Below, in pieces: positions 1-64,000 of a DNA stretch of 64,000 nt. Position numbers and translations under genes: made by a program. The notes beneath the pieces are model-generated. The model had not been told where the DNA came from. It was given only the letters and a program-made list of their open reading frames with translations, and ran no database searches. The stretch comes from Squalus acanthias. Lineage: Eukaryota. The DNA is taken from positions 31,002,001 to 31,066,000 of the forward strand of contig CM059432.1 of the NCBI GenBank assembly GCA_030390025.1, written 5' to 3'. Position 1 is the first letter of the stretch; each line of letters begins with the position of its first letter.

Positions 1-49
1 GAGTCCTGCCTCCATCACGTCCCCAGTACCAAATTCCAGCCCACCATCT

Positions 50-362
50 TTCAGATGAGTCATTAAAACTGAAGTCTGCTCTCTCAGGTGGTCATAAAAG
101 ATCCCATGGCACTATTTCGAAGAAGAGCAGGGGAGTTATCCCCAGTGTCCTGGCCAATATTTATCCCTTAACCAACATAACAAAAACAGATTATCCGGTC
201 ATTATCACATTGATGTTTGTGGGAGCTTGCTGTGTGTGAATTGGCTGCCGCGTTTCCCACATTACAACAGTGTACTTCAAAAAGTACTTAATTGGCTGTA
301 AAGCGTTTTGAGACGTCTGGTGGTCATGAAAGGCGCTATATAAATGCAAGTCATTCTTTCTT
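50..362 (+). mobile_element. Deu-domain SINE (SacSINE1-like) with L2-type tail
   Basis: Core ctctcaggtgg..taaaagatcccatggcactatttcgaagaagagcagggg..gtcctggccaa and tail aaggcgctatataaatgcaag..tctttc, repeated many times in the window. Confidence 0.8.
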
Positions 363-1117
363 TACAATACAGTAAATGAAACTCACGAGTGTATTTACTT
401 AACAAAATCTACCACCATTCAGTACAAAACATTGCAGTCTTCCTTTCACCAAAGTTTCTGAAGAAAATAACATAAAGATTCTCTCTGTGCAACTCAATGG
501 AATATGAATCAATTCTGTCTATAAATCACCCAACACCATATTTCCTTACACAGCTGACCTCACCAACAACACAGTTCATGTTATGAGTGGTGACTTTAAT
601 AGCAATGGGACCACTCTGAGACTAATGAAGTTGGTGACTTGGTTGAAGCCTGGACAGAAACAAATTAACTGTTCCTTATACATGACCCCTAAGCTTCCCA
701 ACTCATTCACCAATGGTCATTGGAGATGTGGATTCAACTCCGATTTGGTATTGGTCAGTAATATTATTACCAATCCATGTGAGAAAATAGTTTTAGATTC
801 CTTCCCAAACACCAAACTATCAGAATTAAAATCAATGCGGCTGTCTCCTCGAAGACCACCTTGTTTCATCATAGTTTTAATTTTAAGACGACAGATTGGG
901 AAGGTTTCTCAGTTGAACTGGATGCGGCCATTAAAAGATATATCTGCAACACCGGAGAGCTGTGATTGCTTTGTGGAATTGATACGGAAGGTTGCTCGAA
1001 AGAATATACCACGCGGATACCGTACAAGTGATATCCCGGGATAATCTGATAAAGCTAAAGAGTCATATGAGGGTTACATAGAACGCCTCTAGACAAACCC
1101 TTTTGATACATTAACAG

Positions 1118-1390
1118 CATCGCTTATCATCGCTCCACCATTGGCGACTGTGTCTTCAGTTGCCTAGGACCTAAACTCTGGAATTCCCTCCCTAAACCTC
1201 TCCGTCTCTCTACCTCTCTTTTACTTAAGACACTTCTTAAAACCAACCTCTTTGACCAAGCTTATTGTTACCTGCCCTGATATCTCCTGATGTGGCTCGG
1301 TGTCAATTTTTTGTCTGATTACGCTCCTGTAAACCGCCTTAAGATTTTTTTCTACATTAAAGGCGCTATATAAATGCAAGTTGTTTTTAT
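1118..1390 (+). mobile_element. L2 LINE 3' fragment inserted in the Vingi-like element
   Basis: ctctggaattccctccctaaacctctcc..cttaaaaccaacctctttgaccaagc..aaggcgctatataaatgcaag(ttg)n, an L2-type 3' end. Confidence 0.7.
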
Positions 1391-1568
1391 TGTTCACAGC
1401 AGCAGGAAAGCTTGGAGGACTATATGAGTATTCAGCAATGACTCCACAAAACTGAACACACACTTCAACGTCACAGCAGATCAAGTTTCCCACCAGCTTC
1501 TCCTAAATAGCCGAGAAAGTTCCAACTGTAGTGCTAATAGGACCAAATTAGCAAGACCCCTTGATTCA

Positions 1569-2001
1569 GGGCAACACGGTGGCATAGTGGTTAGCACTGG
1601 TGCCTCACAGCGCCAGAGACCCGGGTTCGAATCTGGCCTCGGGTGACTGTCTGTGTGGAGTTTGCACATTCTCCCCGTGTCTGCGTGGGTTTCCTCCGGG
1701 TGCTCCGGTTTCCTCCCACAGTCCAAAAATGTGTGGGTTAGGTTGATTTGGCTATGATAAATTGACCCTTAGTGTTAGGGGGGATTAAATATGTGGGGTT
1801 ATGGGGATAGGATGGGATATGTTAGGGGGAATTAAATACGTGGGGTTACGGGGGTAGGGTGGGATATGTGTACTGTGGGGATTAAAGCAGGGACAGGGTA
1901 CTGGATTTGGATGATCAGCCATGATCGTATTGAATGGCGGAGCAGGCTCGACGGGCCGAATGGCCTACTCCTGCTCCTAGATTCTATGTTTCTATGTTTC
2001 T
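1569..2001 (+). mobile_element. HE1-type V-SINE (tRNA head, V domain, CR1-derived tail)
   Basis: A box tggcatagtgg, B box ggttcgaatc, V-domain gtgtggagtttgcacattctccccgtgtctgcgtgggtttcctccggg, tail (ttctatgt)n. Confidence 0.88.
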
Positions 2002-2421
2002 ATTCTCAAATATCTAACCCTGGGTTTACAAGACCATTTACCATGTGCAAACTCATAGATGGTATCAAGATATTAAAGAACAACAAAGCAGCTGGCCTCA
2101 ATGACATCCAATGTAAGCAGATCAAACACTTTGGACTGAAAGCATTTCATTGGCTGCTTGATTTGGTCAACTTATGCTCAGAGTGCTGCCACATATTCAA
2201 AATATGGCATAGTGCAAGGATCATAGCCATTTTGAAACCTGGTAAAGACCCTACAAGCCCAAAGAACTTCAGCCCAATTTTGCTATTTTGTCATACGTAT
2301 AAGTTATTTGAATGTCTCATTTTGAACCGGCTCTCTCCCCATGTGGAACAGCAGCTTATCCCAGAACAGGCAGCTTTCTGGCCTGGAAAGTCCTGCATAT
2401 GCTGATCTGGCATATTGATGG

Positions 2422-3056
2422 TGGCCTAGAAATTTGGCTGTGCAGCACCTGTTTTTTCAGCACAAAACGGTCTCCTAAATCTCCAATATGGCAGTCATGA
2501 AGCGTATGCTCATTAGGAGCCAGAAGTGTGGCGTCCACCATATTGGTAAAGGCCAAAAAATCGGCGTGCAGTGCCCACGCCTGAAACAGGCATTAGGCCC
2601 GTTCCATATGCAATTAAGGGCCTAACACCTGTTTGAGGCACCAATGCAAGATTAGTTTGCCCTGAGGCAGTCGGCGCCGGCTGTATTTAGTGAAACCAGG
2701 CCAACAAGTGGCCTAACAGGTGGTCTTTAAAGACATCACCTATTAGGCCGCAATCAAAAAGTTAAGTTTTTAAAATATACTTACCAGAAGGTGGAGCCAG
2801 AGGAGCAGGAGTGCGCCTACTGACCAAACATTAAAAGAATGCGGGCCGCAGCCGCCACCGCCACCGATTGCCCTCCCTCAGCCACCACTACTTACCTCTC
2901 AACGATCGCTCCTTCCCCCCGGCCACTGTTACCTTCTTACCTAATCGCCCACCCTTCCTGACCCAATCACCGAACCATCCCGCCCCGGTCGCGCCTCCCC
3001 CCTCTTCCTTACTTACCTGAGGCCCGCTGCTATTGTCACAGTGGAATATCTAGGCC
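2422..3056. mobile_element. Non-autonomous TIR element (MITE-like) inserted in the RT coding region
   Basis: Termini ggcctagaaattt ... gaatatctaggcc. Interrupts the RT peptide HID|DGFKQ..GAVFVD. Related to the element at 57781. Confidence 0.7.
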
Positions 3057-4195
3057 GATGGATTTAAACAAAGCGTAATAACTGGAGCTGTCTTTGTTGA
3101 CTTGACAGCTGCCTATGACACTGTTAATCACTGCATACTTGTGTAAACAGTTTTCAATATGATGAAGGATGTTCATCCCACAGAGTTCATCAGAACTTTA
3201 TTAGCGATTTGCCATTTTTCGTGGAACTATGTGGTTAGCAAAAGCAGCTGCACAGGCAATGGAATGGGATCCTCAAGGTAGTGGGCTAGCATCAATGCTG
3301 CTCAATATATATACACCAATGACCAATACATCCATCCTGATGCCAGAAGATTCCTATATGCAGAGGATCTTTGTGTTACTGGTCAAAGCTAGACTTTCGA
3401 TAGAATCAATCTAACTCTGAGCGATGTTCTAGCTGGCCTGACACAATACTACACTTCCAAATAACTGGGGGCCAATCTGGATAAGATACAGGTCTGTGTG
3501 TTCCTCCTTAAGAATAGAGAAACCAACTGGGAATTACATATTAAGTGGTACAGGAAAAGACCCTGTCTACCTTGGTGTGACACTGGATCGCACTTTGTGT
3601 AACAAGGAACAATCAAGACCAAAGCTGAAGTTGGAGCTTAGAATAACATCCTATAAAATCTGGCTAACTCAAAATCTGGCACCAATACAAACACTATCAG
3701 GACTACAGCTGTTTTTCTGCTGCCAAATATGTTTGCTCTGTATAGGAACGTGCGCCCAAGCAAACAAATTGAACTCAGATCTTAATGCCCACTGCTGTTG
3801 CATTACTGGCTGCCTTAAACCTACCAAAATAGATGATCTTTACTGGCTGCCAGTTATTGCACCTCTAGACATACGAAGAGCAGCCATAGCCAGAGCTAAG
3901 ATCCTCACCATCCATTGTGCCAGCACCATCCTGCTCACAGTAGACTGAAGTCGAGACGCAGCTTCCTGCACTCCATTAACTCTCTCGACTCCAGTGTGAA
4001 ACAGTGGAGAATTAACACCTGGAGAATACATCTACAGAATAAACCACATTGTCTGGCTATCGAACCCAATGAACATCTCCCAGCTGGAGCCTCTGAACTG
4101 TGGCCAATCTGGCAATGCCTCAACCACTTACACACTGGTACTGGTCATTCAAAAGTAATGATGTGGGAATGCAGTTTCAATGACAGTAACACAGT

Positions 4196-4600
4196 GGGGT
4201 CGATTTTGAGTGCCTTCACCTGGCTTTAACGGGATGATAATGGCCTCAAAATGAGGTCGGTGGCCTTCTCGCCCCAGTAACACTGAAGACGTGACCGGCT
4301 CCATTTTAAAAGGGGTCTACCACCAGGTGTCCAAAGTATCCACCTGATTGATGCGATAGACCCTTTTATTATGGAAATCGGGGACCTATAACATAAATAG
4401 GAGCCCAATTACCATTTTAGGTAGGAAATGAGCAGGGACTGCATTAGTTCCATGGGCAATGGAAGACAAGAGGTTCTTGACAGATCGCAAGTTCCGGGTT
4501 TTAGCTCATGCACTTCGCATGCCTAAACCCGGAACTTGCGTGGCCCCTATGGGTGCATACACACCTCGTATGCACCCATAGGGGTCGCAAAATATGGCCT
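4196..4600. mobile_element. Probable MITE-like element
   Basis: Imperfect termini ggggtcgattttg ... caaaatatggcc and an internal inverted repeat (cgcaagttccgggttt / aaacccggaacttgcg). Confidence 0.5.
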
Positions 4601-4937
4601 GGTTTCTTCACAGAAAGAATATCATGAAGTGGAGTTTGTGTAGGGTAAAGGAGGAGGCAAGAACTCTGGAATCATTTAAGAAACAACCGGGCATTTTGAT
4701 GGGTAAGCTGCAATCATTTTGTGGATGGGTGAAAGAAAGAAAGAACTTGCATTTATATAGCACCTTTCATGACCTCGGGACATTGTAAAGTGCTTTACAG
4801 CCAATTAAGTACTTTAGAACTATAGTCATTGCTGTAATGTAGGTAAAGCAGCAATCAATTTGCACACAAGAAGGTCTCACAAAGTGAAATGAGAAGTCGC
4901 ACAACACCAGGTTATAGTCCAACAGTTTTATTTGAAA

Positions 4938-4975
4938 TCACAAGCTTTCGGAGCTGCTGCCCCTTCGTCAGGTGA
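4938..4975 (-). ncRNA. Minimal type I hammerhead ribozyme motif (intact core) in the Penelope terminal repeat
   Basis: Minus strand reads UCAC-CUGACGA-A-GGGGC-AGCA-GCUCC-GAAA-GC-UU-GUGA: stem I UCAC/GUGA, stem II, conserved core, palindromic AAGCUU in place of stem III. Confidence 0.85.
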
Positions 4976-7674
4976 AGTGAAGGAATACGAATCGGCAAAG
5001 CATATATAGACAGAGAACAATGCCTGTGTAGCATACAATGTCAGACGACTACAGTTAATCTTTCTGACTGCCTTTCTTCACACCTCGGCAGAGAAACAAT
5101 CAGGTCAGCCAGGAAGGCACCACATCAAAGACATAGCAAGATACAACTGAGACAATGAGGTGGGGTCACAGGGGGTCTAATGTGTCAAATGCAGTCTGTA
5201 TGGAAAACCATAAACTTCAAAATTTTTACTTTTTTTTACTGCAAATCACATCTGTGAACAAGCCAACGACAACTCGAGTCTGGATGACTCTACGTCATGT
5301 AGCGTGACATGAACCCAAGATCCCGGTTGAGGCCGTCCTCATGGGTGCAGAACTTGGCTATCAGTTTCTGCTCGATGATTTTGCGTTGTCGAGCGTCTCG
5401 AAGGCCGCCTTGGAGAACGCTTACCCGCAGATCCAAGGCTGAATGTCCTTGACTGCTGAAGTGTTCCCCGACTGGGAGGTAATAATCCTGCCTGGCGATT
5501 GTTGCGTGGTGTCCGTTCATACGTTGTCTCAGTGTCTGCATGGTCTCGCCGATGTACCATGCTCCGGTGCATCATTTCCTGCAACGTATGAGGTAGACAA
5601 CGTTGGCCGAGTCACATGAGTATGTACCATGTACCTGGTGGGTAGTGTCCTCACGTGTGATGATGGTATCTGTGTTGATGATCTGGCATGTCTTGCAGAG
5701 GTTGCCGTGGCAGGGTTGTGTGGTGTTGTGGTCGCTGTTATCCTGAAAGCTGGGTAATTTGCTGCGAACGATGGTACTTTTGAGGTTAGGCGGCTGTTTG
5801 AAGGCGAGTAGTGGAGGCGTGGGGATGGCCTTAGCGAGGTGTTCGTCATCATCGATGACATGTTGAAGGCTGCGAAGAACATGGCGTAGTTTCTCCGCTC
5901 CGGGGAAGTACTGGATGACGTAGGGTACCCTGTTGGTTGTGTCCCGTGTTCGCCTTCTGAGGAGGTCTATGCGATTATTCACTGTGTCCTGTCGGAACTG
6001 TCGATCGATGAGTCGAGCGTCATATCCCATTCTTACGAGGGCATCTTTCAGCGTCCGTAGGTGTCCATCGCGTTCCTCCTCGTCTGAGCAGATCCTATGT
6101 ATTCGCAGGGCTTGTCCATAGGGGATGGCTTCTTTAACGTGGTTAGGGTGGAAGCTGGAGAAGTGGAGCATCGTGAGGTTGTCCGTGGGCTTGCGGTAGA
6201 GTGAAGTGCTGAGGTGTCCGTCTTTGATGGAGATTCGTGTGTCCAGGAATGAAACCGATTCTGAGGAGTAGTCCATGGTGAGTTTGATGGTGGGATGGAA
6301 CTTGTTGATGTTATCGTGTAGTCTTTTCAGTGATCCTTCGCCGTGGGTCCAAAGGAAGAAAATGTCGTCGATGTATCTGGTGTACAGCGTTGGTTGGAGG
6401 TCCTGTGCAGCGAAGAAGTCTTGCTTGAATTTGTGCATGAAGATGTTGGCGTATTGGGGTGCGAATTTGGTCCCCATGGCTGTTCCGTGTGTTTGGCTTC
6501 CACCCTAACCACGTTAAAGAAGCCATCCCCTATGGACAAGCCCTGCGAATACACAGGATCTGCTCAGACGAGGAGGAACACGATGGACACCTACGGACGC
6601 AGAAAGACGCCCTCGTAAGAATAGGATATGACGCTCGACTCATCGATCGACAGTTCCGACGGGCCACAGCAAAAAATCGCATAGACCTCCTCAGAAGGCG
6701 AACACGGGACACAACCAACAGGGTATCCTACATTGTCCAGTACTTCCCCGGAGCGGAGAAACTACGCCATGTTCTTCGCAGCCTTCAACATGTCATCGAT
6801 GACGACGAACACCTCGCTAAGGCCATCCCCACGCCTCCACTACTCGCCTTCAAACAGCCGCCTAACCTCAAAAGTACCATCGTTCGCAGCAAATTACCCA
6901 GCTTTCAGGATAACAGCGACCACGACACCACACAACCCTGCCACGGCAACCTCTGCAAGACATGCCAGATCATCAACACAGATACCATCATCACACGTGA
7001 GGACACTACCCACCAGGTACATGGTATATACTCATGTGACTCGGCCAACGTTATCTACCTCATACGTTGCAGGAAAGGATGCACCGGAGCATGGTACATC
7101 GGCGAGACCATGCAGACACTGAGACAACGTATGAACGGACACCACGCAACAATCGCCAGGCAGGATTGTTACCTCCCAGTCGGGGAACACTTCAGCAGTC
7201 AAGGACATTCAGCCTCGGATCTACGGGGAAGCGTTCTCCAAGGTGGCCTTCGAGACGCACGACAACACAAAATCATCGAGCAGAAACTGATAGCCAAGTT
7301 CTGCACCCATGAGGATGGCCTCAACCGGGATCTTGGGTTCATCTCACGCTACATGACGTAGAGTCATCCAGACTCGAGTTGTCGTTGGCTTGTTCACAGA
7401 TGTGATTTCCTGTAAAAAAAAGTAACATTTTGATGTTTATGGTTTTCCATACAGACTACATTTGACACATTAGACACCCTGTGACCCCACCTCATTGTCT
7501 CAGTTGTATCTTGCTATGTCTTTGATGTGGTGCCTTCCTGGCTGACCTGATTGTTTCTCTGCCGAGGTGTGAAGAAAGGCAGTCAGAAAGATTAACTGTA
7601 GTCGTCTGACATTGTATGCTACACAGGCATTGTTCTCTGTCTATATATGCTTTGCCGATTCGTATTCCTTCACT

Positions 7675-7712
7675 TCACCTGACGAAGGGGCAGCAGCTCC
7701 GCAAGCCTGTGA
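7675..7712 (+). ncRNA. Hammerhead ribozyme motif, mutated copy
   Basis: tcac-ctgacga-a-ggggc-agca-gctcc-gcaa-gc-ct-gtga. GAAA is changed to GCAA and the conserved U before the cleavage site to C. Confidence 0.75.
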
Positions 7713-7954
7713 TTTCAAATAAAACTGTTGGACTATAACCTGGTGTTGTGCGACTTCTCACTTTTGTCCACCCCAGTCCAACACCGGCATCTCCGCATCA
7801 AAGTGAAATGAGGTAATGATCAGATAATCTGTTTTAGTGATGTTGATTGAGGGATAAATGTTGGCCAGGACACAGGAAGAATAGTGTCGTAGGATCTTTT
7901 ACCACCTGAGAGGGCAGATTAATGTTTAACGTTTCATCCAAAAGACGGCACTTC

Positions 7955-9360
7955 TGTAAGGGGTTCGGTCGTAGGTGCTTGTGCGGGGTTAGGCCTTCGT
8001 TGCCTAATACTATTGCTTGCTCTGGTCTCCGGCCAGCCTTGTTGCAATAAGCACCTGTGAGTGGTTCGACCCACTCGCCCTTACGGTTCTAACACTGGAC
8101 TTAGGTGCGAGAGCAGTAATGCAGAGAAAACTCAAATAGACCCAGTTGAATCGTACGAAATGGAAATCTTTATTGCATAGCGTCCAAAATCATGAAGTAC
8201 ATGTCATAGGCACAAATTAACGATAGTACAAGTATACATACATTCATAAAGCTTGGTCTATGGTAATGAAGAACGCACGGCACATCGTAAAAAAAGGGGG
8301 AACACATTATACTTTATCCTTAATAAAACCACCCTCCCCTATTAATACCTACACTACATCTAGATTTGTAGGATCGGGAAACATGCTCACCACTCGTGAT
8401 ACTTCGGAGAATTTTAAAGTGAGGCACTCGGCTCGTTTCGCTGCAGCACCTGACTGTCATGTGTTTGGAGGGGTCTCTGTACCCCACTTGTTTATCTTCG
8501 CTGCTGCGGCAGGCAGGCCCGACTCCCTGTTGTCATGACGAACTCGACAGAACTCGGACACGGTTGTAGAAGTCCAGAGAGACAGTCAAAAGCTCACCAG
8601 TCAAGCGAGTCCATGAAGCGGCAAGCGAATAATTGTTCAGCAGTCATCAGCGAGATAAAACAGTCAAGAGTTCAGCCCGAGTCAAGAGTCAGCAGAGATA
8701 AGAGTCGAATCCAGAGAATAAGCCTTTGATGGACATTTGTTCACTATAGTTATAGTGCTGTGTTCCCTTATCTCCCGCTCAAATCTTAATGTTTGTCCTT
8801 TGTGAAATGCTGGTGCACAAAACTCCCAGCATGGGGCGATTCTTTCCTTTAATGGGTTTCGGTAGCACCTTAAACTGGCCAACTATCCGTTAATGTTTTC
8901 CCCATTGTCGAACCGGCTAGGAGTCTCCCTGACTGGTTTTGGGGCCTCCTCGAATACTGACTTAATCACCCGAGAATGGCTCTCTCATTGTAGAGCCGTG
9001 GGGAATTTGCGTATTGATGTATCTGGATGGGCCTTCGATTGCCCATTACAATGGTCCTTACTTGTGCATGGAAAATGATTCCAGCACTTATATCTTTGCT
9101 ATTGTGTCGAATGCAGACAGGTTGCATCCTGTCTTTATCAGTGTTTGCTGCGTATTGACCAATCTTATACTGAAATGTTTATTCGAACGCCATCTTGTCT
9201 GCCCACTGAAAATCCTGGAAGCTTCTGCCACGAGGCGCAGCAGCCATTTTACAGGCTTCTGTGTCCTGTTTAATCATGACAGCATTTCGTTGAAATAAAA
9301 CTGATGAAACGAATCTGCTTTATCTCGTTATTTCGAATCGCGATAATTGCAAATTTTACA
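7955..9360 (-). mobile_element. Solo LTR (ERV- or Gypsy-type), 1406 bp
   Basis: Starts TGTAA and ends TTACA, flanked by 4-bp TSD cttc (7951-7954, 9361-9364), inserted precisely in a SINE. AATAAA on the minus strand at 8169-8174 suggests the orientation. No coding homology seen. Confidence 0.8.
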
Positions 9361-11394
9361 CTTCTGACAGTGCAACACTTCCTCAGTACTGCACAGAAGT
9401 GTCAGCCTGGAGTGGAGCTTGAACTCACGACCTTCTAATTCAGACACGAGAGTTCCACCACTGAGCCAAGGTAGACAGCTGAATATGGATGTGCTAAAGG
9501 CCTGATTCATCCATTCCTATCATAAACTTGTGAAAGGGCTGTAATACTCTCCAGAGTCAAATAGTGTACTGACATCGTCACTTTGCTAAGGTACTGTCCA
9601 TAAAACCCTTCACCAGGAACACTCAGGGCCTTTGAGAGAGCAGTAAATTGTGGGGAAAAAGAATCCCAATGTAATATTAATTAATTTATTTTAAGCTCAT
9701 CAAGATGAAGAACATTAGTAATTAGAAAATGGAACACTTTCTATTTCAAGCAGCCCTGCCCTCCCCAAGATGTTTCTAATTGTAACTTTTCATGTGGAGC
9801 TAGAGAGGAGAACTTTGAACAAAAAAGCACTCCAATACACTTACCTTCATTCCCCTTTCATAACTTTAAATTATCCCTTATTCGGTAGTTACAGCAAGCA
9901 GCTAAAAGTATTTGGTGTTATTTATGGATGTTACAGAAAATATGGCAGAGATCCTGGAATGAAAGTTATTGTTTTAATAAGAAAATGAAAAACAAGTATT
10001 AATAACAATCAAATTTAGATTGTGTTTGCCAACGTAAATGGGCCTATGTGCATTAACAGTAAAATGAGATGGATTTATAACACTCTAGAATCAGTGACAG
10101 GTTGCCTTCCTATATCAATTACGCATTAAGCACTGAGAATTTTACCTTAATATTCTCTATTGGATCTTGGGGGGCCCATCAATGTTTTGATTGGTGAGCC
10201 CATTTGAGCAATATATTTAACTCATGGTACTATATGGTGGGTGAGTCACACATTCTGACAAAGGAACCAACAAAGAGTCCAGGTCCACACTTAGAAAAGT
10301 CTGATTCCTCGAGCTGCTTTCAGGCTGTCCAACTGCCAGCACCTCCATACCTCGGCAAAGCTCTTGGTTAGACTGTAATGTTGATCATACACTGATTTAT
10401 TGCAAATGCTTCTAACAACAAGGTGACTTTGAGTGTGCTGACTGTTTAAACCCATTTGTGTATTGATTTATGTTTCACTTTTTAATTTTGTGTTCAGCAA
10501 GATGAGGAAACATTTTGCTGGTGTCAGCATTCAGACCAGGCCAGGCGTAGCAGGGTTAAACACAAAGTTAAGTTCCCTCTACTCCAGCCTCACAAGAGGG
10601 TCAGTCTGATATTTTTCCAATTCCCATCTATGACCACTTTGGCGCTAAATTAGATGTAATTTTGTACTGTAGCCTGCAACACTGCATTAACAGACAACGG
10701 AGACTTGTACCCCATTGGTCTAGATTGGATTTGAACCCAGGTTCCAAATATCTAAGCACAGTGAATAACCGACTGCACTACTCTCTAAGATAAGTGTAGG
10801 TGATAGAGCATGCCCATGTGTCTTTAACGTACTCTTGGAACTTCTAATATTCAGTTTGAACCTCATTTTGATGTCTCCTTAGAAACTCTTGGTGTGGCTT
10901 GCATGGCTGGTTTCTAAACAATCTGACAACATTGACTTTCATAGCTCAAAGCTACCCAGCCATATGTAGTCTGTCCAGTTTTTCATCTGTGGGACCTAGT
11001 TTCCCAGAATTCCGGGACCCACCCTTCAGGTTTTCCTAGAATTCAGTGATGAGATTCAAAGATCTCTCTATGCTACAACTCTCTGCCCCTTTTATTTGGT
11101 GCTCTGTTTTTAATTGTCACAATTTTTCAGCAGGCTCTGCTGCCCTCACAATATGTGTCTATGAATGTGTATATAGTTTTTGATGGACATCCATATGTGT
11201 GCAGTGTACAGCTATCAAATACATGTGTATTTGATCGCTGTTATGTATGTACTTGAATCCAGCTCAGACTTTAGGTTGAAAACCTTTGCCAGTTTTATGC
11301 ATGTTTATGTTTCTTTGTATATTTCACTTACTATTTACTGCACATTCCTTTTAAAACATGATTGGCTAAATCATAACTCCGCATTAATCATGAG

Positions 11395-11650
11395 TCCTTC
11401 AGTTGAGGTATTAAACCAAGGTCCGGTATTTTTTTCCGAGGATTCAGGTGGGCAGCACAGTTCCCATGGCACTATTCAAAGAAGAGCATGAGGTTTTCCT
11501 AGGTGTCCTGGCCAACATTCTTCCCTCAACCAATACCACCAAAAACAGATTAACTGATCATTCATCTCATTGCCAGCACAGAAAGGCCACTACAGTTGCC
11601 TACACAACAAAGTCACTGCACTGATTCACTGTGTGAAATGTTTTAATCTG
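11395..11650 (+). mobile_element. Deu-domain SINE, diverged
   Basis: cccatggcactattcaaagaagagca..gtgtcctggccaaca core. Confidence 0.7.
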
Positions 11651-11664
11651 ACAAGACAATATTT

Positions 11665-14600
11665 TTTTGAATTCATTCATGGGATGTAGGCATTGCTGGC
11701 AAGACCAGTATTTATTGCCCATCCCGAACTACCCTTGAGAAGGTGGTGGTGAGCCGCCTTCTTGAACTGCGGCAATCCGTGTGGTGAAGGTACTCCCACA
11801 GTGCTGTTAGGGAGGGTGTTCCAGCATCTTGACCCAGTGACAATGAAGGAACGGTGAAATATTTCCTAGTCAGGATAGTGTGTGACTTGGAGGGGAACTT
11901 GCAGGTGGTGGTGTTCCCATGCGCTTGCTACCCTTGTCCTTATAGGTGGTAGTGGGAGGTGCTGTCAAAGATGCCTTGGCGAGTTGCTGCAGTGCATTTT
12001 GTAGATGGTACACACTGCAGCCGCAGTACGCCAGTAGTGGAGGAAGTGAATGTTTAAGGTGGAGGATGCACTGCCAATCATGCGGGCTGCTTTGTCCTGG
12101 ATGGTTTTGAACTTCTTGAGTGTTGTTGTAGCTACGCTCATCCAGGCAAGTGGACCGTACATAAGAGCATAAGAAATATGAGCAGGAATAGGCCATTCGG
12201 CCCCTCGAGCCTGCTCCACCATTCTTTAAGATCATGGCTGATCTTCTACCTCAACTCCACTTTCCTGCACTATCTCCATATCCCTTGATTCCCATAATAT
12301 CCAAAAATTTATCGATCTCTATCTTGAATATACTCAATGACTGAGCCTCCACAACCCTCTGGGATAGAGAATTCCAAAGATTCACCACCCTCTGAGTGAA
12401 GAAATTTCTCCTCATCTCAGTCCTAAATGGCTGACCTGTTATTCTGAGACTGTGACCCCTGGTTCTAGACTCCCCAGCCAGGGGAAACATCTTCCCTGCG
12501 TCTACCCTGTCAAGCCCTTTCAGAATTTTGTCTGTTTCAATGAGATCACCTCCCATTCTTCTAAACTCTAGAGAATATAGGCCTAGTCTACTCAATCTCT
12601 CCTCATAGGACAATCCCCCCATCCCAGGAATCAGTCTGGTGAACCTTTGTTGCACTCCCTCTATGGCAAGTATATCCTTCCTTAGGTGAGGAGACCAAAA
12701 CTGTATACAATATTCCAGGTGTGGTCTCACCAGGGCCCTATATAATTGCAGTAAGACGTCTTTACTCTTATACTCAAATCCTCTTGTAATAAAGGCCAAC
12801 ATACCATTTGCTTTCTTAATTGCTTGCGGTACCTGCAAGTTAACTTTCAATGATTCGTGTACAAGGACACCCAGGTCCCTCTGAACACCAACATTTCCCA
12901 AAAATACTTTGCTTTTCTATTTTTCCTACCAAAGTGGATAACTTCATATTTCTCCACATAATATTCCATCTGCCATGTTCTTGCCCACTCACTTAGCCTG
13001 TCTATATCCCCTTGAAGCCTCTTTGCATCCTCCTCACAATTTACATTCCCACCCAGCTTTGTATCATCAGCAAACTTGGATATATTACATTTGGTCCCCT
13101 CATCCAAATCATTGATATAGATTGGGAATAGCTGAGGCCCAAGCACTGATCTTTGCGGTACCCCACTAGTTACAGCCTGCCAACTCGAAAATGACCCGTT
13201 TATTCCTACTCTCTGTTTTTTGTCCATTAACCAATCCTCAATCCATGCTAGTATATTAACCCCAATCCCATGAGCCCTAATTTTGTTTAATAACCTCTTG
13301 TGTGGCACCTTATTGAATGCCTTCTGAAAATTCAATTAAACCACATTCACTGGTTTCCCCTTATCTATTCTATTAGTTACAACCTCAAAAAACAGATTTG
13401 TCAAGCATGATTTCCCTTTCATAAATCCGTGTTGACTCTGCCCAATCCTATTATTATTTTCTAAGTGCCCTGTTACCACATCCTTAATAATAGATTCTAG
13501 CATTTTCCCTACTACTGATGTCAGACTAACTGATCTGTAGTTCCCCATTTTCTCTCCCCCTCCTTTCCTAAATAGTGGGGCTACATTTGGTGGAGTCACA
13601 AGGTGAGTCACTCGCTGCAGAATACCCAGCTCTGACCTGCTCTTGTAGCCACAGTATTTATGTGGCTGGTCCAGTTAAGTATCTGGTCATTGGTGACCCC
13701 CAGGATGTTGATGGTGGGAGATTCGGTGATGAGAATGCTGTTTAATGTCAAGGGGTGGTGGTTAGACTCTGTCTTGTTAGAGATGGTCATTGCCTGGCAC
13801 TTGTGTGGCGCGAATGTTACTTGCCGCTTATCAGCCCAAGCCTGAATGTTGTCCAGGTCCTGCTGCATACAGGCGCGGACTGCTTCATTATCTGAGGAGT
13901 TGTGACTGGAACTGAACACTGTGCAATCATCAGCGAACATCCCCACTTCTGACCTTATGATGGAAGGAAGATCATTGATGAAGCAGCTGAAGATGGTTGG
14001 GCTTAGAACTACCCTGAGGAACTCCTACAGTAATGTTCTGGGGCTGAAATTATTGGTCTCCAACAACCACAAAAATCTTCCTTTGTGCTCAGTCTGACTC
14101 CAGCCAGTGGAGAGTTTTCCTCCTGATTCCCATTGACTTCAATTTTACTAGGGTTCCTTGATGCCACACTCGGTCAAATGCTGCCTTGATGTCAAGGGCA
14201 GTCACTCTCACCTCACCTCCAGAATTCAGCTCTTTTGTCCATGTTTGGACCAAGGCTGTAATGAGGTCTGGAGCCAAGTGGTCTTGGTGGAACCCAAACT
14301 GGGCATTGGTGAGCAGATGAGTATGTGCTGCTTAATAGCACAGTTGATGACACCTTGCATCACTTTGCTGATGATTGAAAGTAGACTGATGGGGTGGTAA
14401 TTGGCTGGATTGGATTTGTCCTGCTCTTTGTGGATAGGACATGCCTGGGCAATTTTCCACTTTGTCGGGTAGATGCCAGTGTTGTAGCTGTAATGGAACA
14501 GCTTGGCTAGATGTACGGCTAGTTCTGGAGAAAAGTCTTCAGCACTATAGCCATGATGTTGTCGGGGTCCATAGTCTTTGCTTCATCCAGTGCGCTCAGC

Positions 14601-14795
14601 CGTTTCTTAATATCACGTAGAGTCATTCAAATTGGCTGAAGACTGGCTTCTGTGATGGTGGTGACCTCGGGGAGGCTGAGATGGATCATCCATTCGGCAC
14701 TTCTGGATGAAGATGGTTGCAAACACTTCAGCCTTGTCTTTTGCACTCACTTGCTGAGCTCCGCCATCATTGAGGATGGGGATGTTCATGGAGCC
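11665..14795 (-). mobile_element. Non-LTR retrotransposon of the CR1/L2 group (family 'B' here), interrupted by a CR1 copy
   Basis: RT motifs ALDIKAAFDRVWH, MFADDCT, ILGVT, TIQDKAARMIG. The 3' UTR and tail are shared with copies at 27335, 50400, 56015, 60003 and 63390. Confidence 0.88.
12160..13590 (-). mobile_element. CR1 (HER1-like) LINE, 5'-truncated, nested
   Basis: GNYRSVSLTSVVGK, SGVPQ.SVLGP, KFADDTKLGG, LYRALVRPHLEYC, RRNFFTQRVVNLWNSL, plus CR1 3' tail. Confidence 0.92.
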
Positions 14796-14861
14796 TTTAT
14801 TCATTATTATTTATTATTTATTAGTTGCGAGCTCTAAGTGTGCAGTTCCTTTGTCCTGTGA

Positions 14862-15630
14862 TTCATAAGAATGTAGGACCAGGAGTAGTCTATTCAGCTC
14901 CTCGAGACTGCTCCACCATTCAGTTGGATCATGGCTGATCTATACCTCAAGTCCATTTATCCGCCTTTGCTCCATATCTCTTGATACCCTTACCTAACAA
15001 AACGCTGTCTCAGTCTTGAAAGCTCCAATTGTCACAGAACCCACAGCAAGGGGTAGAGAGTTCCAAATTTCTATTACCCTTTGGGTGAAAAATTGCTTCC
15101 TGATTTCGCTCTTGAATGGACGAGCTCTAATTTTAAGTTTTTTATCCCTTTGTTCTTGATTCCCCCACCAGAGGAAACAGTTGCCTGGATGAGTGCAGTA
15201 CAATGTTGCCTCTTATTTTTTGGGGTGCGTGACCCCTTTAAGGGGCTGCGTGGCCCACTCACAGATGTGCGGAACTTAACATTGAAAAAGCCGGTCCCGC
15301 GCAACTGATAGGGAACTTTGGTGCAGTGTCCACCCTATTAAATCTTTTTAACATTTTGAACACCTCGATCAGTTCACCCCTCAATCTTTTATTCTCAAGA
15401 GAATACAACAAGCGAAGGTTATGCAACCTGTCCTCATAATTTAACCCCTAAACCCTGGTGTCATTCTGGTGATTCTGCACTGCACCACTTCCAAGGCCAA
15501 TATTTCCTTCCAGAGGTGCGGTGCTCAAAACTGAACGCAGTACTCCAGATGGGGTCTGACCAAGGCGCTATACAATTGCAGCGTAACTTCCTCCAGTTTG
15601 TATTCCAGCCCCCTTCAGATAAAGGCCGCC
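14862..15630 (-). mobile_element. Diverged CR1 3' fragment
   Basis: KLKIRARPFKSEIRKQFFTQRVIEIWNSLP and CR1 3' UTR. Confidence 0.75.
15201..15320. mobile_element. 120-bp hAT-like MITE
   Basis: Imperfect TIR caatgttgcctct / atagggaactttg and near-identical 8-bp flanks gtgcagta / gtgcagtg. Confidence 0.7.
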
Positions 15631-16459
15631 AAAGCAAACATATCAGTGCAATGAAGATGCAGGGCTACGGGACGAAGGCAGGACAGTGGGAATAGTTTTG
15701 GACTGCTGCAGCAAAAAACATGATGGGACAAATGGCCTCCTTCTGCTCTGTAAAATTCTGTGCTTCCATGACCGATCACATAAGCAAGAGTTCACAATCT
15801 GAGTAAAGAAACAGAAACATTTATTTAAAAGAAAGATCCATGTTGTTTCTGATATCTGTTACTGTTTGTCTGGCGGTTTTAAATGGACTTCATTTTCTTT
15901 GTTGAAAGTTTCTGAATCAGTGATTTATTAGAAGTCTTGTGTATACCGTACACTTCCTGTAAATGTCGCACTCACTACCTGTCATACTTTGTCATCACGT
16001 TTTCGCCGTCACACTTTGTTGATAACCTCCCTGTTATTATAAAACCACCCTATCCTGTGACTCACCACAAGCAACACCACAGGAGGTCAGCTAGTATTAT
16101 AATAAATCGATTAGTTGTTGCAAGTTTAATTTGTTAATTTGTTGAGTTTTTGTTTACCACTTTCCAGTGACCTTTCAATTTTGAAATTGATCTGTTTAAA
16201 TTTCAATTATTCAGTTAATAATAATGAATAATTTAATTCTAAACAGCATTTCCTGGCTTCATTGGAAATCCATATTATACACAGCTTTTCATGTGCTCCG
16301 GGGGATTTTAGGGGGGAAAAAAGCTAGTGCTGATTTAAAAGGCTCTTTCCTGTAAATTGACTTTCTCGAATTCTTTTTACATCGAAAAGACATTTTAAAA
16401 ATTGTGTTTTTCAACTTTGTCCATATATATGGACAAAGTAGAAAACACAATTTTATATA

Positions 16460-16493
<34 letters not shown>

Positions 16494-16609
16494 CTGTACT
16501 GAAGCAAAGATCGGTGCATGCAATTATAATTAACCTTAGGAAATGGATCAGTCATTAAACCGACACGGAGACATCTTCCAGATTTCATATTTTGTGGCTC
16601 AAATCTGAT

Positions 16610-19600
16610 TAGTGACCCTGCTCTCATAATCTATCCAGCGACCTCTGCTCCCAATAACTATCCAATGACCCCTGCTCCCAATAACTATCCAGTGACCCCT
16701 GCTCCATCTCCATCCAATGACCGCTGCTCCTGATCTCCATCCAATGACCCCTGCTCCCGATCTCTATCCAATGATCTCTGCTCCATCTCCATCTAATAAC
16801 CCCATCTCCCGATCTCTATCCAGTGACCTCTGCTCCATCTCCATCTAATGACATCTGCTCCCGATCTCTATCCAATAACCCCTGCTCCCGAACTCTATCC
16901 AATGACCCTGCTCCCGATAACTATCCAGTGTCCTCTGCTCCATCTCCATCCAATGACCCCTGCTCCCGATCTCCTTCCAATAACCTCTGCTCCCAAAAAC
17001 TATCCAGTGACCTCTGCTCCATCTCTATCCAATGACCCCTGCTCCCAATAACTGTCCAATGACACCTGCTCGCAATAACTGTCCAATGACACCTGCTCGC
17101 AATAACTGTCCAATGACCCCTGCTCCCCATCTCTATCCAGTGTCCTCTGCTCCATCTCCATCCAATGACCCCTGCTCCCAATAACTGTCCAATGACACCT
17201 GCTCGCAATAACTGTCCAATGACACCTGCTCGCAATAACTATCCAATGACCCCTGCTCCCCATCTCTATCCAGTGTCCTCTGCTCCATCTCCATCCAATG
17301 ACCCCTGCTCCCAATAACTGTCCAATGACACCTGCTCACAATAACTGTCCAATGACACCTGCTCGCAATAACTATCCAATGACCCCTGCTCCCCATCTCT
17401 ATCCAGTGTCCTCTGCTCCATCTCCATCCAATGACCCCTGCTCCCGATCTCCTTCCAATAACCTCTGCTCCCAAAAACTATCCAGTGACCTCTGCTCCAT
17501 CTCCATCCAATGTCCCCTGCTCCGATCTCTATCCAGTGACCCTGCTCCCAATAAATATCCAGTCACCTCTGCTCCATCTCCATCCAATGACCCCTGCTCC
17601 CGATCTCTATCCAATGACCCCTGCTCCCGATCTATATCCAATGACCTCTGCTCCATCTCCATCCAATGACCCCTGCTCCCGATCTCTATCCAATGACCCC
17701 TGCTCCTAATAACTATCCAGTGACCCCTGCTCCCAATAACTATCCAGTGACCCCTGCTCCCAATAACTATCCAGTGACCTCTGCTCCATCTCCATCCAAT
17801 GACCCCCGCTCCCGATCTCTATCCAATGACCCCTGCTCCTAATAACTATCCAGTGACCTCTGCTCCCGATCTCTATCCAGTGACCCCTGCTCCCGATCTC
17901 TATCCAGTGACCTCTGCTCCCGATCTCTATCCAATGACCCCTGCTCCCAATAACTATCCAGTGACCCCTGCTCCGAATAACGATCCAGTGACCTCTGCTC
18001 CATCTCCATCCAATGACCCCTGCTCCCAATAACTATCCAGTGACCTCTGCTCCATCTCCATCCAATGACCCCTGCTCCCGATCTCTATCCAATGACCCCT
18101 GCTCCTAATAACTATCCAGTGACCCCTGCTCCGAATAACGATCCAGTGACCTCTGCTCCATCTCCATCCAATGACCCCTGCTCCCAATAACTATCCAGTG
18201 ACCTCTGCTCCATCTCCATCCAATGACCCCTGCTCCCGATCTCTATCCAATGACCCCTGCTCCTAATAACTATCCAGTGACCCCTGCTCCGAATAACGAT
18301 CCAGTGACCTCTGCTCCATCTCCATCCAATGACCCCTGCTCCCAATAACGATCCAGTGACCTCTGCTCCATCTCCATCCAATGACCCCTGCTCCCAATAA
18401 CTAACCAGTGACCCCTGCTCCCAATAACTATCCAATGACCCCTGCTCCCCATCTCTATCTAGTGACCTCTGCTTCATCTCCATCCAATGACCCCTGCTCC
18501 TGATCTCTATCCAGTGACCTCTGCTCCCGATCTCTATCCAATGACCCCTGCTCCCAATAACTATCCAGTGACCCCTGCTCCATCTCCATCCAATGACCCC
18601 TGCTCCCAATAACGATCCAGTGACCTGTGCTCCCGATCTCCATCCAATGACCCCTGCTCCCAATAACTATCCAGTGACCCCTGCTCCCAATAACAATCCA
18701 GTGACCTCTGCTCCATCTCTATCCAATGACCCCTGCTCCCAATAACTGTCCAATGACACCTGCTCGCAATAACTATCCAATGACCCCTGCTCCCCATCTC
18801 TATCTAGTGACCTCTGCTTCATCTCCATCCAATGACCCCTGCTCCTGATCTCTATCCAGTGACCTCTGCTCCCGATCTCTATCCAATGACCCCTGCTCCC
18901 AATAACTATCCGAGGACCCCTGCTCCCGATCTCTATCCAATGACCCCTGCTCCCGATCTCTATCCAATGACCCCTGCTCCCGATCTCTATCCAGTGACCT
19001 CTGCTCCCGATCTCCATCTAATGACCCCTGCTCCCAATTTCTATCCAATGACCCCTGCTCCCGATTGCTATCAAATGACCCCTGCTCCCGATCTCCATCC
19101 AATGACCTCTGCTCCCGATCTCTATCCAGTGACCTCTGCTCCCAATAACAATCCGGTGACCCCTGCTCCCGACCTCTATCCAATGACCCCTGCTCCCGAT
19201 CTCCATCCAATGACCTCTGTTCCCGATCTCTATCCAGTGACCTCTGCTCCCAATCTCCATCCAAAGACATCTGCTCCCAATCTCTATCCAATGACCCTGC
19301 TCCCAATAACTATCCAGTGACCTCTGCTCCATCTCCATCCAATGACCTCTGCTCCCAATAACTATCCAGTGACCTGTGCTCCTGATCTCTATCCAATGAC
19401 CCCTGCTCCTGATCTCTATCCAATGACCTCTGCTCCCGATCTCTATCCAATGACCCCTGCTCCCGATCTCTATCCAATGACCGCTGCTCCCCATCTCTAT
19501 TCAGTGACCTCTGCTCCCAATAACGATCCAATGACCCCTGCTCCCAATCTCTATCCAATGACCCCTGCTCCCAATAACGATCCAATGACCCCTGCTCCCA

Positions 19601-22600
19601 ATAACTATCCAGTGACCTCTCCTCCCGATCGCTATCCAATGACCCCTGCTACCGATCTCTATCCAATGACCTCTGCTCCCAATAACTATCCAGTGACCCC
19701 TGCTCCCGATCTCTATCTAATGAATCCTGCTACTGATCTCTGTCCAATGACCCCTGCTCCCGATCTCTATCCAGTGACCTCTGCTCCCGATCGCTATCAA
19801 ATGACCCCTGCTCCCGATCTCCATCCAATGACCTCTGCTCCCGATCTCTATCCAGTGACCCCAGCTCTCGATCTCTATCCAATGACCCCTGCTCCCAATA
19901 ACTATCCAATGACCCCTGCTCCAAATCTCTATCCAGTGACCCCTGCCCCCGATCTCCATCCAATGACCCCTGCTCCTGATCTCCATCCAATGACCTCTGC
20001 TCCCGATCTCTATCCAGTGACCCCTGCTCCAAATCTCTATCCAATGACCCCTGCTCCCAATAACTATCCAATGACCCCTGCTGCCGATCTATATCCAGTG
20101 ACCTCTGCTCCCGATCTCTATCCAATGACCCCTGCTCCTGATCTCCATCCAATGACCTCTGCTCCCGATCTCTATCCAGTGACCTCTGCTCCAGATCTCT
20201 ATCCAATGACCCCTGCTCCCGATCTCTATCTAATGACCCCTGCTCCCGATCTCTATCCAATGACCCCTGCTCCCGATCTCGATTTAATGACCTCTGCTCC
20301 CGATATCTATCCAATGACCTCTGCTCCCGATCTCTATCCAATGACCTCTGCTCCCTATCTCTATCCAATGACCTCTGCTCCCGATCTCTATCCAATGACC
20401 TCTGCTCCCGATCTCTATCCAGTGACCTCTGCTCCCGATCTCTATCCAATGACCCCTGCTCCCGATCTCTATCTAATGACCCCTGCTCCCGATCTCTATC
20501 CAATGACCCCTGCTCCCGATCTCTATCCAATGACCTCTGCTCCAGATCTCTATCCAATGACCCCTGCTCCCGATCTCTATCTAATGACCCCTGCTCCTGA
20601 TCTCTATCTAATGACCTCTGCTCCCGATATCTATCCAATGACCCCTGCTCCCGATATCTATCTAATGACCTCTGCTCCCGATCTCTATCCAATGACCTCT
20701 GCACCCGATCTCTATCCAATGACCTCTGCTCCTGATCTCTATCCAGTGACCTCTGCTCCTGATCTCTAGCCAGTGACGCCTGCTCCCAATAACTATCAAT
20801 GACCCCTGCTCCCGATCTATATCCAGTGACCTCTGCTCCCGATCTCCATCCAATGACCCCTGCTCCTGATCTCCATCCAATGACCTCTGCTCCCGATCTC
20901 TATCCAGTGACCTCTGCTCCAGATCTCTATCCAATGACCCCTGCTCCCGATCTCTATCCAGTGACCTCTGCTCCCGATCGCTATCAAATGACCCCTGCTC
21001 CCGATCTCCATCCAATGACCTCTGCTCCCGATCTCTATCCAGTGACCCCAGCTCCCGATCTCTATCCAATGACCCTTGCTCCCAATAACTATCCAATGAC
21101 CCCTGCTCCAAATCTCTATCCAGTGACCCCTGCCCCCGATCTCCATCCAATGACCCCTGCTCCTGATCTCCATCCAATGACCTCTGCTCCCGATCTCTAT
21201 CCAGTGACCCCTGCTCCAAATCTCTATCCAATGACCCCTGCTCCCAATAACTATCCAATGACCCCTGCTCCCGATCTATATCCAGTGACCTCTGCTCCCG
21301 ATCTCTATCCAATGACCCCTGCTCCTGATCTCCATCCAATGACCTCTGCTCCCGATCTCTATCCAGTGACCTCTGCTCCAGATCTCTATCCAATGACCCC
21401 TGCTCCCGATCTCTATCTAATGACCTCTGCTCCCGATATCTATCCAATGACCCCTGCTCCCGATATCTATCTAATGACCTCTGCTCCCGATCTCTATCCA
21501 ATGACCTCTGCTCACGATCTCTATCCAATGACCTCTGCTCCCGATCTCTATCCAGTGACCTCTGCTACTGATCTCTATCCAGTGACGCCTGCTCCCAATA
21601 ACCATCCAGTGACCCCTGCTCCCGATCTCTATCCAGTGACCTCTGCTCCATCTCCATCCAATAACCTCTGCTCCCGATTTCTATCCAGTGACCTCTGCTC
21701 CCAATCTCTATCCAATGACCTCTGCTACCGATCTCTATCCAATGACCCCTGCTCCCAATCTCTATCCAATTACCTCTGCTGCCGATCTCTATCCAGTGAC
21801 CTCTGCTCCTGATCTCCATCCAAGGACCTCTGCTCCCGATCTCTATCCAGTGACCTCTGCTCCATCTCGATCCAATGACCCCTGCGCCCAATAACTATCC
21901 AATGACCCCTGCTCCTGATCTCTATCCAATGAACCCTGCTCCAGATCTCTATCCAGTGACGTCTGTTCCCGATCTCCATCTAATGACCCCTGCTCCAATA
22001 ATGATCCAATGACCCCTGCTCCCGATCTCCATCTAATGACCCCTGCTCCTGATCTCTATCCAGTGACCTCTGCTCCCGATCTCTATCCAATGACCCCTGC
22101 TCCCAATAACTATCCAATGACCCCTGCTCCCGATCTCTATCCAATGACCCCTGCTCCCGATCTCTATCCAATGACCCCTGCTCCCGATCTCTATCCAGTG
22201 ACCTCTGCTCCCGATCTCCATCTAATGACCCCTGCTCCCAATTTCTATCCAATGACCCCTGCTCCCGATTGCTATCAAATGACCCCTGCTCCCGATCTCT
22301 ATCCAGTGACCTCTGCTCCCAATAACTATCCAGTGACCCCTGCTCCCGACCTCTATCCAATGACCCCTGCTCCCGATCTCCATCCAATGACCTCTGCTCC
22401 CGATCTCTATCCAGTGACCTCTGCTCCCGATCTCCATCCAAAGACCTCTGCTCCCAATCTCCATCCAATGACCCTGCTCCCAATAACTATCCAGTGACCT
22501 CTGCTCCATCTCCATCCAATGACCTCTGCTCCCAATAACTATCCAGTGACCTGTGCTCCTGATCTCTATCCAATGACCCCTGCTCCCGATCTCTATCCAA

Positions 22601-25600
22601 TGACCTCTGCTCCCGATCTCTATCCAATGACCCCTGCTCCCGATCTCTATCCAATGACCCCTGCTCCCCATCTCTATTCAGTGACCTCTGCTCCCAATAA
22701 CGATCCAATGACCTCTGCTCCCATTCTCTATCCAATGACCCCTGCTCCCAATAACGATCCAATGACCCCTGCTCCCAATAACTATCCAGTGACCTCTCCT
22801 CCCGATCGCTATCCAATGACCCCTGCTCCCGATCTCTATCCAATGACCTCTGCTCCCAATAACTATCCAGTGACCCCTGCTCCCGATCTCTATCTAATGA
22901 ACCCTGCTCCTGATCTCTGTCCAATGACCCCTGCTCCCGATCTCTATCCAGTGACCTCTGCTCCCGATCGCTATCAAATGACCCCTGCTCCCGATCTCCA
23001 TCCAATGACCTCTGCTCCCGATCTCTATCCAGTGACCCCAGCTCCCGATCTCTATCCAATGACCCCTGCTCCCAATAACTATCCAATGACCCCTGCTCCA
23101 AATCTCTATCCAGTGACCCCTGCCCCCGATCTATATCCAATGACCCCTGCTCCTGATCTCCATCCAATGACCTCTGCTCCCGATCTCTATCCAGTGACCT
23201 CTGCTCCTGATCTCTATCCAGTGACGCCTGCTCCCAATAACTATCCAGTGACCCCTGCTCCCGATCTCTATCCAGTGACCTCTGCTCCATCTCCATCCAA
23301 TAACCTCTGCTCCCGATCTCTATCCAGTGACCTCTGCTCCCAATCTCTATCCAATGACCTCTGCTCCCGATCTCTATCCAATGACCCCTGCTCCCAATCT
23401 CTATCCAATTACCTCTGCTGCCGATCTCTATCCAGTGACCTCTGCTCCTGATCTCCATCCAAGGACCTCTGCTCCCGATCTCTATCCAGTGACCTCTGCT
23501 CCATCTCGATCCAATGACCCCTGCGCCCAATAACTATCCAATGACCCCTGCTCCTGATCTCTATCCAATGACCCCTGCTCCCGATCTCTATCCAATGAAC
23601 CCTGCTACAGATCTCTATCCAGTGACGTCTGCTCCCGATCTCCATCTAATGACCCCTGCTCCTGATCTCTATCCAGTTACCTCTGCTCCCGATCTCTATC
23701 AAATGACCCCTGCTCCCGATCTCCGTCCAATGACCTCTGCTCCTGATCTCTATCCAGTGACGCCTGCTCCCAATAACTATCCAGTGACCCCTGCTCCCGA
23801 TCTCTATCCAGTGACCTCTGCTCCTGATCTCCATCCAAGGACCTCTGCTCCCGATCTCTATCCAGTGACCCCTGCTCCAAATCTCTATCCAATGACCCCT
23901 GCTCCCAATAACTATCCAATGACCCCTGCTCCCGATCTATATCCAGTGACCTCTGCTCCCGATCTCTATCCAATGACCCCTGCTCCTGATCTCCATCCAA
24001 TGACCTCTGCTCCCGATCTCTATCCAGTGACCTCTGCTCCAGATCTCTATCCAATGACCCCTGCTCCCGATCTCTATCCAGTGACCTCTGCTCCCGATCG
24101 CTATCAAATGACCCCTGCTCCCGATCTCCATCCAATGACCTCTGCTCCCGATCTCTATCCAGTGACCCCAGCTCCCGATCTCTATCCAATGACCCCTGCT
24201 CCCAATAACTATCCAATGACCCCTGCTCCCGATCTATATCCAGTGACCTCTGCTCCCGATCTCTATCCAATGATCCCTGCTCCTGATCTCCATCCAATGA
24301 CCTCTGCTCCCGATCTCTATCCAGTGACCTCTGCTCCAGATCTCTATCCAATGACCCCTGCTCCCGATCTCTATCCAGTGACCTCTGCTCCCGATCGCTA
24401 TCAAATGACCCCTGCTCCCGATCTCCATCCAATGACCTCTGCTCCCGATCTCTATCCAGTGACCCCAGCTCCCGATCTCTATCCAATGACCCCTGCTCCC
24501 AATAACTATCCAATGACCCCTGCTCCAAATCTCTATCCAGTGACCCCTGCCCCCGATCTCCATCCAATGACCCATGCTCCTGATCTCCATCCAATGACCT
24601 CTGCTCCCGATCTCTATCCAGTGACCCCTGCTCCAAATCTCTATCCAATGACCCCTGCTCCCAATAACTATCCAATGACCCCTGCTCCCGATCTATATCC
24701 AGTGACCTCTGCTCCCGATCTCTATACAATGATCCCTGCTCCTGATCTCCATCCAATGACCTCTGCTCCCGATCTCTATCCAGTGACCTCTGCTCCAGAT
24801 CTCTATCCAATGACCCCTGCTCCCGATCTCTATCTAATGACCCCTGCTCCCGATCTCTATCCAATGACCCCTGCTCCCGATCTCTATCTAATGACCTCTG
24901 CTCCCGATATCTATCCAATGACCCCTGCTCCCGATATCTATCTAATGACCTCTGCTCCCGATCTCTATCCAATGACCTCTGCTCCCGATCTCTATCCAGT
25001 GACCCCTGCTCCAAATCTCTATCCAATGACCCCTGCTCCCAATAACTATCCAATGACCCCTGCTCCCGATCTATATCCAGTGACCTCTGCTCCCGATCTC
25101 TATCCAATGACCCCTGCTCCTGATCTCCATCCAATGACCTCTGCTCCCGATCTCTATCCAGTGACCTCTGCTCCAGATCTCTATCCAATGACCCCTGCTC
25201 CCGATCTCTATCTAATGACCCCTGCTCCCGATCTCTATCCAATGACCCCTGCTCCCGATCTCTATCTAATGACCTCTGCTCCCGATATCTATCCAATGAC
25301 CCCTGCTCCCGATATCTATCTAATGACCTCTGCTCCCGATCTCTATCCAATGACCTCTGCTCCCGATCTCTATCCAATGACCTCTGCTCCCGATCTCTAT
25401 CCAGTGACCTCTGCTCCTGATCTCTATCCAGTGACGCCTGCTCCCAATAACTATCCAGTGACCCCTGCTCCCGATCTCTATCCAGTGACCTCTGCTCCAT
25501 CTCCATCCAATAACCTCTGCTCCCGATCTTTATCCAATTACCTCTGCTCCCGATCTCTATCCAGTGACCTCTGCTCCATCTCCATCCAATGACCTCTGCT

Positions 25601-27250
25601 CCCGATCTCTATCCAGTGACCTCTGCTCCATCTCCATCCAATGACCCCTGCGCCCAATAACTATCCAATGACCCCTGCTCCTGATCTCTATCCAATGACC
25701 CCTGCTCCCGATCTCTATCCAATGAACCCTGCTCCAGATCTCTATCCAGTGACGTCTGCTCCCGATCTCCATCTAATGACCCCTGCTCCAATAATGATCC
25801 AATGACCCCTGCTCCCGATCTCCATCTAATGACCCCTGCTCCTGATCTCTATCCAGTTACCTGTGCTCCCGATCTCTATCAAATGACCCCTGCTCCCGAT
25901 CTCCGTCCAATGACCTCTGCTCCCGATCTCTATCCAGTGACCTCTGCTCCCAATCCCTATCCAGTGACCCCTGCTCCCGATCTCTATCCAGTGACCCCTG
26001 CTCCCAATCTCTGTCCAGTGACCCCTGCTCCCGATCTCTGTCCAGTGACCCCTGCTCCCGATCTCTATCCAATGACCCCTGCTCCGGAGTCCATCCAATG
26101 ACCTCTGCTCCCAATCATTATAGAAACATAGAAACATAGAATCTAGGAGCAGGAGTAGGCCATTCGGCCCGTCGAGCCTGCTCCACCATTCAATACGATC
26201 ATGGCTGATCATCCAAATCCAGTACCCTGTCCCTGCTTTAATCCCCACAGTACACATATCCCACCCTACCCCCGTAACCCCATGTATTTAATTCACCCTA
26301 ACATATCCCATCCTATCCCCACATATTTAATCCCCCCCTAACACTAAGAGTCAATTTATCAAAGCCAAATCAACCTAACCCGCACATTTTTGGACTGTGG
26401 GAGGAAACCGGAGCACCCGGAGAAAACCCACGCAGACACGGGGAGAATGTGCAAACTCCACACAGACAGTCACCTGAGGTCAGATTCGAACCCAGGTCCC
26501 TGGCGCTGTGAGACACCAGTGCTAACCACTATGCCACCGTGTTGCCCTGCTCCCAATCTCTATCCAGTGACCTCTGCTGCGATCTCTATCCAATGACCCC
26601 TGCTCCTGATCTCTATCCAATGACCCCTGCTCCCAATAACTATCCAGTGACCTCTGCTCCCGATCTCTATCCAGTGACCTCTGCTCCCAATCTCTATCCA
26701 ATGACCACTGCTTCCGATCTCTATCCAATGACCCCTGCTCCCAATAACTATCCAGTGACCTCTGCTCCCGATCTCTATCCAATGACCCCTGCTCCCGATA
26801 ACTATCCAGTGACCTCTGCTCCCGATCTCTATCCAATGACCTCTGCTCCTGATCTCTATCCAATGACCTCTGCTGTCGATCTCTATCCAATGACCCCTGC
26901 TCCCAATCTCTATCTAGTGACTTCTGCTCCTAATTTTAATCCAGTGATCCCTGCTCCTCATCTTTATTCAGTGACCCCTGCTCCCAATTACTTTCCAGTG
27001 ATCAATATCCAGTGACCTCTGCTCCCAATCACTATCCAGTGATCTTTGCATCCAATTACAATCCCTTGACCCCTGCTCCTGATCTCTTTCCTGTGATCCC
27101 TAATGTCAAGCACTATCTATTGACCCCTGCTTTCAATTACTATCCAGTGGCCCTTGCTCCCAATTACTAACCAGTGAACCTTGCATGACCCCGGTCCTGA
27201 TCTCTATCCATTGATCCCTGCTCTCAATCACTATTCAGTAACCCTGCTTC
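16610..27250 (+). repeat. ~10.6-kb minisatellite, 27-bp unit (ccaatgacccctgctcccgatctctat) with 25-bp and aataac variants
   Basis: Directly visible tandem array of roughly 380 units, decaying at the right edge and containing duplicated multi-unit blocks. Confidence 0.98.
26120..26547 (-). mobile_element. HE1-type V-SINE inserted in the minisatellite
   Basis: Reverse complement of 1569-2001 with few differences. Confidence 0.9.
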
Positions 27251-27334
27251 CGCACATGGGTATCACTGGACAGAGAGCAGGTACAGGGACACTGTATGAT
27301 TTTTAATTTCCTTATGCCAGCAATACCATTTTTA

Positions 27335-28172
27335 AAATTCATTCACGGAATGTGGGTGTCGCTGGCAAGGCAAGCATTTATTGACCATCCTTAATTGCCC
27401 TTGAGTAGTTGGTGGTGAGCCGCCTTCTTGAACCGCTACAGTCCGTGTGGTGAAGGTACTCCCACAGTGCTGTTAGGGAGGGAGTTCCAGGAATTTGACC
27501 CAGCAACAATGAAGGAATGTCGATATATTTCCAAGTCAGGACAATGTATGACTTGGAGGGGAACTTGGAGGTGGTGGTGTTCCCATGCGCCTGCTGCTCT
27601 TGACCTTCTAGGTGGAGGAGGTCGCGGGATTTGAGAGCTGCTGTCAAAGAAGCCTTGGCGAGTTGCTGCAGTGCATCTTGTAGATGGTACACACTGCAGC
27701 CACGGTGGGCCGGTGGTGGAGGGAGTGAATGTTTAAGGTGGTGGATGCAGTGCCAGTCAAGCAGGCTGCTTTGTCCTGGATGGTGTCGAGCTTTTTGATT
27801 GTTATTAGAGCTGCACTCATCTAGACAAGTGGAGAGTATTCCATCACACTCCTGACTTGTGCCTTGTAGATGGTGGAAAGACTTTGGGGAGTCAGGAGGT
27901 GAGACACTTGCCGCAGAATACCCAGCATCTGACCTGTTCTTGTAGCCACAGTATTTATGTGGCTGGTCCAGTTAAGTTTCTGGAAAATGATGACCCCCTC
28001 CAGGATATTGATGGTGGGGGATTCAACAATGGAAATCCATTGAATGTCAAGGGGCGGTGGTTAGACTCTCTCTTATTGGAGATGGTCATTGCCTGGCACT
28101 TGTGTGGCACGAATGTTACTTGCCACTTATCAGCCCTAGCCTGAATTATTGTCCAGGTCTTGCTGCATGCCG
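27335..28172 (-). mobile_element. Family B LINE 3' fragment
   Basis: KWQVTFVPHKCQAMTISNKRE and the shared 3' UTR. Confidence 0.85.
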
Positions 28173-28604
28173 GCAATTGATGACTGCACCGAGGCCATTT
28201 GTAGAGATCTTACCTGAGACATGTTAACTCAGCACAACCCGGGGTCGACCCTGGGTCCATCTTAGTCTGCATCGCTCGGCTCCAGACTGCGGCAGTGAAT
28301 TTACATCAGGGAGCTCAGCCACTCATTGCTTATTCCGAATGTAGGACTGTAGTTTCATGGTAAAACTTGCCCCTTCCCACACCCCAGCCCTCTTGGCAAT
28401 GGCAATTGCTGAGTCCAAAGACTGACAAAATAATTACAGCACTGTGACAAGCAGAAAAGAGTAATGCTTTGAGTTGAAGTTGCTGTAATCTGCCAGCCAG
28501 ACTGAGGCAGGCTAGTCAAAGAAGAAACTCATCAGCTCTTACCTGTATGGGGTTAAGAAAAGAAATCACCTTGGATCATCAGAAAATAGAACTAATTGAA
28601 GCAG

Positions 28605-28910
28605 TAATACAAAAGCAAAATACTGCAGATGCTGGAAATCTGAAATAAAAACAAAAAAATGGTGGAAATACTCAGCAGGTCAGGCAGCATCTGTGGAGAG
28701 AGAAACAGAGTTAACATTTCAGGCCAATGGCCTTTCGTCAGAACTGGGAAAAGTTAGAGATGTGACAGATTTTAAGCAAGTGCAGGGGCAGTGAAAGGCA
28801 GGAGGGGAGGAAAGAAAAAGGGAAGGTCTGTGATAGGATGGAAGGCAGGAGTGATTAAATGACAAAAGGTATGATTGTACAAAGCAAAAGGAGATGGTAA
28901 CGGGAGTAAT
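28605..28910 (-). mobile_element. Terminal-repeat fragment of a second Penelope-like family
   Basis: aaatactgcagatgctggaaatctgaaataaaa..cagcatctgtggagagagaaacagagttaac.. surrounding a hammerhead motif. No ORF. Confidence 0.7.
28709..28745 (-). ncRNA. Minimal hammerhead ribozyme motif (second family)
   Basis: Minus strand AGUU-CUGACGA-A-AGGCC-AUU-GGCCU-GAAA-UG-UU-AACU: stems I and II and the core are intact. Confidence 0.8.
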
Positions 28911-29081
28911 TGAAGCAAGTTGTTTCACTCATTCTGCTGGTTCCTACAGATAGTGGGACTCTTGAATACAGTAGGACCAAGGGACAAGGTGTGCCGACAG
29001 CATGTGACAGAATGCCTGTATCAGTGTTTGCTATGGCAACAGCTAATTTTGACTTGGTGGTAGCTGCATCAGGAGTTCACC

Positions 29082-29102
29082 ATCTCTCTCTTTCTCTCTC
29101 TC

Positions 29103-29133
<31 letters not shown>

Positions 29134-29203
29134 ATCTGCCTCTCTCTCTCCTTCTCTCAGTGTCTCTGTCTCTGCCTCTCTCTCTCTCTCTCACACACAC
29201 ACA
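29082..29203 (+). repeat. (CT)n/(CA)n microsatellite
   Basis: Directly visible. Confidence 0.9.
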
Positions 29204-29369
29204 TATTCATGCTCCTGTCAGTCTCTGCTCTCTTCATGTGTTTCTCGGGTAATTTTCCAACTTTTTGATGCCGCTGGAGACCCTCACGGGGTTTCCATAT
29301 CAGAAATTCCGGCAATTTTCTGACTATTGAAGTTGCACAAATCTAAATTCCTGATATGTACAGATGAGG

Positions 29370-30370
29370 CTCCCTCCTATATCTATCTCTCTATCGCTGT
29401 GTGTCTACTTCTCTATAACTCAATCTGTATACATTTATTCATCCCTCTGTATGTAGCTATCTGTTTACCCTATTTGTTTTGGTATATTGATGTAGTCATT
29501 GCTTAAATCCATATATAAGCTAATTTGTATATAATGCTATCTTCCTCTGTGTATCAATTTGCCTCTCTCCAGGTCTATGTATTTATCTTTGTATCTTTTT
29601 CTCCAGCTGTATCTGTCTATCTGTTGTATACCTTTAATTCTGTTTCACTATTTATCTATTTCTTTCTGGATCTCCCATCTATCTATCTCTGCACATTTAC
29701 CAATATCTATCTCATCTATTTATCTGTGTCTCGATCTTTCTGTGTATGTATCTATATGCCAATACTTTTATATCTATCTATATGTGGCTATAGCCACTTA
29801 TTTATTCTGAAGCTTTATTTGTATCTGTCTGTGTATGTTTTGCTTTCTGTGTCTAACTGTACACAGCTTTATTTATATCCATTTATCTCCAACTCAATCT
29901 CTCTAGCCGTATCCATCTTACTGTAAAAAGTTTTATCCATCTTTCTCTATATGTATCTCTCTCTTTATGTATCTCTCTACCTGTCTCTACTTATATCTGC
30001 TTGTATCAATCAATCAATTATGTACCTCTATTTGCATCTACCTCTACTTTTTATTCTATATCCATCCCAAGCTGTGTTCATTTCCAACTGTATCTCTCAC
30101 TATTGCTCTATATCTATTTCGATTAATCTACTTATCTATCTCTATCTACTCTATATTTATATCACTAGCTATCGAGCTATCTTTATCTATCTCTAATTGC
30201 CTATCTATCTACCTATCTATCTCTATCAATATCTATCTCTGTCTATCAATATCCAGCTATCTTGCTATCTCTCTCTCTATTCTTTATCTATATACAGACC
30301 TATTTTGGTACTACCTAGCTACCTTCATCTGCTTAAATGTCTCCCAATCTCTGGATGTATTTCTTTAAAA
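29370..30370 (+). repeat. Degenerate (TATC/TCTA)n low-complexity tract
   Basis: Pyrimidine-rich decayed tatc repeats that produce spurious Leu/Tyr/Ser ORFs. Confidence 0.85.
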
Positions 30371-30967
30371 TTTTTATGTCCTACATTTGATTCTGTTTTC
30401 TGTTGCATATTAGGTTGGATTTGGTGTCAGAGTGAAAATGATCAGATGCTGATTGAAATCCTTTTAGTGTTGCAGCCACTTCAGGGCATATTGGACTCAT
30501 TAATCATCTCTTATCTGAGGCTTATTGCGGGGAGCCTGTCCTTCCACTTAACACAAACAGCCACTTTCTCCTGCAGTTACTTTTTTTAGCAGAATTGACA
30601 CGTTCTTTAACATCACTAAAGAGGGACAGCTGCTGGACTTGGCTGCCATCTTCAAAAGTGGCCCCATCACCTGGTAGCACAATGCAGTGGTAATGTAAAC
30701 TAGCACAGTGCATCTTGGCAAAGAGTCTGTCTTCAGACACAGTCTGGTTCACACTGCATTTCTCAAAGCTTATCTCTTTGACCAAGTTTCTAGTCGCCCC
30801 TCCTAATCTCTCCCTTCCTGGCTCAGCATTTGTGTTTCTTATGACTATTAAGCGCTTTCGGGCATATTCCTTACATTAAAGGTGCTATATAAATAAAGGA
30901 CTCTGCATAGCCCAGTGGCCCTCCAATATCACCCCCAAGTGGCAATTCCTTATATATGAATATAGGT

Positions 30968-31575
30968 AAGAAAGAAAGCAAGACTTGCATTTATATAGCA
31001 TCTCTCATGACCTCAGGACATCCCAAAGCACTTTACAATGAAGTACTTTTGAAGTGTAGTCACTGTTGTAATGTAGGAAACACAGCAGCCAATTTACACA
31101 CAGCAAGGTCCCACAAACAGCAATGAGATAATGACTAAATAATCTGATTTAGTAATTTGGTTGAGGGATAAATATTGGCCAGGACACCAGGGAGAACGAA
31201 AATGAACAAGGTCGTCCTCCCCACTGACCTGGCCAATATTTATCCCTCAACCAACATCACTATATATATATATATACCTTGTTATCGATTTGTATTCCCT
31301 CACTGTGCCTGACGAAGGAGCAGAGCTCCGAAAGCTCGTAATTTCAAATAAAACTGTTGGACTATAACCTGGTGTTGTGCGACTTCTCATTTTTGTCCAC
31401 CCCAGTCCAACACCGGCATCTCCGCATCAACATCACTAATGTGAGAGCTTGCTGTGTACAAATGAGCTGCATTACAACAATGACTACACTTCAAAAGTAC
31501 TTTATTGGCTGTAAAGCATTTTTAGACATTCCAAGGTCATGACAGACACTATATAAATGCTAATTCTTTCTTTCT
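30968..31575. mobile_element. Two Deu-SINE 3' halves in opposite orientation (30968-31197 minus, 31228-31575 plus)
   Basis: Both match the SINE at 50-362. The plus copy is interrupted at 31263-31427. Confidence 0.8.
31263..31427 (+). mobile_element. Short Penelope 3' terminus with hammerhead motif (31306-31340)
   Basis: tgc-ctgacga-a-ggagc-aga-gctcc-gaaa-gc-tc-gta followed by sequence nearly identical to 7713-7798. 11-bp TSD caacatcacta (31252-31262, 31428-31438). Confidence 0.88.
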
Positions 31576-31954
31576 TCTGAAATTATAATGTTACCAGCAA
31601 TGCCTTAACTGAGATCTGTTAACTTGACATCCATCCTGGATAGAGGTGTCGCCTGCAATTTGAACCTTATGTGCGAAATAGCCACTCTGTTGACTCCGTC
31701 CCCTGGTCAGCATCCTTGGGACTCAAGGGCAGACACCAATCTTGTAGACATCACGTTACGAGTGTTTCCTATCCTCCAGATCAGCATTTAAAAAAAGGTA
31801 ACAAATAAATGATGCTCCAAATTCATCCCCTGAGGGCATGCCAAATAAATTTGTATCAAATTGTGTAATTCATATATTCCTTCCTATTGCCCAATCAAAC
31901 ATGATGCATTTACTCATTAAATCATTGCAGAAACTACCCATTCACTCAAGTTAA

Positions 31955-32360
31955 AAGAAAGACATCAGGACGTCTCAAAGCATTTTACAGCCAATTAAAT
32001 CCTCTTCGGAAGTGTCATCATTGCTGTAATGAAGGGAAACCAACAGCCATTTTGCGCACAGCAAGGTCCCGGAAATAGCAATGTGGTAATGACTAGATCA
32101 TCTGTTTTTAGGTGTTGGTTGGAGGATAAATATTGGCCAGGACACCAGGGAGAACTCCCCTGCTTTTCTTTGAAATAATGCAATGCGAACTTTTACGAAC
32201 ACCGGAGACAGCAGTTTAAGCGTCGCATCCAAAAGACAGCACCTCCAACAGTGCAGCACTCCCTCAGTACTGCACTGAAGTGCCAGCCTAGATTTCATGC
32301 TCACAACCCACAATCTTTTGACTCAGAAGCGAGAGTGATACCAACTGAGCCATGGCTGAC
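31955..32360 (-). mobile_element. Deu-domain SINE, near full length
   Basis: tRNA-like head at ~32320-32360, Deu core and L2-type tail. Confidence 0.82.
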
Positions 32361-32495
32361 ACACTGTTAAATTCCATTCTAACCCAAAGATCCAATTTTC
32401 AGGAGCTGGTCCAATTAACTTAATTTGCGTGGCAGGCCTAACCCAAATAGAAAATCAGAGCACTCAACACCATTTACTACACTGTGTATAAATTA

Positions 32496-32545
32496 CTGGT
32501 GTTGTGCGACTTCTCATTTTTGTCCACCCCAGTCCAACTCTGCAT
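32496..32545 (+). mobile_element. 50-bp Penelope extreme 3' fragment
   Basis: ctggtgttgtgcgacttctcatttttgtccaccccagtccaac matches 7740-7782. Flanked by the 9-bp direct repeat tataaatta. Confidence 0.8.
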
Positions 32546-33094
32546 TATAAATTATCAGCCTGGGGTGATCTCTTATCCAATTGTAATGTTAATTGACAGG
32601 TCTGTGATGTGTTTGTCGGAGTTCAGTTGTATTTGTTATCTGGGTGAAATAGCCAGCTGACTTGCCTTAACAAACAACAGGAAGTCTGCCCTAAAGGCAA
32701 TCCTTCTAATGGAGGCTTCACAAATCCAGTACCCTGGTATTGTTTGAGCCTGATAAATGATTATATTTTTTCCCCCATGAATTTTATACTCCAACCAATG
32801 CTTTACCTATTGCGAATGACTGGAGATGGAACACTGGATTCGGATTAAATCTAGAGCAGCCTTTTAGCATCAGGTATCTAGACTTGATTCCAAATAGATT
32901 TCTATTTGTAGTCTGTAAGCAGGTTTTGTTTTTAAATAGTCAGTCGAGCTGAACGTGAAGCTTTAGAGCAGCCTCCAGAGCTTTGCTGGCTTTGCGTTGC
33001 TTAGGAAATGGTCTGTAACATGGGTTGGCAATCATAATTACCGTTACCAATAGCAGGTGGGGGCAGTGATGAGAGTGTAACTACTAAAGCAAAA

Positions 33095-35170
33095 GGGATA
33101 GACAGAGAGCTACCAGAAGAGAGGAAAGACATAGAGATACTGAGTAAGTGCAAGAGACAGAGATAGATACAAAGGGAGAGTAAGAGACAGAAATACTGAC
33201 AGAGGGCATGAGACAGAGAGTTACTAAGAGAGAGCAAGAGACACAGATACCGATAGAGCAAAAGACAGATACAAGAGAATAAGAAAGATATACTGAGAGA
33301 GAGCAAGAGCCAAAGATACTGAGACAGAGCAAGAGAGATACCGAAAGAGAGAGAAAGAGAGTGATATCGTGAGTGAGCAAGAGACAGAGAGATACAGATA
33401 GTGATACAGATAGAGAGCAACAGACCGAGATACTGAAAGAGAGCAAGAGTCAGAGATACCGAGAGAAAGAGACAGAGATACCGAGAGAAAGAGACAGAGA
33501 TACCGAGAGAGCAAGAGACAAAGAGATACTGAGAGAGCAAGAGACAGAGATACTGAGAGAGCAAGAGACAGAGATACCAAGCGAAAGAGACAGAGATACC
33601 GAGAGAGCAAGAGACAGAGATACTGAGAGAGCAAGAGACAGATCCCAAGACAGCAAGAGACAGATACCAAGAGAGCAAGAGACAGAGATACCGAGAGAGC
33701 AAGAGACAGAGATACCAAGAGAGCAAGAGACAGATACCGAGAGAGCAAGAGACAGAGAGATACTGAGAGAAGGCAAGAGACAGAGATACTGAGAGAGCAA
33801 GAGACAGATACCAAGAGAGCAAGAGACAGATACCGAGAGAGCAAGAGACAGAGATACCGAGAGAGCAAGAGACAGATACCGAGAGAGCAAGAGACAGATA
33901 CCGAGAGAGCAAGAGACAGATACCGAGAGAGCAAGAGACAGAGATACCGAGAGAGCAAGAGACAGAGATACCGAGAGAGCAAGAGACAGAGATACCGAGA
34001 GAGCAAGAGACAGATACCGAGAGAGCAAGAGACAGAGAGATACTGAGAGAAGGCAAGAGACAGAGATACTGAGAGAGCAAGAGACAGATACCAAGAGAGC
34101 AAGAGACAGATACCGAGAGAGCAAGAGACAGAGATACTGAGAGCAAGAGACAGAGATACTGAGAGAGAGCAAGAGACAGAGATACCGAGAGAGAGCAAGA
34201 GACAGAGATACCGAGAGAGAGCAAGAGACAGAGATACCGAGAGAGCAAGAGACAGATACTGAGAGAGAGCAAGAGACAGAGATACCGAGAGAGCAAGAGA
34301 CAGATACTGAGAGAGAGCAAGAGACAGAGATACTGAGAGAGAGCAAGAGACAGAGATACCGAGAGAGCAAGAGACAGATACCGAGAGAGAGCAAGAGACA
34401 GAGATACCGAGAGAGCAAGAGACAGATACTGAGAGAGAGCAAGAGACAGAGATACTGAGAGAGAGCAAGAGACAGAGATACTGAGAGAGCAAGAGACAGA
34501 GATACTGAGAGAGAGCAAGAGACAGAGATACCGAGAGAAAGAGACAAAGAGATACTGAGAGTAAGACAGATACCAAGAGAAAGAGACAGATACAACTAGA
34601 GAGCAAGGGAGAGAGATACCAAGACAGCAAGAGACAGAGATACTGAGAGAGAGAGAGATACCGAGAAAGAGCAAGAGACAGAGAGATACTGAGAGAAGGC
34701 AAGAGACAGAGAGATAGCAAGAGTGAGACAGAGATACTGAGAGAATAAGAGACAAAGAGGTATCGACAGAGTAATAGACAGCAAGATACTGAGAGAGCAA
34801 GAGACAGATTGAGAGAGTAATAGAGACCAAAACTAAGAGAGGAAAGACCAGGAAAAAGAGATAGAGAAAAAATATATATAGAGAGAGTAAGAAACAAAGA
34901 GAAAATGGGACACAATAGCAGAGACAATAACTGAGAGACTGAAAAATAGAGTAATAGCCAGAGCAGGACCAGGAGATAGAGAAAGCCTGAGAGAGATTGA
35001 AAAAGATAGAGCCAGGGAGAAAGAAACAAACATCAACAGATAGGGTGAAGGGGAGCAAAACAAAGGCAGACAGAGAGAAAGAAACTAGACTAGGGGTTAA
35101 GAGAGGGAGCCTGAGAAAGAGGGAGCCTGAGAAAGAGGGAGCTAGAGGGGGAACTAAGAGATAGAAACAG
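33095..35170 (+). repeat. ~2-kb GA-rich tandem repeat, unit ~22-26 bp (gagagagcaagagacagagatacc/t)
   Basis: Directly visible: homogeneous core ~33480-34540 with decayed flanks. Confidence 0.96.
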
Positions 35171-35299
35171 AAAGACCAAGGAATACACAGTATGTGTAAG
35201 AAAGAGATGGGCTGATGTGTAGTTAGGTGAATATAGAGGCAGAAGAGGGAGCACAGATCGAAAGAGAACTAATAACATATTTAATAAGTAGGGGAGTGG

Positions 35300-35558
35300 C
35301 AGAGGACACTGGCTGAAACTCAGTGCACAAACCTCAAATTCGCGATATATTTGATCAGGCGTAGGCAGCTGCAGCATTCCCATTGGCCAAAGAGGTGTTG
35401 CGAATCTAACGGAGAGGTGAGGCTTTAAACCGAGAAGCTCCTCGCACATCTCAGGAGGGAGAGAGAGGAGAGAGCCGCTGTAAACTGCAACAACAAAAGA
35501 AAACACACACACACACACACACCCCGGCTCAACTACAGTCCCGATTTCAACCTGCACC
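35300..35558 (+). promoter_or_regulatory. Putative CRHR2 proximal promoter / 5' UTR
   Basis: Unique, relatively CpG-containing sequence directly before the ATG. Inverted CCAAT (ATTGG ~35383), TATA-like tttaaa ~35424, (CA)n at ~35503-35522. The transcription start cannot be fixed from sequence. Confidence 0.5.
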
Positions 35559-35676
35559 ATGGACTCTACAATCTTTCAGATCATCATCGACGAGTTTGAC
35601 CCCAACTGCAGCCTGATAGACGCTTTCCAGGACCATTTCTATGAAACTGATCCCGTCCCTTTTGTCGATATCACTG
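35559..35676 (+). CDS. CRHR2: CRF receptor 2, first coding exon (alpha-type N-terminus): MDSTIFQIIIDEFDPNCSLIDAFQDHFYETDPVPFVDIT(G)
   Basis: Strong Kozak context (gcaccATGG). The translation closely resembles the amphibian CRF2 N-terminus as I recall it (MDSTIFEIIIDEFDANCSLLDAFQD). Ends at a G|gtagga donor in phase 1 (118 nt). Not in the ORF track because it is short. Confidence 0.93.
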
Positions 35677-35809
35677 GTAGGACAGTCTAACCCGGGCAAG
35701 AAATTGTAGATTTAACTTGTGGACTCTCAGCTATTTGATTTTTTTTTCTTCCTGTCACCCTTTTCTCATTTTAATTCTATATATATATTTTTTACAACCT
35801 CCTCCAAAG

Positions 35810-35929
35810 GTGTTTATTGCAACTCAACAACCGATCAAATAGGAACTTGCTGGCCGAGGACTACAGCGGGGCAGCTTGTGGCGAGACCTTGTCCCGAGTT
35901 CTTCAATGGGATCAAGTACAATACGACAA
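35810..35929 (+). CDS. CRHR2: CRF receptor 2, exon 2 (class B GPCR hormone-binding domain): (G)[39 protein letters not shown]
   Basis: Pyrimidine-rich acceptor ending ccaaag|, 120-nt phase1-phase1 exon, donor A|gtaaga. Carries the CRF-receptor motif C..DQIGTCWP....G.LV.RPCP..FNG..YNTT and splices in frame with exon 1. Confidence 0.95.
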
Positions 35930-36534
35930 GTAAGAACGGTTTAAAAAGATTGTGAAGTCATATAAATTTTCATTAACATAATGCTCTCTAAATGTAAATG
36001 TATAGACTCATTTAGATTGTGATGATTTCATGCTCCATCTTGGCTGGTCTTTCAGTTAACCAGTTTTTTTTTTTAAATGCTTTTAAATTTCTATTCGTGA
36101 TATAGATTTTTCTCGGTGGGGTCAGCTTTGAGCCGACAGCTAATGGTGTCTTCCACGGTAACGTTTCTGAGTCTGTGTGAATTCAGTTTGTGGAAACTAC
36201 ATTTTCTGTTGTTAAATGTGGGAAAAAAAAGTGTCAAGTTCGAGATGGAAATGAGTGAATGGGAAGTGCCGCTTTAAGGGAGGAGGGATAGAGATCCAGA
36301 TGGGTGGTTGTGGCTTCTGCTCTCTGTGCTGCTGAAAGGTATCATTCCTTCCTGATGCTATGCTGTCCGTTAAAGTGAATGAAAGTCAATGGACTGGCAC
36401 TGAATCCTCTTTTATTGGTTAACTTAAAGGGGCAACGTCGCCCACAAAGTTTGTTTGCCAAAGCTTTTTCTGTGTTTTTGCTATCTAAATGTGACGCTGT
36501 GATTTGCACTTAGAAATGTTTTATAACGTTTTAA

Positions 36535-36900
36535 TACAGGTGTTGAAAATTATGATGCGTTTTCATAGAGTAAATGCTGAGAAACTATTTTCATGGCAGG
36601 AGGGTGGGTAACCAGAGGACACAGATTTAAGATGATTGGCAAAAGAACGAGAAGGGAGATGAGCAGAGTTTATTTTTTAATCACAGCAGGTTGATATGAT
36701 CTGGAATGCACTGTCTGAAAGGCTGGTGGAAGTAGATTCAACAGTAACTTTCATAAGGGAATTGGGTGAATACTTGAAAAGGAAACATTACTAGGGCAAT
36801 GGGGAAAGAGGGGGGGAGTGGGACTAATTGATAGCTCTTCCAAAGAGTCAGCACAGACACAATGGGCCGAATGGCCTCCTTCTGTGCTGTATGATTCTAT
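36535..36900 (+). mobile_element. CR1 3' fragment
   Basis: agaggacacagatttaag..tggaatgcactg..gggccgaatggcctccttctgtgctgt(atgattct)n. Confidence 0.8.
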
Positions 36901-37863
36901 GGGCATCGCATCATGAAAGTGTTAGTATGTCATTTGTGTGTGATTTTTGTAAGCTGCTCCCAATGTAGGACAGTGATGGTTCCCCTTTAACATAAATTCT
37001 GTGTGTGTTTGGAAGATAATGGCGTTCAATAAACAAGTATGCAAATTGCCAACTCCTGTTGGGCACCGAGAGATTAATTACTCACCAGGCAAGACAATTT
37101 GCCATGTGCGCATTTCGAGGCGAGAACATTGGCATGGTCACAACACGGTCGGTCCACCTCTGGGATCCACCAGGAGCAACAACAGTGATACTAAAGGTGG
37201 CGCGTACTGTAAGAAACTGGAGCCTTGAAAGATCAACACTGCAATAGATGTGACCCTAGAAATTAATGGGTAAGCTTTTACCGCTTTCATATGACATTGC
37301 ATTGCCTGCTACTTTAATGCGGGCTTTAGTTTAAATGAGCTAATGCCTACATTAAAATAGCCGACAGAGGAAATTCATATGAGAGTGAGACCACTAAGTC
37401 GAGAGAGAGTGATACAGAGAGCGAGACTGGCAGAGAGGGATTGAGAGGGGAATAGAGAGAAGGGGCAGTAATTGAGAGTACATTCCTGTTCTAACGTTGG
37501 TGCAAGCAATTACTAGGCTATACTGTCTATTATGGGGTGCTGATACAGTCACATTATAGTGTAGCTAATGACTGCTTTTTCTTTTTATTTTATTATTTGA
37601 AAACATCACGAGACAAATATCATACGCCAGATGTCATTTTATTAGAATTTTGAGCGGAAGTGTAAAATTTACAAAGTTCGCTGACAAAACAACAATTATA
37701 TTCTGGTTGCCCTGAGCTTACATTCCCTGAACAAAAATTAGACTTCCCAGTGTCAGAACATTGAAGAATCAGAAAAGTCTGGAGAAACTTGGATTCTTCA
37801 GTCTCATAAAGGAGAAGAATGAGGGGGCACATCATATAAGATAGTAACTGGCATAGAAATGTC

Positions 37864-38032
37864 AGGATAAAATTGATCTCTGCCAGTAGCAAATCCACAG
37901 CCCATTTTATACAGTGCCCAATTTTACTTTTCATTGACTTGAATGAAAATGAAAATCGGGCACATTGTAAAACAGGCTGCCAATTTGCTATGAGCACATT
38001 TTACGCTACCGGTGTAGATCAATTTCACCCCC
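37864..38032. repeat. Imperfect ~170-bp palindrome (hairpin MITE-like)
   Basis: aaattgatct..cagtagc pairs with gctaccgg..agatcaattt; gtgcccaatttt pairs with aaaatcgggcac; centre cattgacttgaatg. Confidence 0.7.
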
Positions 38033-38770
38033 CTCCATCCGCTGAATCTGCAATAGTACTTCAAATGAAACCGTGACAGTGAGACCAGGAGTGCGGGTTC
38101 AGAATGATGAAAGGTAAATTTAGTACCACTCTTTAGGATGCTGTGATGGAGGGACTGTGTTTTTTTCTAGCAAGATAAGCTAAAATGGCCAAATGGCACA
38201 ACGCTATATAATTAACTTCAATATCTCCTGGACAAGGGCTGGCGGGAATCTGACAGATTTCCGACTCTTGATCCCTATCAAGTGAACCTAATTGAAGGTA
38301 CGCATGTAGAAGTCAGGTGAAGACAGGATCAGGGGAGCATGACGCTCTCCACAACAACTGCTTGCATTTATATTCAACTTTTAATGCAAGAAATGTCGCA
38401 AAGTGTTTTGCAAATAGGCAGAAGGAAACAGAATGCTGAGACGAAAGGGAGAGTGGAAACAGTCACTCCCTGAGTTCACACATGATGAATGATCCCTCGA
38501 GTGAGGTAGTGCAGGACTGCCAGTACAATGGAATAAGATCACTTGAGGCAGTACCTTCAGGAAAATGACAGATTTTTAAAATTATTATTACTATTGACAA
38601 ATTCTGTCTGCATAAATCCAAGCTCAATATCTTTATACCTTAATTTGTATTTTTTTTGGTATATTTTTACTCTCTGATCCCTTCTGCTGGAGTACAGTTC
38701 CACAGGTGCTCACTGCCCTCCTAGTATTTCACCCAAGAGGCCATTCTTAGTGTGTGAGCCTAGACACTCA

Positions 38771-39530
38771 GGGCTGGATTTTGTCCTGGGGTCGGGTTGG
38801 GGTCGTGTCATCCGCATTTCGTGTTATCCACCCGCCTGAAATTGGATGTGGGAGATTGATGCAATTTTCACTTAATTGGGCAATTGAGTTCCAGCATGTG
38901 GGAACCCATGAACCAATTAGTGGTTTCAGTCTGAAAGTCGCCTCTGATGATGTCATCATTGCAGGTCAGAGAGTCAGAGACTGCCTGGTCTTAGAGATTG
39001 CCTGGCCTTTGCTGTGAGAGGACCTGGATGCAAAATGAGCAGCATCTCAGAGAGAGAGAGAAGAGGGAGAGGGAGAGAGAGAGAGAATTTTTTTTGCAAC
39101 CAAGTCCTCCCAGGCAGTCTCTGAAGACATTCAATGCAGCAGCATCAGAGGCGACTTTCAGACCTACTACTACCTTCATCACATCTCCGTTGTAATAGTG
39201 GACCTGCAGCTGATAGTCAGCTATCCACTTGTGCTCCCGCCAGGTTTCACTGGCGTGTTTCACATCAGGCGTACTTCACGTCAGAAAAGGGTTAAACTAG
39301 CTAAAACGTTTCAAAATGGCATTACAGAGCCAATTTAGGGCTTGTTAAGGGCTTTAATGGCTTCTCCCGCTTCTTGGAGGCAGGACGGAGTCGGGAACCC
39401 CACGACCGATTTTGTCAAAATTGCGTGGAGGCGGAATGGAGTCGGGATGGGGTCGGGACCCCCGAATCTGCAACTTTAACCCCCCACACACCTCCAAACC
39501 CGACTCCACGGGTCATTGAAAATCCAGCCC
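38771..39530. mobile_element. PIF/Harbinger-like non-autonomous element
   Basis: Perfect 12-bp TIR gggctggatttt / aaaatccagccc with 3-bp TSD tca. Interrupts a SINE-like repeat. Confidence 0.82.
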
Positions 39531-40029
39531 TCAGTTTGTACAGGGGGTGACATTATAATCGAGCCTGATCTTCACATAGAAACATAGGAACAGAACATTC
39601 AGCTCCTTGAGCCTCATCTGCCATTTAATTAGTGCATGGCTGATCTGTACCTCATCCCCATTTACCCGGCTTTGATCCGTATCACTTTTACCTTTACCGA
39701 ACAAAAATTTATCAACCTCAGTCCTGAAAGTTTGAATTGACTTAGCCTTAACAGCCTTTTGGGGGAGAGAGTTCCAGACACACACTTTATAGCAGGATTA
39801 ACTGCATAGCTATCAGACTGGGTTGGCTGATTTCCCCCTCAACTCCCCCAAGCTAGTGGTGCTGAGACCAATTGCATAAACCATGTTCCCGTACCAAATA
39901 ACAAGGCACAAATTGAACCTGGGACCATTTTGGTCTGGGTGGCCCAGTATCAACAGAGCCACTGTGGATACTGTAAACATTCCTTTAAAAGGGCACAGTC
40001 ACTATATTAAGTGCTTCCAAGACACATTT

Positions 40030-40905
40030 ACATAGAACATAAGAACATAAGAAATAGGAGCAAGAATAGGCCATGGTTCTCTCACTCGGCCATTTCCTCC
40101 CTGCCTGACAGGGACATACCTATCAAGGACACGCAGTAATTACTCCATGAAAAAGCTCCACTTTTTGTTTGTGCCTTTCCCTGATAGTTTCTGTTCCCAT
40201 CTTATGCTCCCTAATTCTTGCCTAATCGCATCATAATTACCCCTCCCCCAATTATAAATCCTCCCTGCATCTACCCTGTCAAGTACTGTAAGAATGTTGT
40301 ATGTTTCAATTAGATCACCTCTCATTCTCCTAAACCCCCGAGAATATGGCCTAGTCTACTCAATCTCTCCTCATAGGACAATCCCTCCATCCCAGGAACC
40401 AGTCTGGTGAACCTTCATTACACTCCCTCTATGGCAAGTATATCCTTCCTTAGGTAAGGAGACCAAAGCTGTACACAATACTCCAGGTGTGGTCTCACCA
40501 GGGCCCTATATAATTGCAGTAAGATGTCTTTACTCCTATAGTCAAATGCTCTTGTAATAAAAGCCAACATACCATTTGCTTTCCTAATTGCTTGCTGCAC
40601 CTGTATGTTAACTTTCAGTGATTCATGTGCAAGGACAGCCAGGTCCCTCTGAACACCAACATTTCCCAATCTCTCACCATTTAAAAAATACTCTGCTGTT
40701 CTATTTTTTCTACCAAAGTGGATAACTTCACATTTCTCCACATTATATTCCATTTGCCATGTTCTTGCCCACTCACTTAGCCTGTCTACAGCCACTTTTT
40801 TACTAAATGTATGGAAACATAGAAACATAGAAGATAGGAGCAGGAGTAGGCCATTCGGCCCCTCGAGCCTGCTCCGCCATTTAATGAGATCATGGCTGAT
40901 CATCC
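40030..40905 (-). mobile_element. Rearranged CR1 fragment plus an HE1/CR1 tail
   Basis: LYRALVRPHLEYCVQLWSP at 40418-40790, an out-of-order upstream ORF2 piece (YNWGRGNYDAIRQEL) at ~40075-40258, and an HE1-like tail at 40811-40908. Confidence 0.8.
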
Positions 40906-42029
40906 AAATGGAAGAACATACAAATATACAAAAAATAATTAAAGACCATTTGGTCTATCAAGCCCATCCCATTAAGAAAACAATACAACAACGCACACCA
41001 TTCATCCTCCCCATACTATGTAATCACTTGAGAGACCAAACACACAGTGGAAACAAAAACATAAGGCCAATTCAGGAATAGCTCTAGGAGGTTCATCTGA
41101 TTCACAAGGTTATCAAGCAAAGCTCAAGGACATATCGGTTGTCCAAAGCTCCTTGGAATCAGCCTACCCTCTATAATTGGAAATGTGCTCATCTCTCTCA
41201 TCAAGTGCCTGCTGGAAAGACTGCAGCAACTTTTTACTGAGTACAGGTCTTGGCAGTTTATTCCAGATGGTGATGGCTCTCTGATGCCATTACTTCCTGG
41301 CATCTAAGCTCGCTCTTCGACTTCAAATTTTATAGAAGTGTCCTCTAGTCATTTCAAATAACCTAATGGAGCTGTATCCAACCCCTTCATCAGCTTAAAA
41401 AATCTCAATCATTTGAAGTCTGCAATGATGCAACCACTATGGTGATCACATCATTATGTCTCCAGTCACACCTGGTACAACACCTATGGTTTGACATATT
41501 TATAATAAGGACAACAATAAAAATCTGAATATTACATTGCAAAACTCCATGGTGTATTGCATGTGGGATCTTGGTGTCCTGCAGATTTTCTGTGCTGTCT
41601 AAAGTATGATGGAACGATCAGGCTGCTGTGATAATTGAACCAGACACAGTTAGTTCAGCCGGATGGTAAGGGAGCAAATGGAGACGGGTTCACTATCACA
41701 AGGAAAATGCTACAGAATCTATCATTTATATTATTTTTCCTTAAAGGAAAAGGACATTCTCGAGGCAATGCAATTTGTTCAAAGTCCTTCCCATAATACT
41801 GGGCCAGAGAATGTTGTGGACCAGGCAGTCTAACTCTCATTTAAACAATACTGGGACAATTGAAATCTTCATAACTGAGATGGATAGATTTTTGTTGGGA
41901 AGAGGACTGCCCCTTTAAATCCTGCTCACTAATTTGTTTTGCCAATTTTCTCCTCGCCTGAAGGCGTTGACTCCTGCTGAGGTATACTCCATGGGTGACA
42001 TAAATTGGCCAAGTAGGCATTTAAAAAAA

Positions 42030-42512
42030 TTATTCATTCTCGGGATGTAGCATTACTGGCAAGGCCAGTATTTATTGTCCATCTCTGATTGCCCTGAAAA
42101 GGTGGTGGTGGGCCTTCTTCTTAAACTGTTACAGTATAGCGGTCTTGCATAGTATTTACAGCAGAGAAACAGGCCATTCAGCCCAACAGGTGTTGATGCT
42201 TCACATGAGGCGATACAACTGAGTGGCTTGCTAGGCCACTTCAGAGGGCAGTTAAGAGTAAATCACTTTGATGTGAGACTGGAGTCACATATAGGTCAGA
42301 CTGGGGTAAGGACAGTAGGTTTTTTTTCCTAAAGGGCATTAATGAACCAATTGGGTTTTTACAACAATCCGGCAGCTTCAACGTCACTTTTACTGATACA
42401 GGCTTTTTATTCCCAGATTTAAAAAAAAACTGAATTCAAATTCTCAAACGACTATGGAGGGATTTGCACTCATGTTCTCTGAATTACTAGTCCAGTAACA
42501 CAGCCACTACAC
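42030..42512 (-). mobile_element. tRNA-derived SINE with a family-B LINE tail
   Basis: Homologous to 47920-48355. Its 3' end equals the family B LINE 3' UTR. Confidence 0.72.
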
Positions 42513-42825
42513 TTCTGTACCCATTCTACATTTGTGATCTGAGCCTGAGGTTGCCAGCCTGTTCAAGTCTGGGGGAATGGCATCACAGCCGAGCTTGATC
42601 CTGTTTTCATCCAACATCCGCACACAGCAGAGGTGATTGGATAGTGACCAGGAGTGGGAAGTCTGGCTGAATTTTTCTCCTGGGCTCAGGGACACTGAGA
42701 ATATATGTAGCACCTTATTGAGATTAACTCAACATCACAGACTGGGAATCAAACCTGTGACCTTCCTAGTCTACTCAATTCGTTCCTATTTTCGCCAAAC
42801 TGAGCCATTGGGGGAAGGAGCTTAA
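42513..42825 (-). mobile_element. SINE-like repeat (family containing the minisatellite seed motif)
   Basis: Reverse complement of the 44650-44875 type; contains tggatagtgaccaggagtgg. Confidence 0.6.
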
Positions 42826-43009
42826 AACCAGCTCATACTGCAGAAATATTCATTAGGCAGGTATTCAGACTGAGGGGTCGGTTGCTCTAAGGTGAACTTT
42901 GCATTGTAGTCAACCATTAGTCTGAAGGGACTGTAAAAAGGTGCCTGCCTTAAGGGGAAAAATCCATTGCACAGCACGGTCATCCTGAGCCTGAGCCACA
43001 ATAAACAGC

Positions 43010-43290
43010 TCACATTTCTATAGCGCTCATTACGAGCAAAGAATGCTTTACAGGGATACTGAGTGGAGGAAAGAAAGAGAATTTGGGTCAGAAGGGGACA
43101 GAAACATTGATGAAGAGGAGGAAGGAGATATTTCAAAGCTGGGAGGGAGGTGACAAGAAGAAGATACAGAGGGAGGGACAAGGTGGCTGAAGGAGTGTCC
43201 ACTGACGGTGGAGTGGAGGGACCAGAAAATGAGGAGTAGGCCAGTGTTGGAGGACTGGAGGTGTGCACAAGAACATAACGCCAGAGCAGA
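43010..43290 (-). mobile_element. L2 3' fragment
   Basis: L2-like tail (catttctatagcgc..) and purine-rich body. Confidence 0.55.
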
Positions 43291-43829
43291 AAAAACAAAG
43301 GAAAAGTGAAGTGGTTAACTATATTATTGTTTTGTGACAAAAAAACAAATGCCCTTGTGAAAAAGGTTAATACAACTGACTTGTTTCAATTTAAAGATAG
43401 TTAACTCAAATTATCACGTAATTCAATTATTATTCCTGCAAAAGACATCAAATAATCAGGAGTAGACTGTATTGATAGAGACCTTTGCTGGTTCAGTTGG
43501 TTGTTTACCAGCCAGTGTGGTACTGACCCATGCAAACCAGGAGGGTGGCAGATTGATCCCCTATAGGAGTTTGCAGCACGCACGGAGGTCATTCGGCCCA
43601 TCGTGTATGTGCAGGACTTTTCTACAGCAAAGTCTGTGTTGAGCTGGCTGATCCCAGTCAAGGTCCCAGTTGGGATGGAACAATTATTTTCAGTGCTCAT
43701 GGCCTTCTATGTAATCCTCATCCCCATTTTCCCCATTGAGTCTTGAGCTCCCTCAGCCCTTCTGTCAAGTACTCTCTCCGTAAACCTCTCTAGTTCTCTC
43801 ACTTCCTTTAAAAGTATTCTTAATACCTA

Positions 43830-44480
43830 TGGGGCTCAATATTAACCTCCTCCATGATGAGCGGGAGGAGGCCAAAGGGCGGGCTAAACACTAAAAAACA
43901 GAAACCACGACCCCAACCCGACGCATGTAGTAGAGGGTAGCGTGGCATGCAAGTGATCCTTCTTGGAGAGGTGGGACACTTCATTAACGTATTGAAATCA
44001 GGCTCCCATAGTGCAATTGGAAGCCTGATTTAAATTTAATTGTTGCCGCACGAGTTTCCCAGGGCTCGGGAAGTCCGGCAGCAAAATGGAGTCTGGAGAT
44101 GCCTTTTATAGCACTCTCTGTGGGCCAGGACGAGCCATGGCCCCTCAAGGAAACCTTCAGCCTCCCTTCTGCTGATTGCGGTCTCGCTCTAGCCACTGCC
44201 GCGATCGGCGATCGCTCCCTCCCCCCACAAACACCAATCTGCAGCCCACTCCCCTGCTGCGATCACGGGAACCGTCCCCAAGGGTCCCCGGCTATGGCAT
44301 CCTGCCGTTAATTTTCCCACACGGCAGCCGGCCAGCCAGACAATTTGGCTGGCTACCGGGCGGGAAATAGAAGAAAAGAAATAAAATGAGGTCCTGCTGT
44401 TAAATTTGGCAGGACCTCCACATCTCCGGCCTCGCCAGGTTCTTTGGCCGCTTTTGGCCTCCCCGTTCCCTCCACGCCTC
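43830..44480. mobile_element. GC-rich non-autonomous DNA element (MITE-like)
   Basis: Begins ggggctcaatattaacc. Internal motifs (tttcccagggctcgggaagtccggca; cctgctgttaaatttggcagga) are shared with 47068-47885. Confidence 0.55.
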
Positions 44481-44649
44481 GGGGCTGTGTTTTCAACCAG
44501 GCTTTTGGTTACCTGTACCAACAATCCCATACGTAATGTACAATGGGATGGCTTGACATCTGTTCCTTTTTTAAAAAGATTACTCCTATTCCTTGCTTCG
44601 GAATATTCTCCTATGTTAATGGTGCAAAATAAATGCATCTTGTTGATGG

Positions 44650-44875
44650 GTTAGAGAGTGGAAAAATCAGCCTGGGTTCCTGCTCCTGATTTCTATCCAA
44701 TGACTCCTGCTGGAAAGTGTGCATTTGGATGTTGGGTGAGAACAGGATCATGCTCAGCAGTGATGCTCCCCCAGTTGAATAAGCTGCCGACACTCACTGT
44801 ATTGACTTACATATGGTGAATGGCTACTTGAGTGAAGCAGTGGAGGGCAGCAAGCACCATGTGACTTGTACAAAC
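44650..44875 (+). mobile_element. SINE-like repeat containing a single copy of the 27-bp minisatellite motif
   Basis: cctgctcctgatttctatccaatgactcctgct at 44679-44711. Homologous fragments at ~38290-38560, 42513-42825 and 55300-55600. Confidence 0.65.
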
Positions 44876-45370
44876 AAACTTGCATTTATATAGCACCTTT
44901 CAGATCCATAATACTTCAGCTCTAACAGCATTGTGGGAGTACCTTCACCACATGGTCTGCAACGGTTCAAGAAGAAGGCCCACCACCGCCTTCTCAAGGG
45001 CAACTAGGGATGGGCAATAATTGCTGGCCTTGCCAGTGACGGCATATCCCAACGATGAACAAAATTGAAAAAAAAATCTGAAGCGTAGTCAACGTTGCTC
45101 TGTAAATTTGCGCATAACTAGGTCCTACAAACAGCAATGAGATGAATGACCAGTTAATATGTTTTAGTTGAGGGAGGAATGTTGGCCAGGATACTGGGAG
45201 AATTCCCTGCTCTTCAAATAATGTTGTGGGATCTTTTTCATTACCTGAAAGGTAGATGAGGCCTCGGTTTAACATCTCATCCAAAAGACGGCACTTCCGA
45301 CAATGCAGCACTCCCTTGGTACTGCACTGGAGTATCAGCCTAGATTATGTGCTCACATCTTTGGAGTGAG
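44876..45370 (-). mobile_element. Deu-domain SINE with an inserted family-B LINE tail (~44905-45075, +)
   Basis: Matches other copies of both families. Confidence 0.75.
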
Positions 45371-45764
45371 ACCGCCATTTGGACCTCAGTAGTAATTCGT
45401 GCTTTCAGGAGGTGTAGAGAACTGGAAGGAAAAGAACTCAGTTTTATACAACAGGAGAATAAAGGGCCAAAAATATTGCGCTAATGTTTAGCAGAAAATA
45501 GAAATTGTCTATGCGGAAAAGATTCATATGGAGCAAAATATCACCTTGCAGTCGTAGTAAGTGCTTGGTAGCAGCAGGCTATTAGAGATTGAGTTCAGTC
45601 TCAGTGAAAGTGAATCAAAGCAAAATAAGCCATGTCTTGTATTACCTGTGTTTGATGCAGTAATTACTCATTACTTTTGTCAGTAAATCTTATTGTTAGG
45701 GCCAAGTATGGGGTGATAAAGCTTAGAATGTACTGATGATGATATTAGTAGATGCATTGGACAT

Positions 45765-46750
45765 CTTATGCCTCAGTTTGTCAGCTTGGCTCACTGTTGG
45801 TACTTTTGCCTTTTGAGTCGGTAGGCTCAAGTCCCACGACAAGAACTCCGAATGTAATTTAGGCTGACACATCATTGCAGTGGTGAAAGAATGCAGCATT
45901 GGTAGGGGAGTGTGTTTTGTCAGCTGAGACATTAAACCAAGGCCATACCTGCACAGGTGGGTGAGGTGGGTGTAAAAGATCTACTTGCAGAAGTGGACTG
46001 AGATCCCCCAGTGTCCTTGGGCAACATTCTTTGCTCAGCCAAAAAGCAAACTAATTAGTCATTCATTTCATTTACAATTGTGGGATTGTGCTGTGTGTTG
46101 GCTGCCACGTTTGTCTACATAGCAACAGTCTCTGTGAAACACTGAGGATGCTTCACTAATAATACTGGTTAGGCCTCAGCTGGAGTGTTGTGTTCAATTC
46201 TGAGCACCACACTTCAGGAAGGATGTCAAGACCTTGGAGAGGGTAGAGAAGAGATTTGCTAGAATGGTACCAGGGACAAGTGACTTCAGTTATGTGGAGA
46301 GACTGGAGAAGCTGGGGTGTTCTCCTTAGAACAGAGAAGGATATTTGCTAGAGGTGTTCAAAATCAAGAATGGTTTTAATAAAGTAAATAAGGAGAAACT
46401 GTTCCAAGTGGCAGAAGAGTCACAGATTTAAGGTGATTGGCAAAAGAACCAGCGGCGACATGAGGAAACATTTTTTCACACAGCGAGTTGTTGTAATCTG
46501 GAATGCACGGCCTGAAAGGGTAGTGGATGCAGATTCAATAGTAACATTCAGAAGAGAATTGGATAAATACTTGAAGGGCAAGGGCTCTGGGGAAAGAGCA
46601 GTGGAGTGGGTTTAATTGGATAGCTTTACCAAAGAGCCGGCACAGGCACGATGGGCCGAATAGCTTCCTTATGTGATGTATCTATGATTCTATGATTCTA
46701 AGCACTGAGAATGCGATAAGGTGCCAGATAAATGCAAGTTCATTCTTTCA
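45765..46750 (+). mobile_element. Deu-domain SINE interrupted by a CR1 3' fragment (~46155-46700)
   Basis: SINE head and core, then CR1 sequence (RKHFFTQRVVVIWNA, (atgattct)n), then the SINE tail resumes at gcactgag..ataaatgcaag. Confidence 0.78.
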
Positions 46751-47067
46751 TTAATGGTGTTCAACAATACAATATAATAAATATCAGCAATAGTAATTTC
46801 TAGGCTATAATGACTATCAGGGTTTAGGAGCTGTAACCATAGAGATACCATTTATAACCTGTCCCTATGGATCGCACACACAAGATGCAGGATATTATTT
46901 AATAACTTTACAGATAAAATGGATAGTGGAGCTTCCAGTGTTAGAGTTTATTTGGATTTTGAGAAAAGTCCTAAGTCCTTTATGAGGGATACTAATTAAA
47001 AACCAGAACGCAAGATTGGCTTGGAAGAATTGTAAATAGGATTGAGTGTAGTATTTTTTAGAGGTGA

Positions 47068-47885
47068 CGGGGGGAATTTTAACCTCAAAAAATGGGTGGG
47101 TTGGGGGTGGGTGGGAAGGGTGCAAATGTTTTCATTCTCAAACTCGACCCCAACCTGCCCACTTCTGGTTTTAATGGAGCTGGGTTGTGGGGGGGAGGGG
47201 GCGGGTGACCAATCCACTCCCAGAAGGTAGGTCAGTCAGTAAAATCTTTTAAGGAGGCTGCGTACCTTTATTTTTACTGAATTTTTATTTTTAACGCATG
47301 GGTATCTGGGCCTCAGGAATTCCGGCAGATAAAAGGAGACGAGAAGGCCCGGATCCATGAGGTAAGTGTATTTATTGCACTGGTTGTGGACCAGGAAGAG
47401 CAGGAGTGTTTCGCCCAAGCCAAAGAAGCTAACCTCCATGCGATCAGACCCCTGTGATCGGCCGACCCCCAACCCCTCGATATTGGTCAACTTCCACCCT
47501 CCCCACGATCGGCCGACCCCCCCCCCCCCCGCCCCCACGATGTCCGATTCACCCTCCAATTCACCCCACAATGTCCACATCCCTCGCGATGTCAAATCAC
47601 CCACCACGAGGTCAGACCCCCCCTCCCGCAATGTCAGACTCCCCCCCCACATCTCCCATGATGCCAGACTTACCTGACAGCCGCTCACTGGGTGATTTCC
47701 AGCCCGACATACAACCAGCCTATTAAACTGGCTGGTTGTCAGGCGGTAAACCTTTGCAAAAAATTTAAAAGACTTCCTGCCGTTAAATTCGGCAGGATGT
47801 GTGGGAAACACTTCTGGGCTTTCCATCCGAAAATCCGACAACCCACACCCCGCGCTCTTCCTGACTCCGAGTAAATATTGGGGCG
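47068..47885. mobile_element. GC-rich non-autonomous DNA element (MITE-like)
   Basis: Begins gggggaattttaacc and ends aaatattggggc. Shares cctgccgttaaattcggcagg with the 43830 element. Confidence 0.55.
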
Positions 47886-47919
47886 GTAGTGTCAGATTGG
47901 GATGTTGAGTGTTTTTTTT

Positions 47920-48355
47920 TATTTATTCGTTCCTGGGATGTGGGCGTTGCTGGCAAGGCCAGTATTTATTGCCCATTGAGAAGGTGGTGATGAGCCGCCG
48001 CCTTGAATCGCTGCACTCCTTGTGGTGAAGTTACTCCCACAGTGCTGACTTTGTCACAGTAGTTTGGTACAACTGAGTGGCTTGCTAGGCCATTTCAGAG
48101 TCAACCACATTGCTATGGGTCTGGAGTCACATATAGGTCAGACCAGAGGATGGCAGGCTTCCTTCCCTAAATGACATTAGTGAACCAGTTGGGTTTTTAC
48201 AACAATCCAGTAGGTCACCATTACTGACACTAGCTTTTTAATTCCAGATTTATTTAATTGAATTTAAATTCCCCAGCTGCTGTGGTGGTATTTGAACTCT
48301 TATCTCCTGATTATTAGTCCAGGTCCAGTAACATAACCACTATGCTACCGTACCC
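47920..48355 (-). mobile_element. tRNA-derived SINE with a family-B LINE tail
   Basis: Minus-strand head ggtagcatagtggttatg (A box) and gagttcaaat (B box). The tail matches the family B 3' end. Confidence 0.78.
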
Positions 48356-49569
48356 AGCAGTCTGCTCTTTCGCTTCTTATCAAGATGCAGCAACCAGTTC
48401 TCTCCCGCTTTGTGCTGAAGGTGGCGTTTTCCAGCTGGGTATGGCTCCATGAGTAGTTGCGCTCCTTCACTACCTCACCTAGTGCCCATTTCTAATGTGC
48501 AAGTCTGCACAGTGAAGGCTCGGTTTTGAACAACATGCCCCAAGCAGTTTGGAGCTTTGCCTGCTGGCCGCAAAGCTGATTGAACAGTTAGAAAAGTCAT
48601 GGGCCGCACCATCACAATTTCCTGACAGTCAAATATGATCGGCAAAGCTCTCCATTGCCAGCCCTTGAGTGTCATCATATGAGCGTCATAGCCGAATCTA
48701 ACCTTTTCATTCCCCAGAGCCCACACACGTGTGCATGGTCCAGCAATCCATGACACCCATTGACCTGGCATTCTGGGGGATGTCATTGCAATTGTGCCAA
48801 TTTTATCTGGCCCTGTATGACGCAACCATCCCATGTTTGCCAATTCCCTTGGCACCATAGGCAAGCTGATTGTTCAGTTAGTATTCCACCGCTCACTCCT
48901 ATATAATGTATTTGTTAAAAGCTGCATCGGTCCATTGAAAAATCATTATGGGAACAATTGTTTTGATTGCTATGTATGGCAATATCGTAACCATGTTCTT
49001 TTTGGAGTGGATTTACAATGTCACTAGACATTGGGCTCTGTAGTGCCCGTTTTTTTAGGCGCTACGCAGCCTCCTAACGCTCAAAAATGGGGTCTAAGAT
49101 GTGCACACACACTTTGACAGGAAGTGTGCCGGACACCATCTTGGTGAAGGGGTTTGTGTGTGCACACCTAACGACCACCAGCAGCATGCAGAGCGGGCAG
49201 TTTATGATGTCAATCAGCGTGCAACACTGAACTGACGCCGGCGCTGCCATTTTCGAACTCCACGTTTCAGCCAACGCCCTGTCTTAACTTCACACAACTT
49301 TCCCTTCTCCTGCTTACGGCCATCCTGTTCCTCATCTAAAGTGATTTGAAATGTGTTCCCATTGTTGTGCTCATTGTGTGATTCTCAAATTGGAAAATCA
49401 TGGAGCTCCCCATCCACACACTGATGGAGCTTTTCTATGTGTTAAATGTTTGGTGTTACATTGGAGCGGGCCATATTTTATTAAACATGGTTTTGGAACC
49501 TAGGTTTCCTGCAGGTTCTCGTGACAGCATGGTGCTGTCACAAGACACCTTTGCCAAAGTATAATGATA

Positions 49570-50175
49570 TTTATCTTCCCCGGTAGGGTGCAGCATTTAA
49601 ATCTATCTCTGCAACGTTGCTTCTTTCCACCCTTGCCTCAAGCTCCTCTACCGCTGAAAGCCTCATACATGTCTTTGTCACCTCCAGATTTGATTATTCT
49701 AACGCTCTCATTGCCGTCCTCCCATCCTTCATCCTTCATAAAATGCAACTTGTACAAAACTCTGTGCACTTGAGTCCCATTCATCCAACGCTCCCCTCCT
49801 CTCTGACCGACACTGGCTCCCAGTCCCTGCAACACATTCAATGCAGAATTCATGCCCTCATCTATAAATCTCTCCACGGCCTGGCGCCATAATGCCTCAG
49901 CAATCTCTCGTCCCATATCTCCTCCTGAACACTCAATTCCTCTGACACTGGCCTTCTTAGCATCTCCCTCCCTCTCCCTTTACCCCACCAGTGGTGATAG
50001 AGCCTGTAGCCACCTCAGTCCAACTCTTTGGAGCTCCCTGCCTCTGCACATCACTCGCCATCTTTAAAAATCTTCTTAAAACCCATCTCTTCAACCAAGA
50101 TTTCAGTCCAATTTGTCCCTTCCTGGCTCAATGCCCAATTTACACCTACTTATGAGCACCTTGGGATGTTTCATA
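49570..50175 (+). mobile_element. L2 LINE 3' portion
   Basis: LIHVFVTSRFDYSNALI..KMQLVQNS and L2 3' UTR. Confidence 0.82.
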
Positions 50176-50399
50176 AATAGGTGTATTTTGGGATACACAA
50201 TATGAGGCATTTGTGACATGACACATGGTAAGTAGCATTGGGAGGAACAGGTGACTTTGGACCTATACATCCCAATGCTCTCCACCACTGGGGATTTTCC
50301 TCATCAAATGTCTGGGTCTGTTGTAGACTAATTGATAGAGATTGATTGCCATGATTAGTCAACAACTCCATTATCATTGTATCATGTGACTATCAGGAT

Positions 50400-52433
50400 T
50401 TCTTTTTATTCATTTCTGGGATGTGGGCATCGCTGGCAAGGCCAGCATTTATTGGCCATCCCTAATTGCCCTTGAGAAGGTGGTGGTGAGCTGCCTTCTT
50501 GAACCACTGCTGTGCGGGAGGGAGTTCCAGGATTCTGATCCAGCGACAATGAAGGAATGGCAATATATTTCCAAGTCAGGATGGTGTGTGACTTGGAGGG
50601 AAACTTGCAGGTGATGGTGTTCCCATACTGCCCTTGTCCTTCTAGGTGGTAGAAGTCGCAGCTTTGGGAGGTGCTGTCAAAGAAGCCTTGATGAGTTGCT
50701 GCAGTGCATCTTGTAAATGGTACACACTGCAGCCATGGTGCGCCAGTGGTGGAGGGAGTGAATGTTTAAGGTGGTGGATGGGGTGCCAATCAAGCGGGCT
50801 GTTTTGTCCTGGATGGTGCCGCGCTTCTTGAGTGTTGTTGGAGCTGCACTCATCCAAGCAAGTGAAGAGTATTCCATCACACTCCTGACTTGTGCCTTGT
50901 AGATGGTGGAAAGGCTTTGGGGAGTCAGGAGGTGAGACACTCGCCGCAGAATAACCACCCTCTGACCTTCTCTTGTATTTATGGTCCGGTTAAGCTTCTG
51001 GTCAGTGGTTACCCCCAAGATGTTGATGGTGGGGGATTTGGCAATGCTAATGTCGTTGAATGTCTAGTGGCTAGATTCTCTCTTGTTGGAGATAGTCATT
51101 GCCTGGCACAAATATTACTTGCCACTTATCAGTCTAAGCCTGAATGTCGGCAAGGTCTTGCTGCATGCGGGCATGGACTGCTTCATTATCTGAGGAGTTG
51201 CGAATGGAACTGAACAGTGCAATCATCAGCGAACATCCCCACTTCTGACCCTTATGATAGAGGGAAGGTCATTGATGAAGCAGCTGAAGATGGTTGGGCC
51301 TAGGACACTGCCCTGAGGAACTCCTGCAGCGATGACCTGGGGCTGAGAATTTGGCCTCCAACATCCACAACCATCTTCCTTTGTGCTAGGTATGACTTCA
51401 GCCAATGGAGAGTTTTCCCCCTGATTCCTATTGACTTCAACTTTACAACGGCTCCTTGATGTCACACATGGTCAAATGCTGCCTTGATGTCAAAGTCAGT
51501 CTGATTCACCTTGCCTCTGGAAATCAGCTCTTTTCTCCATGTTTGGACCAAGGCTGTAATGAGGTCTGGAGCCGAGTGGTCCTGGCGGAACCCAAACTAA
51601 GCATTGGTGAGCAGGTTATTGGTGAGTAAGTGCCGCTTGATAGCACTGTCGACGACACCTTCCATCACTTTGCTAATGATTGAGAGTAGACTGATGGGGC
51701 GGTAAATGGCCAGATTGGATTTATCCTGCTTTTTGTGGACAGGACATACATAGAATCATAGAATGGTTACAGCACAGAAGGAGGCCATTCAGCCCATCGA
51801 ACCCGTGCTGGCTCTCTGCAAGAGCACTTCAGCTAGTTCCACTCCCCCGCCCTTTCCCCATATCCCTGCAAATTTTTTTTCTTCAGGTACTTATCCAATT
51901 TCCTTTTGAAAGCCATGACTGAGACTGCCTCCACCACCCTTTCAGGCAATAAATTCCAGATCCTAACCACTTGTTGCGTAAAAAGGTTTTTCCTCTTGTC
52001 TCCTTTGGTTCTTTTGCCAATCACCTTCAACCAGGGGCAGTTTTCCACATTGTCGGGTAGATGCCAGTGTTGTAGCTGTACTGGAACAGCTTGGCTAGAG
52101 GCGCGGCTAGTTCTGGAGCACAAGTGTTCAGCACAATATCCAGGATGTTGTTGGGACCCATAGCCTTTGCTGTATCCAGTGCGCTCAGTCGTTTCTTGAT
52201 TACACGTGGAGTGAATCGAATTGGCTGAAGACTGGTTTCTGCAATAGGTGGGACCTCAGGAGGAGGCCGAGATGGATCATCCACTCGACACTTCTGGCTG
52301 AAGATGGTTGCAAACATTTCAGCCTTGGCCTTTGCACTCAGGTGCTGGGCTCTGCCATCAGTGACGATGGGGATGTTCATGGAGCCACCTCCTCCCGTTA
52401 GTTGTTTAATTGTCCACCACCATTCATGACTGG
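50400..52433 (-). mobile_element. Family B LINE with a nested CR1 tail (~51748-52030)
   Basis: GVPQGSVLGPTIFSCFINDLP, DTAKAMGP..APELAAPLAKLFQYS, LSTIYKAQVRSVMEY. Confidence 0.9.
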
Positions 52434-54709
52434 TAGAAGGTGAGCGAGTTAGACCTTTGTCTTCCTTTCTCTAGCAATTCCAATGATTTTTTACATTAAT
52501 GCTATTATATAGAGGGAAGTTGTTCTTGTTGAGATTACAGTACCTTGTAGAGGTATATAAGATAGAAAATGGTATGGAAAAGGTTGTTCCAAAAAATTAC
52601 ATTATACTATGCTATTTGATTAGGACACAGGAACAAACAGTAAAAGGCAAATTTAAGACTGATATCAGGAGCTTCTTCTTCACAAAAATAGTGATCAATA
52701 CATAGAATGCATTTCCATGTAGCGGAGTGGTGGCAAAACCGCTGGAATTATTTAATTGCATGCAGTGATAAGGGGAACTGGGGGATCTTTCTGAATGGAT
52801 GAATTATAATGAATGGGCGCCCTTATCTGTGTCTGTGTTGTGATCTTGTGATGATTTAAATCAATTCAAAACATGACTGATCTTAATAACTAATGCCTCC
52901 ATGTTGTAAGACACAGAAATAAACAAAAATGCTGTTTGTCTTTGGGCTATTCCACCATGAGTGGCATCAGAACCAAGCCAGTCCAGTTTACCGAGTGCAA
53001 TTTGTGGCCTTCATTATGAGTTACAAAAGATTCAAAGGAGCTGCTTTGCAATCAAGTGCTCGTGACTTTGAAGTTACAACAGAAAGCTCTGCTGTTAGAA
53101 ATAACTTCTCAGCTTCAATTTTGGCTTGCGATAAAGATCTAGACGGCTCATTCCCAGAAGAGTTGTGGTTAACCTCCATAACAACTGAAATTGGGCTTAA
53201 TTTGAGTTTAATGTGCAGTGTCCTGTATTGATTGGAATGGGTGGTAAATGTGCTTCAGTAATTCTGCAGGACTTTTTTCATTTTTCTTTTGATCTCCATC
53301 CAAGTGTTGACAGGTTTGCTTTACAAATCTCCCCAGCAGGGTCCGTGATTCCCAATTCTCAGCGAGTTTCACTGCACGGATATGTACTGATAGCTGATAA
53401 GCTCCATTTACAACATTCTCCAGGGGCTCCCCCCCCAGAAGATTGAAATGACAACTGTTTCCCTCAGCTGCACAGTTTTACCACAGTGAAGCAAGGCAGG
53501 CATTCTGAAGTTACATCGACATTTATTTACTGGCTGTCATCTCACAGAGGGAGGAAGGGAGTGGGAGGCGATGTGTTTAATGGGAAGATGTTAGCAGGGT
53601 CTAATGTTGCATTTAATTTACAGCGGTTGCTGTAAGCTAGGTGAGGCAGGTGTTCAGCCATCAGAGATATCGAGACCTGCATGAAGTAAACGGAATATGT
53701 GGCAGATAACTATCGCTTGTAGCTGATGCATGGGGTTTCCATATTGCTTCATTTCTTGGCAAGTGTGCTTGATCCAACTCAAGCATGTATATGGTTCTGC
53801 TTTGTAATTTTAAGTACTGGAATATTTTAGATTTAACAAAGGGCCGATTTTCCTCTGGGACCCCCTAGCCGAGCTCCCTCCTAGCACAGGCCCACTCCTG
53901 ACAGGGTCTTGTGCTATCAGTGGAGGATGGAAACAGGAGCATAGCTGCAGGCCTGATTGGCCTGGTGAACAGTAGCTAGAAGGTCCTGAGGCCTGAAGAT
54001 CGTGTGGAGGTTGAGGGTGGGGCGGGGTGGAAGGAAGAGAGGGTAACTTCACTTATCCATGGCCACCTTGGATCAGTGAGATGTTCCGGCACCCCTGCAT
54101 ACCCCTTCAGTCTGTGGAGGGTCCCGATGCAAGCCCCATTGTTAGCTTTATGGAGGTGCACACCTGCATTTGGGCATCTCATGGGCAGACAAAGAGGAAG
54201 GTGAGGTAGTAGGGCCAGAATGCCATCCTCTCCCTCATCTAATACCCAGAATGCCACCCTCTCCCTCATCGATTGCTCACCGGCTTACTCAAGATGCAGA
54301 CCCAGTACCTGCCCATTTTGGAAATCCCAGGGCAGGTATTGGGTGCGGAGACATAAGGAGTCACCATTACCTTTTCCACTTTGTTGTGTCTGGGAACTGA
54401 GCGTGCACCCAGGCAGAGCAAAGAAGAAAACCAGCATGGCTGTTGTTGCTGTCAAAAACTGTGAATTGGACGCATGTTAACAGCAGCTAACGGTGTTGAG
54501 TACTTCAAGGGTTAAACACTTTATAATGAGATAGTAGAGTGTTGAGTAGATTTGCTTTCTAGGTTTTTAATACGTGCTTCCAGTGCTGCAGAGAGATTGT
54601 GGTCCCTTTTGTTCTATTCTAACAGTGAGGAAGTCAAAGCAAGTGCAATTGCTTACTTTCAGCTGATGTGTCAATCTGTACATTTGATCCACCTTCTGCT
54701 TTAATCCTT

Positions 54710-55165
54710 ATACACATGAAGAAAGGTTGAGCAGGTTGGGCCTAAACTCATTGGAGTTTAGAAGAATGAGAGGGGATCTTATTGAAACATATAAGATTCT
54801 GAAGGGGCTTGACAGGGTAGATGCAGAGAGGATGTTTCCCCTCGTGGGGGCATCTAGAACTAGGGGGCATAATTTCAGAATAAGGGGGCACCCATTTGAA
54901 ACGGAAATGAGGAGGAATTTCTTCTCTCAGGGGGTCGTGAATCTTTGGCATTCTCTTCCCCAGAGAGCTGTGGAGGCTGGGTCATTGAATATATTTAAGG
55001 TGGAGATAGACAGATTTTTTAATGGTAAGGGAGTCAAGGGTTATGGGGATCGGGCAGGGAAGTGGAGTTGAGGCCAAGATCAGATCAGCCATGATTTTAT
55101 TGAATGGCGGAGCAGGCTCGAGGGGCCAAATAACCAACTCCTGCTCCTACGTCTTATATGTTCTT
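54710..55165 (+). mobile_element. CR1 3' fragment
   Basis: RRMRGDLIETYKILKGLDRVD..RNFFSQGVVNLW. Confidence 0.9.
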
Positions 55166-56014
55166 ATATATATGTTCACAGCTCTCCACCATTACACTCA
55201 CTGAGTTTAATTCTTCTTTCTGTTCTTTTGTTCTTTTGTAAAGAAAGAATTCTTGCTATTTTCCCTCTTCCTTGCCTGAGGTAGTGGCTCTTGCTGGGGA
55301 ACAGGCAATAGCCACCCTCTTGGCCCCTCGCCCAAGAGGGTCAATTCTTCATGTGCAAGCCTAGACGGTGAGGGTCGGTGGGTTATTTGATCACGGAGGA
55401 AGCCACAACTAAGCCAAGTGTGGTGGAAGTGGACACTGTAAGGTTGACTCAGCAAGTGGGTGCCAGTGAGGATCAACACTCACAAGGCATGTAGGTCAGG
55501 AAATCATGGGCCACAACCTGTGACTCTGCAGGACCAAACCTTCTGTACCTGCACTCGGTGTTCAATGGGTGTGCTCCATTGTAGAATCAGCCCTAATGAG
55601 CGTTTCAATAACAGGCTCAAGAAATTAGATGCAGTTTTGCAGAAACTGAGGGATATGGTACAAAGGCAGTGGGTAGATGGGGACGATGGGGTTCATCTGT
55701 GAAGAAAGAATGGGTTTGTTGGACTTAATAGTCTTTTCTTATTATTAATTCCCATGGACTAAAAGAAAGTCTAACAAGAGGGACTGTGGAGGAGATGATA
55801 AGTGATGAACACATTGCTCTGCGGTGAATATGGCTACAAACTGAAGTGATAGGAACATAGGAATTGCTGGACGACAAAATAGACCAAGGCCAATCTAATT
55901 CGTCTTCTACCATCCTGGTAGTCACATGATACAATGGTAATGAGTTATTGACCAATCATAGTAATCAGTCTCTATCAATGAGTCTACAACAGACCCAGAC
56001 AAAATATGGAAAAA

Positions 56015-57190
56015 GAGCCAGAGGTGAGGTGAGAGTGACTGCCCTTGACATCAAGGCAGCATTTGACCGAGTGTGGCATCAAGGAGCCCTAGTAAAACTG
56101 AAGTCAATTAGAATCGGGGGGGGAAACTCTCCACTAGCTGAAGTCATGCCTAGCACAAAGGAAGATGGTTGTGGTGGTTGAAGGTCAATCATCACAGCCC
56201 CAGGACATCGCTGTAGGAGTTCCTCAGGGCAGTGTCCTAGGTCCAACCATCTTCAGCTGCTTCATCAATGACCTTCCCTCCATCATAAGATCAGAAGTGG
56301 GGATGTTCGCTGATGACTGCACAGCGTTCAGTGCCGTTCACAACTCCTCAGATAATGAGGCAGTCCATACCCGAATGCAGCAAGACCGGGACTACATTCA
56401 GGCTTAGGCTGATAAGTGGCAGGTAATATTTGCGCCACACAATGACTTTCTCCAAAAATGAGCATCTAACCATTGAAATTCAATGGCATTAGCATCGCCG
56501 AATCCCCCACCATCAATATCTTGGGGGGTCACCATTGACCAGAAACTTAACTGGACCAGACACATAAATACTGTAGCAACAAGAGCAGGTCAGAGGCTGG
56601 GTATTCTGCGGTGAGTGTCTCACCTCCTGACTCCCCAAAGCCTTTCCACCATCTACAAGGCACAAGTCAGGAGTGTGATGGAATACTCTCCACTTGCCTG
56701 GATAAGCTCAGCTCCAACAACACTCAAGAAGCTCGACACCATCCAGGACAAAGCAGCCCATTTGATTGGCAGCCCATCCACCACCTTAAACATTCACTCC
56801 CTCCATCACCGACGTACCGTGGCTGCAGTGTGTACCATCTACAAAATGCACTGCAGCAACTCGCCAAGGCTTCTTCGGCAGCACCTCCCAAACCCGCAAC
56901 CTCTTCCACCTAGAAGGACAAGGGCAGCAGGTGCATGGGAACACCACCATCTCCAAGTTCCCTCAAATTCACACACCATCCTGACTTGGAAATATATCGC
57001 CGATCCTTCATCGTCGCTGGGTCAAAATCCGAGAACTCCCTCCCTAACAGCACTGTGGGAGCACCTTCACCACACGGACAGCAGCAGTTGAAGAAGGCGG
57101 CTCACCACCACCTTCTCAAGGGCAACTAGGGATGGGCAATAAATGCTGGCCTTGCCAGTGCCGCACACATCCCAGGAATGAATTAAAAAA
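56015..57190 (+). mobile_element. Family B LINE 3' portion
   Basis: ALDIKAAFDRVWHQG, GVPQGSVLGP, MFADDC, 3' UTR ending aatgaattaaaaaaa. Confidence 0.9.
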
Positions 57191-57780
57191 AAGACATGAT
57201 GAAAACCCCAATGGTGGAGAGTTTTGGGAACCACAGGTTCAAAGCCACCTGTTCATCCCAAGCATGCTACACTTACCACATGTCATGTCTCAAATTACTC
57301 ATATACTAGATCCCAAAATATTATTTGCTGATGAGATGTGGTTGCCAACTACAACACCTAAGAAATCCCATCACAATCCATTCTTAATTAATTTTCTCGA
57401 GGCTAATAAAGGCTCAATTGATTTTTCCATAAGTGCAGAGCCTATAACTAACTGAACTATACACAAAACAATCAAGGCTTATGATGGATTAATGCACCTT
57501 CTGTCCATATAATCCGAGTGGAGGGCCTGAGTTATGTAAGATTAATGTGTGTGAAACTTCCTGTGAGCCTTTTGGCTTAGTTTTAAGGCATGTAATGAAA
57601 TATTCTGACTGTGTTAATCTATAATTAAAGTGACCAGAGTAGGTTTTACAAATAATCAAGAGGTGAATGTTAATATTAAAGGCATATTGTACTGGCAAAG
57701 AATCTAGCATGGTCTTTTCAAAGGCAGATGGGTAGAATCAGAGTTGGTAATGTGGCAACATCACTGTACCACCAGTTACT

Positions 57781-59278
57781 GGCCTAGAAATTGGTCCGCC
57801 CCAATATGGCGGGCAGGAAGTTTGTGCACATTTCTGGCCGGAAGTGTGCTGCATATCATATTGAGTAAGGACAAACAAGAGGCGTTCTCTATCCACACCT
57901 GAAGCAAGCGTTAGGCCCTTTGCATATACAATATACAATAACACCTGTTTGAGGTTCCCTCTCCAAAATTGATTTGTCCTCAGGCAACCAGCACCATTGC
58001 GGGCTGCCTTCAGGGAAACAGCCCTAGGGATTGCTTGCAACAAAGAACGTAAAAAAACTTACCTGAATGTGGAGCCAGGAGGAGCAGGAATGCTCCTCCC
58101 AGCCACACAGTTAACCTCTCCCGACCCGCATCTCACCCGCTGGCCTCCTCTCCCGAACCACAAACCACCTCCCCGGTCTCCACACCCAACGCTCGATCCT
58201 CCCCCCAGCCTCCTCTCCCAATCACTGATCCCCCCACCCCCCAGCCTCCTCTCCCAATCACTGATCCTCCTCCACCTAGCCTCCTCTCCCAATCACTGAT
58301 CACCCCAGCCGCCTCTCTCAATCACTGATCCCCACCCCCAGCCTCCTCTCCCAATCACTGATTCCCCCCCCCCAGCCTCCTCCCAATCACTGATCCTCCC
58401 CCACCTATCCTCCTCTCCCAATCACTGATCCTCCCTCCAGCCTCCTCTCCCAATCACTGATCCTTTCCCCCATCCTCCTCTCCCAATCACTGATCCTTTC
58501 CCCCATCCTCCTCTCCCAATCACTGATCCTTTCCCCCATCCTCCTCTCCCAATCACTGATTTCCCCCCCCAGCCTCCTCTCCCAATCACTGATCCCCCCC
58601 CAGCCTCCTCTCCCAATCACTGATCCCCCCCCAGCCTCCTCTCCCAATCACTGATCCTCCCCTCCAGCCTCCTCTCCCAATCACTGATCCCCCCCAGCCT
58701 CCTCTCCCAATCACTGATTCCCCCCCAGCCTCCTCTCCCAATCACTGATCCTCCCCCACCTATCCTCCTCTCCCAATCACTGATCCTCCCCCTCCAGCCT
58801 CCTCTCCCAATCACTGATCCTCCCTCCAGCCTCCTCTCCCAATCACTGATCCTTTCCCCCATCCTCCTCTCCCAATCACTGATCCTTTCCCCCATCCTCC
58901 TCTCCCAATCACTGATTCTCCCCCCAGCCTCCTCTCCCAATCACTGATCCTCACCCCCAGCCTCCTCTCCCAACCTCCCCGACTGGCCTCCATGATACCC
59001 AACCACCACGATTCCTGGATTCCCGATTCCCCGAACTGCGGCCCTGATCCCCAGCTCAATCCCTACCCTGACCACCGGCCTGACCCGGTCCCTTACCTGT
59101 GACGCTAGCAGTGGCCCGATATTGCAGAACTCTTCAACGTCGGGCTCCGATGCAGCGTCGGCACCATTATAAAGAGGCTCGGGGCCCAATATCTGGGGAG
59201 CCTCGGGCCTCAGCATTCTGTCACACAGAATGCACCCAGTGCCTCTGCACCTCCCAAAATGACTGAATTTTTGGGCCA
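57781..59278. mobile_element. TIR element related to 2422-3056, expanded by an internal minisatellite
   Basis: Termini ggcctagaaatt ... aatttttgggcc. Shares ttaggccc..catat..aacacctgtttgagg and gtggagcca..ggagcagga with the 2422 element. Confidence 0.72.
58195..58975 (+). repeat. C-rich minisatellite, ~29-33-bp unit (ccccccagcctcctctcccaatcactgatc)
   Basis: Directly visible, about 25 units. Confidence 0.95.
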
Positions 59279-59319
59279 ATATTTTTAAGTATTAGTGGAT
59301 TTCCTGTGGCATTGCTCAT

Positions 59320-59676
59320 TATAGAATCATAGAATCGTAGAATGGTTACAGCACAGAAAGAGGCCATTCAGCCCGTCGAGCCTGTGCCGGCTCTCTGCAA
59401 GAGCACTTCAGCTAGTCCCACTCCCCCGCCCTTTCCCCGTAGTCCTGCAATTTTTTTTCTTTCAGGTACTTAACCAATTCCCTTTTGAAAGCCACGATTG
59501 AGTCTGCCTCCACCACCCTTTCAGGCAGTGCATTCCAGATCATAACCACTCGCTGCGTAAAAAAGTTTTTCCTCATGTCGCCTTTGGTTCTTTTGCCAAT
59601 CACCTTAAATCTGTGTCCTCTGGTTCTCAACCCGTCCGCCAATGGGAACAGTTTCTCTCTATCTACTCTGTCTAGA
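59320..59676 (-). mobile_element. CR1 3' fragment
   Basis: RTRGHRFKVIGKRTKGDMRKNFFTQRVV and (tagaatca)n tail. Confidence 0.88.
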
Positions 59677-60002
59677 GCTAGATGGCACCCTGTTTTATAA
59701 TGACAAGAGCATTATACCATGTAACACAGCGTATTATTCTGCTTTTACCCTTTCAGGCAATTTGTTGCTAGTAGGCGCGTCTTGAAGTCACTTGGAGCTT
59801 AATTGCCCTTGATAGAAAGAAAGAAACAACTTTCATTCATATATCGCATTCACAGCCAATGAAGTACTTTTGAAGTGTAGCGACTGTTATAATGTAGGTA
59901 AACGCAGCAGTCAATTTACAGACAGTAAGGTCCCACAAACAGCAATGAGATAATGACCAATTTAACTCTTTTTGCTGATGTTGGTTGAGGTAGCCAAGCA
60001 GA

Positions 60003-60973
60003 TTTTTTTTAAATTCGTTTATGGGATGTGGGCGTCGCTGGCAAGGCCAGCATTTATTGCCCATCCCTAGTTGCCCTTGAGAAGGTGATGGTGAGCCGCC
60101 TTCTTGAACCGCTGCAGTCCGTGTGGTGAAGGTACTCCCACAGTGCTGTTAGGGAGGGAGTTCCAGGATTTTGACCCAGCGACGATGAAGGATCGGCGAT
60201 ATACTTCTAAGTCAGGATGGTGTGTGACTTGGAGGGGAACTTGGAGGTGGTGGTGTTCCCATGCGCCTGCTGCCCTTGTCCTTCTAGGTGGAAGAGGATC
60301 GTGGGTTTGGGAGGTGGGGCCGAAGAAGCCTTGGTGAGTTGCTGCGGTGCATCTTGTAGATGGTACACACTGCAGCCAAGTTACGCCGGTGGTGGAGGGA
60401 GTGAATGTTTAATGTGGTGGATGGGGTGCCAATCAAGTGGGCTGATTTGTCCTGGATGGTGTCGAACTTCTTGAGTGTTGTTGGAGCTGCACTCATCCAG
60501 GCAAGTGGAGAGTATTCCATCACACTCCTTACTTGTGCCTTGTAGATGGTGGAAAGGCTTTGGGGAGTCATGAGGTGAGACACTCGCCGCAGAATACCTA
60601 GCCTCTGACCTGCTCTTGTTGCCACAGTATTTATGTGGCTGGTCCAGTTAAGTTTCTGGTTAATGGTTACCCACAGGATGTTGATAGTGGGGGATTCGGC
60701 GATGGTAATGCCGTTGAATGTCAAGGGGCGGTGGTTAGACTCTCGCAGAGATAGTCATTGCCTGGCACTTCTGTGGCGCGAATGTTACCTGCCACTTATC
60801 AGCCCAAGCCTGAATGTCGTCCAGGTCTTGCAGCATACGGGCATAGACTGCTTCATTATCTGAGGAGTTGCAAATGGCGCTGAACACTGTGCAGTCATCA
60901 GCGAACATCCCCATTTCTGACCTTATGTTGGAGGAAGGTCATTGATGAAGCAGCTGAAGATGGTTGGGCCTAG
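60003..60973 (-). mobile_element. Family B LINE 3' portion
   Basis: LSTIYKAQVRSVMEYSPLAW etc. Confidence 0.9.
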
Positions 60974-61294
60974 GGAGAGGGGAATGCACAAGAAGCTGGA
61001 GTCAGAGGAATGGAGAATCCGGGAAGGGATACAGATTTGAGGGGATTGCAGAGATTTGGTTGGGGAAGGCCATTAAGCAACTTGAAGACAAGGGTAAGGA
61101 TTTTAAGGATTGAGGCACTGGGAGCCGGGCAGCTAATTTAGTTCAGCAAGGACTGGGGTGATGGGTGAGTGGAACAGAGTTTTGGATGATATTTAAGTTT
61201 CTGCCTGCAGAATCTTTCTCAGTATAAGGGGAAGGGCCGTATAGACCAGCAGTGCATTGCTGGCCTATGGGGGCAAATAAAGGGGTCAGCTGAG

Positions 61295-62310
61295 AATCAG
61301 AGAATGGTTACAGCACAGAAAGAGGCCATTCGGCCCATCGAGCCCGTGCCAGCTCTCTGCAAGAGCATTTCAGCTAGTCCTACTTCCCCACCCTTTCCCC
61401 CTAGCCCTGCAAAATTTTTTTCTTTCAGGTACTTTTCCAACACCATTTTGAAAGCCGTGATTGAGTTTGCCTCCACCACCCTTTCAGGTAATGCAATCCA
61501 GAGCCTAACCACTTGCTGCATAAAAAGTTTTTTTCTTATGTCGCCTTTGGTTCTTTTTCCAATCACCTTCAATCTGTATCCTCTGGTTCTCGACCCCTCT
61601 GCCAATGGGAACAGTTTCTCTCTGTCTACTCTGTCCAGACCCATCATGATTTTGAAAACCTCTATCAAATCTCCTCTCAATGTTCTCTGCTCTAAGGAGA
61701 ACAATCCCACCTTTCCAGTCTATCCACGTAACTGAAGTCCCTCATCCCTGGAATCATTCTCGTAAATCTTTTCTGCACCATCTCTAAGGCCTTCACATCC
61801 TTCCTAAAGTGTGGTGCTCAGAATTGGACAAAATACCCCAGTTAAGGCTGAACCAGTGTTTTATAAAGGTTCAGCATAATTTCCACGCATTTGTACTCTA
61901 TACCTCTATTCATGAAGCCCAGGATCCCGTAAGCTTTTTTAACTGCTTTCTCAACCTGCCCTGCCATCTTCAACGATTTGTGCACATATACCTCTAGGTC
62001 TCTCTGTTCATGCACCCCTTTTAGGATTGAACCCTTTAGTTTATATTTCCTCCCTCATTCTTTCTACCAAAATGTATCACTTCGCATTTTTCTGCATTAA
62101 ATTTCATCTGCCACGTGTCTGCCCATTCCACCAGCCTGTCTATTTCCTCTTGAAGTCTGTCACTATATTCCTCACTGTTCACTATACTTCCAAGTTTTGT
62201 GTCATCTGCAAACTTTGAAATTGTGCTGTGTACACCCACATCCGTGTCATTAATATATATTAAGAAAAGCAGTAGTCCTAGAACCGACCCCTGGGGAACA
62301 CCACTTTATA
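61295..62310 (-). mobile_element. CR1 LINE 3' portion
   Basis: KFADDTKLG..WQMKFNAEKCEVIHFG and LRGDLIEVFKIM. Confidence 0.9.
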
Positions 62311-63389
62311 CTCATGAACATGACAAAATGGCAGCCATTCTTCATTGGCTCCAGATGTCATTGGAAAGCTAAGTCATGAAGTGGATCTCAGGGTGTCCAG
62401 AGGCACGAGTACTGACTCATTCATAATTTCCTTGCACACCGCCCCCTCCCCGCCCCCCCACCCCACCAAAATATATGGAATAGACAGTTTTTCTTCTTTT
62501 GTAGTTGGGTATGAAAGGGAACTTAAAATAAGCATTAATTGTTCTCGTAATTCCACTGACTTGCTAAAGGATGGAAAGTAAAATTGGTTTACATTTCAAC
62601 GTTGTAACACCTTGACACAAATTGGAAGACATTTCGACCTGTTTATCATATACTCTGCTTTTTCATGAGAAGCACAATCATAGTTGAGGTGTATTTCACA
62701 CATCTCTGTAAAGAAGATTAAACATATCACTTCAGCTACAGCCTGACATTATCCCTGGGAGGCAAGGTAATAACTTGAACACTGTTAATCATTTGTATTG
62801 TGGATTGAAGCAGTTGCCCAGGGTGATGATCAACTTTTATAAGGTGCTTTTACATTGCTTTAGTGCTGTGCTACTGGTGCTGGCTCTCATGCAGCCGACA
62901 GCAACACCAAGTTAATATTATTTGGGTGAGCCTGTTACGTCTCCACAGGCAATGGACCTATTTTAAGAACATTAATGTCAGGCTGGATGCCTCGCTGGCA
63001 GCAGCCCGAAAGTAAGTCCCAGGAGTGAAGGGGTGCAGCGGCTATTAGGCCTCTCATTTACATATGTAAATTTCCTTGGAAGGAAATTACGGCATCTCCA
63101 CATCATTTACATATGTAAGAGACACAACGCATGTTTTAGTCAGCCGTCAGGAAGGCTTGAATAATGGCCCGACCCAATATCACGTCGGACGTCTTTCAGG
63201 TGTACTTTGGGCATGGGCGCAATGAGGTTCAACTTCTACCCCCAAAAGAATCTTGCTTGATTCGCTACTGGTGGGGGAGGGGAGTATATGAAGAAAAACT
63301 GGTCTTCCGGCCTTAGCGAAGCCACCTAGTGAACTTGGACGCTGCCGTCGGCTGGAGCAGATGGCACTTGCATTGCACCAAAACCAATG

Positions 63390-64000
63390 TTTTTTTCAAT
63401 ATTCGTTCATGGAATGTGGGTGTCGCTGGCAAGGCCTGCATTTATTGCCCATCACTAGTTGCCCTTGAGAAGGTAGTGGGGAGCCGCCTTCTTGAACCGC
63501 TGCAGTCCGTGTGGTGAAGGTACTCCCACAGTGCTGTTAGGGAGGGAATTCCAGGATTTTGACCCAGCAACGATGAAGGTTCGACGATATATTTCCAAGT
63601 CAGGATTGTATGTGACTTGGAGGGGAACTTGGAGGTGGTGGTGTTCCCATGCGCCTGCTGCCCTTGTTCTTCTAGGTGGTAGAGGTCGCGGGTTTGGGCG
63701 GTGCTGCTGAAGAAGCCTTGGCGAGTTGCTGCAGTGCATCTTGTAGATGGTATACACTGCAGCCACGGTACGATGGTGCTGGAGGGAGTGAATGTTTACG
63801 GTGGTGGATGGGGTGCCAATCAAGCAGGCTGCTTTATCTTGGATGGTGTCAAGCTTCTTGAGTATTGTTGGAGCTGCACTCATCCAGGCAAGTGAAGAGT
63901 ATTCGATCACACTCCCGACTTGTGCCTTGTAGATGGTGGAAAGGCTTTGGGGAGTCAGGAGGTGAGACACTCGCCGCAGAATACCTAGCCTCTGACCTGC
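63390..64000 (-). mobile_element. Family B LINE 3' portion (runs off the window)
   Basis: ORF 63455-63970 and the shared 3' UTR. Confidence 0.9.

Follow-up and report, generated by a model that had tools for sequence, protein, structure and literature searches.

Two head-to-head copies of a Neptune-like Penelope element in a SINE-like repeat of Squalus acanthias, probably primed from both ends of one staggered cut

The locus and its element

The Squalus acanthias DNA that we analysed (a stretch of 64,000 nucleotides, hereafter the window) contains two 5′-truncated copies of a Penelope-like element (PLE) that point outward on opposite strands and share one target-site duplication (TSD) inside a SINE-like repeat (Table 1). 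On the element, their 3′ ends lie about 40 nt apart and coincide with the two borders of a tail. The first-pass annotation had described the unit as reverse-complement arms of about 1.27 kb around a 340-bp spacer with the RT core, and had proposed aligning the arms. The alignment bears this description out. The inverted arms (4894-6155 on the minus and 6496-7756 on the plus strand) are 97% identical with 340 nt between them, the local alignment of 4887-6155 (-) with 6496-7763 (+) comprising 1231 matches, 24 transitions, 13 transversions and 1 indel (97.0% identity), and the RT motifs GTAMG and YIDD are both found in the spacer. A stop reported at 5572 in the left arm, with the frame open in the right, is also there: the TGA at 5572-5574 (-) is matched by GGA at 7077-7079 in the right arm, where the frame stays open to 7361.

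Table 1. Coordinates of the inverted unit, its motifs and its target site within the window
Feature	Position	Strand	Description
Host SINE-like repeat, left piece	4731..4879	(-)	4731-4894 aligned with 30970-31128, 80%; colinear with right piece
Left TSD	4880..4893	(+)	3′ end TGAG (up to AAATGAG) complementary to element at tail start
Left copy	4894..6496	(-)	1603 nt, 5′-truncated, tail-less: RT core, thumb, Cys linker, GIY-YIG, 3′ terminal region
Minimal hammerhead motif, left	4938..4975	(-)	core intact: TCAC CTGACGA, stem II, GAAA GCT T, GTGA
Spacer	6156..6495	(-)	340 nt, the left copy's additional 5′ part; GTAMG at 6486, YIDD at 6375
Inversion junction	6495..6497		1 shared nucleotide (G6496), no filler, no palindrome
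Right copy	6496..7798	(+)	1303 nt, 5′-truncated, tailed; frame open to TAG 7359-7361
Right-copy motifs		(+)	CX4CXXC 6939, YLIRC 7056, YIG 7095, NGH 7134, EHF 7185
TATA-like and Inr-like	7642..7674	(+)	predicted; TATA-like 7642-7648, 21 nt, Inr-like TCACT 7670-7674
Hammerhead motif, right arm	7675..7712	(+)	altered at 7702 and 7707
Predicted stem-loop	7726..7783	(+)	loop 7755-7765 contains start point of left copy
One-sided tail	7757..7798	(+)	42 nt; 38 nt (7761-7798) if 4-nt microhomology is assigned to left arm
Right TSD	7799..7812	(+)	first 2 nt (CA) also fit element end
Host SINE-like repeat, right piece	7813..7954	(-)	7807-7881 aligned with 31122-31196, 86%

The spacer is colinear with the left arm but not with the right. 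Its family homology extends to 6496 and that of the right arm begins at 6496; since the loose contig ends that mark these limits meet there from both sides, one nucleotide is common to both copies at the junction. A stem scan for a palindrome at the junction found none, the only stem being one of 4 bp whose centre, 6510, falls outside it. The right copy lacks 340 nt that are present in the left, and the left copy lacks the right copy's tail of 38-42 nt, so neither arm is a DNA copy of the other.

Judged by its sequence, the element is a high-copy, 5′-truncated, Neptune-like PLE of a cartilaginous fish. In a tblastn comparison, the left copy (6498-5296) matches residues 243-643 of the homolog P0001 in one frame with 89% identity, the RT being followed by a C-terminal GIY-YIG domain, and the right copy matches residues 357-643 with 88%; the N-terminal part of the ORF is absent from both. 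Among 1248 candidates of 504-2000 residues, 16 are related to the right-arm protein. Sharks supply the best of these matches (Heptranchias, 88-89%; Mustelus and Scyliorhinus, 81%), while a turtle RT protein is 36% identical. The RVT_1 domain is matched with E = 5e-9 by P0001 and with only 0.001 by the truncated copy, and a Pfam scan of the right-arm protein gave no match. With a profile of the family alignment, a single PDB match was obtained, phage T4 endonuclease II (2wsh, E = 0.002), which we take to be a GIY-YIG enzyme. The linker at 6939 reads CHGNLCKTC, its cysteines (C148, C153 and C156) being invariant in the alignment. In the CCHH motif, C191 and C195 are invariant and H215 nearly so (10 sequences), the second His lying in EHF at 7185; a DKG motif was seen in the homologs P0001 and P0005. 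The earlier assignment to Penelope elements is supported by the frame joining RT and GIY-YIG, the Cys linker, CCHH and the one-sided tail.

From these motifs, and by the definitions in PMC8557442, the element is a C-terminal-endonuclease PLE with a Neptune/Nematis linker, the CX2-5CXXC form being shared by Neptune and Nematis and not exclusive to Neptune; the same source gives this linker as absent from Penelope and Poseidon. Like the Neptune clade as described there, the element combines RT, the CX2-5CXXC linker, GIY-YIG with CCHH, a vertebrate host and a terminal minimal hammerhead. Neptune has a bias towards microsatellites (PMC8557442), whereas the target here is SINE-like; both this unit and the copy at 31286 lie in SINE-like repeats and not in microsatellites (n = 2), and microsatellite targeting is a bias rather than a strict feature of Neptune. 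Hammerhead pairs on opposite strands, 100-700 bp apart, are described in PMC4209133, and the hammerhead architecture here is as in that paper. A minimal hammerhead pattern matches twice in the 64-kb window, both times within copies of the family, and cleavage is putative; stems I and II are present in the fold of the left motif (z -0.87). Rfam gave no hammerhead match for the terminal motif of the element; its sole match, to a snoRNA model (E = 2.3), we took as chance.

The window holds no full-length copy of the family, both copies of the unit being truncated within the ORF. To place them among other copies, we compared 6156-8100 with four public contig sets: X1 and X6 (the latter possibly RNA) from one organism, X5 from a further sample of that organism, of which about 55% was read, and X19 from a different organism. 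In X1, 47,748 of 21,695,765 contig records match this stretch, so the family is abundant. The colinear joint from 6156 to 6496 across strands was found in 8, 6, 2 and 9 contigs of the four sets, which indicates that ordinary copies have the left copy's colinear arrangement and that the inversion is peculiar to this locus. None of the 32 contig pieces listed (111,793 more exist) bridges 6495/6496 or 7798/7813 or represents an empty site, gaps at these points being uninformative. There is no more than a hint of another cluster of 3′ ends near 7760, from 6 of the 12 rows of one table and from 0 of the 24 loose-end rows listed. A 21-nt terminal motif had no match in viral contigs and none in metagenome contigs; its one match in a prokaryote genome is a chance match in unrelated bacterial DNA. 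Among 237 pattern matches in metagenomes, no related locus was confirmed. As for host genes, the scan took in 15 of the 40 ORFs of at least 150 aa, namely those that lie in neither the element nor the large tandem arrays; 2 match RT and 0 a host family, and short exons would escape such a scan.

Target site, shared alleles and arm divergence

The exact 14-mer CAAAGTGAAATGAG stands at 4880-4893 and again at 7799-7812 (14 of 14 positions), and the chance of such a match in a 30 x 30 set of positions is about 3e-6. Compared with the uninterrupted copy of the host repeat at 31114-31127, the same 3 letters differ on both sides; the 14-mer is therefore duplicated locus-specific DNA, a true TSD, as had been proposed for a 14-bp direct repeat around the whole unit in a SINE. 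Both flanks align to adjoining parts of the uninterrupted copy (30970-31196) when the TSD is counted once. The strand and the name of the host repeat (DeuSINE/SacSINE1-like) are our assumption. The repeat is broken again at 7955 by an LTR-like insert. The tail, earlier put at about 38 bp, is indeed confined to the right arm; it measures 42 or 38 nt because the last 4-7 nt of the left arm overlap the TSD, and it is also present in a short family copy at 31286-31430. Contigs leave the compared stretch behind 7800 (133 in X1 and 119 in X5), which means that the right TSD's first 2 nt fit the element as well.

The abundance of the family and the lack of a bridging contig among those listed would both be expected if two copies had inserted independently, or if the assembly had folded back on itself. 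We nevertheless regard these readings as extremely improbable. A single TSD with locus-specific letters encloses the unit, no second TSD is found at its centre, and the arms have rare alleles in common. An assembly artefact would have to accommodate 37 arm differences with CpG decay on both sides, and is unlikely because the arms differ and have each lost CpG.

The shared alleles emerged from rows of the contig comparison at which letters differ. Forty such rows were listed, out of 80 in all, and 31 of the forty were examined after removal of 4 that lie in the spacer and 5 for which X19 was mainly responsible; depth in these rows is summed contig depth and not copy number, and, as the comparison covered the right side (6156-8100), changes private to the left arm are deduced. 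At 16 of the 31 rows the arms differ and the left arm bears the family letter; at the other 15 the arms agree. Five rows (7144, 7257, 7380, 7432 and 7617) have a rare letter in both arms against a letter with at least 90% of the depth in both X1 and X5, and three of these five are at CpG sites; at a sixth site, 6622, the figure is 98% in X1 and 10% in X5. The arms also agree at 7 of the 9 arm rows that are polymorphic in X1 (10-90%). Such shared rare alleles point to a single, already aged source locus or to later conversion, and not to independent insertions. As far as these alleles go, both copies are shown to come from the same source lineage, which is not proof of one RNA molecule. The annotation had suggested asking whether either arm is closer to other copies than to its partner. 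This is a weak test, since either arm, once aged, should lie closer to the majority of the family, and shared rare alleles are a better one. The claim of a single insertion thus stands on one locus-specific TSD, the lack of a second TSD at the centre and the shared rare alleles.

Leaving the junction site aside, the arms differ by 36 substitutions, 14 of them at 142 CpG sites and 22 elsewhere (2.0%); CpG was lost 5 times on the left, 5 times on the right and twice on both. The coding part has a pN/pS of 0.62, with 9 synonymous changes out of 28 (p = 0.26 against neutrality, a weak test). Overall, the differences look neutral and are compatible with neutral decay. They are spread unevenly, with a tract of 225 nt at 7477-7701 free of differences (p = 0.04) and clustering at p = 0.03, and gene conversion between the arms may therefore have reshaped them. 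Polarisation by hand assigned 21 changes to the right arm and 11 to the left, with 4 unassigned (p = 0.11).

These irregularities bear on the idea that twin priming used RNAs of two source loci and that gene conversion later produced the shared alleles, in which case the distance between the arms would give no age. The CpG type of three of the five shared rare alleles, the difference-free tract, which contains one shared allele, and the polarisation by hand are what such a history would lead one to expect. We consider it quite unlikely all the same, for the shared rare alleles are scattered from 7144 to 7617 between sites at which the arms differ, the arms agree at most rows polymorphic in X1, and synonymous changes are not significantly enriched.

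The K2P distance between the arms is 0.030 ± 0.005, and about 1.5% per arm serves as a rough relative age. The suggestion that the arms date the insertion as LTR pairs do holds insofar as the differences look post-insertional; such dating is only approximate, because the arms were not necessarily identical at insertion and their differences are uneven. With the rate of 7e-10 per generation reported for the epaulette shark (CI 1.4-14.1e-10; PMC10587355), an absolute age of about 21 million generations (11-107 million) results, which we set aside because the range is too wide and the age probably too high. The insertion is probably fixed, as the divergence per arm is several times the diversity of 0.002 given for the epaulette shark in the same source.

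Probable priming from both ends of the cut

How did two copies come to lie head to head within one TSD? The most probable answer, in our judgement, is that a Neptune-like PLE inserted once into a SINE-like repeat, with cDNA synthesis primed at both ends of a staggered cut. The GIY-YIG nuclease would nick both strands 14 nt apart. Priming would start from the bottom-strand end at the tail's far border (about 7800) and from the top-strand end at the near border (about 7756-7763), within a predicted loop; the stem-loop concerned is no stabler than shuffles (z -0.93). A single RNA copied twice, or two transcripts from the same locus, might have served as template. Both cDNAs would halt early, at 1603 and 1303 nt, their 3′ ends would be joined head to head at G6496, and each would template the second strand of the other. 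Roughly neutral decay, about 1.5% per arm, would have followed. The unit is dead on arrival, the N-terminal part of the ORF being absent, and no function is indicated.

Dual priming is reasonably well favoured as the best-supported mechanism. Each arm contains sequence absent from the other, the junction is free of palindromes, and the left microhomology is complete (7 of 7) with respect to the copy at 31386. Specifically, the reverse complement of the TSD end, CTCATTT, is found 7/7 in that copy and with identical letters in a copy near 32513, while the top-strand TSD end is complementary to the start of the right-arm tail (7757-7763) at 4 nt exactly and at 6 of 7 overall. Microhomologies thus amount to 4-7 nt on the left, 2 nt on the right and 1 nt in the centre, those of 1-2 nt being within chance. 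The features of twin priming are present, namely a TSD that was kept and microhomology at the second primer (4-7 nt) and at the inversion point (1 nt). On the other side, a single locus was examined, and short homology is present and ATT absent at both inferred nicks, whereas the anole Poseidon protein initiates without homology to the cut DNA and prefers ATT (PMC11167929).

In vitro, the same anole protein cuts and extends both target strands; on either strand, synthesis begins at two sites flanking the tail, and the protein is predicted to form a dimer (PMC11167929). In Poseidon of Anolis carolinensis, as here, two copy ends bound the tail, and extension on two strands would give the structure seen at our locus. 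Poseidon belongs to another clade, without the Cys linker (PMC8557442), and it starts 111-118 nt inside the ORF (PMC11167929). In L1 twin priming (10.1101/2024.08.27.596794; PMC2837659), as here, both ends prime, the 5′ part is inverted, micro-complementarity is found at the inversion point and the TSD is kept. L1 twin priming may also duplicate sequence at the inversion point (10.1101/2024.08.27.596794; 10.1101/2024.12.14.628481), and with such an internal duplication has the same geometry on a small scale (10.1101/2024.08.27.596794). However, in L1 the second priming site is well within the RNA and the median duplication is 22 bp (10.1101/2024.08.27.596794), as opposed to 1.26 kb without poly(A) here. 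Nearly the whole sequence is duplicated at our locus because both starts are about 40 nt apart.

The annotation had attributed the insertion to fold-back or template switching. If a cDNA or DNA end had turned on itself and copied the first arm, inverted arms with shared rare alleles would indeed result. But the left cDNA could not yield the tail, nor the right cDNA the spacer of 340 nt, the copies have just 1 nt in common at a junction devoid of a palindrome, and an extra RNA-templated step would be required, so that fold-back, with unique sequence in each arm, is very unlikely. Template switching fits in the loose sense that two cDNA ends were joined.

A stricter form of switching involves one primer: a tail-primed cDNA copies 1303 nt, jumps to antisense RNA or to the other strand of a copy, and returns to the tail border, where it is joined by microhomology. 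It belongs to the family of antisense and self-priming models argued, with antisense templates, in PMC3846280. The final structure would be identical, the left-end microhomology would be equally expected of a LINE-type 5′ join, and the TATA-like tract at 7642-7648 can be read both ways. We think this route unlikely, since the junction lacks the palindrome that motivated the model of PMC3846280 and since the stop of the second leg at the tail border, an RT start site in vitro (PMC11167929), needs a separate explanation.

If priming from both ends is correct, the inverted copy and the one-sided tail of PLEs may even share one cause: a dimer would use sense RNA to prime from the two target ends, each at its own internal start site, and short primer-RNA pairing in the loop of the tail hairpin would set the tail-less end. 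We put this forward tentatively, as a conjecture that could well fail. Were it true, it would replace the explanation by antisense self-priming, and the many shark copies would provide a test at base resolution, each inverted pair carrying a rough internal clock. No such proposal for PLEs was found in the literature searched, which did not take in older papers on PLE structure.

Known layouts and pairing of the arms

The combination of an inverted copy, a one-sided tail and one TSD is a published PLE layout (PMC3846280, PMC8557442), as the annotation had noted in speaking of inverted pseudo-LTRs and a tail; only the long arms and the clean junctions are notable. An adjacent inverted truncated copy and a tail of 30-40 bp are described as frequent in PLEs (PMC8557442), and Pen2a_Av of Adineta vaga has an inverted repeat, a 9-bp TSD and a one-sided tail of 31 bp (PMC3846280). 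In Pen2a_Av/Pen2_Av (PMC3846280, PMC8557442), as here, a 5′-truncated inverted copy lies head to head with the main copy within one TSD (9-10 bp, compared with 14 bp here), with a tail of 30-40 bp on one end in both. The terminal repeat of Pen2a_Av likewise has TATA, about 20 nt and TCACT (PMC3846280). On the other hand, the inverted repeat of Pen2a_Av/Pen2_Av is about 0.2 kb, as against 1.26 kb with both copies truncated in the ORF, and this truncated unit shows no direct pLTR and its junction no palindrome.

As a dead repeat with a published layout, the locus matters little by itself, and its use is that of a clean insertion footprint. The origin of the tandem and inverted structures of PLEs is called undefined (PMC8557442) and the steps after first priming are left unvalidated (PMC11167929). 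A survey of junctions across the abundant shark family could separate dual priming from antisense self-priming.

The annotation had also suggested that the DNA could extrude a cruciform. In yeast, recombination at Alu inverted repeats drops 300-fold when the spacer is lengthened from 12 to 100 bp and is further reduced by divergence, although arms far apart can still pair where long single-stranded DNA is present (PMC10164571). Extrusion is unlikely here on these grounds, the spacer measuring 340 nt and the arms differing by 3%. A hypothetical read-through RNA could pair across the arms as dsRNA, 1225 of 1261 positions being complementary and the longest perfect run being 225.

Shorter copies of the element and a possible intron

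The Neptune-like Penelope-like element (PLE) of the head-to-head insertion at 4880-7812 has a short family member at 31286-31430, which BLAST extends to 31269. This copy resides in a SINE-like repeat other than the one hosting the main locus and is flanked by an 11-bp target-site duplication, CAACATCACTA, whose first 2 nt also match the end of the tail, as at the main locus. On its 5′ side lies a TA run overlapping the PLE TATA tract, and stem II of its hammerhead motif has A-T in place of G-T.

Repeat features of the window
Feature	Position	Description
LTR-like insert	7955-9360	1.4 kb; ends TGTAA...TTACA; 4-bp CTTC duplication
C-rich minisatellite	16630-26116	27-bp unit, 354 copies
Arrays related to this minisatellite	26547-27184	
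Short PLE copy	31286-31430	hammerhead motif to full tail
PLE fragment	32496-32538	terminal region and tail; 43 nt, 98% identical

The 68-nt segment 7709-7776 in the PLE terminal region of the main locus may represent a retained intron. Its GT sits at the putative hammerhead cut position, and its 3′ side carries CTCAC and a pyrimidine tract, followed by AG at 7775-7776. A 75-bp intron in the Penelope pLTR is described in PMC8557442. None of the 15 joints listed for four public contig sets aligned to 6156-8100 matches the putative intron.

PLE pieces in annotated shark genes

The right-arm protein search found PLE protein pieces (71-82% identity) inside several annotated shark gene isoforms. The proteins concerned (relatives P0006, P0008, P0010-P0012, P0014 and P0016) include septin 5a, XRCC5 and USP8; the pieces represent either exonised copies or gene-model errors.

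Neighbouring repeats

The LTR-like insert splits the PLE-bearing SINE-like repeat, which continues from 9367. Directly left of this host repeat, 4486-4584 contains two neighbouring perfect inverted repeats, one with 16-nt arms and a 23-nt loop, the other with 17-nt arms and a 7-nt loop. The large minisatellite displays strong GC skew, and its frames without stops reach 699 codons.
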